A stretch of 64,000 nucleotides of DNA, from positions 124,001 to 188,000 of the forward strand of contig NW_005434631.1 in the NCBI RefSeq assembly GCF_000315625.1, written 5' to 3'. The stretch comes from Guillardia theta CCMP2712. Lineage: Eukaryota; Protista; Cryptophyta. Shown piece by piece: positions 1-64,000 of this stretch; within the stretch, counting starts at the first letter, position 1; every line of letters starts with the position of its first letter. Made by a program: the position numbers and the translations under genes. The notes beneath the pieces were generated by a model. The model was not told the origin of the DNA. It made no database searches and saw only the letters and a list, made by a program, of their open reading frames with translations.

Positions 1-3000
1 TTTATTTGGCACAAGGCCTCCTGCTCTTGCAGCTCTCTCGACTTTTGTGCACAGTCAGTGAGCTGATCTTTGAGCCCATTCAACTCGTCCACGACAACTT
101 TCAGCGCCGACCTCTTCGCATCAAGATCCTTCATCGCTTCCGACAGCTCCGCCTCTGCTTGAGCAAGCTTCTCCTTCTTGGGAGCGACGATCTTTGCTAC
201 CCTGTCGTACCCCTCCATGGCCAGGACCCACTTGCAGAGACCTTCTGCGGCACTGGAGGCCTTGGCTATCTGCTGGGGAGTGAAGTTTTCGTCGGGTTTG
301 AACTCTTTCCTGATCCTCTCGATGACCTTAGTGGGGATGTGCTCCTTGTCGTACTCTCTCAGTGTTTGCAGCAGAGTTCCAGCTCCCAGCAGCTTCACTG
401 CAGGGCTCCACCAGTCGTCGATCTTCGCACCGGGTTTGTCAGGGTCCGGCTTCTTGTCGGGCTTGATCTCGAGCATGACAAGCACAGCCTTCATCGCGAG
501 CTGCACACCAGCGGGAGGTTTGCCCATAGCCTTGACGAGGTCGATGTCTTGCTTCTTGATGGTGTCCAGCGCCTTGAGCGCGTCGTTGAGGATCGGGATG
601 GCCTCCGCCAGGTCGGCCTCGCACTCGTCCTTCACTTTCTTCACGTCTGCCGCCTGCTTAGCAGTCGCTTCCTCGTCTTTCTGAGCCACGGCCTTCTGAG
701 CCTCCACCTCGGGCACCTTGGCCTCAACTTTCTCGGTGAGAGCCGCCGTGTCCTGCTGGGCCTTGACAAGGCCGGGCTGAAGGTCGAGCAGCTCTTGCTT
801 CATTGAGCCCACAGACTCCTCGGCCAAGCTCAAGGCCTCGAGCCCCTTCTTGTACCTCTTGATCAGCATCGCCACGTTCTCTCGTTTCACCCCTAAGAGC
901 GTCTTGTACGTGCTGATCAGCTCCAAGTAGGAGGTGGGAGTCATATAGTTCCTCCTCCTCGTCTCGGTGAAGAACTTCTCTGACATCTTGCGTGCGCTGA
1001 CATGCATCTCGATGCACATCTCGACGCACCTCTCGCGGACGTCCCCAGCCATCTCGACCTCCTGCAGGAAACGGGAGGCCACAGACTTGAGCGCGTCATC
1101 GGGCCATATAGTGAACCAGTCGATGGTGCAGCAGTTGACGAGGGAGGGGAACTGTCTCAACCTGCTCCTGAAGGCTTCTCCGATGGGACTGAACGCCAAG
1201 ACAACGTGCAGGTTCGACTTGCATCGGTCGATGAAGAAAGCCCAGGCCTCAGCTGGGGTGTTCAAAGTTTTGCCTTGCTGCTTTGCCGCTGGCCTCACCT
1301 TCTCTCCCAGCGTCGCCTTTTCGTCCGACGCAAAGAGGTTTGGAACCTCTGCCGTGTTTAGCAAGTTGTTAATGTCTTCCACGAAGGACTCATATTTGAT
1401 CTGACTATCTGTAAAGAGGAATGTGGTTGATTTTCCGTCTCCTCCTGCAGTGGAAAGCAACTTCTTCAAGTCTTCTCTCCATTCGTTCTTTCCATACGTC
1501 TTTGATATCTCAATCTCAACAACTGTGAAGTCCATTATGAATGAGGCTAGTCGTGTGCAACTTTGTCGACCGCTCCCTCCGATGCCAACTAGCAACGCAT
1601 TTCCACCAGGGCTGCGCAAGACTCTGCAAACCCTGCTGATATGCTCAATCATGAACAAGAACAGAACAAGTTGCATGGGCTTCTTGCTTATCACGTTGTA
1701 GTCATCCAGAAACGTGTTGCACACCTCGATAGCTTTCTGCGGATCAGGAACTTCTGCATAACCTCCCTTGCCATCTGGGCCGCAGAAATCAGTGAAGATG
1801 AGTCTACGCATCTGTGGGATTCCAACAACGCCTTCATCTGCTTCTGTCATCAAGTGCTCCATCATCTTGTTCAGGTCCAAGCTCCAATTCTTTTTCAGAA
1901 CTTCCCTGATGTATTGAATCAACCACTCGCGGTCTGCATCATCGTTGAGCCTGTCATAGTAGACTCGTAAGATCTCATGAACCCACAACCTTGCAACTTG
2001 TTCAGAGTTTGTCAGCTTGCTTGTATCTGCCATTAAAAACCCGAAAATTACTCTCCCGAAATCTCTCAAATTGAACAAATAGTGACTTTTCATCGGAGTA
2101 GGTAACAACTTTTCCAGCGCTGAATCGTACACGTCCATGGTCGATTTGATGACAGCGTCCTTCAATCCTTTGATCGTCTGGGAGACAGCTCTCTTGTCAA
2201 ACTCAAACTTGATGATAGATTCGAAGATCCCTGTCATGGCTTCATTGTCGAACTCCGTCACGCTGATCACGTTGAACCATCTCAAGAATCTGGGAGTTAT
2301 GAAGGTACGTCCTCCCCCAGGAGGCCCCATCGCACATACGTACATCATGTCAATGATTGTCCTGAAAGTCTTCTCCTTGTTGTCATACCATCCGTTATGA
2401 TCCAGGTACTGCCGCAGAATCTCGATGGGAGGTTGCGCTCCGTAGACTTCTTTCGTGGGCATGTTGAGGTCATCGATGAAGACGATGCACTTCTTGCCAA
2501 CGGGTGGGCCATACACGCCCTTCCTCCTCTTGTCCAGCTTCCCATCAATGATGTCTTGTGTTTGCATCGCACTTGTCTGTGCTGAAAACCCTAAAGAGAT
2601 CGTCGTGTACTCGTCGGGGCTCAGACCGTTCAGAAGGTGATTGTTGATGTAGATCGTTTTGCCCGTACCCGTTGGTCCAACAAGCAGAAAAGCCATTCTA
2701 TTCAGATCATGATTCAGCACAGCATTTCGACAACAAATATCCAGCAGGTAGGTGTATCGGGTGGTATCAATGGTCGGCACTATGATCTCGTGGGGCTGTA
2801 GGCTCGTGTCAAACGGCTCTCTGTCAATCTTGGACGTCCAGCTGTTCCATTTTCCTTTTGCAGTATCGAAGTAATACTGATAGATGTTGCCTTCCTTGGG
2901 GTACGGGTTCATGATCATGTAGTTGCCTCTCTCCCCCTCCTCGTTGTAGGGCGGAGGAACGGTCCCTGCCGCGCTCTCCTTGATGAACTCGGTGAACCTC

Positions 3001-6000
3001 TCTCGTCCTGCCGAGTCCACACTGGCGCACACGCTCCAAGTCAGGCAGAAGAGGAAGATACCCTCCACCTGCGTTGCGCTGTCCTTTTCGCTCATCTTGA
3101 ACTGCTTCGGGTCTTCTACTTTGAAGTCTGTCAGCATGCTGTCGATCATCTTGAACAGCCCCCATGCCATCATGTTGTCCGAGGAGGGCGAAACCTCTTT
3201 CAGCTCTTTCCTCAGGAACTTCAAGGCCGGAGGCACCAGCCATCGGAAGAGAGACTCAATGATTTCTTTGTTCGCTATGGAGACAGTCTCAGGTAACGTG
3301 TTGAGCCATGAGCTCAGGCTGGGCAGCATTCCCATCTGGTGGGGCTCATAGTACACCATCCCGCAACGGCTAACTGTCGCTGGTGAAGCCACTTCCAGAT
3401 CTTGCGGTTCGAAGATCATGTTCATGGACGAAGACATCTGAATGATCTCTCCGCTCACCAGACAGAGCTTCTTGTTGTCATCAAGGACAGTGTTCATGTT
3501 CTCGATCCACACCGCATCGACAGGCCCATCAAACAGAACCCATTTACGATCCGGCGTTTGATCAGATGCAGCAGCCCGGAAGTTGATTGCAAGGATGCCA
3601 TCGGTCCATTCATGAGAGACGGGATCAAACTGTCCATACAGCTGGCCCAATGTCACGCTCTTGGGGTTCATGGTGTAGATTCGGACCTTGTTCTCTTCAT
3701 TCTGCCCCAGCTCGTTGAGTTTACCCAGAGAGTCACTTAAAACGCGGTAGCTGCGAGTTTTCCCTCCATACGACAGGCCAACCACCATGAGACCATGTCG
3801 AACGACAATCATTTCATACAGCTCGATTGTTTTCTGAATGAAGTATTTCTCTGGCTGCAGATTGCTCTGCTCACAGCTCCAATTGATTGCGGACAGCATG
3901 TTCAAGTAATCTGGCTTCGGCAACTCGACGCCAGGAAATAAATCTTTGGCGATGCCTTCAAACAGAGGTAGATCATGTGAGAGAAACTTTGGCACATTCA
4001 CATCTCTAATAGCACGGAGCATTAAAATTGCCTCGTCTTGTTCAGTGTACACTTGCTTCAGATTGCCTGCTGCTCGAAGGACGGCCATCACAGCTCTCAT
4101 GCCGTAGTCATAGTGCGTCTGAGATGATAACTGCTCACTACATAACTTGTATGTAGCAACAATCTTTTTGGCAAGTACTCGTGCGTCACTGAAGCCAAAC
4201 GACATCAGCAATATTTCTCCAATCATGGCATAATCGGGAACCATCATCGCAACAGTCCTGAACAAAACTTTCAAATTGTCGGGCAATTCACTGCGTCCAG
4301 CATATCCAGGATTCATCTGCGACCCGAAACATCAGGTTGATGGGAAAGCGCAAAGAATCTTACCGTGATGAAAACTGCGCAGGAGCGAACGAGCTGAAGG
4401 GTGCTCCCTTCAAACTCGAACTGGGTTGAACCCAACTGGACGTTCCTTTGGATCACCATGATCTGCTGCGCTACAACACTGAGAACTTCGAGCTCAATCC
4501 TGTTGAACTCATCGAAGCATGCCCAAGCACCACAGCTGGCAACTCCTTTGAAGAATTTTCCCATAGCGAGATAATCAAGTCCATCAGAGCAATTGAAAAC
4601 GACGCAGTAATTTGCAATGGCCTTGGCAAGATCTTTTGTCGTCTCAGTCTTACCTGTCCCAGCTGGTCCTTCAGGAGCGCCACCAAGGTAGAGCTGTAAA
4701 GCCCCCATCAAGGTGCGGTATGCTCGGTCAGTGAGAGGAGTCACGACAAGACGCGAGCTGACACCCAGGTACTCGTACCCGTACTTGATCTCTGCTGTGA
4801 TCATCTTACAGACCACATTGTTTTCTTCCCAATAATATCGAAGTTGAGCAAGCCAAGAGAAGTCTAAATTCGATTTGACACCTTCGTCTGCCAGATTGAC
4901 CGTCATGTCCCTTGCGTGAACATCTAAGACCACCATGGCTCCGATGCTGTTTCTCTGAAGTTTCGTCAAGGACCCTCGTACCAATTCAACGATGTCATCA
5001 AGTTGACGAGTACATTTCTCTGCATATTTCCTGACTCCTTGCCCACTGGGATCCACGATTGCTTGTTCAACTTCACTGGTCCAGTACATTTGTCCGATTG
5101 CTATAACAACCATTCCTGGCCATTCGAGAACCCATTTTTCTCTATTCAATTCTTGATAGCTTATCCTTCCTTTTGAGCACTGATCTTTGACAGCTTCCTT
5201 CATCATGCCTTCTGTTTGCAACAACCATTTCTCAACAGCCCCACGTGCTTCTGCTGGATTAATCTTGCGAGGCCATGGAACGTTCTCACCCTCCCCACTG
5301 ATCATGCCCTCTGCAATTAAGTCCTCATTGAAGTTTAACTTTGATATGGCCTCGAAACATTTCTTCAGATGAGGTTGTACGCGCAGAGGATCTTTGGTCT
5401 CAGCCAAGATTTCGAGCAACTCGTCGTTCGACAAGAAAAAGAACCGAGGAAAAAACAATCTCTTCTGTTCTAGGTAAGCATTCAGTCCCTTGTTGATCAA
5501 ATCCAGTAACTCAAATGACTCCTTGAGGGAATCAATCAAGCCATCTGTCTTGACAAAACTTAGAACTTTGGGGTCCTCCATGCATCGCGAAACAGTTGTT
5601 CGAAACACATTATCAACTTGCCCAAATCGCTCTGCTTCCTTCGGCATTTGCTTTTTGATGTCATCTGACGCAAAGATGGGTTCTAGGTAGAGCCATTGTG
5701 CTTGAACTTTTAACCAATAGTCAATCACTTCCTGGGTGGTCTGCAGGAAATCATCCCACTCTTTTGCCCTTTGCATGAAAACCTTGATGTAAGGAGATGC
5801 TAGCATGGTTTGAGTCTTGACAATTTGATCATCCAATATTGCTTGTATCTCATCAACGCTACTTCCAGCCAGTATGGAAGTTCCTGTGTCGCGGTATGGC
5901 TGCATTGCAAATTCAATTTCTTTCCACTCGGACAACTGCTTATCAAGGTTCTTCTCTAATGACCATTCTTTGCTGGCTGAGTCACTGATTTCTTCCATCT

Positions 6001-9000
6001 TCGGAATGTGAGGTTCCAATTTCTTGTCGATCATATCTTGAAGACTTGTTCGCTCATTAGGCTTAATAGAGAAACCGACGACCTGAGCAAAGGCTTCCCA
6101 ATGTCTGCTCCTCAAGCCGCCATTACAAAGAATGGCTACCAATGGAACGTGGGGCTTGAAAGAGCCTATCAAATCTTTCATGAATTCAGAGAGGGCAAGC
6201 ATACTCGGCTTTTCACTGTATGTCTTTGTGAACTTGTAAGCTTGCCTCCAAGAGTTATCAATGTCAGATTCGACCTTCTCAGGATCTAGGTCAAGAATAG
6301 ATCCGTGGAGCATCGACTCAATCATCTGTTGACTGTCATAGACGGTCCTATACAGGTTTTCGAAGGGCTCTAGTTTCTTGAGGTTCTGCTCTACTTGAGG
6401 ATTGACTGTTGGATTCCATCCGAATATTTCTTCTTGCTCGTTGATTTTGTTCAATTCTTCTTGCAGCTCTTCCAGAGTAGTGTGGACCTTGATCGCTTGT
6501 TGCATGTAGCTTTCTACAAGCTTCGGATCTCCCAATTGTTCAAAAGAGACGATTTCTTGCGTTGTAGCATCTACAGCCTCTTCGAACTTCTTCTGACGAT
6601 CTCTCAATTGATCCTCCATCTTTTCTTCTTGCGTCAATATCCTTTCCATCGCCGCGTCCAGTACAGGAACAATTTTATCTGGCCATAGATAGGTCTTTGT
6701 GTTCAGCATCATCACATCATCCGGTATATCCTTGCCAAGTTCATGCAAGAAGTCCATTCCTTTCACAACCTTTTCGATCTTGTTTTGAAGCAAGGCTTGC
6801 TCTTGTGGGGCTGCTTCAAGATAAGCTTTCAACGCCTTCATCTCATGCGATTCCTTCGGCTTTTCCATCGCTCTTGAGTTCAAACCTTCAAATCTCTGAC
6901 AGATTTCTTCCATCTCTTCATTTGTTTCCACTAGCACCTGCTGTAGCAGCGTGTCTGCAATAGCATTAGCCTTCAGAGAAATTCCTCTCTTCAGCAGCTC
7001 CGTCTGAACCACAAATAAACCCATTTGAACTTCTTCGATTGTCAAATCTTTCACATCTTCAGCAGCCTTCCTGTACCGTTTGATTTCCTTCCTGTAATCA
7101 TCTAAAGAGTGCTTTGCATGTTTGAATTCTTCTCCAATTTTAACGTGATCGATTGATAGCAAATTGTTGTACTCATGGATGAATTGTTCGAAAATTTTGA
7201 CGATTCTCTTGGGACCTTCAAGGTTGTTTACAATCACATGGGCTACCCTGGACTTAGCTGATCTAATCGATTCTTCGTCACTTCGCACAACTCGCAGACA
7301 AGTGAGGCTGTCAGAGTTGTCGAACAACTGAGCTGCGAGACTGGACGCGTCCTCTTCCAACTTTTCATCTGTGACTAAACGATCATCATTTTGAGCTGCG
7401 GAGTCTGAATAAGGCGAATAAGATGCCATATCTGCGCAAGTTATAACAGGAAATCCGTCAACAGCAGAGACCGCTTGATCTATGATAGAGGAAAGAGTCG
7501 ATTCCATCTCTTCAAGAGTAGGTTCAATACGGATTTGATTTCCACGTATCATCAGCTTCACGAAGAGGGCAGGAGAAATCTTGATGTCGTTTGCTCCGTT
7601 GACAGACGCTTGGATCTCTTCATCATCAAGCGGGTGGAATTCTTCGAAGTACTGTGCTAGATGGTTGCAACTTGCCTCCAGCAAACCTCGCAATTGCCTC
7701 GTCAACAGAACAGATATTGATCGAAATAGATGAGTTTTTGACTTCACTAGGTCGTCGTGAATATCATATGGAGGTCGAAGCAAACTTTTGATGATTTCTG
7801 GTAACCATTTCTTCTTGAGAATATTCCGTACAGATTCGCAGTAATCGATCTGCGAAATTTTGAACTTTTCAAGCTCTAAAGTCTTAGCGGAACCACTGCT
7901 CGCGACATCAAACAGAATAGAATTCTCGAAAGATTTTGTGGTGCTTTCTCTCATCCAAATTCTTTGTATCTCTAGAATACATGAATTGACAGAGAAGAGC
8001 ATATTAGAAATGTTTTCACGGGCCTGTCTGACACTATGGGTCCAACCTTGTGGAGGGTTGTTGTTACCTCGATTCAAACTAATCAAAACAGTGAGTTATC
8101 CTGCGAATGAAGATATTTGTTACCTTTCTCCGAAAACGAATTCCAATCTGTGCTTCAAATGTATCTCTCGAGGTGTCTCGTGGATCTGTAAGCGCCTGCG
8201 CTCGGGCCGATGCAAGAGAAGATATTCTGCTATGCTCAACCGTACACTATCAATATACATGTCATTCATCTCAGACAGCATCTCATCGACCAAAACATCA
8301 AGTTCCGTCTTGTTGATGCCAGTAAAGGAATCAATCTTTGCTACTTCGCAAGCATTGTATATCCATTCCTTCTTGATCGGAGCTATTGAATCGCTTCCAA
8401 TTCCAGACATGAAGGATTCAAATTTCTACCAAATAAAGTCAAGGCGCGAAATACAGTCAAGAAGCCTATTACATCGATCCACTCAATCTCCTCCTTGCTC
8501 AAAGGATTTATGATGTCAACTCTCTTCAATTGCAACTCCCTGGAAACAAATATTTTGAATCAGCAACGTTCAAAAGACACAGCGCAGAGGGACCTATGCC
8601 TGTGAAATCTCATTCGAGACTCAGAAGGCTCTCCATGTTCAGGCGTATCTTCACGGTTGTTGAGATCATCGTATGACACCGAAGCTTCAGATCTGTTCGA
8701 CTTTTTGGGACTACCTGAAGGATGATGCAACGACGACTGCAAAGTAGAAACACAATCAATCCAACTTCTTGTCTGGGTAATCTTCAAACCTTGCTTGCAT
8801 GCCCCACGTCATGACCTGAAGGGCGCCTCTCCAACAGAGCTTTCGTTAGCTTCATCGCTTTCGGGCTGTAGTAGCTTGCGATTCTGTCACTTGGACTTCG
8901 GAACACTAGGTCATGCTCAAAAGAAGGAGCAGCTCGAGTCATGGCGCATGCGTTGAAAGGCGAGCCATACTTGGATGCCGTCTCTCCTTGCGTCTGCGAT

Positions 9001-9188
9001 CCCCTCCTCGCAGAGGGAGAGGAGATCGCAAGTTTCGGTGGTGAGTTGCTGGTGTTAGCAAGGCCATGCGACATGCGAGAGCCAATCGGAGCTCCAGGAG
9101 GAATTCTGATTCCATGTTTGGTTGTCTCACCATGCCCATTGGAGGAATCGAAACCATTGACTTGAACCGACAATGGTTTAGTAGGCAT
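1..9188 (-). CDS. Axonemal dynein heavy chain (inner-arm, DNAH3/7/12-like), multi-exon, 3' end runs off the window
   Basis: AAA1 P-loop GGAPEGPAGTGKTETTKDLAK, CFDEFNRI and RLVVTPLTDRAY in ORF 4313..8086. A 47-nt intron at 4317-4363 (GTAAGA...CAG) joins FIT|MNPGYAGRSELPDNLK. Downstream are LLVGPTGTGKT (~2660-2690), GNALLVGIGGSGRQS (~1560-1605) and stalk-region YMTPTSYLELI (~915-948). The N-terminal exons (8120-9188) are less certain. Confidence 0.95.
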
Positions 9189-9537
9189 GGTCTTGTCTGC
9201 TCGGCTTCAGGTTCCTGGACAAGTTATTGGATCTTCTTGACCTTGCTGTTGAGCTGCATGCTTCACTCGCCTCGTTTCACACACTTCTCCACCTCCCCTC
9301 TGCTTCATGTTCTCTCTTGCTCTGCACCCTTCCTCCCATTGCTGCCCAGTTGACTAACCGCCATACGGCCCTACTGTACCCCTACCCCCCACCCCCTTTC
9401 GCAAACATCACTCTGGCATAATAGTATGGCAGGCAAGTGCATCAGCCCACCCCACCTACTACAGAACTCTCCTGAGGGGGGCTTGCCGTTACATATGGAA
9501 ATTTTCAGACGGGAGGGAAGAGACTACTGGTTTGCTT

Positions 9538-10635
9538 CTAATTTATTCGCTCCAGAGAACGAGGATGAGGGGTAGAAGAAGTATGGAATACATAAACTTG
9601 TTCGAATGGTATTGAGTCATCGGAAATGTAAATCGGAGAATAATTGTAGATGAGCAGCGAATTCAGTTGGGGCCCTTTTGATAGCGGAGGCCTGCTGTTT
9701 TTCTTTGCCTCTGTGATGAGCGCATTTGATAACATTTGTGCCATAAGTATTGCTTGTGGATCATGAGAAATTTCCTGCCCTGTTTTCCATTCAAAAACTG
9801 GTTTTTCTGGGTGGAATTGAGTCCCACTGATAGGAAAGTCGATGGCCTCCATGCTCGACACGTAGATTTTCCCTTGCAAATCTGCACTCGTTGACAGGAT
9901 TCGAAAAAAACTTTGTAGACTTGGGAAGTTTTTGTACGCCTCAGGACTCACACCATACATGTGATGCTCCACAGCAATCTTCTTTTTCCGTGCAGCTTCA
10001 AACAAGTCATTGGAGAAATTCTGAAAGAGCCGCGAATGCCGAGCTGACTCTGTGAAATTCAATTTAGATCGACAGTTTGTACTGTTGAATGTCTGCAACA
10101 CGCCTCCGCTTCTGGCTACCAGAATATGCAAGAGCTCAAATCCAAGACATGTCCCATGGAGCGGAAACCAGAACCCACGTTTGTTCAGATCGATAACATG
10201 TTCAAACAGAGATTTCGATGTCTCAAAAAATAGAGTTCCTGGCTGCAGAGGGACAGCACCTATCAAACGTCACTCACGTTCGCATCGCATAAACACGGTA
10301 CAAAGCATATCGGTATAAATCACACGGTACGAATCATATCCAAACTTCTTACCTCCTGGGAATAGTAACATGTGCACGTATCGCATCCTGAACATGATCT
10401 CATCATGCGGAGCGTTGAAGATAATCGGAATGACTCTCGCGCCCGCCATCTCGACAAACTTGACGTAGCTAGATGCGATGTAGCTGCCGCTTTCATTGCA
10501 ACCTCGGAACCCAGTACAAGGTTGCGAAAGAATACCAACTATTGGTCGCTCGTTGCCTTGTACGTCAGCCAAGGATAGGAGGAGGAAGCAAGTGACAGCA
10601 TTTACAACGATGGGGAAGGCCGAGGACTTGTGCAT
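9538..10635 (-). CDS. GGH: Gamma-glutamyl hydrolase (peptidase C26), 2 exons, with signal peptide
   Basis: ERPIVGILSQP, YIASSYVKFVEMAGARVIPI and LLFPGG motifs. Catalytic GTCLGFELL and QFHPEK. Intron 10260-10352 joins the two ORFs. The N-terminus is hydrophobic. Confidence 0.92.
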
Positions 10636-11476
10636 GTCCTGCAGCAGCAACGAGAGGCTGCGAGAACGACCGACAACACGATCACGCCATGGGGAAGTCA
10701 ACGTAAAACAAGTTTTGAGAAGAGAGTACAATATCTGTACCGACAGTCATGGATTTACGTCTCTGTTGCCTAACAATTCTTGTACAAAGTTTAGAATAAA
10801 ATTTTAAATACTCCTACAAAACTAAAAGTAATCTTCTTTTATCCCAGTACAGATCCAACCAATGGACCAGGGGTCCTCTTATTTATTTGTTGAAACTGGT
10901 AGTGTAGCTCAGCTGGTGGGGGTGGGGGTGCAGGCTAGGGGTTGGTTGGTGCAATCAAAAATGCCTTTTACGGGGAGCGCGAAGCACGAAGGAGAGAAGG
11001 AGGGACAGCGACGGAGAAAGGCAGAGAGGAGGGTGGAGATACGAAGAAAGAAAGGAAGAAGAATCGATCAGAGTCACTTTGGGGAAAGAGCAGCTGAACA
11101 AGATCTTGGCATCATGGTGCTGCAAAACGATGGGCCAGTCTAGATTTAAGTTGGATGAGATGGACTAGGACGTGGAGAGAAGAGAAAGATGATGCGAACA
11201 AAGCATGGTAAGTGTGGTAGTGAGTTGTTTCAGGAGTGGCAATGCGTTAGCAGTCAAGACGGGACAGTCAAGAGAATTTTCTGGGAGAACAATGCTACTT
11301 GCTTGTAGCTGACCCATTTTCATTTACAGAAGAATCACAATACTGACCATCTTCAACTGCAAGAAAAAGATTATTCACGTAGGCATATGATACGCTGTGG
11401 TGGATTTAACACCTCGAGTTTTGGGGTGAAGTCGAAAGCCTCTCTCTCAAACCTGTAGTGCATAACCCTTGGCTAT

Positions 11477-12635
11477 TTGTTTGTTTCGGTTTCCTATATC
11501 TTCTCCGACTTGATATTTTTTCGCAAAAATGCCCGATGCAATGACAGGTATGTGAAAGATATAAAATATTGCTGCTGCTCATGCTTGCCTGCTACAGGTG
11601 GACAATATTCCAGAAGGATCCTTCGCATTAACCGCTTCACAATCCTGATGGATGTTGTGACGACGAGCATTGCTGTTGGGTTGGTCATCTTTTACATATT
11701 TTCCTTGGCGAGCGCTCCACTAGAAACACAAAGTGAGATGGACTTCAAGCTGCTTCTGGCCTATGTGTGCTTCACCGTGATTCTGAGAATATTCTACATG
11801 ATTCAGCTGATTGCAAAGCTGAAAGTGTACTGGGAGCATGGCCCCTGCGAGGTTACAGAGCTTCCTTTCCAGAACCTCATCGACTTTGTTGGCAAGTTTG
11901 TTCCTCTAGTCGAACCAGGACACATCATTTGCCTGTGTTGGATGACTAGCCGTGTGTTTCCGTTCAAGTCGTGCGGTGTAACGTACTGGGCAGTCTGCAG
12001 ATCCATGCAGATTGCTTCCACAGTGTTTGTTGCCATCTGGATCTTCACTGGTTTGTTTGTTCTGTTTGTCATCTTCAGCATTGCCTTCTACGGGGGAAAC
12101 CAGGCACGGAGATCTGAAGTCCTCACGATGACGCCGATCCCGGACCCGTTGAGACATTCTATAATCAACAACCTCCCCATCAGCCACAACGCTCCTCCGG
12201 ATAACGATCCTTGCGCCATCTGTTTTGAGGTTGACACACAACATGAATGGTGAGAAACAGGTTCAAGTCTGACAGTCAGGCTGACTGGTTCTGGCTGTTT
12301 GCAGGAGGGTCCTTCCGTGTGGTCATAGATTTCATCCCAACTGTATCGACGACTGGCTGCGCAAGCCGAGTAAGTGGCGAACTGTGGGTTCATCTTGTCC
12401 TCATTCACTCGCTCTTTCGTTCCCAGATGGAAGTTGCCCGACTTGCCGGCAGGACCCTGTGGCAAGACACGGGAACAACCCGATGCCTGAGGAAACAAGA
12501 GTCCCCGTACAGGTTGAGGGGCGGCGTAGACTGCAAGTTTGCTCTCCTGACGTGGTTCGCAGGAGCAAGCACCGGCACAGGACAGTGCAAATCGCCATGG
12601 CACAGAAGGAGAGGAAGAACACGGATTCAGGATAA
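11477..12635 (+). CDS. Multi-pass membrane protein with C-terminal RING-H2 finger (E3 ligase-like); 5' end uncertain
   Basis: Several hydrophobic segments, then CAICFE..W | intron | RVLPCGHRFHPNCIDDWL | intron | SCPTCRQ, which is the C3H2C3 spacing. Confidence 0.8.
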
Positions 12636-12832
12636 TAGCAGTCACTTAAAACATTCACTTCAAGTTACGTTGGGACCTCGTTGATCAGGTTAATGTGCAT
12701 CGGGTCCAATGTTGAGGTGAAGACAACTGTACCCTCCTCTCCCCTGTCTTCTCCTTTCCTTCCTTCTTTTGCCTCACCCTTCCAAACTCACAGTCTTCCC
12801 CCCTCCCCCCCCCTCCTGTTTCTCCCTCCTCA

Positions 12833-15800
12833 TCACCAACTGGAATGTAATATAAGCGAGTGATGTCATCAACTGACTGCTCTCACCTCGAAAAGTCTCC
12901 GAAACCAGCACGAGGAGCCGCCTTGTTCTTCTGCTTCGAGAGAGGAACGTTGACCCACCTGCCTTGTATCAGCTCTTCCCCAGCTCCGGCATCTCTCACA
13001 TGTCATCCCCATTATCCTGCTGCTCCGCCGCCTCCTTCTTGCCCTGGACAGCTCATCAGCCAGCAGGAGGCAGCAGGACTTGGCTCTAACCTCCTCCTCC
13101 TTCTTTGGCGCGATGTATTTGCCGACGCCCTCCTTGTAGAGAGTGACCTGCGGAAACGAGTTCATTCCCTACACCCTCTTCCTTCCCTCCCATGGTGCCC
13201 ACTCCAAGCTCCTGTCCTTTCTCCCGTCCTCTCCTCTTCCCTTCCTCACCTTGCTTGCTGCAGCCGCCGAAGGGTTCGAGTACCACTGGGTGAAACTGGA
13301 TGGAGGAGGGAAAGCTCAGCGTGAACTGCAAAACTTCAAGAGAGCGAGTTAGAAGCCAACCCCTCATTGTCTTCCGCTTCAATCTTCTTCTTCTTCTTCT
13401 TGTCCTCCACCTGTAACTCCCTCAATCCCCGTACCGCCACAGTCTCACTGCCCCCTCGCCTCTTTGATTTCATTGCTCTTCTTTTCCTCGAAGTACGCCT
13501 TGAGATCCGTCTCGAACGGATTCACGAACACGACCTGCAACAAACTTCACTGCACAAAGACCAGGTATGCGAGTCGTCTCGGACAAAGGAAGAGTGAGAT
13601 TTGCATGTGTAGGGAAGTACACGGTTGTCAGGAGTCAAGGCATGTCATCGTCCATACCACTTCTTTGACGATGATGTCTTCTGTCGGACAGTCCTTGGCA
13701 TCTGTTTCGATCCTCTCTGTCCAGGAGAAGTCAGGAGTTTCTCATCAAAGTCTCGCCTTTGCAAAGCCAATAGATATCAGAAAGCATCAAATTTCACCCA
13801 GACATTTCAAATTCAATCTCACGGTGACACTTGTATACATGTAACATTCTCACAAAAATCCATGCAAGGTGCTCAGCAGCTGAACTCACCCAACTTCCTT
13901 AACGTGTCGATGCCACCGACAACAGAGCCGAAGATCGAATGCTTCTTGTCTTGTCACAACTCACTGTCAGCCCTCGTCCTCCCATCGCCATGAACAACAC
14001 CGAGATGAGGACAAGCTTTGAAGGTGATGAAGAACTGTGGAAGTTGTTCATTTCCAGTGCTCCTCCTCATTCCCTTCCTACCTGCGACCCATTGGTATTC
14101 GGCCCCGCGTTCGCCATACTCAGGATACCCCGCGCACTGGAGAAGCGAGAGCAATTGAGTGAGCAGGAGCAGGCAACAGAAACTTTCATCTACTTGTGCG
14201 ACAGCCTGCTGTCTATCTCGTCCTCGAACTTCTCCCCCCAGCAGCTCTCTCCTCCCCTCCCCTGCCCCTCCGTCAGCACCATCCCTCCGACCATCGTCCT
14301 CACAGTCCCCGTTGGGTCCCCTCCTTGGATCATGAAGTCGGGGATGAGACGATGGAATTTCGTTCCTTCAAGGGTTTCAGTGAGACCGAAAGAGGGAGAA
14401 AGTCGGGGCAAGCAAGCAAATGCGCAGAGAACAAACGGGGCAGATGTGGAATTGGGAAGCACAAAGCAAAGGAGAGGGGATCGACAGGGGAGGTGAAAGA
14501 GCTGAGGGAAGGAGCGGAGGGAAGGTGTGGAGGTGAGGGGAGGACGAAAAAGTCTTGTGTAGCACCGTTGTAATATCCTCTTGCGCAGAGAGTTAAGAAA
14601 TTCTGCAATACAAGGTTAGCATACCCAGCAAATGAGTATAAAGACAATACTTCAGAAGTCGAGGGAACCCAATCGCATCTGATCTCGAGGTTCAAGTCTC
14701 CTACACCATGACAAGGGTATGTCAGGGCAGAAAATGCTTAGGGGTAAAGAGGCAAGGGAGCGAGAAGCACAAGGCCGCAAAAAGGAGTATTGGAGAACAG
14801 AGAATAGAGAGAGGAGAGAGGCGAGAGGCGAGAGGCGAGAGGCGAGAGGAGAGAGGCGAGAGGCGAGAGGAGAAAGGAGAGAGGAGAGGGGAGGAGGTGT
14901 TTTAGGTCTAGATGGAGAGGGAGAAGGATGGCAGAAACGCTTCACCATGGGTTGTCTTGAGCTGCACGTATCCTTTCTTCCCGATCTGCCGCATGATCCT
15001 CCATCTCTCCTGCTCGCAGAATATTCAAAATATCAACTATGTGGGATTTGAATTGTGATTGACAGGACGCGGAGGAAAGAGGAGAAGGATGAAAAGGGGG
15101 AGATGAAAAAAAGAAACAGGGAGATGAAGAGGAACGACGTAGAGGAAAAAGGAAAGCGATGAGAAAAGACCTGTTTGATCTCCTTCTCCGACATCGCCTG
15201 CTCTTCCACCTGCCATGCTTGTGTCAGTCATCTGCTCTTCGTCATCGACTCTCCTCCATTAATCTCCTCGCCCTCATTCCTCGCCCATCTTCACCTTATA
15301 ATGCACGTCAATCGCCGAGGAGGTGAACGATGCAGCCATCGCTCCGCTGGAGATTCCTTTCTTCCTCTTTGATGCGCAATCAGATGTCAGCTGAGAGCAG
15401 GAGCAAGTGCCAGCATGCAAATCCAATGTACTGACCTTCAACGGATCGTTCCTCTCAGCCTCCATTGCCTCCTCCCTAGCTCTCTTCGCCTTCGCCTTCA
15501 TTCCTTGGCATCAGCTCCAGAGATTCGATCTTCCCGATCTACCTCAGCAGCAAGTAGAGAAGCTTGCGATGGCCTCTGCGCTCCTGTTGCTCCCGGTGCA
15601 CTCAACCCAGCCTGCATTCCGCTCAGTCGGAGAGATGAAAGGACGGGATGAAGCTGTATAGGGGTAGCGAGAGCGAAAACAAGATGTTGGGAAGGTGATG
15701 ACAAATAAAGGAGGAGGAGGAAGAGGAGGAGGAAGAGGATGACGTTGGAGGGAGGGGGTGGAGAAGGAGCAGGATGGATGGAGGATGGATGGAGGGGGAG

Positions 15801-17234
15801 GGGGAGCGGGAGGAGGATGGATGGATGGAGGGGAGGGGGGAGGGGGGGACCTTGTCCAGAATTCTTCTTGTCTCCTCGTCCACTTTCATCTCAGCAACCT
15901 TCCTCGCCTGCAACTCAAAGTGTGAGCCTGTCCCTTGCAAGCCTGCCCCACCTTGGTGTCCTCGCCCGACTGGATGTGCTGGAACTTGTTGATCTCCCTG
16001 TTGGAGAAGTTGTGAGGGTCCTGTAAAGACGGCGAGGTCAGTGAGGAAAACCCCTGCGAAGAAACTCGACGTCAACCTGGAGGGTTATGATGTCTTTCTT
16101 GGTGAAAGGCTCGTCAGTGATAAGATCTCTCATGTTCTGAACACATTCAAGTCTCAACTCTCCACCTGCTCTGTCCGACATCATCACGCACGAACCTTGG
16201 TTTTCAAACACAGCGTATCGATCGCCTCATGGCAGTAGACATGCCCAGAAGTCTTGCGAGGACGAGTTAGCACAACTGGCCAGAGAGAGGCTCTTCACGA
16301 ACGCACCTTGATCGCAACGATGTGCGTGTGGGCAGTGAAGGTCTTGAACATGATGGGGCAGTGGTACTCGTCCTTCTCATTCTTGTGAAACGTTAACTTC
16401 GTCAGCTCCTTCACGCTCAGCGGCTGCCCCGTCACAGGGCATCTGTTCGTAACGTGTTAGGGATCTTGCAGAGACTGAGAAGAGTGATCATCGGCACGAG
16501 AGTGCATAGCAAAGAGATCCACTCAAACATCACAGACACTATGCAAGAACAAAGCTTTCTTCACCGTTTGTTCTTCTGCACGTAGGGAATGATGTTCAAC
16601 ATATCATAAACAACCCCCTGAGGCGTCATCATAGGATCCTGATAACACCATCTCAGCCCTCTCCTCCTCTCCTCCTCTCCTCTTAGAAGCAGGGACCTCA
16701 AACGGCTGCAGAGACAGAGAGCAGCAGAAGAAAGGAAGACATCGATGAGGCGCTTTCGCTGCTAGCCCCCCTGCAAGGCGACAAGCATCAGAACTCGCCG
16801 CGAACGCTGACTTCCTCCCCTCCTCCTATCGTCTATTCTCATTCACGTTTTCTCTGCCGTCTCTAGGTGTCAAGTATCTCATCTCATCACTGCACTACCG
16901 CTACCATCATCCTGCTCCTGCATCAATTCTGCTTGGGTTTCAACTGGTTTCCCCGGCCCATCCTACTCCATTCTCTCCTCGCTCATGTCGACGTTGATTT
17001 CTTCGTGTCTCCAACTCTCTTTCCCCTCATTCTCTTCCTCCTCCTGAAACTTTCGCCTCCACCCACTCCTCCCTCCAATCCACTATTCCATTCCTTTCTC
17101 CTCCCATTTCTGCTCTCCCCGCCCATCCCCGCCCCTCCCCTCTTCTCACCTTTGCTCTTGTATCCTCCTCCTTCTGTCTGCCATTCTGAGTGCAAGATGT
17201 ACATCTTGTCCTTGGAATGCTGTTTCTTCCCCAT
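12833..17234 (-). CDS. PPIL2: U-box cyclophilin Cyp60/PPIL2, many exons
   Basis: N-terminus [14 protein letters not shown]-box-like [14 protein letters not shown]...[19 protein letters not shown]. Cyclophilin motifs [23 protein letters not shown] and [10 protein letters not shown]. The C-terminal GFGDFS|SW* is completed by a last mini-exon ending at 12833. Confidence 0.9.
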
Positions 17235-17523
17235 GGCGCCTGTCGTTCAAGTACCCTACCCCACAATTCCACCTTCTAACTCACCGGTACTGTTAAATTT
17301 CAATCTTTTGCTACTACCCACCCTCCACATACATCGTAAAAATAATTAGTAGTAATAGCTAAAACTTTTAGGTTTGTGACTAATATGGATTTGCGTGGGT
17401 GGGGTACATGAATATCAAAAATCAAATCAAATTAGACGAAAAAGTTTTGAAATTTTGTCTGAATAGATAATTCTGTTTTCAAAATGTACAGTTTGTGGGT
17501 TGGGTAGTTGAAGGTGGCGCACT

Positions 17524-19506
17524 ATGGCAGCAGGATGGGCCAAGGCTGCAGCGGTGATGGCGGCGGCGATGTACGGGGCGATGAAGATGATAGAAGAGAT
17601 GAGGTAAACTTCATGCAAATGCCTTCGGAGCAGAAGAAACTTCATGTTGATGACTTGAGCTTGAGATGAGAAAAAGTATCGATTCCATCCAGTGAATTGA
17701 AGGAACGTATTTCATCTGTTGCAAGTGTGGTTCTGCAATGGAGAATCAGTGATGTGTCATGATTTAAAAGCAGAGAATCTAAAGACGCAAGTGTCGATCG
17801 TGAATGAATGTGGTCACACAGGAAACGAGGAATGATTGGGACAGAAGAATGGGTTGAGGTTGGCGAAGTGACCTCCCTCCACATTTATCCTATCAAGAGC
17901 TGCAAGGGCCAAGCGCAGGAGAGCATGCAGCTTGACGAGTATGGTGCAGTGAATGACAGGAGGTACATGATCGTTGACGAGAACGGGCGCTTCGTCACAC
18001 AGAGACAGGAGGCAGCGCTCTGTCAGATCGCTCCCGCGGTGCGATAGAAATCTCCCAGTAAATATCTCCTCTCATGCTGCTCGTTTGCAGATCAACCTCG
18101 ACGGTTCGCTAAAGGTAGAGGCTCCTGGAATGACTTCATGCACAGTGAAGACCACCAAAAGAACGAGTGCAGGTGCTCCCCTTCCTCTTTCTCCTGGTCT
18201 TCCCCGCGCTCCTCCCGTGCAACACCTTTTCCCTAGTCTCCTTGCCTGCCCTCCCAGCTCACATGCTTGTAGACCATGCCGAGCTAGAAGCCGGTATCTG
18301 GGAGGACGACGTGAAGGTGGTGGATCAAGGAGGAGAGATCTCTTCGTGGCTCTCGAGCTTCGTGGGAAGGAACTTGCGGCTGGTAGGAATGTCGGACAAG
18401 TACGAGAGAACCTCCAACAGGAGATTCACTCCTCGTCGATCCTTCGGCAAGACAGCCTTCTCTGACGGATATCCCCTCCTCCTCATTTCCGAGGTTCTCC
18501 CCTTGGCCCCGTCCTCAGAACTTCCTCACCCCTGTCAATGTCGCCCTCTTCCCTGTCCAGCGCAGCAACTGCTGCGCCCGAACTTCACTTGCCTATAACC
18601 TGCGTTTGAACTTTTGTCCCATCCTCCTGCTCGTCTCCCTCTCCCTTTGGTGTTCTCTCTTTCTTCTCTCTCCTATCTTCCTCCCACCCTCCCCATTTTC
18701 TCTCCACCCCCCCCCCCCTCCCCTCCCTCCCTCCCTTATTCGCCTGATCATCTCTCAGGAATCTCTGCACTACCTCAACTCTCTCCTCTCCGTCCCGCTA
18801 CCCATGAATAGATTCCGGTGAGCCCACTGATGAGCCTGCGGCTCTAACTTCCCTTGCTGCAGACCCAACATCGTCATAAAGACTGACTGCGGAGCTTTCG
18901 CGGAAGACTCGTGGAGGCGCATTAAGATCCACGACATGGTGTGCCCCTGCGCCTTGTCCTCTTTTCCCCCACCAGACCTCAACCTGCAACATCGTTACCT
19001 TGGCGTCAGGAGATGGACGTCGTCAAGCCCTGCTCTCGCTGCAAGATCACCACGACAGACCAGGTGATACCTCTGAGGAGGAGAAGGAGCAGGACGGGAG
19101 TAGTGGGAGGGGGAGGGGGAAGGGGCGGGGGAGGGTGAGAAAGCCGGAGAGGAGGAAGAGGTAGAGGACAATTCGGAACTGCAGATGCGCTGACAGTCGA
19201 TGAAGAGCACAGGATTCCGAGACGAGGAGCCGTTGATTACACTGTCTCGTTTCCGCAAGTGAGGACGGGATAAAAGTGGGATGGAGTGGGTGGGGAGAGA
19301 GGGAAGGGTTGAGGGGGCAGGAGCAGGCAGGGACAATGACAGCTCCCTGGTGCAGGAGGAAGGACATCGGGGCTCCTTGTGGAGACAAGACGGACGTGTT
19401 CTTCGGGCAGAACCTTTGTCACATGCAGGAAGGAGAGATTAGGAAAGGTCACAGAGTCTTCGCTCGCCAGAATCGCTTCCCTTTCCTCTCTCCCATTTTC
19501 GTGTGA
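17524..19506 (+). CDS. MOSC-domain protein (mARC/YcbX-like), multi-exon
   Basis: VTSLHIYPIKSCKG, DRRYMIVD..GRFVTQR, FSDGYPLLLISE, MNRFRPNIV, VVKPCSRCKITT and VFFGQN. The first exon MAAGWAKAAAVMAAAMYGAM splices in frame to RKRGMIG. Confidence 0.9.
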
Positions 19507-19863
19507 CGAGATAGGTAAACACCTCTCTTCACCGCTGCCTTCACTCCCTGTCAAACATTCTCTTGTGGCCTCCTCCTCCACCACCACTCCTGTGGTCGTC
19601 ATCAACCATCATCATCATTTCATCCTCCTTGATTCTTGACAGGAATACAGTTTCATGCAGATGGTGACGTGGAAGCAGGGGATGCGAACAGATGGAGAAG
19701 AGAGAGGTAGTAGGAAATTCGGGTAGATCGAAGGAACAGTAGGAGGCTGTCAAGGGGAGAATGTAGGACAGGAGGTATCATAGAGAACTTTTCCATCAGA
19801 GTTTTGCACACAATCAGAGTAGTTGACACATTTACTGTTCCATCGCCTGCCTCATGGTTGACT

Positions 19864-23881
<4,018 letters not shown>

Positions 23882-24899
23882 TGCGAGGCTGATCGGGTGT
23901 CTGAGGGGATGGGGGGTGGAGGGGTAGAGTCAGGGGGAAACAGAGGGGTACGAATTTTTTAAGGGGGTATGGGTTATTCTGAGCTTCGTCAACTCCTACA
24001 GGGTCATGGCATTTTCCTTTTAATTTTGGGGTGGGGGTACATCAGCAGGGGGTGCGGGAAGAGCTCAGGTCGACCTCCATAGGGTAATCATGGAGAAATC
24101 TAGATGAGGCATAAAGGAAACGAGGGGTGGTAGGGGTTCAGGGTGGTAAATTCATGGGGGTGATCCGATCCCTAAAAATTCTGGGGTAGAATTTACCCCA
24201 TCTGCTGAAAAAATACCTGAAGTACCCACCCTTGGGACTAGTTTTAGGTATGGTGGGGTCTTTAAATTTTGTAGAGGGAAAGAGGAGGCCGAATCTGGGT
24301 TGAAGCAAATGAGAGGGTGGTTGCAAACTACCCCCCTAGTTTCCTTGTATCCTGCTACAGATAAAGGGTGGGGTAGTGGGGTGATTCTGATTCGGGGGTA
24401 GGTATACAGCGACGTAAGCCGCTGTGTCGAAGTCCTCGTCGGAACCGGCGGTCGGCAGCGGGCCGGGAGCGGGGATCGGATCGGGCACGGGCCGCCGCCG
24501 GCCGCAGGCCGCAGGCCCTACGGAAAGTTGCCCAGCCATCCGAGGCATCCGAAGTTCCGAAGTTCGATAAAGGGAGGCTTCATGTATTTACAAGAGATTT
24601 AAGTTGGAACTTCGGAATGCAGTGATGTATTTACAAGAGATTTGAAACGAAACTTAGCGGCTGAGCGAATCAAGTGTCATTCATGGGGCGGCCGCAGACG
24701 CGCGGCGGCGGGCCGAAACGGTAACCCGGACCCGGCGCGACGGTCATCCTTGTACCACATAAAATTCAAGATCTCCAAAGTCAAAGTACTACAAGTTGCT
24801 CCAGCGTCAGTCACAGTATAAGATAGCCTGGCATTTAGAATGGAAATGCAAGCACAAATCTTACCATGCTGCCAAAGAAACAACATAGGCAGAAAACAG

Positions 24900-26720
24900 A
24901 CACCTGAATGAACGATGGATCAGTTTTGGCGCTACACGCGAAATCCCTTTACATGTTGAGCAACAGCACGAAACGTATGTGTTGCGACGTCGTTGCGGTA
25001 ATCACTCTTGAGCAGCAAGTCAGTAAGCAACGAGCAGGCGTGTCCGATCTTTCGATACCCAATCCTTCACCATATACATCCCAACAGGCAGGTACAACGT
25101 CACCTGAAATGGGACAAAAAGTGATTTATTTCCATTGAGATCCTGCCACTCTCACCGCAACGAGAAAAATGTTTGATATCCATCGCTTGTACCTGTAACA
25201 GACAAGAAGTGAGATTGAATTTACCAATATCGCTAGGGAAAATGAGGAATGAGGCAATCAAGCTATACCGTAGGCTTGTCTCAAGGCTTGTGTAGCTCTT
25301 GAACGGAATTGCAATCGACGGCTTTCCATCTTTGCTCTTAGTAAACGCTCGTTATTTCGAAAGCAACAAAGCAAATGACCCAACATACCCTTTTCGCCAA
25401 AGTTTGCGCCCTTTTGTAAAGTAGTTCATAGACAGATTTGATCATGTATAAATAGACGATGCTGCACCGCTTGTGATATTCGAATGCAAGACAGCCAACG
25501 TATTGTACCACGGTAGAAAGAACAGCAGAACGAAGCTCAGGTGGAGCTCAGGCGAGCTGCAAGCATGTCAGGAACAGAGGAGGACAGAGACAAAATCAAC
25601 CGTTCTGTATCAAAACATGCAAGCAACCCGAGGTTAGGAGCGGAGATAAGTCCAGCTTCGTTCCAAACACATCAGAAGAACGGATGTCTCAGTCAAATAT
25701 ACCGATGAGAGCGGCAAAGTTCCGTTTTGAACAGGTGCTGTCATTAGGATCCTTTCGAATAAAAGATGTTAGAATGAAAGAGAACAATAGACATCTCTGA
25801 CCGGATACGTTACATCCACATCGATGCATATCTTCCCATAATTGATAACGACAACCCAAACAATCAAGCACTGTAGCAAAAAGCGTCAAGAATGCTCCAG
25901 CTCAGCCAGGCACTAGAACCGAAGTTACAGTCAGCCCATAAGAGAACAACCCAGCTTGCGGCGCATCCTTTGCTGTATCACTGCAAGCACCTCTCTGAGC
26001 ACTTCACTTGAGATACCAATGATACCTGATGTAAGGCCAAGGGATCCCTCCGATGTCATGCCCGTAGTATCGATTCAGCGCTACACTGTCTGCTTGTTAG
26101 ACCATGAGAACCCCCCAACATGTGTAAAGAACCTTCCCAGAATCGAGCAAGATGCTACTAACAGTCCGAACAATGGTATGTACCTGGATGGGAAACTTTT
26201 TCTGGTCAATTGGAAAGGATAAAACGACATACACAGTCACCTGACAGCAACAGGCCTGATGTGCGGCGATCTTTCCTGGGATTGACAGAGTTAAGGTCGT
26301 GGGCAATATGGAATGGACAATTATGGAATACCTTGCCAACTTCCACTGTTTGGATCGTAGCAACCTTCACCGTTGGCATCTAAAACCTGCTTTTCACAGT
26401 GAGCACTTCCAGGACTTCGTGAAGTACCTGTGCTACAATCTACTGCATGCACACGAGAAACTTGTCATCTTCAATCATTCTCGAATGCATTCTAACCGTG
26501 GGATCAGCCCTCAAATTATCTTAGCTCCTATTCATAGCATCACTTTCCTTACTCCAGGTCCTGATCCCATTTTCCATTGGCTTCAAGTCCTCTTCTTCTC
26601 CCTGGCTTCGTCCTCCACATGCTTGTCAACCCCATCAACCGATCCTTCTGCTGCCCCTGCTGCCCTGTTCTTCGCCCCTCCCACTGCCCATCATATTTGC
26701 AGCTCCCACTCGGCGCATCG
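24900..26720 (-). CDS. Frag1/DRAM/Sfk1 (TMEM150-like) membrane protein, many small exons; boundaries approximate
   Basis: Splicing gives GGIPWPYIS|DTAKDAPQAGLFSYGLTVTSVL, matching the family's PYISDT..P..LF signature. Later segments LGLLACFDT and PELHLSFVLLFF resemble the conserved His-containing TM region. Confidence 0.6.
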
Positions 26721-27796
26721 TGCGATTGGAGAACGATTTGTTTGTTTCCATACGTTACAATAAAACGTATAGTACCTACCCTCCCAGATTCCTATTATTT
26801 CCAGGTAAACAGCAGGTATATTGTACTGCAATAAAAACTGTTGGGATCATTGTTCCGTTTTGTGGTGACATCCCTACCCATCCTTGGGGTAGTTATCACC
26901 CCCTCCTCTCTACCTAATTTTGTGCGTTACATCACCCCTTCCTTCTGCACCCCGACCCCCGTTTTTCCCTACAAGTCAAGTTTTAGAGCTCCTTTAGATC
27001 TTTTGTACTAATTCTTAAAAAGTGCGTGTTTTACTACTTGTTATTTTCCTAAATAATGAAATACCGTGAGACAATAAAACTTTGTTGATATTTCAATAAC
27101 TGTTTTTGGGAGCTTTTTCCGTATCGTATTAAAATATATTTTTGTTCAAAGTACTGCTTCTTGTACCAAGGTACTACACTAGAGGGTGCCACGTCTGATT
27201 CTCCCCCTCATGCAGGCCCTGCGCGGAGAGGACAGGGACAAGATGGGAGGGTGAGGGTGAACGGCAGCGAGGAGAAGGAAGAGGAGGAGGAGGAGTTTTT
27301 TACTGAGGACAGCAGGAAGCTAAGGGAAAAATGGAGTGCCTGAGGTAACGAGGAGACTGGATGTATTGCGCCCCTGGTTGGACCAGGAGGGCATGCTGAG
27401 AGGATCAGTGAGGGAAGGGAGGGAGAGGCTTCAACATGGTTGAAGGGAGGGCTGAAATGAAGATATGAGAAGGCATGTTGCAGAAGAGAGAGGAAGGGTG
27501 GCGAACAACAACTTGTGGCAGCGATTCTTCCCCACCCACACGGGGTGATTATGATAGGTTCATGGAGGAGGACCCACTGACTTGATAATTCTGTACGAGA
27601 GATCGAAGGTGATGAGAGAAACAAGCATCATTGAAAGTTTAACACTTGATTGTGATGCTGGTTTGAAGAATTTCATTCAGCCTATTGGACATGCTCCAAG
27701 TCCTGCTGGACTAACATGACAGCTGTTGGCAGGTTCGATTTGGGTTGTACCAAGCTTTGTATCGGCTTCACCGCAGCCGTTTTTGTCGCCTTCAAA

Positions 27797-30700
27797 ATGC
27801 TTCTCAAGACTGTGAGATCCTTTCTTCTCGTTTTTTTGGAGTAGCTTCTTTCTGTCTGTTTTGCCGATGATTGACAATCTTTTGTTGTTTTCTGTCTGAG
27901 ATGAGATTCTCTGAATCAGTCCTCCTCATAGCTCGTCCCTTTCACTTCTGAACGAAGTTCTTCAGGCAAAACGGTCTGCAACTGTCGCATGGTCGCCTCT
28001 CAGCAGCCATCGCGGGTTGATTGCAGTCGGAACTGTTGCCAATGCCATCGACGATTCGTTTGAGACCACAGCTGATCTGGAGATTCTTTCCATCGACTTC
28101 TCTCCGAACTCTGCCAAGGAAATGCCGTCAAAGGGGACAGTCAAGTCATCCGAGCGCTTTCACCGCCTCGCATGGGGTGGAATGTCTGCAGGAATGAACT
28201 CCTTCCCTCTTGGCATTCTAGCTGGTGGAATGGTAGATGGAAGCATCGGGCTCTGGAACCCGGCTGCGATCATCAAGTACTTGGTTGATCTTGCAAGCTC
28301 GTTCATCTGATGTTTGCTTGATCAAACAGAGAAGTAGAGGGCGAAGCACTCGTAGCCAAAGTCCAGAAGCACAAAGGCCCAGTCCGTGGACTTGACTTCA
28401 ACGTCTTCAAACCGAACCTCCTCGCATCTGGTGCGACCGAGTCCGAGGTAAGTGTGTTCTGCACATCTACAGAACGGAGAAGTGCTGGCTCTGGATGAAG
28501 TTCCTGTGCAGATTCTTATCTGGGACCTTGCAAGTCCTGCTTCTCCCAATGTATATACACCCGGTGCTGCAAGTCAGCCTTTCGCCGATATCAGCAGCGT
28601 CGCCTGGAATCCGAAGGTGCTGTAAACGACGTGAACCACCTCTTTTTTGAGGCTTTTAATTCAAGGTGGAGCATATCCTTGCGTCTACTGGGGCTAGCGG
28701 CAGCTCTGTGGTTTGGGATCTCCGCCAAAAGCGACCTGTACTAAACTTTTCCTTTGACAAGCTCTCTCGTGATGCCTTCCCTTTGATTTCAGGTCATTTC
28801 CTTCACAGACAGCTCCACAAAGACCTCGAGGTCAGCTCTTGCCTGGAATCCAGAAGTTGCTACTCAGGTATTTTGGCTCGAGCTGATGTGACAAGATACA
28901 CCCAGTGAAAACTTGACTCTTTCAGGTTATGGTTGCTTCAGATGATGACACGACTCCAGTTGTTCAGATGTGGGATCTAAGGAATGCTCATTCTCCTGCA
29001 AAGACGTTGATGGGACACACTCGGGGGATCTTGGACATCTCCTGGTGTCCGTTCGATGCCGCCATGCTTTTAACATGTGCTAAGGACAATCGAACCCTTT
29101 GCTGGAACCCAAGTACCGGTCAGATTTTGTGCGAGCTGCCGTCTAGCACCAATTGGAACTTTGACGTCCGATGGTCTCCAAAGCTGCCGGCCATCCTGAC
29201 CAGTGCTTCTTTCGACGGGTATGTGAACATTTACTCCCTGGCTGACACGGGTAGTGGACCATCATCGATTAAGCAGGTAGGCACTCTGTCTCTTGACACA
29301 GTATAGTTCTGAAATTTGTTTGCAGGCTCCTGGCTGGCTCAAACGTCCTGTTGGAGCATCGTTTGGCTTCGGAGGACAACTTGTCTCATTCAACAAGAGC
29401 TCGAATCCTGAGGCCCACAGAGCCGTCGTGCACATCCGCAAGCCTTGCACTGAGCCAGAGTTCATCGAGAGAGCCGAAGCCTTGGATGTTGCAATGACTC
29501 AGGGAATGTTGAAAGAGTTTTGTCAGAAGAAGGTCGAGACTGCAGATTCTCCCGATGAGGCGAACGAGTGGCAGTTTATGAACATCTTGTTCGATGAGGA
29601 CACCAGACGGAGGTTGACAAATTTTGTCGGATACAGCCGTGAAGATATCAGCAGTCAGGTAAGCGCTAGGAAGCGTGTCCTTACTTTGACCTCAGGAGTT
29701 GAGTTCAACTGCTGACAGGTGCTCGCTCTTCAACTGAAGGACTTGAAGATCAACGAGGGAGGATCCCTGCACAAGAAGGACAAGAAGAAGAACAAGGTTG
29801 AGGAGAGCACGGAAAAGCCGCAGCCTACACAAACTGCGAGCCAAGAGAGCGAGGCAGCGGCCAACTCGAGTGTAGATACCTTGTCCGTGATGTTTTTGGT
29901 TTGCGTTGGGCCGTCTGACGAATATTCTTGTTAGATTCGGCGGATCAGGCGAAGGAGATGACTTCCTTGGAGGCGCTGCTCCTGTTCCAGCTCAGAATCC
30001 TCCGGAAAGCAAACCTCAGCCCATACCTGAGTCTAAGCCTTTGGTGGATGAACCTGTCGGACCCAACGAAGTTCTTGATGAAGCCATCAAGAAGGCCATC
30101 ATCTGCGGAGAGTTTGAAGCTGCTGTGGATTGCTGCTTCAAGTTTGGACGCATGGCAGACGCGCTGCTTCTTGCAGCCACGGGGGGAAAGGAATTGTTTC
30201 AGAGAACACAAGAGAGATACCTCCAGCTGCACGAGGCCCAGCCATTCGTCAAGATTACGAGAAGCATCGTCAATCACCAACTTCAGTCGCTTGTGAGTTG
30301 TTCCCAGATAACTCCCTTTTACTGAATGCCCCTTATGTTCAATTTTGAATCTTTATGATTGAGAGAGCGTGTAACCTTCCTTTGTCTTCCAGGTTGAGCA
30401 GTCGGATCCAGCGGCCTGGAAGGAAACACTAGCTATTCTTGTTACGTACGCCACCGCCGATGAGTTCGCGACCTTGTGTGACAACCTGGCGACCAGACTA
30501 AAGGTGAGACATCTACTGTGACTGGTTGCAATGGACTGATGCTTTTTTGAATTCAGGAGGTTGGAAAGAATACCAAGGCTGCAATTCTCTGCTACATCTG
30601 TGCAGGGAATGTCGACAAGACTGTCGACATCTGGCTGCAGGAGGAGGCTTGGGCTGCGGGTTATTCCTCGATCAAGTTGCAGAATCTCATTGAGAAGATT

Positions 30701-32220
30701 TGCGTCCTGCTCGTCCTGGATGTCTGCAAGCAAGAGGTCGTGCCGAATGTCGTCGGAGACAAGTACGCCGAGTATGCTGGGATCCTTGCATCTCAGGGTA
30801 GGCTCTCCCTCGCGATGCAGTACTTAGTTCGGGCCACAGCTGCAGACAGTCTGTCAGCCTCTGTCCTTCGAGAGAGAATCTTCAACTCGGACGTGCGCAA
30901 CTTTTACAGCGTACCCCAGCACCAGCATCCTCCTTTTCCCTTCGAGGTTCATGATGTTGGTGTAGCTCCGGCTCGACCAGTCCAGCAGCCCCTCTCCAGC
31001 GGCTCTACTGGTGCACCCCAGCAGGCCTACAATGCTGTGGCGGATGCTTTCGGGGATGCCTTTGGAGCTCCACTGAATGTGCAGCCGCTGGCCGCTCCTC
31101 AACAACCCATGCAAGTGCCCCAGCAGCCTGTTCAGCAGATGGGAATGCCTATTCAGCCGCAAGCACAGCAGTACAACCAGCAGTTTGCGGCGCCCCAGCA
31201 GCAGAACGCGTATGCAGCTCAGATGCAGACCACTTACCCTGGTCAATTGCAGCCAGCGCAGCCCGCTTATCAGGTATCGGCAGCAAGTGGGATAGACGCC
31301 CCATGCTCACCGTCTTGCAGGCCCAACAGCCAGGGGTCTTGCCTCAGGGAGGGATGCAGGTAACCCAAAAGGCTTGAGGACCACGTGACTCTAAACTGAT
31401 CGCTGCTTCTGCTTTCCAGCCACAAGCAGCGCAGCAATATTCCCAAGCTCAGTCCCAGCAGCCGACCATCGTCCCCGCTGCCTCGCAATACATGCCTGCA
31501 GGCCAGATGGGTGGGATGGCTCCCCAGCCTGTTGTCCAGCAGCCCCAGATTCACGCTGCTCCGATGATGCAGTCGCAGCCTCAAGCAGCTCCTCAGCCTG
31601 CATACCAGGTAGTGTGAATGCGCACGCTCGTCGCGTGTTGATATCTGGCTTTCCAGCAGCAGATGCAGCCTCCTCCCCAGCAGCAGATGCAGCCTCCTCC
31701 CCAGCAGCAGATGCAGCCTCCTCCCCAGCAGCAGATGCAGCCTCCTCCCCAGCAGCAGATGCAGCCTCCTCCCCAGCAGCAGATGCAGCCTCCTCCCCAG
31801 CAGCAGATGCAGAGCGCTCCTGCTGTCCAACAAGCATACGCGTTAACGCAGGAAGACGAGTACGTCCTCGGGTCTTGTGCAAACATGCAAGGCAGGTTCT
31901 GCCCGACCATGCAGAAGAAGATGGCCGAAGACGTAGGCAAGCGCATGAAGAGCTTGGATGAGAGGATCAGAGCTGGGCAAGTGTCCAAGGACGTGATGGG
32001 TCAGCTGGTGAGCTACTGCCAAGCGCTTGAAAGAAACGACGTCAACTCGGCCTCGTCCATCCAAACAGCTCTGACAGCAAGCCACTGGGACGAGCACCGG
32101 CAATGGCTGGTGAGTAGCTCTCTTCGTCTGGTCACTGAGGGTCTGACACTTTGCCGTCTGTCTCGCTCACAGCAAGCGTTGAAGTGGATCCAGGATCATG
32201 CGAAGAAGTCGATGCAGTGA
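27797..32220 (+). CDS. SEC31: COPII coat protein Sec31, multi-exon
   Basis: MLLKT|AKRSATVAW start. WD40 motifs FHRLAWG, GGMVDGSIGLWN, VVWDLR and VQMWDLRN. Also APGWLKRPVGASFGFGGQLV, ADALLLAATGG, WKETLA, a Pro/Gln-rich linker and a C-terminal helical domain. Confidence 0.95.
31657..31812 (+). repeat. 24-bp coding tandem repeat (QQMQPPPQ x6.5) in the Sec31 proline-rich region
   Basis: CAGCAGATGCAGCCTCCTCCCCAG repeated six times plus a partial copy. Confidence 0.95.
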
Positions 32221-33282
32221 AGGGTCACTGTACGACTCACGGCTTGCGAGATGAGATGTTCGGTTGTACCTGACACGCGTAAAGCCCTTCCTATCTCATC
32301 TCCATGTCCTCTCGGCTTGTTGGCTGCCGCTGGGAGCTGCTGCGGGAGTGACTGGTCGTGCATTTCTTCGAGTAAAGCGACAGCAGGGGATGAGATTCTT
32401 TCCCAGCAGCGCGTGAGCGACGCAAGTGAGGTCGCAAGTCCAAGTAGCCAGAAGCCTGCAAGGCTCTGCTGGCTGTCGCTGTAGGACCTTGCGCTTGTCT
32501 TGATTTTGTGCGTGTGCTCCCAAGAAGACTCCGCCCCGTCTTGTACTTGTGGAGCAGATGAAGGTGAAATCACAGCGTCGCTGCATATCACCGCAATACA
32601 CGTGTCGAGAGAGAGCCTCTCGACAGTCCTCTTGACGGAGTGTACTGATGTTGTACCCATGAAGTGTAACGATGTAACAGCATCAAGCCGAAATAGCGAA
32701 AGCTATAAGGGCAATATGGAGTTTTATATGAAATACCTCCGGTACCATGTCGGGTACGTTTGTGGTACTTCATCAGGCCAAATATCGGCTGTGCATACCA
32801 TGCCCGATGTGGCAGGGTGCACCTTGCAAGTTGTATGATAGACCTGGCGGCTAGTCGTAAACTCAGTACATACGACATGTATAGTGCTACGAGGATGAGG
32901 CTTGACCGTACATTAGCGAGATCATCTACGACACTACTTAAGCCAGGAGAGGAGCGGCTTCCGCTGCTCAATCTTTCGCTCTCTTCTGCATTGGTCCCTT
33001 CACAAGTTATCTTGCTGCTGCTGATACATAAACAAATCTAGCTTCATTCTTCATTCTTCCAGTGCACTTTGCTACGTTGTTGGAGCAAGTCCCACATCAT
33101 GTACAGCAGTCTCTTCCCTGTGGTGTGCTAGGGAAGAGAAAAAAAGAAAAGACATCAGCACAGGCGGGGTACTTGATTTGTTATCTCATAACGTGCGACA
33201 TGAGGTACTAGGCTTGTGCAGCCTCCCTCCCGAGGGGATCAAGATGTACGGCAACCCGTCGACGCCTTCATCGTGTCCTCCC

Positions 33283-34074
33283 TCACTTTCCCTTGAGGTA
33301 CAGGCCTACAGCCCTGTCGCTGGGAAAGTCGGAGATCACTATCCCAAGCTCGTTGTCGGACGTGACCACGATCTCGTCCTCGTCCTCGTCCAGGTAGCAG
33401 AGGTGATATGAGTCGCGTAGGAGGCCCAGGCTGGCTTCGAGGTAGTTGAGCAGGACGTTGAGCCCGTTGACCGGGACGTCGGATTGATCCATGAGGAGCT
33501 TCAGGCTGCAGTGGTGTGTCGACCTCCCGAAAGCTGCTGCACTGATCGAGAAGGCTATCTCTCGCGTGTGGTATCGTGACCCAGCAGAGGCGGCGGCCTG
33601 TCCCCGGTCAGCACTGTCTCCGTCAGCATCAGACTTGAACGGGCGGAGGAGCCTGGAGATGGTAGACTTGCTCTTGCCGAAGATGTTGGCGATCTGGACC
33701 TGCGTGGTCGTACCCCTGTCATCGCGGTTTCGGCTGTTCCAGATGTTGATGATCGCTGCCTTGTCAAGCTTTGAGAGTCTTGTCTTGCCCTTGCAGAGGT
33801 CTCGGTGTCTCAGCCGGTCTGCTTCAGTCCAACATCGTGTCCTACGAGGCCTGTTGTGGCCGGTCGGAGATGGGCTAGCAGACCAGTCGTCGGTCTTGTC
33901 ATACTTGACAGCGTCTATCAGGAAGTCGGTAGGCGAGTCGAGCGAGTCCCGGGGATCCTGCTTGATGTATGCTGACATGGACTGGACATGTTGCGCATCA
34001 TCCCACAGGAGGTTGAGGGGAGCATCATCGATACAGGCGTCAGTCTCATTCCAGTCGAAGGAGAAGGGGTCCAT
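33283..34074 (-). CDS. Intronless protein with a CENP-B-N/Psq-like HTH and a C-terminal PB1 domain
   Basis: RLSKLDKAAII...TQVQIANIFGKSKSTISRLLR fits the HTH pattern. YLDEDEDEIVVTSDNEL fits the PB1 acidic OPCA motif. Confidence 0.75.
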   Translation of the reverse strand: MDPFSFDWNETDACIDDAPLNLLWDDAQHVQSMSAYIKQDPRDSLDSPTDFLIDAVKYDKTDDWSASPSPTGHNRPRRTRCWTEADRLRHRDLCKGKTRLSKLDKAAIINIWNSRNRDDRGTTTQVQIANIFGKSKSTISRLLRPFKSDADGDSADRGQAAASAGSRYHTREIAFSISAAAFGRSTHHCSLKLLMDQSDVPVNGLNVLLNYLEASLGLLRDSYHLCYLDEDEDEIVVTSDNELGIVISDFPSDRAVGLYLKGK

Positions 34075-34284
34075 GGGAGTCTGATCGTGGAGCTTGAGGA
34101 GGAGAGAAGAGGCGAGAGCTGCCGATAGGTTGAGTCATGGGAAAGATGACATGCGAACCGTTGCGGTCCACTGAGTTTTGCATCCGAAGCGTTGCGAGGT
34201 GATAACTCGAAGTCGGATGTTGGCCCATGACTCCTTCAGTCTAATTCGGAAGTCATGTTAATTGAAGCTGAAAACAACTCAGAT

Positions 34285-35870
34285 GCAGTACCTTGTCGCA
34301 AAACTCATATTATTAAGTGAAACTATGGAGTACCTGCTGTCCCAAAACTCATTTTATTAAGTGAAACTATGGAGTACCTGCTATCCCAAAACTCATATTA
34401 TTATCCCAAAACTCATTTTATAAAGTGAAATAACTGAGAACATTGTATGCCGGAAATAGAAAGGCAAACCCGAGCAAACAAAGGAGGGGGAGGTTAAAGC
34501 CTACAAACCCGCCTCAATACTGAAAATACTAGGAAACGAAGGAGGCAGTAGTACCTGCTATTCCAAAACTCATTTTATGAAGTTAAATGGAGTACCTGCT
34601 ATCCCAAAACTCATATTATGAAGTTAAATGGAGTACCTGCGAGCTCAAAACTCATATTATTAGGAGTACCTGCGATCATTAGGAGTACCTGCGAGCCCAA
34701 AACTCATATTATTTAGGAGTACCTGCGATCATTAGGAGTACTTGCGATCACAAAACTCACATTATCAGGAGTACCTGCGACCACAAAACTCATATTGTTA
34801 GGAGTACCTGCGATCACAAAACTCATATTATTAGGAGTACCTGCGATCATTAGGAGTACTTGCGATCACAAAACTCACATTATTAGGAGTACCTGCGATC
34901 ACAAAACTCATATTATTAAGGAGTACCTGCGATCATTAGGAGTACCTGCGATCACAAAACTCATATTATTTAGGAGTACCTGCGATTATTAGGAGTACCT
35001 GCGATCACAAAACTCACATTATTAGGAGTACCTGCGATTATTAGGAGTACCTGCGACCACAAAACTCATATTATTTAGGAGTACCTGCGATTATTAGGAG
35101 TACCTGCGATCACAAAACTCATATTATTAGGAGTACCTGCGAGCTCAAAACTCATATTATTTAGGAGTACCTGCGATCATTAGGAGTACCTGCGATCACA
35201 AAACTCATATTATTAGGAGTACCTGCGATTATTAGGAGTACCTGCGAGCCCAAACCTCATATTATTAAGGAGTACCTGCGACCACAAAACTCATATTATC
35301 AGGAGTACCTGCGATCACAAAACTCATATTATTAAGGAGTACCTGCGATTATTAGGAGTACCTGCGATCACAAAACTCATATTATTTAGGAGTACCTGCC
35401 GCGGTGCGAGCTCAAAACTCATATTATTAAGGAGTACCTGCGATTATTAGGAGTACCTGCGATCACAAAACTCATATTATTAAGGAGTACCTGCGATTAT
35501 TAGGAGTACCTGCGATCACAAAACTCATATTATTAAGGAGTACCTGCGATTATTATGAGTACCTGCGATCACAAAACTCATATTATTAGGAGTACCTGCG
35601 ATTATTAGGAGTACCTGCGATCACAAAACTCATATTATACCTGCGATTATTAGGAGTACCTGCGATCACAAAACTCATATTGTTAGGAGTACCTGCGATC
35701 ACAAAACTCATATTATTAAGGAGTACCTGCGATTATTAGGAGTACCTGCGATCACAAAACTCATATTATTAGGAGTACCTGCGATCACAAAACTCACATT
35801 ATCAGGAGTACCTGCGATCATTAGGAGTACCTGCGATCACAAAACTCACATTATTAGGAGTACCTGCGAC
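34285..35870. repeat. Minisatellite array built on a GGAGTACCTGC core, with mixed 33/34-bp and 19-bp units
   Basis: Long unit GGAGTACCTGCGATCACAAAACTCATATTATTA and short unit GGAGTACCTGCGAT(C/T)ATTA. Variants of 44 bp (34327) and 41 bp (34589) lie at the left end, with an interruption at ~34440-34545. Roughly 45-50 cores by eye. Confidence 0.97.
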
Positions 35871-37695
35871 CTCAAGCACCCCTACTTCCATTGGGTAGTA
35901 CCCCCTCAAGCCCCTACCTGGTCACGTAACCATTTTTAATTAACTTCGTTGACTCATCATGTTAACGGATCTTTCCACACGTTTCGAGGGTCGGGTACTG
36001 TTATGAGTTAGCCTAGGGTGGGTAGTCAGCGTGATTTTCCGGGTCGGAGATACCGGTCCTTCCCTACGTATACCAATACTTTGAAAGTGTGGGTTGGGTA
36101 CCTCACCCTACCCTAGTATGGTTAGCCGAAATTGCCTTTTCAGGTGAAAGGGCAAGAGTTCCTACTGTTTGGAGTCCTACCACTCGCTGGACGGGGTGGT
36201 GGACCTCATCATTCTCTGGAGAAGGTGGGGTGGTTGTTCGAGTGGATCATCAGATGACGGGTAGTGGATGAGTTGAGAGAGTTTGTAGACGGTAGGGTAC
36301 CATGGGACACTGGGGTACTACCCTCATGCAGGTAGGGGTGCTGGAATGGGGAATTCGGGGGTAGAGTGTAGGGGACTGGAGGGTGGGGATAGGGGGCTGT
36401 TGAGGCGATGGGAAGGTTTCGAGGCAGGTCGGCGCATGCTGATGGCGAGGCGGAGGAGGAAGGAGCCTGAGGGGATCAGGAGGCGGAGCGGAGAGATTTT
36501 GGAAGCCTTTGAAAAGGGGAGGATAGCTGGGAGACACGACGGAGCACTGGGGCAGAATGTAGAGGGAGAGAGAAACGGGAAGGGCCATACCATAGTGGAC
36601 CCGATAGGGTAAGATGGTGTGGCGGTCATGGCAGATTGGGACGACAGAAGAGAGGTTTACAGATGTCGTAGGAAGATTATTGAAATAGAATGAAGAAGGA
36701 TTGTATTGTCCTAATGCTAGAGCAGGAAAGACCAACTGTATTGAATTCTTAGCCATGAGAGCAACTTGCATTTTTGATGCAAGCAATCCCTGTGTGTGTG
36801 TGCTCCATCAAGTAGAAATGAAGTGTCAGAGAAAAGGTTTGTTGATGTCGAAATTTCAAATTAGAATTTCTGATGATTCTCCGTGCATCTGATTAGTGCC
36901 TGATAGCAAGGTCGAAGATGGCACCTCAAATTCTCCAATGAAGAGGGCCTCCACAGCATAATCGACTTGCAATAAGAGAAGTAATCTTGTGTTGAATCGA
37001 AAGATTGTCCTTGAAGATGCTGACCCTCGAGGTTTGTCACCCTATCACCTATTACAATGCTCCCCTCATGTCTACTCAGGAAACCATGGAACAATACATC
37101 ATGGAACACATCGAAGCGGTAGAACAAGAATTTGAAAACTATTTTCTCACGCTTGCATAATTTACTTTTTGCAGATCAAATTTGCTGTTGTGTCCAGCAG
37201 AGGGATTCATTCCGCCTGCTTGCTGACTTTGAATTGTGACAACGAGAATCGCGACAAGTTGACACAGACAGCGGTCAACTTTGCAGAAAGACATGGCAAG
37301 CCGTCCTTTCCTTGCACTCGCAAAGCTGACTCTGCATGAGAATAGGAAGCCATGCTACCACAGTGGAGGAAGCAAGAAAGTGCAATAACTTTCGTAGAGC
37401 GCTTCTCAATACCTTTGCAGCTTGTAACCGGTAATGTGCGATATTTGAATCTGCGTTCAATTCATGTGGCTGTGAACCAGAGAAATGGTTTCGAAGTACA
37501 AGACAAGTATGATACGCCCTGCACAGCTTCGTCGCTTCACAATCCTGACAGAGCAGGTGTGAACAAAGATTGATGTGAAATAAAGGTTATCTGATCCTGC
37601 TTTCAGTTTTCTCTTGAAGATGAAACTCTCTACGATGAAAAGAGAGTTAATCGTCAAAGAGTGAGAGTCGAACTCTTCCGACAGTCAGTGACGAG

Positions 37696-38897
37696 GTGCG
37701 AAGGTGTTCGAGATCTTTTCAGATGTTTTCGACACCATGTTCGAAGCTGTGTATGATGAGCGAGGGCATGATGAATCTCGGCATGGACCGGCTGAACGGG
37801 CTGAAGCTTCTAGACCTTCCGATGACGACAGTGAAGAGTCAAGCGACCAAACAGAAGCGCGAGCAGACGCGTGTGGAGATGTTGAAACCTCTATGAGCAT
37901 GATGGTAAATCTCTTTTCACTGGTCATCGGCTTGATTCGCTTACGCAGACAGACACCACCGCAAAGAACATTCCTCCTGGTGGCCCAATCCCAACAGAAG
38001 GAGAGCTTGGAATCTTTGTGCGTTCAAGAGAGCCGAGACCAAATGTCTTCCGTCGATGGGTCAGCAATGTGAGCGTACTGAGATACAGCAGACGATCTCT
38101 GACGTGCTTGCTGGTACTCTTGTCTTCAACTTGTCAGATCAAGCTCTACTTCACGTGAGTTGTCCGACAAATCATGTGCATGTCAGAGTTATGTGAGCAC
38201 ATGGCAGGTGCTGCGGGCCGCATTCGCAAGCCCTCGACGATGATATTCTGAACCCCGGACATGCCGTTGTCAAAAGAGCAGCTCCTGGGAACCAGAACGT
38301 ACAGAATGCAGGAGAGCTGGCAAAACAAGCGCACTCGGATGAAAATTTTGTTTCTGCCGCCCCGTTCGAGTCAATTGACTGGAAGAACGAGACGACCGAG
38401 GAAGAGAAAGCAGTGTCCAAGTCATCGAGCTTCAGCGGTGAATGTTTCAGCTCTTGCGTTCAATGTTGATGGTTTTGACTTCAGTGCCCACCAACTATCC
38501 CATTGCTTCTCCTCCCAAAGTCTCTCTGCCTCCTTTTGACCCCCTGCCAACCGTGAGAGCCCTCATGCGACTGTTTATGGTGGTTGATTGGTGACACCTT
38601 CAGGACTTCTACTCCAAGTCGTTCTACGATTCTCCGCCTTCTCCTTTCGCGGTAATATGTTCTCCGATCCTCCTCAAAAACCTCCTCGTTGCTCATCTTC
38701 CTTTTCAGATCTCACCCTACGAGAAGATGGTCCTGTACGACCCCAAGGTGCCGTCGAGATCGAGCGCTTCAAGGCGCCTCATTCTCGCCAACGAGACCAT
38801 CATCACCAACGTGTACAATCCTTCTTCTCCTTCCCGCCCTGTCTTCGCTTCCAAGTACTCGGATGTCAACACGTTCTCCATGACTTACGTGTAGCGT
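37696..38897 (+). CDS. Probable multi-exon hypothetical protein
   Basis: Coding-like segments separated by short GT..AG intervals. No recognisable motif. Confidence 0.35.
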
Positions 38898-38974
38898 GAA
38901 GTTGTAGGGCCATGTCATCATATTCTTTGTTGTTTGTTTTCTTTTACACTCGTGAGAGTCATTTTGTCGTCCTC

Positions 38975-40700
<1,726 letters not shown>

Positions 40701-41483
40701 CATGAATCGGAGCAGGATTGAAAACACCCAGAAGTATGGCAAGTCAGATGCGCGATAGAAGTGAAGTCAAATCACTTCAACACTCCTTGACAGCGAACAA
40801 CTGTACCAAACTGAGATGTCAACAGGTCCGCCATCACGCTCGCCCTGGCAAAGCTGATAGTGACAACTGGATGTCAGACGCTACTAAATATCCCTCCCCT
40901 CCCTCCCTCTCCCCTCCCTTCATCTCCCCTCCCTTCCTCTCCCCTCCCTCCCTCTCCTCTTCTTCTATTCTCTCTCTTCCTCTCCTCCCTCCCCTTACTT
41001 GTCACTTCCTACTTGTCCTCCAATCATGAGCCGCTCCATGTTTCCTTCAACGGTTCATTACCCACCCCTAATCACAGTCAGAAGTAGGGGTACCTTCGGC
41101 CTGTCAAATTAAACAGACTTACACTAGTTTTACTTAATAACTAATTAGCTAGCGTTTTCAGGATTTTTCCTAGTTCAAATCCCTGCCCGCAGGATTTTCC
41201 TGAAATCACAAGCTTTGTTAAAACTATTTTATGTGAGAGGAATCTGAGTACCCCTACTTTTGAGTGTCTTGAAAGGGGATGTTTTATTTATTGAAAATAT
41301 TGAAAATAATAATGATGAAAACAGGAGATTTTAATTAGGGAAATTTTTTCACTTAACTCTGGACCTCTAATTGCTCCTACCCCCCAAATCCTGAGTTTCC
41401 TGCGTAGTAGTTTATTGCGCCCTCCGGCCCCCCCCACCCCCCACCCCCCCTTTCAGACCTGCAACCCGCGCAAATCGCTCAGC

Positions 41484-43157
41484 ATGGCCACAGCTGCTGG
41501 ATCGCAAGGTAGCCGTCAGAAATGCTTGTTCGGTTCACGATGCAAGGTTAGGGACGACGCAGCTCAACTGTATCAATGTACTGCCTGCTCAAACATGTTT
41601 CATCATCTTTGTGCTAGTGAATGGAGTGAAGAGTGGAGCGATTGTGGTTGCTCAACTCGCAACCCGAAAGGAACAAAGGGACCAAAAACTTCAGCGCAGC
41701 AGCAAACCCCAAAAGGTGTTCCTTCCATCTCTGAAGAACAAATCGTGGAATCAATTGTGGAATACGTTTCAGAAACTAACAGAACTAGAGGGGTATGCAA
41801 CGAGGAGAACGATCACGACGCAGACGGAGTTGCAGAGGGGGAGGGAGGCGGAGACGAAGCCTCGGACGAGGAAGAAGAAGAAGACGACGACGATGACGAT
41901 GAAGAGGAAGTGGAGGAAGTGGAAGGCGAGGACGAACAAGAAACAAGAGAAAAAATTGAGTCTGTCAAAGACAGGATGCTGTCGGACAATTCGAAGGCAT
42001 GTTACTTGAGTTCTGTAAGTCAACTGATTGCATGGTTGTATGAAACCAAACCATTTTGTTTGAATCACGAATTCAAAAGTTGTTTAGACAACGAACCCAG
42101 AAATCGTGGTCCAATTACGAAGAAGATCAAAGAACTGTTGAAGAGAAGAGAATTGTTACCATTCAACTCGAGAAGGTTCTCTTACAAGCGATGGACAAGC
42201 TATGTGGTCAATGTCATGATGAAGAACAAAACTTTTGCAAGAGAAGCTTGATCAGATGGTGGCAGGCAATTAACAGCTGAGACTGAAGCAAGACTGCATG
42301 ATGGAAAAGATGGAGGCGGAATTCAAGCAGATTGTCAACTATTTTAAACAGTCTCCGCAAAAGAATGAGGAAAATCGCCTGCTATTGTTACAACAGCCTG
42401 AAGTTTCTATGCAACAAAATCATGGCCACGAGAACTTCACGGTGCAAATGCAACTACGAGAAGTGTACACAAAGCTACAGGAAGGGTGGGACATGCACAA
42501 ACGGATGATAGAGAATTTGCAGCAGCAACAATTTGAATTGCTCCAGCACCTACAAAGGCAGCAGCAGCCGCAGCAGGTAGAGCAACCGCGGCAAGTGCAA
42601 CAACGGCAAGAGGAAGTAAGTCAGGAGCCACTTCATTCACAGCAACAGCCGGAAGTACAGCAGTGCCAAGGTCAGAGGCTTCTTCCGGAAGATATACGAG
42701 TATCGGACGAGGCAGGAGTAACAGAGGCAGCCTGGAGCATTTGGCATTGTGGCAACAATTTAAAAGGAATTCCACCGCTGAAACGTATGAGAGGAAAAGA
42801 TTTGAGACAGAAGAGCCAAGATAAACGATTGACAGATATGAGGTTTTTCATGAAGCATTTTCATCAATTCATAAGGAAGGTGATCAGGGACAGCGAACAG
42901 GACGGTGACAATGAAGCGAGAAGGAGGGAAATGGACCAACTGGTTTGTATAGAGCTGGTTTGTATAGAGCGGGGGAATCCTTCAGTCCGAGAAACGAATG
43001 CTTTCTTCATGAAGTATGCCAATGAATACCTGAATTGGAAGCCGCTAGTAGCAGTTTGACGAATCGAGGTGGACAGCTAAAATGGACAAGTTATGTTCGC
43101 AAACTGCGAGTCAAGTATAAGTATAGACCTGATGAACTGGAGTGGCTGTGGAATTGA
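41484..43157 (+). pseudogene. Disrupted Crypton/NDC10/GCR1-like transposon-derived sequence
   Basis: Cys/His finger (CTACSNMFHHLC), an acidic tract, helical LSDNSKACYLSSVSQLIAWL, a Q-rich linker and a GCR1_C-like AWSIWHCGN..GIPPLK..DL..RLTDMRFFM segment. The coding sequence is split over different reading frames, with stops at 42249 and 43057. Confidence 0.45.
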
Positions 43158-43398
43158 AGTTTAGATCTTACATAAATGTTATGAATCTGAACTCACTTGG
43201 AGAATACTCGAACCAAGGGTGACGTAAACATGCAACGTGTTGACTCTGACTGTGAAAATTTTGGCTAAGTGTTGGTCACTCTGAGGCGGGTGGTCACACA
43301 AAGCGGGGGTGGGGATGGGGGTTCGATGTGCAGGGGTGGGTACTAAATGATGATTTTAGGGGGGTGGGGTCCATTTCCGAAGAATTTTTATGTCACTT

Positions 43399-44130
43399 CT
43401 ATAGTAAATCGAAAAACTGACAATAAAGAATTGTAATATCCTGATTTGGTCTTACAAGTCTAAATATTATAATACAAATATGTATACCAGGAAGACAAAT
43501 GGATGATCCTCTTCTCTTTCTAGATTTGGTGAGGCAGTATTGGTGACAAGGTCTCCAAACAAACTCTTCAAATCTTTCCATGCCATTGGGAGTATCAATT
43601 CGTGGTTTTAGTCGACAGCCCTGGGATTCACTTTGAGCCTGGGAGTAACAGACGCACGATCCTATTGATCTTGCATCGGTAAACTTTCTTCGTACTAATA
43701 GAGGGGTTGGGGTATAATAATGACCTCCAGAAAAGGGGGTAGGGTCTTTGCAATGATATTTTGACGGATAACATTCTCAAGGTAGTACCACCCACTCTTT
43801 CCCATCCAATGGGCTAGCTTAGGCATCCGAGCGTGGTTTGCGAGCGATACACGCTGCAATCCTGTCTTTGTTGGGTCTTGGACACGCCGCAATATTCATC
43901 AGACACTGCTGAACTCCTCTACCACTTCCACTCCTCCACCACTACCTCGACCTCCTCCTCCTCCTCCTCCTCCTCCTCCTCCTCCTCCTGCTGCTGTTCC
44001 TCTTCCTGCTGTTCCTCCCCCTCCTTCTCCTCCTCCCCATGTGCCCAAGAAAACCGACTTCCTTGTGCAGATGCCTTCATGTATGACAGAAGTTGACAAA
44101 GCAATCACACTGAAAAAGGAACGAGAAAGC
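43399..44130 (-). CDS. Possible hypothetical multi-exon gene containing a (GAG)n tract
   Basis: Short coding-like ORFs at 43399-43581 and 43695-43892. The (CCT)n run at 43950-43990 may be intronic. Confidence 0.25.
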
Positions 44131-44468
44131 GATTTATCTCTTTGATTACGAGGGGACATAATCGCTGATCAAAGAATTCGGAAGCAAGCCTTGAAATAAA
44201 TAAGACGTTAAGGTGTCTCTATTCGTACAGCATTGATTGTTTTATTGCTTTTGCTGCATCAACTTTTGTCAGGTTTGCTTAGTTGTGCAGGTTGGAAATC
44301 TCTGGAAACCTCTGGAAATGTACAAACTGGCATGACCGTGCCTCAGCTTCCACGCATCAGCGCATCCAACCACCAAAAAATGAAAAATCGCTCCATTAGC
44401 TCTGAATGTCAAGCTGCTGTCATGAGAATGAACTATTTGAAAGGTCGGTTGCAATTCCAGTGAAGCAT

Positions 44469-44954
44469 CTATATGGATCTCTTTGACCAACTTTGACGCC
44501 CACAACCCATCATGAGATCCATCACGTCTTCATAGACTTCCTCTTCAAAAAAAGATTGATACCTGTATCCTGCCAGGTCGTTTCTATCCTGGAAAGCAGT
44601 GATCTGGGTGGTTGTTGAAAGAGGAGGGCTGTAGATGGACGTGTCTCTTACTTCCAAACATGACGAATCTAAAGCTGTCTTGCTGTCTTCGGACGATGAC
44701 GTGTCAGCAGAGTACGAAGGGGCGCTATCACACCAGCTCTGCTCTAACCACCATTTGTTGATCCCAAAATATTTGCAAGCACTCTTGAGCGCAGAGAGTG
44801 AAATACCGAGTTTAGCAGCAGCTTCGCGTTGGCTATATTGACGATGATTGCGCAACGTGATTTTGCAAAGGACGACTGGTTGACGCGAGGCTTTCACCTC
44901 GTTCTTGCGTTTCCTTGGCACGATGGTGAGTTGGAGGGGTTGAGAAGCTTCCAT
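44469..44954 (-). CDS. RWP-RK domain transcription factor (variant motif)
   Basis: ITL...YSQREAAAKLGISLSALKSACKYFGINKW matches the RWP-RK consensus. Intronless. Confidence 0.85.
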   Translation of the reverse strand: MEASQPLQLTIVPRKRKNEVKASRQPVVLCKITLRNHRQYSQREAAAKLGISLSALKSACKYFGINKWWLEQSWCDSAPSYSADTSSSEDSKTALDSSCLEVRDTSIYSPPLSTTTQITAFQDRNDLAGYRYQSFFEEEVYEDVMDLMMGCGRQSWSKRSI

Positions 44955-45653
44955 GTGCGTTGTACTCTGAGTGTACCCGGGGGAGAAGAGAAGATCGGAG
45001 AGGGTGGAGATTTATCTGAGAGCCGATGTTATGTAACAAAAGTGGGGAACTGGGAAACTGGAAACATCGTAAGAGCGGGGAAGTCGGAGGAAAGATAGGA
45101 CATGGGCGGGAGGGAACTTTCAATGAAAGGGGGTAAATTGTCAGCTATAATGGGGGTATTGGCTTTCCCATACATAAAGGGAGTCGGGGGGGGTAGTGAG
45201 GGCTTCCCATGCTTAAAGCCAGTGGAAGAAAGGCAGTCGAAAGGGGGTGGGTAGTGATTTACCCCCTTTTTCATCACTTGGTGCTGAGAGGTCAATTCAC
45301 CCCTTACTCAAAGTTAAGTTAAATCAGAGGACCATCAGAGGCTCGACTACGTTTGTTTGCTTCTTTTTCAGTCAATAAAGGAAAACTGTCCCCCAAACTT
45401 AAAAAACAGATGAGATGGCAGCGAAGGACAGGGAGGCCTTGAGCTGACGAAAGATCCTGGACCGGATTCGTTTGCAAGTCGGATCACCTGAGACATCTTG
45501 CGAGGCCGAGAGATCATCCAGCGCTGCCGTTTCCTTGTTCGCCGAGCGATCCGCAGCCAGCCCCTATCCCTACTCTTCGTGTCATCATAGGAAGAAGCAA
45601 GTAATGCAAGCATCAGGCTGACAACCTTCACAGCATGGAGGAGCTCGACGCGT

Positions 45654-48600
45654 TCAGGGTGGAGAGAAGAAGATGCGACAAAGATCGTCGAACCCGTCAA
45701 AGTTTTCTTTTTTCCACATGATCCGTGCCTTGAAATCGGTCAGCACTCGACAAACTGCCTTGACTCCTCCCTGCTCGCTGCTGATCTGAGCCACGGCTCT
45801 GCCCTTGTCCTTGTTTCCCGTCGCTTCACTGCCGCGGTAACAGACCAGCATGTCGGCGTTAGCAAGGATGACTGACTGCATCGGGTCAAGAGCAGCTCGG
45901 TCCGGATCGCCGCAGATAGAAGTAAAGATCGCGCAGTCACGAGCAGTGACCCTCTGGTTCAGACTCGCTGATACAAGCTCCGCACAGAGCTCTCGCGCCC
46001 TCGTTCCGGTCACCTTGAACATAGGGAAGCACTGTGCGATGCAAGTGACAATATCGAAGATTCCTTCCCTCACCGCTTCTGCTCCTCTCCCGTACTCGAG
46101 ATCCAGCAGGTGGCTCCTGCACGGCAGACTTTCAACCTGCAGGTTGTGCAGGTTTGTCCTCTTTCCCCCAATATTCAGCCTGATGACAAGGCGGGGAAGG
46201 GAGTCCTGGACCTGGTTGTCCGGCAGGTTGGAAGGAATGCGAAGCAGCATCGTACTAGAGTTCAAGACAACGTGATGAAAGAAGCAAGGTTGTAGCTTGT
46301 GCTCCTCCTCCCCATCATCATCTCCTTCACTACCGTCACTCTCTTGATCAGAGAAGAAACCTTCCACCAGCACTTCCTCATCCTGCACAAACCCAGACCC
46401 AACAACGATCATCCACGAGGAAGAGACTTGGCGGGTGTCTGTGATGACAGGCTCGTGTAAGCTGCTGATTTGCCATTGAGCAGACGCATCTGTTGTCCAG
46501 GTCCCATCGCTCACGCTGCGAGGGAAGGAAACAAGCCAGGTCTCCTCCTCCTCCTCCTCCTCCTGCCCATCTGGCTCAAGCTCGGCATGGACGAGCCTTT
46601 GCTGCGACAGCTTGAGGTCCAACTTGTTGCCTTGTCCTGACATCCGCGGAGAGGAGCAGCTGCCCAACTTGATGACGCTGAACTTGACGGGGGGATGGCG
46701 ACCGCGGGGGTCTCGCAGCTCGTGCTCGCAGCTCTCAGTGAAGTCAGTCAGTGACCCGAGGAATCGAAATCGACGAGACGTGGATGCGTCGACAGCAGCG
46801 AGACATGTCAAGCTGACCGTACGAGAGCGCGTGTGCTCAATCTCAATGACGGCATCGCCCACGTTCCAGGGCAGGTGACCTCCTCCCGGCTTGTAGAAGG
46901 TGATAGTGATGGTCGAGCTCTTGGGAAGCAGAGCTTGCATCTTACGGCAAGCAGCAGCGTCTACTCTCGAGGGCTTGAGCAGACAAGTGTCCTCCCCTTC
47001 GTCGTCACTGTCGTCGGCGCACAGACTGTCCGCAACAAGTTCTTCCCAGGCAATCAGGAAATGAGAGCCGATGTCGCCGAAGCCGACGACGACGCTTGTG
47101 CTGATAGAGAAGGGTTGGTCACGCTTCCCTCCTGATCTGCTGATGTGCAAGGTGAGTTCCTCGAAGAAGGACGAGAGGTCGTCAGCATCACTGAGGACTC
47201 GAGGAGAGATGTCCACTATTTCAACTCTCTGCCGATTGTCACCAATGGTAGCGAGACTATTCAGACCCAACCCGTACAGGTGCATGAAAGGCTGACGGAG
47301 AGATACAACGAGGCTCCTGCTCTTCGGAGCGAAGTATTGTGAAGCGAGTTGGGACGACCAGACATGATTTTGTAATCCCTTGAGCTCAAGACTGGGAAAA
47401 AACTTCTGGACGATCTCATGAAGACGGGAGGCAGAGGAAGAAAAGTTCTCCACCTTGCCCATGATTGTCATGTCCGAGGCGAAGCTGCTTGCCAGCAAAG
47501 TGTCGCACTCGTAGTGCAGGTCAAACAAACCGACCAAGAAGGAGAATCTGAGAACCATCAGAAGGTCCGAGGCAAAGAAGTCGGGCTGAGATTCAGACGT
47601 CCTCTCCTTGGGATCCTTGAGGAAACCGCAGTACAGGTAGCTGAGAATAATTTTCATCGCGTTCCTCGAGAGTTTCTTCCCGTCTACTTCAACCTTGCTG
47701 ACCTGGGGATTCGACCTGACGAGGAAAAGGAAGAACTCTGACTTCGCGCTGACGACGTCACGGTGAGAAGCCTCGGGGGGTAAGCCATCCTGGAAGAGGA
47801 AGAACAAGTCCTTGGGAGGAAGGGGAATCGAGATGACGCGCGAAGTCCCGTCCAGGCCCTTGCTGAGAACCTCTACCTCCTGTGCGCTCTTGCGGGCTGT
47901 CGAGACGGGGGCTGCAAGGCCCTTCCAGTTAACTCCATCGATCCTCTTGAGATCCCGGCAGAATTTCTTGTCGCAGCAGAGGTCTTGCTCGATCAGAACG
48001 TCAAGTCTCGAAGTCAAGGTAGAGACGTGGTTCACTGCGTTGCACTTGATGTCAGGTCCACCCCACCTCAGCCTCACCAGCAGCTCGTTCACCCTGTTGA
48101 CCAAGTTTGCGCTGCTCTTGATGCTCTTCACGTTTACCTCGTCCAGCAAGGACATCTCGAAAGTCACTTTCCATGCTTCTGTTCCTCTCACGGCTATGGA
48201 GGAGAGTTGGACGTCAAGAAACTCTGCCCCGCTGTCGGCGCACAGAGCTGAAATTATCCCTCGCAAGAGAACGTCTAGTTGGTCTTTAACGTCTGAAAGT
48301 TTCTTGGTCCCTGACAGCTCAACGCTGACAAGCTCCCGCTTCTTGAGCTCGTACTCGTGACATGGTTGGAGCATTCGAATCGCTCCCCTGAGGCATCCCA
48401 GGTGAAGGTGGAGGGTCGGGATTGGAGTCTCATCCAGCTCCTCCTCCGTCATCTCCCCAGCAATACACTTGACCGACTGCAAGCTCATCCCGCACTCCAG
48501 CAAGAAGCCTCGCCCGCACTTGGGGCAGACGTGGCGGGAGCAGTGGCGGAGGAGGTTGAAAGGAGAGGCTCGCCGCGACTTGAATCGCTTTACGAGCACA

Positions 48601-51600
48601 TCACAGCAGTCCTTGTAGGAGTCCCGCTGACTGCAAGCAACCTGCTGCTGGTGCCCGCAGCCTGGTAGCGTCACCTTGACGGGCTGCGAGCACTGACCGC
48701 AGGAGGAGCTGCAGACCTTGAGACACTGATGCTTGCAGGAGGTGAAGGAGTTGAGACAGGGGCTGAGGCATCGGACCGACTGCTCGCAGGAAGCACGGCA
48801 GAAGAGCTTCAGAGTGTGCTCACAGTCCCTAGATCCCTCCTCCGCAGTCGTAGGAGCTTCAGCATCGCAGCCCCCGTCGTAGGAGCATCGGTCAAAGTCT
48901 TCAGGGAACAAGAGTAGCTTGCCTTCCTCCTTGCCTGGTCGTGGCTTGATGCCGATGCTGAGCTGGACTTCAGGATGTCTCCGGCACACAAGTTGAAGGA
49001 GATCGTCCTCCACATAGCGGTTCGTATCCTTTGCCTGCCGCACGAAGGAGCCCAGCAGGTTCTCAGCTGAGGAGGCGGGCTTGTGCTGCAAGAGGCCCTT
49101 GAAGTTTGCGAGGACGAACATCGCCATCCTCGCTCGCGAGAAGGCGACACTGAGCCTGTGGGGATCGCGAACCCATCGGCAGCAGAGGTCCTGCTGGGAG
49201 CGACAGAAGCAGAGGATGATGACGTCAGCCTCGAGCCCTTGAAACCCGTCGACCGTCGAGACAGAGACTCGCAAGAGGTTCTCCGTAGACTTGTCGGAGA
49301 AGCCCCGATGCCTCATGTCATGCTCGGCGCGAAGGAGGGAGCGGCTGTGAAGACAGTCCCGGATCTCGTCGCATTGAGCTGCATACATGGAGAGGATGTG
49401 GATCCTGGAGTAGCTCAGACCCTGCCGGATCAACCAATCAGCTATCCTGACAGCGAGAGCGCTCTCCTTCCGGTTCCTCGAGCTCAGCAGCCTTGCGCTC
49501 TTCTCCTCCTTGTACGGATGGCCGATTAGCATACACCTGCCATGGAGCTCGAAGTCGCTGCCTGACTCCTCGCTGCATCGGATCATGCTTGTCATCTCGA
49601 AGCTTGTCTTGCTGCATGCGTCCTGCAACTCAGCTGGAGAGTATAGAGGCCAATCGAGCGCTGAACTTCTGAGGTACTCCATGATGTTGGAGGGAACTCT
49701 GTACTGAGAGACGAGGGTAGCGACTTCGGTCTCGAGGTGACACAAGCGAGCCAGCAGGGAGATGTCAGGAGCAACGAGGTCTCGGCTAAGATCTACAACC
49801 CGCTCTCCTCCCTCCTCAGTCGCTACTTTGTGTCTCGTCCACACCCCCGGGTTCAGGTAAGGGCGGAGCTGCTTGGTATCGCCTAGAAGGAACACCTTCT
49901 TCACGCTGCTGGGAATGCAGGTCAACAAGGAGGCTTCATGTATGCTCCCTGCCTCTTCGACGATGATGACATCGAAGTTCAACCGCATTAAAATTTCCGA
50001 CATGTTTTGACACCCTGAGATCGTGACCCCGACAACTCTCGCGCTCTTCAGCTTCTCTTTCATGCGCTTCTCCTGCTCTTCGACCTTGATGTGGATTCCT
50101 CTGCTCGCCTCTTGCAAGAACTTCTTGAGTTTGCCCTTTTGCATCAGCTGCATGAGCCTCGTAGCGGACGACTTTGACTTCTCTCCGTGAATGATGTTGT
50201 GGAATATCTTCTTCTTCTGCCTCCCTGAAACTTTCGAGCTCGCCGATGTCGACATGCAAGTGCGAGAAGAAAGGTCCAAGAACGAAGAGAGCGAGAACTC
50301 CTCGCCATCCAACCGCTGTGTTTCATGCACCAGCTGGAAGTCGTTGGGCAAGGAGGAAGCACCGACTCTGACTACTTCAATTCCTGCCTTCAGGCTCAAC
50401 TTGTCTCTGATCGCCTGCAAGGTCTGATCTAGAACTGGTCCTGATGGGGAAAGAAAAAGGATCCGACTGTTTCCTCCCTCCAGCAGACGTTCAGCAAGTC
50501 GAATCCCCACGTGAGACTTGCCGGTTCCAGGAGGTCCAACGAGAATGCGGTAAAAATCTTTCTTGTCAGCAGTCAGGCGCTCGAGAGCTCGTCGTTGCTC
50601 GACGTTGTCTCTGTGAAAGCCCAGCTTATTTTGATGTCTACGAAAGAAAGAGTCATCATCGTCACTGTCATCAGTGTCGCTGTGGTCATCTTCGTCATCT
50701 TCTTCGTTGTCATTTTCGTCGTTTGTGTTGTGCTGATACTCAACGTCCTCTTCAATATCATAGTCATCATGTTCCTCTTGTTCACGTTGTTGCTTCGAGT
50801 CGCACGATTTTCCGTCTCTTTCATCTGCGTTACGAGTCAGCGCAAAGAGAACCTCCCAGGCATTTCCCGACCTTTTTTGTTCGACCTGATCTTGAGCTGG
50901 TCTGCTCCGGGTAGATCTTCTTTCAAGTCGTACCGTCTTGTCAACTCGTGGAGAGTCTGGATGTGACTGTCGTCTGTGTCGCATGATGCAAACATGAACA
51001 TCTCGGAGCAGGAGAGTATCTTCGAGATGGCCTGCTCCAGTCTCTCAACAGACAACATGCCTGTGAACCCTTCTGAGTTGTCACCCCCGATCAGGCATAA
51101 GTCGATCATTCCATTCTCGATGAGCAACGCATCGGATGTCTTCAGCGACAGCCACAGCAGCTCAGTGTCAGCTGGGCCTCGTTGCGACTGGAAATTCATC
51201 CACAAGAGCACGAGGCCTTGCTCTCTGAAGTGACTGACGAGGGACTTGTCAATGCGGAAGCGAAGAGCGAAGAAGGACTCCAGCTGAACCAGGCCTAGAA
51301 AGCCAGCGTCTCTGACGCAAACACCGAAAGCTGAGTTGGAGGGCGAGGAGTGAAGGAAGGACTGGACGAGATGATGGATGGGAAAGAAAGTCTCGATCTT
51401 GATGATGTTGAATAGACAGACAATCATGTCTGATGAGGAATCGAAGACAGCTTGATTCCGAACCAACGACACGTCATCTTCCAGCCACTTCTTGTCAGGC
51501 AGCGGGTCCAAGTGCAGAGGCCTGACAGTCTTCTTGCTCTTCCTCTCTCTGCACGCAATCAGCGTCGGGTCTTCACCCTCTCTTACGAACGCTCGCAGGT

Positions 51601-54600
51601 ACAAGAAGTCTGCCTTGGAAACATTTTGCAGCTCGTCTCTCCAGTCGGAGGTGAAGCAGATCTTGTTGGTCTTGATGGCTTGCTGCACGTTCTCCTTGAA
51701 TGTCGGGCAGTCCAGCTGCCCTATGATTGCAAGCCCATGGGAATTTTCTTTGTTGTTCCATAAGTTGTCAACATGCGCGATCGTGCACTTGTGGTACCTC
51801 GACTTGAACTTGTGAACGAAGAAGGCACAGTCTTTGACTCGCCTGCCTCGGCAGTTGAAGCATGAATGTCGACAACAGAGATGGCATCCGTCGCATCTAT
51901 GAGGTAAGAAAAACACCTCTCCTTCAAACTCTTCCTCCCCTTCCTCGCCGACTTCCCCTGCCTGCCCCTTGAAGTCTTCGATTGTTCTGTCGTCACAACA
52001 GTATGCTGCAGCGTACCCACTGCACAGACACTTGCTGTCTTGCTCTTCCATCGTCTTGTGGAGAACCTTGTACTGACTTTTCAACACGCAAGCAAGACAA
52101 GTGGCCTCGGTGATCTGCCAAACTCCCAACAGCTCGCGGTAGATCAGCTTGCCGACTGCAAAGTTGTGAACGACACCCTGCTTGCTGCAAGAGATACACA
52201 ACCATCCTCCTTCCCATCGAACAGCTTTGTCATGTGACACAATCATCGAGCAACTTGCACACTCCCGCTGCTCTTCATCTTGTGCGCTGTCAGCACGTTG
52301 AACTTCGATCTCCAACGCTTCTCCTAATGTCAGCCTCTTGGAATCCGGTTTATCAGCCTCCTTCTTGGACGGTTGAGAAACAGTTGAGTTGGGGAGCTGC
52401 TGGACAGGTGCAGAGGCCTTAAACCTATGTTTCTTGGACTGAGCTGCAGCTGACCCTGTAGACCTAAGGAGAGGTGGAAAGTCTTCGAGTGGCAGCTCAT
52501 GCCCTTGTTGAGATCTGCGGCTGCTTCTTGAGCTTAATTCCTCACGTGAGATAGTCTGAGCCGAGACGTCAGGAGCTGAGAAATTTTGATCTGCAACCAA
52601 CTTGTTTGCTTGTTTGCAAGGAGAAGACTGTGCGCACAATCTGCAGAACTTGCAAGACTTACAAACTGCTGCTGTTGAGTTGCAAGAGCAAAGGTCGGAA
52701 TGATCGATCCGCTTCCCCTTGCAAAACTTTCCAAGTGCAGTACAATACCCGCAATGAGAACATCGAAAGCTCTTATGGAACTCCAAGTCATGGCCAAGGG
52801 GATTTCTGAATGAATCCAGTCTCAGTTCTTGTCCTAGGGAACGTGCGAGTACGAACTGACTGTACACGTCGAGCAGGCAGGTGGTGGATAAGAATCGAAT
52901 GAAATCATCTGATTCCGATCTCAACGGTTCTTCTGCGCTGACCAGCTGTTGACCAGCAGTATCATGATCGAACGGCCACCTCCCTTGAAAGGTGTTGTGG
53001 GTGTAGCAATATCGAGCAATGTCAAGCCACATGGAGCTCAGGGACGGTGAAACGACGCTGGTGGCCTGCTGCACGTCTGACTCTTCAAGCCCGTAGACAT
53101 TGACTTGCTCGTGCGCCTCGTAAAAGTTTACAGCAAGTTCTGCGAGCAACTTGGCATGCCCGACGAAGCAGAGGAGCTGCGAGGCTCGACCCATGGCTGA
53201 GTTGAGGCGCTTCGGGTTGAACACAAACCCCTCGTCCTTGTACAAGTCGCTGGCGAGCCAATCCTCGGAGGCGCGTACCGTTGATATGATAACAACCTTC
53301 TTTTCTCGCCCTTGAATCGACTCGACCGGCCCCACGTTCACTCGGCTCAGCTGCAGCGCATCGTTGGGATGCTCTCTCAGCAGCTTGCGGATAATTTCGA
53401 TCTGCTTCCTATGCCCTGATATCACCTGCACATCTTCTGCGCTGATCATGGGGCGGCAGTTCCTCAGCAGGTCCACGAGGATGCTCGTGATGCTCTCAGC
53501 CTCGGACACGTTGAAGAAGGATGGCGAGTCAACATCTTGACGGTCGTTTCCGAGAACGTCAAGGAACAGGACGGGGAACTTGTTGTTGTTGGGCATGAAG
53601 TTCCACCTGGACAACCAGCTGACGTCCAAGAGGCCTGCTGACTGAATCTTCCCCTCGTAGAAGAGGCGAGAAGAGAGGGCAACTATGTCCGGATGGTTGC
53701 GGTAGTTGACCAGCAGCTGCGTCCACAGCTTGTGCTCTTGCTTGTACCACTCCGTCTGCAGCAATCGTTCGATGACTGAGACTCCGAGGCCATGGGAGCG
53801 AGCGAGCTTCGACAAGACCTTCGGCCCGATCTGCTCGCTGTCGCCAGACAGGATCACGTTGGTGACGCTGCTGGCAAGGCAGAGAGGCAGCAGAGCAGCA
53901 GGCTCGAGCATCTGAGCAGCTTCGTCGATGATGATGTGCGAGAAGCTGACTTTGAGGTCTGACCACAAGAGGAGGCCAGAAGTCTCCCAGGTACTCACGA
54001 CGAGTCGCTTCATAGCCAACAGCTGAATTGGAGGCAGGAGGAACATGTTCATCTCAGGAAGCATGAACGTGTAGGTCTGAATGAGTTCGCTGCGGTTGTT
54101 CTGAGAGCCTGGAAAGCACTGGTTGACAGATCTGTCCGGAGAGATCAGCCGGAATATCCACTCGCGCGGAAGCAAGTTGATTTCATGCAAGCGCTCGACG
54201 AAGAGATCTGCTGCGCTGTTGGTTTCTGTGCAGACAAGAATCCTGGTCTGAGGGAAAGTGAAGAGGATCTGAAGGATAGACTCTATCATCGTGACAGTCT
54301 TTCCGGTTCCAAAGGGCCCGTGCAAGATGAATGGAGGATACATACCCGGGGAGTTACACATGCTCAAGACTGTACCCATGCACCTGCGCTGCTCTTCATT
54401 CGGGTTTGAAATGCTTTTGCACGAAGGATTGACGAAGCAGTCGGGAGGGCTGGAGAACATGTGGTTGGGAAGCGAGGGGTAGAGCAGACGATCTGAAACC
54501 TCATCGACCGCATGGTGAAGTTTGCGAAACCTCAGGCGGTCACTTTGAGCCACTTGAAAACGAACACAAACACAGTCGTCTGTTGTCGCCTGGTTCAGAA

Positions 54601-56677
54601 AGTCTGCAAACCCTTCAGGCATTTGAACTTCGACGCATTCTTTCAAGACTTTCAAGATGGTCCCCATGTACTCCTCGTTGTATGGTGACGCGCTCGCCCC
54701 GGAGTTGTCACAGACGATCCAGGCGATCACGTGATCGCCGATCCCCAGCGAGGGGCGACGCTCACTGAGAAGATTTGGGTCAGAGATGACTAGCTTCCAT
54801 TGACCTTTCTTGAACTTCTCAAACTTCGCACCTCGAGTGTCAAACTCGCGAATCTTGTTTTGGTATTCCCTCTCCTCCAACCACAGCAAGCTGTGCAGAC
54901 GCTTCCTGTACTGACCTGCAGTGCAACATGGTGCTGACAGAGAATTCTGCAACACCTCGAGGTCAGGAGCTAAATATGCTTCAACTTGAGCGTTTTGCAT
55001 CAAGCTCTCTTCATCAAACTTCTTTTGCGCTGGTTCTACTGTTGTTCGCTTGCGGAGCTGCTCGTCCCAGACGCGAAAGGGTCTGTGAACTCCTCTTGTC
55101 TGAGTCACACCCAACGTAGTTAAATCCTTCTGTTTGGTGATTTTGAGTTGAATGTTGAAGGAGTAGATTGAACTTTGATCTCCATCATTGTAAACTGAAA
55201 TCAACGTCTTCAAGTTATGCTCACCAAACGTGTACGGAGGTGTTGGTCTGAATTCCACACTCAAGTTTCCTGTCATTCCAAATATTTGCTTTGAGAGTTC
55301 ATGGAAGTAGTTTGGATCTGTATGGAGCTCAATATCTTTGACCTTTCGTTTTGCAGTGATTTCCATGTCGAAGCAAGCTGATGTACCTAGATCGAGGAAT
55401 ACAACTTGTTCGTTCTCAAGACTTGAACCCTTGTACATACACCTCACGGAGAGCAGATCTTTGTCTGACTTCTTGGCACCTCTTCCAAGTGAGATGAGTC
55501 CGTTCTTAGTATCCACTTTCAGTTTGACCACATCTTGATTCGAATCATACATGAAGTATGCAGGCTCGATATCGCATATCCTCTGTATGAGTAGGCTGAA
55601 ATACGACTCAGGATAGGCTGTTGGAAACACAAAACGTAGAAATCTGTCGCACAGTTCTTGGTAGATCCATGGGAGATTTGCAGACACGAAGTACTCAAGC
55701 TCGAGCACGGTCTTCGAGTTTTCTCGCTCCAGATGCATTTGGATAGCATGTGTCAACGCAGTGTATCCAACCTTCAAGCACCCGAGCTTGCCTTTCGGAT
55801 GCATCTTACCCTCTTGCTCGGATGCTTCCAACGCGTCTGAGTACTTCTGAAAGCTGACAAAGAAGAGGTTGTTGCTTCCTGCTTTCTTGATCACCTCACT
55901 GTTTGCTCGCGGATGGAACAACTTCCCGAACTTGGAAAACTTCATTCGAATTGAATCCACTGAAGCATTCGGGTCGAGCTCCAGGACCTGCAACGTGAAG
56001 AAGAGCGATGTGGCCGACGGGCTTTTTTGCGCCGATTGTTCTAACTTGCTGATCTGCAAGAAGAAAGGAGGGCGATCATGGAAGCGCTTGATAGCTTTTT
56101 GACAGTCTGCAGAATGAACCAAATCGACGTAGAAGACATGATGTCGGGAGAGGATGTCCTTGCGGACGCCATGAGGGCAGAGTCTGAAACTGTGAGGGTG
56201 GCTTCCATAATCAACCTGATTCTTGCCGTTGAAGATTTGAGCAATCTGTTGTGCATCTAGAATCTTCGGGCTCCGGCAGAGAGAAACACGCAATGTGTTT
56301 CCTTGCACGCTCGAGGGAGGTTGATGAGTGTAGCTGCTCAGTCGCAAGAACAAGGGCTGAGACATGCTGAGCAGTGCAACGGCTCTGCTTGCTAGGCTTT
56401 CATCTTGGAAGTTTAAAACCAAGTAGTTTTCACCCTTGAAGATGTTTTCAGTGTCGGGCTGGTCCAGCTGCTGACTGTTCAGAGCTTTGGTGACCTGTCG
56501 GACGTCCAGAATCTTGGGAGTCAAGGGTGTGAATTCAGCCTTGACTAGATATCCTGCCTCCTGAGGGACTGAGCCTTTAGTCCATACACTGTATAACTCT
56601 CGAATGGGATGAGCGAAGTGGCAATTATCTCCGTACTTGCAGTATCCCCTGATCCAGAACTTGCAAATCTCAGGCAT
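45654..56677 (-). CDS. Giant (~3,650 aa) dual SF1 RNA helicase: CCCH + RRM-like + MOV10/HELZ-like helicase + Cys-rich fingers + ZNFX1-like helicase + NF-X1 fingers + BTB-like + IPT-like
   Basis: ORFs 50837..56728 and 45654..50984 are joined in frame by intron 50825-50871. Helicase 1: GPFGTGKT, IIIDEAAQ, GDSEQIGP, NYRNHP, SPSFFN, VESIQGRE, RLNSAMGRA. Helicase 2: GPPGTGKS, IVEEAG, GDTKQLRP, TVDGFQGLEAD, RLSVAFSRAR. Confidence 0.88.
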
Positions 56678-56752
56678 TTGAGATGGGAAGGAGTGAGAAA
56701 ACAACAAGACCTCAAAGTCTGAGTTCACAAGTCAGTGAGATGATCGAGTGAC

Positions 56753-56892
56753 CTCTTCCTCTCAGTCTCTTCCTCTCAGACTCTTCCTCTCAGACTCTTC
56801 CTCTCAGACTCTTCCTCTCAGACTCTTCCTCTCAGTCTCTTCCTCTCAGACCCTTCCTCTCAGACTCTTCCTCTCAGACTCTTCCTCTCAGT
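56753..56892. repeat. 14-bp tandem repeat x10 just upstream of the dual-helicase gene
   Basis: CTCTTCCTCTCAG(A/T) repeated ten times. Confidence 0.95.
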
Positions 56893-57182
56893 CTCTCTCT
56901 CACCTGATAGGCGCCCTTATCGTGGCCCTGACATTTTCCTAGCTCAATTGATAACCCACCCCTTTCTCTAGCGTTTTCCTTCCGACCCCCACCCATCTTT
57001 CTTCCCAGTACGACCCCTCCCTTTCCCAGCAATCTTCAATGTTGGCTACGAACCCCGGCTACCGGACTCTCTGCACTGAACAGTTGAGCTGGGAACATGT
57101 AACTGTAATGTAACCTCCGGCGTTATAACTGAGACAAACTTGGAACTAATTTTGCAATCACATGAACGGACATGACAGTGAT

Positions 57183-57476
57183 AGCCGGGCCCGGGGTTCA
57201 CTGAGTCTGTAGCGGCCGCATCGAGGTGATACCATGATTATGAGAACAAACTCGTATAAAGCTCACGGGCCGCCTGTCGGACGAATCGAGTCGCGGCAGG
57301 TCACCAGTGTCGGAGCGTCCGATTGATGTCGTCAATCGGACTCGAGTCGGATCGGACGGCCGCACTGCACTGGCACTGCGGCACTGCGCATCAGTGTGCA
57401 TGTGCCTGCAGTGCGGTCACCGGTGACCGTACGGTCGGGCCCGGCGCCGGTCGGATGCCCGGCCCGGGCCGGGAAA
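57183..57476. repeat. GC-rich palindrome cluster
   Basis: Perfect palindromes CGGTCACCGGTGACCG (57414-57429), GACCGTACGGTC (57425-57436) and CCCGGCCCGGGCCGGG (57458-57473). Confidence 0.8.
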
Positions 57477-57593
57477 TTGTTTGGTTTTACACAATTTTTT
57501 GTTTGACTTTTAGCGGATCAGGCGAAAATAGATTTCTTTGGCCACACATCATGTTCGCAGCTGCACGGAAGATGAGCGAACTGCTTGCGGTGA

Positions 57594-57735
57594 GAAGAGA
57601 AGAGAGCGAGGATATGGCGAGAGGAGAAGAGAGCGAGGATATGGCGAGAGGAGAAGAGAGCGAGGACATGGCGAGACTGAGAGGAGGAGAGAGCGAGGAT
57701 ATAGCGAGAGGAGAAGAGAGCGAGGATACAGCGAG
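57594..57735 (+). repeat. 27-bp tandem repeat (about 5 copies), reads ARGEESEDM if translated
   Basis: GCGAGAGGAGAAGAGAGCGAGGATATG repeated with variants. Confidence 0.85.
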
Positions 57736-58429
57736 GGGATCGGAAAACATTAGTGAACAGCGATAAGGAAATTGAGCAGCAGCGAGAAAAAGCAGCTACC
57801 AAGTGAGTGACTGAGTGAGTGAATGAGGAGATGAAGATGAGTGTAAGGGGGAAGAAAATTGCGGAGTGAGGGAGGGAATGACTTGACCATTGATGGCGTT
57901 CAGATCGGAGAGCATATCCCATGGCCAAAGGATGAGATAGTCAAGCTCTCCCCTCCCGAGCCAGCAATCGTGGTTCACAGGAACAGCCAGGGGATCATCA
58001 CGCTGGGGTCCGACATCCTTCCCCTCTACCCAAATGTATGTTGATCCTCATGCATGAAATGACATCAAGTGCTGATGGACATATCAGGAGAAGACGAAGA
58101 AGTGAAATGCGCGGGGAAACCTCTGAAGATTTTGATTTGTGCTTGTTAACGGTGCAGTGAAGGCAGCTGAACACAGTCTTTCGTTGACTCCTCTTGGATT
58201 TCCTTTGTTGCCTTTTCCTGCTCTGGCTCCCTCCTGATCCTGATCTTCTGTCATTTGAGTTTTGCTCGAAGTATTTTGCACTTCCACGCACGCAAGTCCG
58301 CTCCTCCAGTCCAAGGAGGTGAATGAGAGGGGGAGGTTTTGGGGGGGAGGGGAGGTGGAGAGAGAAGGAAAGAGAGATGGAGAGGGAAGGAGGGGGGGGG
58401 AGAGAGACAGAGTAGATTAGCGTTTACTC

Positions 58430-59986
58430 TCAATTGGCTCCATCAAGACTCGACGACGAATAATGTACACGGAAACAATATGGCAGGGCAGAGAGGTAGC
58501 TTCGTCCCTTAGTAAATTCGAGTTTCTTCGTATCCTTCTGTGCCGGGGACCTGAGACAAGATCGTGTCAAAGAAAGTAGAGATGACCCACTTTCCTCCAT
58601 CACATCGCTAAAGTGTCGATGGGCACATAAAATCAACCCTCGCATCTCGCAGTTTGCTGGGCGACGTCTGCATCCACGTCACAGATGACAAGATGCCAAA
58701 CAATGCACAAAATGCTGACCTGAGCTCCTCCTGGTCGTCGGGAGCGATTCCCAGTCCGAACTGAACGACAAATGTCAATAACTGTCAGATCCGATTCAAA
58801 TCATGAAATGTGGCCAGACACAGTACAGGGATAGTGAAATCTGGGTCAAGGGTGGGGATTGAGGGATTCAACGATAGCAAGGGGTCGTGAAGTGGATAAC
58901 CTGAGAGAACAGGCGATTCAAGAAACCACTGTGAGTCACCACAGCTATTCTTGACTAGCGAAAAAGGATCAGTCAAGGATCAGTTGAAAGTTCAAAATAC
59001 TTCAGGTCGCTTTGCTAGCCATTTCAGGAAACGAATACCACGTTCCTTGCCTGCAAACGTTGAGTTGACACCGCTTGCGCTTTCAAAGTCACTTACAGAG
59101 TTGGCTGTCTTCTTTGTGGTCAAACCACATCGAGTCGTGCTCGCTTTGAATGCACTGCGAGAAATCCACCTCGGGGAATTCCTCTTTGAGCACACTGACA
59201 TACGGCTATCAGCAAGTCGCTTTGAGAGTAGTCGCAGACCTTAACCGCCGACGGCTGTCTGCAGGGCAATTGGTAATCCTTTCTCTGCAGAGATCCGTTG
59301 CAATGAAAGGAGGAGGGCTGTCCATGAACTTGACGCTGCCGATCTGCGGAGCATCCTTTCAGCTGACCAGCTTGCGCGAGGAATGATTGCTACCGTGAGC
59401 CGCGCTGTTTGCAGCGTTCTCGTCAGAGGAGAAACAACCACGACCTCGCAATCAAGTTGGTGGGCTGGCAGTAGCGTCATTCTGCCAGCATGCAGACGGA
59501 ACAACCCCACCCATGCTCTTGAGTTCCTTCCTCAACTTCGCACACTGTTCGACACCCTTGGGGGTGAGTCCTGCGTCCCAGAATTTCCAGCCCGAATGTT
59601 CCTTCACAAAAAATTCAGGAGGGCACACCAACCATGCTCCAGAACCTCCTGCAAGTACAAAGAGCCCAGCTCATGCTCTCTCTCGGCGATGTTGTGGAAC
59701 GCCTCAGCATGGCGGATAAAGTAGACCACCTTACATCTGACAACCATGTAACTCAAACAGTCAAGGATCGACGACTGAATGCCCATCACCTGCGTTCAAG
59801 GAAAATCGAGAAACCGAGATCTTCATTGTGGCTAAAAGCATAACTATCCGAGTCTGGGAAGCTACCCATCGACGGCATCCTGGATATTGGCACTCTCTTT
59901 GAAGCTTCCCTCAAACTGACTTCGCTGAGATCAAACAAAAGAATCACAATACACGCCCTCACACTCAAAGACCATGCAACCAACAC
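58430..59986 (-). CDS. Histidine phosphatase / phosphoglycerate-mutase-like protein, multi-exon; ends approximate
   Basis: VYFIRHAEAFHN, DAGLTPKGVEQC, VVVSPLTRTLQTA, CRER, EFPEVDFS, RFLKWL..RPE and IAVVTH. Confidence 0.85.
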
Positions 59987-61438
59987 CTGTCCTGTTGGGC
60001 TGGACCCTCAACTGGGCTGGAGCGGAACGAAGGCACATGATTTACCCCCGCGTTCCCTGGATCAGAGCATCAGATTTCAACTCCTTGACTGCACATCGCA
60101 GCGATGCGGAAGATACCTTCCACGACTGTGATGGAGGAGACAACAAATTGAAACAGAAGGATCAAATAGATCGGATGAGCCGGAGCCATCGACTCCCTAG
60201 CCTCTGAATCTGTCCGGCAAGACTGTGCCAAGATCATCCAGAGGCCCAAAGGGTCCCGAATGAGGATAAACACATGCTGTCGGAACAATCGTAAGAAGGA
60301 TGATCTATGCTAAACATAATGATACATGATTTGTCAGACGAGTCCATTTTCGTTAATTGTAACAAAAGAAGCACACGCAAATCATCAAAACCTTAATTTG
60401 CACATCACAAGGGATGAAATGTCAACGATTAAGGGCAGTAATCACAGAAGAAATAGCAATCAAATATCAATCATATTGTGTGAATGTATCCTTTGCAACC
60501 AGGTACAGCACCAGCAGCTGTCATTCTACGAGCAGTACAGTGTATCCTCTCTTTCATCACTGTCTCTCGAACTCCCCCTTCCCTTCTTTCCTTCCATCCT
60601 TCAACAGTGTCACTCCCTCTCTCTGAGACTTCATGTTGTCCTTTCATCATCTCCTCTTTCCTGGCATCCTCCTTCCCACTCACTCCCGAGCGGCCATGAA
60701 AGAAGAAGGGCACATGACCACCCCCTTAATCCACCCCTTCCAAATCACACATACCCCTCCTTTTCTCAGCTAGGACCCATCATTTCCTGTGCACCCTGGA
60801 ATCGCCAAACAACCACACCTGGTCCTGACCTCTAATAGTAAGACTTTAGAAGTTCCCCTCGTTATCAAATTTGATGTCCATCACCCCTACTCAAGAGTGC
60901 AAGTACCCGGTACTTTACCGTCATCGAATGCACCACGCCCACCCCGGCGATAGGAAGCCAAAACATTTTATATAAAAATTACCGGAATGGATTTAAATAT
61001 AGATATAAGATTGATAAAATAGATATAAAGAATACTTCTACCAGAAAAATCTTTGTATAAATAACTTTTGATTTTTAAAAGTACTTTTATGTGTGAGCGA
61101 CATCATTTTGCGACCCATACTCCCCCCGTCCCCCCTCAGACCTCATCACCCTCGCCCCCTTGTACCCTCATCCCCCATCATCACATTTTCTCATCGCCCT
61201 CATTCTTCATTATCCGACCCCCCCAGCAATATGACCCACCCCTAGCAACACGACAATCGACTACCCTACCTTTCCTGTGACTGCCTGTTTCTGTCCGCCT
61301 CCCATACTATCTGACCACCCCCACATACAATATCACTTGGACCCACCGTATTGATGAAAATGAACAAGCCTGGTCATGCTACCCCCGCCAGATTCAGGTA
61401 CCCCACCCTACCCTCTGCTTCCTGGCCCCCCCTGCGCC

Positions 61439-63574
61439 ATGTCCTCCCCTTCCTCGGATGATGCGCGTATCGCGACTTTCCCCTCCGCGTTTCGCCCTCG
61501 CTCGTCCAGGACATCTCAAGCCATGCCGTCGCCTCCCTCCTCCCTCACTTCCATCTTCCCTGGGGCCTCTTCATATCCTGTTGTTTCCCCTCGAGCTGCA
61601 ACACATCGAGGGGAACGTGGCGAGCATCACAACTCAGCCAAGAAATCTCCCACGTCAAAGACGGCTAAGCATGAGAGGGGAAATCAGATACTGGTACATA
61701 ATGATAGCAGTGATGACGAGGAACATGCTGAAAAACATCAAACTATAAACATCCATGAGGTTCGTTGTGACAAAACACTTCACTCTCGAATCACAGTTGT
61801 TTTCTCAGAGCGATTCAGCTGAAGCTTCAAGCAGTTTGCATAGTTCTGATCTCGATGCAAAATCAAGTGATAGCGAGAATGATGGCTCTTCGAGCCAGAT
61901 GCATTCGGCTAGAGGAGACAGCGACCTGAACGTCATATCGTTTTCATCTGACAACGAAGGAGAGAGAGGAGCTTCCTCTTCGAAGATACCTATCAAAATG
62001 TCAGATACGGCGGATCAGGACGAGAGTGCTACCAAGGAAAGACGATCCGCCAGGCGATATTTCCAAGAAGAAGATTCATCGGTGAGCTTCACGCCCATTT
62101 ATTCAATCTAAATGCGATTTGTGCTTCTGTATGTGCAATCTTAGATGTCATTGATGTTTTCATAGATAACATGCAGACATTGTGGTGGCATAGGACATTT
62201 TGCTCGAGATTGCGTCAATGAGAAGGTAGTGTTGATAAGACATTCTCCTATGTGCTATCGCTTATCATCGTTTTGCGTGTTGATGCCTTGACAGATACCA
62301 AAACCTTGTTTCCTTTGCGGCATCAAGGGACACAACGCACGAGATTGTGAAAATCAGCAGTGCTTCAAGGTGTCTTTACTCTCCTTTGCATGGCTCCATC
62401 AAGAGTACAGGATCCTTGACTTGCTTACAGTGTCGGAAGCCCGGTCACAGGATCTCGGAATGTCGCTTCCCACCGTACAGGGACGACACCTGTTTCAGGT
62501 GAAGTACTTCTCCCAGTCTACAGCGTCTGAGTAGGAGCGAAGGTGCGGGTCGATCCAACATTCACCTTACGACTGTCCCGACGCGATCCGATTTGATGGC
62601 ATCATCAAGATGCCGTCGCGGTCCCAGAGAGTGGATCCATTACTCTCCACAGCATGGTCAGGTATCCCGCTGGATACAACAAGATCAGCGCTCTCCTCAC
62701 CCTTCGTTCCCCTCGCAGGGATAAGAGGGAACAAAGATTTCTGGGGCATCGTAGGGAAACTACAGAGAAAACTGGGTTGCAAGAACGAGCAGGAGGTCAA
62801 ACCAACCAAGATTAATTTGACAAAGGAAGCTGGCATGAAGCGTAAGCGGGACATGGACACTTCCCTGCCGAAATCTGTGCGTGAATGACAATTGAGCCCT
62901 GTGTATGCGCTGATAGAGTTGCCAGAGCGAGGAGGAGGAGGAGGAGGAGGAGGTGGAGGAGGAGGAGGAGGAGGAGGAGGAGGAGGAGGAGTCTGTTCCA
63001 TTCCACCTTCATCAAACCAAGCGGTGAATTTGACTCATGAAACACTGAATGATGTTTGTTTGGTTCTTTTTTGACTCCTCTTTTACTTTTGCAGACGAAG
63101 ATTGGAAGAAGAGGATGTCAGGAAGCCAAGTCCAAAAGCAAAACCGAAACTTGTAGATGCTAATCAATATCACAGGTTGTTATTTCCTTGTCTGAGTGTC
63201 TACTGTAATGTTTTTGGCAGGGGAAAGCTGATGGGAGACCATCACAATACACCATACATGGGGAGACGAGCTCGTCAGAAAGAGCGGAGGATACCTGTTG
63301 GAGGCAAGCTCGCGCTCCTCCTCGCACGTTGGACTGATTCACTTGACAGGAGGGAAGCAACATCACCAACCCGCAGTGCGAGGAAGAGGAAGGTAGATCG
63401 CAGTCAAACAAGGATCATGTGGAACTGATTGCTTCTATTTCTAGGCAAATGAAGCTTCAAGTGAGGCATTCAGAAAATGTCACGTTCAACAAGAAGAAAC
63501 CAAATTTTCACCCTCTACAAAATCATCCTAGAGGCAGAAAGAATGGGAGATTTCACAACACAGGGTGGCGTTGA
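61439..63574 (+). CDS. CCHC zinc-knuckle protein (Air1/Air2/ZCCHC7-like), multi-exon; ends approximate
   Basis: Ser/acidic N-terminus, then RRYF followed by knuckles CRHCGGIGHFARDC, CFLCGIKGHNARDC, CFK|CRKPGHRISEC and CFR|CGSIQHSPYDC. Confidence 0.8.
62929..62990. repeat. (GGA)n microsatellite
   Basis: About 20 trimers. Confidence 0.95.
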
Positions 63575-64000
63575 CAGATCTCAGTAAAGCATGACAACAG
63601 TGTTTCGTATTAACTGTTTCTCACTCTCTCAGTCTGTCAATCTCTTACTTTGCTTGTCCTTTCCTGTCCTGCTATCGGGGTTCCTCTACCCATTTTCTAC
63701 CTTCCTCCCGCTGTTTCCCTTCCCACTACCCACCCTCTGTATCACTCCTTCCTTTCATATCACCCCCATTACACATCATCAAATAACCCTACCCCCAATT
63801 ATGACGAAGATGAATAGAGGCTTATACCCCCTAGTCAGCAACCGTGGTTATAGTACCCCACCTCATTGCTGACTACCCTCACCCTGTAGTTTCCCATCCC
63901 CGCTCCTCTTCCCTGGGCTGCTTTCTGATTTCTTCCTCCCTCGGTTCCTTCTCTCCCCTCCCCTCTCTCCCTTCCCCTTCTCCTCCCCCTCTTCTCTCCC

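What the first reader, a model, noticed from the sequence alone, without database searches (positions are those of the whole stretch)
45654..56677. MOV10/HELZ-type and ZNFX1-type helicases fused in one ~3,650-aa protein: candidate single-chain RNA-defence or silencing machine
Seen: the two ORFs are bridged by a 47-nt intron at 50871-50825 (GTCGGG...GCTGAC...CGCAG), the same length as the dynein intron. Splicing gives KK-D-ERDGKS in frame and 3,658 codons from ATG 56677. Known: helicase 1 has MOV10/SDE3/Armitage/HELZ hallmarks (YRKRLHSLLWLEE, ERRPSL..GD, NSAADL, SPSFFN). Helicase 2 has ZNFX1 hallmarks (VEEA Walker B, GD..QLRP, L.L.C..HPE, DF...GGC, then NF-X1-type Cys/His fingers). Both families act in small-RNA silencing and in antiviral or retroelement restriction, normally as separate proteins. 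HELZ2 has two helicase units but with an RNB domain, not this architecture. Inference: this is a fused RNA-surveillance hub. I know of no described protein with this arrangement.
Basis: partly seen in the sequence, partly recalled or inferred. Interest (0 to 1): 0.9.

Follow-up and report, generated by a model that had tools for sequence, protein, structure and literature searches.

The report
Two different RNA helicases fused
A cryptophyte alga (probably Guillardia theta) very likely makes one giant ~3,650-residue protein joining a MOV10/HELZ-type and a ZNFX1-type RNA helicase; an uncultured eukaryote encodes the same layout in one reading frame, but the splice in this genome is not yet shown by RNA and the function is unknown.

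Summary
Two minus-strand ORFs, 56677-50872 and 50824-45654, abut with no spacer, and each holds a complete SF1 (AAA_11/AAA_12) helicase.

Helicase 1 falls in the MOV10/SDE3/HELZ2-like clade and has an N-terminal CCCH finger. Helicase 2 falls in the ZNFX1 clade. It shares that clade's Walker B (VEEA), GD..QLRP, C..HPE and DF..GGC motifs and Cys-rich fingers. It lacks the ZNFX1 domain and the RZ finger.

No RNA read spans the proposed 47-nt intron (50871-50825), so the exact splice sites are unproven. The fusion itself is well supported:
- An environmental contig encodes a collinear homologue of both halves as one uninterrupted 4,266-codon ORF, with a protein kinase at its end.
- In Hanusia phi both halves carry ORF numbers of what appears to be one transcript contig.
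- ORF2 has no start codon of its own upstream of its Walker A, apart from an ATG inside conserved ORF1 coding sequence.
- The two helicase trees are congruent.

Function is inferred only: an RNA surveillance or defence machine. A small-RNA role is doubtful, because no Piwi domain was found in this genome. This is a new domain architecture built from known parts. I found no description of it.

The parts
50872..56677 (-). Exon 1: 1,935 codons plus the first base of a split codon. Order of parts: CCCH finger, RRM-like region, MOV10-type barrel, helicase 1, Cys-rich segments, conserved C-terminal block
   Evidence: 63% identical over 1,907 aa to Hanusia phi P0001
56606..56671 (-). CCCH zinc finger (ORF1 residues 3-24)
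   Evidence: Pfam zf-CCCH, E 1e-7, above the curated cut-off
54602..54838 (-). MOV10-type beta-barrel (residues 614-692), including ERRPSLGIGD
   Evidence: Pfam PF21634, 22.2 bits, just under the 23.6-bit cut-off
53153..54460 (-). Helicase 1 core (about residues 740-1175): GPFGTGKT, IIIDEAAQ, GDSEQIGP
   Evidence: AAA_11/AAA_12; MOV10L1/MOV10 are the best named hits at about 1e-70; inside the MOV10/SDE3/HELZ2-like clade, SH-aLRT 100; motifs
50882..51880 (-). Conserved C-terminal block of ORF1 (residues ~1600-1932), family-specific, ending ..LKIRS
   Evidence: aligned with Hanusia P0001 and with P0242 residues 1323-1680
50825..50871 (-). Proposed 47-nt GT-AG intron; the CTGAC branch-like motif holds the ORF1 stop codon. 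Alternative boundaries: 50871/50816, 50885/50818, 50852/50818
   Evidence: not confirmed by RNA
45654..50824 (-). Exon 2: last two bases of the split codon, 1,722 codons and the stop
   Evidence: 62% identical to Hanusia phi P0241
50625..50822 (-). Acidic low-complexity linker (about 66 aa); shorter in Hanusia and about 12 aa in P0242
49104..50606 (-). Helicase 2 core (ORF2 residues 73-573): GPPGTGKS, IIVEEAG, GDTKQLRP, VAFSRAR
   Evidence: AAA_11/AAA_12; best solved structure is ZNFX1 9q9z; inside the ZNFX1 clade, SH-aLRT 95; motifs
48453..48995 (-). Post-helicase LxLxCxRHPE and DFxxxxxDGGC motifs followed by NFX1-like Cys-rich fingers (residues ~610-790)
   Evidence: pairwise E 3e-9 to an Aureobasidium ZNFX1-type protein; matches the Cys-rich repeats of many ZNFX1-clade proteins; no Pfam zf-NF-X1 hit
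47604..47765 (-). Weak BTB/POZ-like segment (residues 1020-1073)
   Evidence: Pfam BTB, 17-18 bits, below the cut-off; the region is conserved in P0242
45987..46721 (-). Conserved C-terminal region (residues 1368-1612), family-specific, fold unknown
   Evidence: aligned with P0242; AlphaFold model unusable

Best explanation
One nearly intron-free gene of about 11 kb on the minus strand (56677-45654) encodes a single ~3,658-aa protein, probably after removal of a short intron at about 50871-50825. Its order of parts is: a CCCH finger, an RRM-like region and a MOV10-type barrel; then a MOV10/HELZ-type SF1 helicase; then Cys-rich and family-specific domains and an acidic linker; then a ZNFX1-type SF1 helicase with its Cys-rich fingers, a BTB-like segment and a family-specific C-terminus. 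Walker A, Walker B and motif III are intact in both helicases; a canonical motif VI ([VA][AG]x[ST]R[AG][KRQ]) is present only in helicase 2. Shown: the two domains, their different ancestry, and conservation of the fused layout. Inferred, from what is known of MOV10, HELZ/HELZ2 and ZNFX1: the protein is a cytoplasmic RNA surveillance or defence machine. In this reading the N-terminal RNA-binding modules and two 5'-3' motors engage one RNA to remodel it, clear it or flag it, for example viral or retroelement RNA. The Zn-finger and BTB-like parts, and the kinase in the environmental homologue, would supply the output. If the intron is retained, the product would be a shorter protein with helicase 1 only.
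For: Domains. Separate clades, with each Guillardia/Hanusia/metagenome trio monophyletic (SH-aLRT 98 and 99). Motifs. The ZNFX1 structure is the best PDB match of helicase 2. Shared post-helicase motifs and fingers. One uninterrupted 4,266-codon ORF (L001:5001-17801) is collinear with both window ORFs, and the end of ORF1 runs straight into the start of helicase 2. The Hanusia orthologues carry the names 753886-Hanusia_phi.AAC.2 and .3 with consecutive ids, which I read as one transcript contig. The ORF1 orthologue ends 14 residues after the conserved RIRS, as the unspliced Guillardia ORF1 does. In the ORF2 frame the only ATG upstream of Walker A lies inside conserved ORF1 coding sequence. The intron candidate has GT-AG, CTGAC and the same 47-nt length as the one at 4363-4317. 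Both helicases resemble the Mokosh defence helicase MkoA at about 1e-40. Helicase 2 has no close paralogue in the genome.
Against: No spliced read or contig was found. The one raw RNA run gave 3 reads, and the contigs of two runs guessed to be RNA leave 50855-51051 uncovered. Many in-frame GT..AG pairs exist, so the exact boundaries are unproven. In Hanusia the two halves were called as separate ORFs, so that contig is unspliced or frameshifted at the junction. No function has been tested. No Piwi domain was found, and RdRP gave no hit although its control was silent too. Much of the chain outside the helicase cores and matched fingers has no detectable family, and the two AlphaFold models failed.
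Confidence: 0.65

Rival explanations
1. These are two adjacent, separately translated genes. ORF1 ends at TGA 50839-50837, and ORF2 starts at ATG 50984 or by reinitiation. An ancestral fusion underwent fission in the Guillardia/Hanusia lineage.
For: Both Guillardia and Hanusia show a break at the same place. Hanusia P0241 begins with Met shortly before helicase 2. No spliced RNA was seen.
Against: ATG 50984 lies 148 nt inside ORF1 coding sequence that is conserved in ORF1's own frame. The next Met in the ORF2 frame falls after Walker A. There is no intergenic space. The distant homologue is one ORF. Same-strand overlapping genes are unusual in eukaryotes (general knowledge).
Confidence: 0.1
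2. There is no intron. A 1-2 base assembly error between about 50885 and 50839 breaks what is really one continuous ORF.
For: The two frames overlap as open frames from 51044 to 50839. The Hanusia contig clearly has a frameshift elsewhere, in the garbled C-terminus of P0241.
Against: DNA contigs of run X3 match the window without differences across 50488-51928, although they may come from the data the assembly was built from. Hanusia breaks at the same spot. The segment carries intron signals.
Confidence: 0.05
3. The fused protein is real but acts in general mRNA metabolism, such as decay, translational repression or RNP remodelling in the manner of HELZ and UPF1, rather than in defence or silencing.
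For: Helicase 1 has a HELZ-like layout with an N-terminal CCCH and GPFGTGKT (HELZ's role in mRNA decay is cited in PMC10516660). No Piwi was found. It is a single-copy host gene flanked by ordinary genes.
Against: ZNFX1, MOV10 and HELZ2 are best known for antiviral and retroelement restriction (PMC10516660). The nearest prokaryotic model is the Mokosh defence helicase. The homologue carries a kinase, a typical signalling output.
Confidence: 0.3

Closest known systems
HELZ2 (human; two UPF1-like helicases flanking an RNB exonuclease)
   Same: One chain carries N-terminal zinc fingers and two SF1 UPF1-like helicase domains, and both are active ATPases in HELZ2 (PMC10516660). Helicase 1 here groups with the helicases of a HELZ2-like protein, P0033, and shares GPFGTGKT and DEAAQ with it.
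   Different: No RNB domain was found here. According to that paper the two HELZ2 helicases are each other's relatives, both HELZ-like. Here the second helicase comes from the ZNFX1 clade.
ZNFX1 (NFX1-type zinc finger-containing protein 1)
   Same: Helicase 2 lies in the ZNFX1 clade. It shares the VEEA Walker B, GD..QLRP, LxLxCxRHPE and DF..GGC motifs and the Cys-rich fingers after the helicase. Its best solved-structure match is ZNFX1 9q9z.
   Different: It has no ZNFX1 domain (PF25396) and no RZ finger (PF20173), which true ZNFX1s carry. The RZ domain holds the putative catalytic Cys of ZNFX1's E3 activity (bioRxiv 10.1101/2025.09.05.674436). Only a few fingers are present, and about 2,000 residues including another helicase lie upstream.
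MOV10 / MOV10L1 / SDE3 and HELZ
   Same: Helicase 1's best named hits are MOV10L1 and MOV10, at about 32% identity and E about 1e-70. It has a near-threshold MOV10 beta-barrel and sits in the same clade. Its N-terminal CCCH resembles HELZ.
   Different: The MOV10 N-terminal domains PF21633 and PF21635 were not detected. The trio forms its own long branch. No HELZ reference sequence was available to separate HELZ from MOV10.
Mokosh MkoA (bacterial anti-phage helicase)
   Same: Both helicase cores match the MkoA models at about 1e-40.
   Different: This is a eukaryotic multi-domain protein with no PLD nuclease partner detected. The similarity is at the level of the helicase superfamily.

Membership tests
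UPF1-like SF1B helicases | AAA_11 + AAA_12 core with Walker A, Walker B, motif III and motif VI | tested here: met
   Both ORFs; PDB matches to UPF1, IGHMBP2, Sen1 and ZNFX1. Helicase 1's motif VI (LNSAMGRAS) is non-canonical and was not picked up by the motif VI pattern.
MOV10/SDE3 family (helicase 1) | Helicase core groups with MOV10/MOV10L1/SDE3 rather than UPF1 or SETX | tested here: met
   Clade of 18 rows, SH-aLRT 100, excluding G. theta UPF1 and senataxin (quick tree)
MOV10/SDE3 family (helicase 1) | MOV10 beta-barrel and N-terminal MOV10 domains (PF21634, PF21633, PF21635) | tested here: inconclusive
   PF21634 scores 22.2 bits against a 23.6-bit cut-off; PF21633 and PF21635 not detected
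HELZ | N-terminal CCCH finger followed by a HELZ-type helicase | tested here: inconclusive
   CCCH present. GPFGTGKT and DEAAQ match the HELZ2-like P0033. No HELZ reference sequence in the tree; the PABP-binding motif was not tested.
HELZ2 | RNB exoribonuclease domain between two helicases | tested here: not met
   No RNB hit in either ORF
ZNFX1 | Helicase core of the ZNFX1 clade with EEA Walker B and GDHxQLRP | tested here: met
   (here IIVEEAG and GDTKQLRP)
ZNFX1 | NFX1-type Cys-rich fingers after the helicase | tested here: inconclusive
   Pairwise and phmmer similarity to the finger regions of ZNFX1-clade proteins, but no Pfam zf-NF-X1 hit
ZNFX1 | ZNFX1 domain (PF25396) and C-terminal RZ finger (PF20173) | tested here: not met
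   Absent from ORF2 even at E<=1; present in reference ZNFX1-type proteins
Spliceosomal intron at 50871-50825 | Spliced junction seen in RNA | tested here: inconclusive
   No read or contig covers the junction. GT-AG, a branch-like CTGAC and the 47-nt length are present.

The most novel reading that the evidence does not exclude
This is a conserved family of giant two-motor RNA sensors, so far undescribed, in cryptophytes and at least one other uncultured eukaryote. A HELZ/MOV10-type and a ZNFX1-type helicase are wired in one chain as an Argonaute-independent antiviral or anti-retroelement system. The output modules are swappable: Zn-finger/BTB-like here, a protein kinase in the homologue. Retention of the junction intron may switch between a one-motor and a two-motor form.
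Probability: 0.25. Interest if true: 0.8.

Novelty: new variant of a known kind. Interest (0 to 1): 0.55.

Why it matters
MOV10/HELZ2 and ZNFX1 are separate antiviral and anti-retroelement helicases in animals, and relatives of bacterial Mokosh. A natural single-chain fusion of the two lineages is conserved between cryptophytes and a distant uncultured eukaryote, where it also carries a kinase. That implies the two motors can cooperate on one substrate. It offers a compact model for how UPF1-like helicases couple RNA recognition to an output. It would also extend eukaryotic RNA-based immunity to a little-studied algal lineage in whose genome I found no Piwi domain. If only the gene model is corrected, the value is modest: better annotation.

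Tried and rejected
- **RNA evidence.** This was the only read-laying run allowed. The raw RNA run X7 gave 3 reads. Contigs of X1 and X2, which are only guessed to be RNA, cover both ORFs in fragments but not 50855-51051. There were no joints, so the result is inconclusive.
- **Long fused homologues.** A search with P0242, restricted to proteins of 2,346-7,465 aa, returned only P0242 itself.
- **Metagenome scan.** A scan with the helicase 2 alignment gave only generic helicases. Two of the contigs came from human-gut metagenomes and were not examined further.
- **AlphaFold.** Models of ORF1 residues 1240-1935 and ORF2 residues 790-1722 both had pLDDT of about 31. They were unusable, so I ran no fold search.
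- **ESM Atlas.** Feature searches of the two family-specific regions gave no usable hit.
- **Pfam at E<=1 on the linker and Cys-rich segments.** Nothing beyond CCCH, a weak RRM and a weak BTB.
- **Kinase exon downstream.** None in the window.
- **Shared intron motif.** TTCTYTTTGCGCT is not enriched.
- **In-frame GT-AG as statistical evidence.** Rejected, because 206 such pairs exist.
- **Small-RNA machinery.** No Piwi at E<=10. RdRP gave no hit, but its control was silent. Only a sub-threshold PAZ turned up. Absence is not proven in an intron-rich genome searched exon by exon.
Full report
**What is in the sequence**

On the minus strand, ORF 50837..56728 (first ATG at 56677) is followed directly by ORF 45654..50984 in another frame. 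The bases at 50871-50825 read GTCGGG...GCGCTGACTCGTAACGCAG and are 47 nt long. Removing them joins ..IRSNKK to D-ERDGKS.. in frame and gives 1,935 + 1 + 1,722 = 3,658 codons. Left unspliced, ORF1 runs 14 more codons to a TGA that sits inside the CTGAC motif.

The genome is 87.1 Mb in 669 contigs. The closest proteins come from the cryptophyte Hanusia phi. The organism is therefore a cryptophyte. I take it to be Guillardia theta, from my memory of that assembly's size; this is an inference.

**Domains**

- ORF1 has a CCCH finger at residues 3-24, a weak RRM at 233-288, and a near-threshold MOV10 beta-barrel at 614-692. Its AAA_11/AAA_12 helicase runs to about residue 1175.
- ORF2 has AAA_11 at 73-321, AAA_12 at 354-573, and a weak BTB at 1020-1073.
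- Walker A, Walker B and motif III are intact in both helicases. Helicase 1 has GPFGTGKT, IIIDEAAQ and GDSEQIGP. Helicase 2 has GPPGTGKS, IIVEEAG, GDTKQLRP and VAFSRAR. A canonical motif VI was matched only in helicase 2. Helicase 1 has a variant there (LNSAMGRAS), which I read directly from the translation.

**Ancestry of the two helicases**

Helicase 1's best named hits are MOV10L1 and MOV10, at about 32% identity and E about 1e-70. Helicase 2's best named hits are NFX1-type zinc finger-containing protein 1 (ZNFX1) homologues, at 25-28% identity and E 1e-20 to 1e-26. Its best solved-structure match is ZNFX1 9q9z, ahead of UPF1.

I built a 42-row maximum-likelihood tree of helicase cores with quick IQ-TREE.
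- Helicase 1 sits inside a MOV10/SDE3/HELZ2-like clade (SH-aLRT 100), apart from this genome's own UPF1 (identified) and from senataxin.
- Helicase 2 sits inside a ZNFX1 (+Aquarius) clade (SH-aLRT 95).

The ZNFX1 clade shares an EEA Walker B and GDHxQLRP, and helicase 2 has both. After helicase 2, the LxLxCxRHPE and DFxxxxxDGGC motifs and the Cys-rich fingers align with ZNFX1-type proteins (E 3e-9).

ORF2 nevertheless lacks the ZNFX1 domain and the RZ finger that reference ZNFX1s carry. The RZ domain holds the putative catalytic cysteine of ZNFX1's E3 activity (bioRxiv 10.1101/2025.09.05.674436). Helicase 2 is therefore ZNFX1-type, but the protein is not a ZNFX1 orthologue. No RNB domain is present, so it is not HELZ2 either.

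**Is it one protein?**

Direct RNA evidence is lacking. The raw RNA run gave 3 reads. The contigs of two runs that are only guessed to be RNA cover parts of both ORFs but leave 50855-51051 empty, and no joint was reported. The GT-AG pair is also weak evidence by itself, because 206 in-frame GT..AG pairs are possible around the junction.

Four comparative results carry the case.

1. **An uninterrupted homologue.** An exhaustive HMMER search found P0242, a 4,266-aa protein. It is one uninterrupted ORF on a 20.8-kb environmental contig, L001:5001-17801, and a near-identical copy sits on a second contig. P0242 is collinear with both window ORFs:
   - Helicase 1 is 37% identical over 865 residues.
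   - The ORF1 C-terminal block, helicase 2, the Cys-rich fingers, the BTB-like region and the C-terminal region all align.
   - It also has an extra protein kinase at residues 3817-4191.
   - In alignment A2, the conserved end of ORF1 (..VRS) is followed within about 12 residues by the start of helicase 2's N-terminus. The Guillardia break therefore falls in a variable acidic linker.
2. **Congruent trees.** Each helicase forms a monophyletic Guillardia + Hanusia + P0242 trio (SH-aLRT 98 and 99). This fits inheritance as one unit since before these lineages split.
3. **Hanusia.** The Hanusia orthologues of ORF1 (P0001) and ORF2 (P0241) are named 753886-Hanusia_phi.AAC.2 and .3 and have consecutive ids. 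I read this as two ORFs called on one transcript contig, which is an inference from the naming. P0001 ends 14 residues after the conserved RIRS, exactly as the unspliced Guillardia ORF1 does. That contig is therefore either unspliced or frameshifted at the junction. It clearly has a frameshift further on.
4. **No independent start.** In the ORF2 frame the only ATG before Walker A is at 50984. That is 148 nt inside ORF1 coding sequence, which is conserved in ORF1's own frame. The next Met comes after Walker A.

Conservation confines the donor to 50885 or downstream and the acceptor to upstream of about 50630. Four short candidates remain, and the 47-nt one has the best branch and acceptor signals. 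It also matches the 47-nt intron candidate at 4363-4317. I put the fused protein at about 0.85. The exact 47-nt boundaries are less certain, at about 0.6.

**Context**

Helicase 2 has no close paralogue in the genome. Helicase 1's nearest paralogue is 36% identical. The next gene downstream on the minus strand is an RWP-RK protein at 44469-44954, and no kinase exon follows. The locus is unusual here in having two exons of more than 5 kb, while most other ORFs in the window are short.

**How it probably works**

This part is inferred. MOV10, HELZ/HELZ2 and ZNFX1 are UPF1-like RNA helicases, most of which move 5'-3'. They are implicated in antiviral defence, retroelement restriction and mRNA decay (PMC10516660). 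Both cores here also resemble the Mokosh defence helicase MkoA.

The likeliest reading is an RNA surveillance or defence machine. N-terminal RNA-binding modules load the protein onto an RNA, and two different motors act on it. The Zn-finger/BTB-like regions, or the kinase in the homologue, would provide the output.

The small-RNA link is weak. A six-frame search found no Piwi domain in the genome even at E<=10, and only a sub-threshold PAZ. That search can miss intron-split genes. A housekeeping role in mRNA metabolism remains a serious rival.

**Novelty**

Literature searches found no description of a MOV10/HELZ + ZNFX1 fusion. Among the 394 proteins retrieved, tandem helicases do exist, but they pair like with like: the two MOV10-like domains of P0002-P0005, the HELZ2-like P0033, and the double ZNFX1-like P0243. 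Only P0242 and P0390 share this mixed arrangement. It is a new architecture made of known parts, present in at least two or three organisms.

**What failed**

The AlphaFold models of the family-specific regions were unusable. The Atlas searches were blank. The metagenome scan was uninformative. No sequence was taken for human. Two human-gut-metagenome contigs returned by that scan were not studied.

Noticed in passing
window 4313-8086 (-) and downstream; intron candidate 4363-4317: Two giant minus-strand open frames (1,244 and 1,438 codons) are joined in frame by a 47-nt GT-AG segment. It ends ..CGCAG|ATGA like the junction studied here and shares the 9-mer CTTTGCGCT with it. The shared motif is not enriched in the window.
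   Followed up: partly
G000 whole genome; L008:1458-4106 (G000:C54:418957-421605): No Piwi domain hit anywhere in the genome, even at E<=10. The only Argonaute/Dicer-like trace is a sub-threshold PAZ (22.6 bits) in an 883-aa ORF with no other Pfam domain. This raises the question of whether this cryptophyte has canonical RNAi.
   Followed up: partly
L001:1-4824 and L001:16450-17573: On the environmental contig, short ORFs upstream of the 4,266-aa ORF are spaced about 125-175 nt apart. They include CCCH fingers and a stretch weakly like ORF1 residues 181-299, and are probably 5' exons of the same gene. A metacaspase gene lies next to it on the other strand. The homologue ends in a Ser/Thr kinase domain that the window gene lacks.
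   Followed up: partly
P0241 residues ~657-765; P0001 N-terminus: The Hanusia contig appears frameshifted inside the Cys-rich finger region, where the tail is garbled after CRHQCLR. Its ORF1 orthologue starts at the equivalent of residue 49, without the CCCH finger. That transcript contig is therefore error-prone or partly unspliced.
   Followed up: no
P0002, P0003, P0004, P0005, P0243: Several fungal, chytrid, fish and algal database proteins carry two tandem helicases of the same type (MOV10-like twice, or ZNFX1-like twice). They may be real tandem fusions or merged gene models of duplicated neighbours.
   Followed up: no
window 44469-44954 (-): An RWP-RK domain ORF (30.7 bits, above the cut-off) lies about 700 nt downstream of the fused gene's stop. 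It looks like a separate transcription-factor gene.
   Followed up: no
window 48294-48490, 48885-49081, 51946: Contigs of runs X1 and X2 pile up here (word depth 55-78) with loose ends that run into unrelated sequence, for example a CCTCCTCC-rich tract at 51946. These are probably short repeats or low-complexity words shared with other loci, not expression peaks.
   Followed up: no
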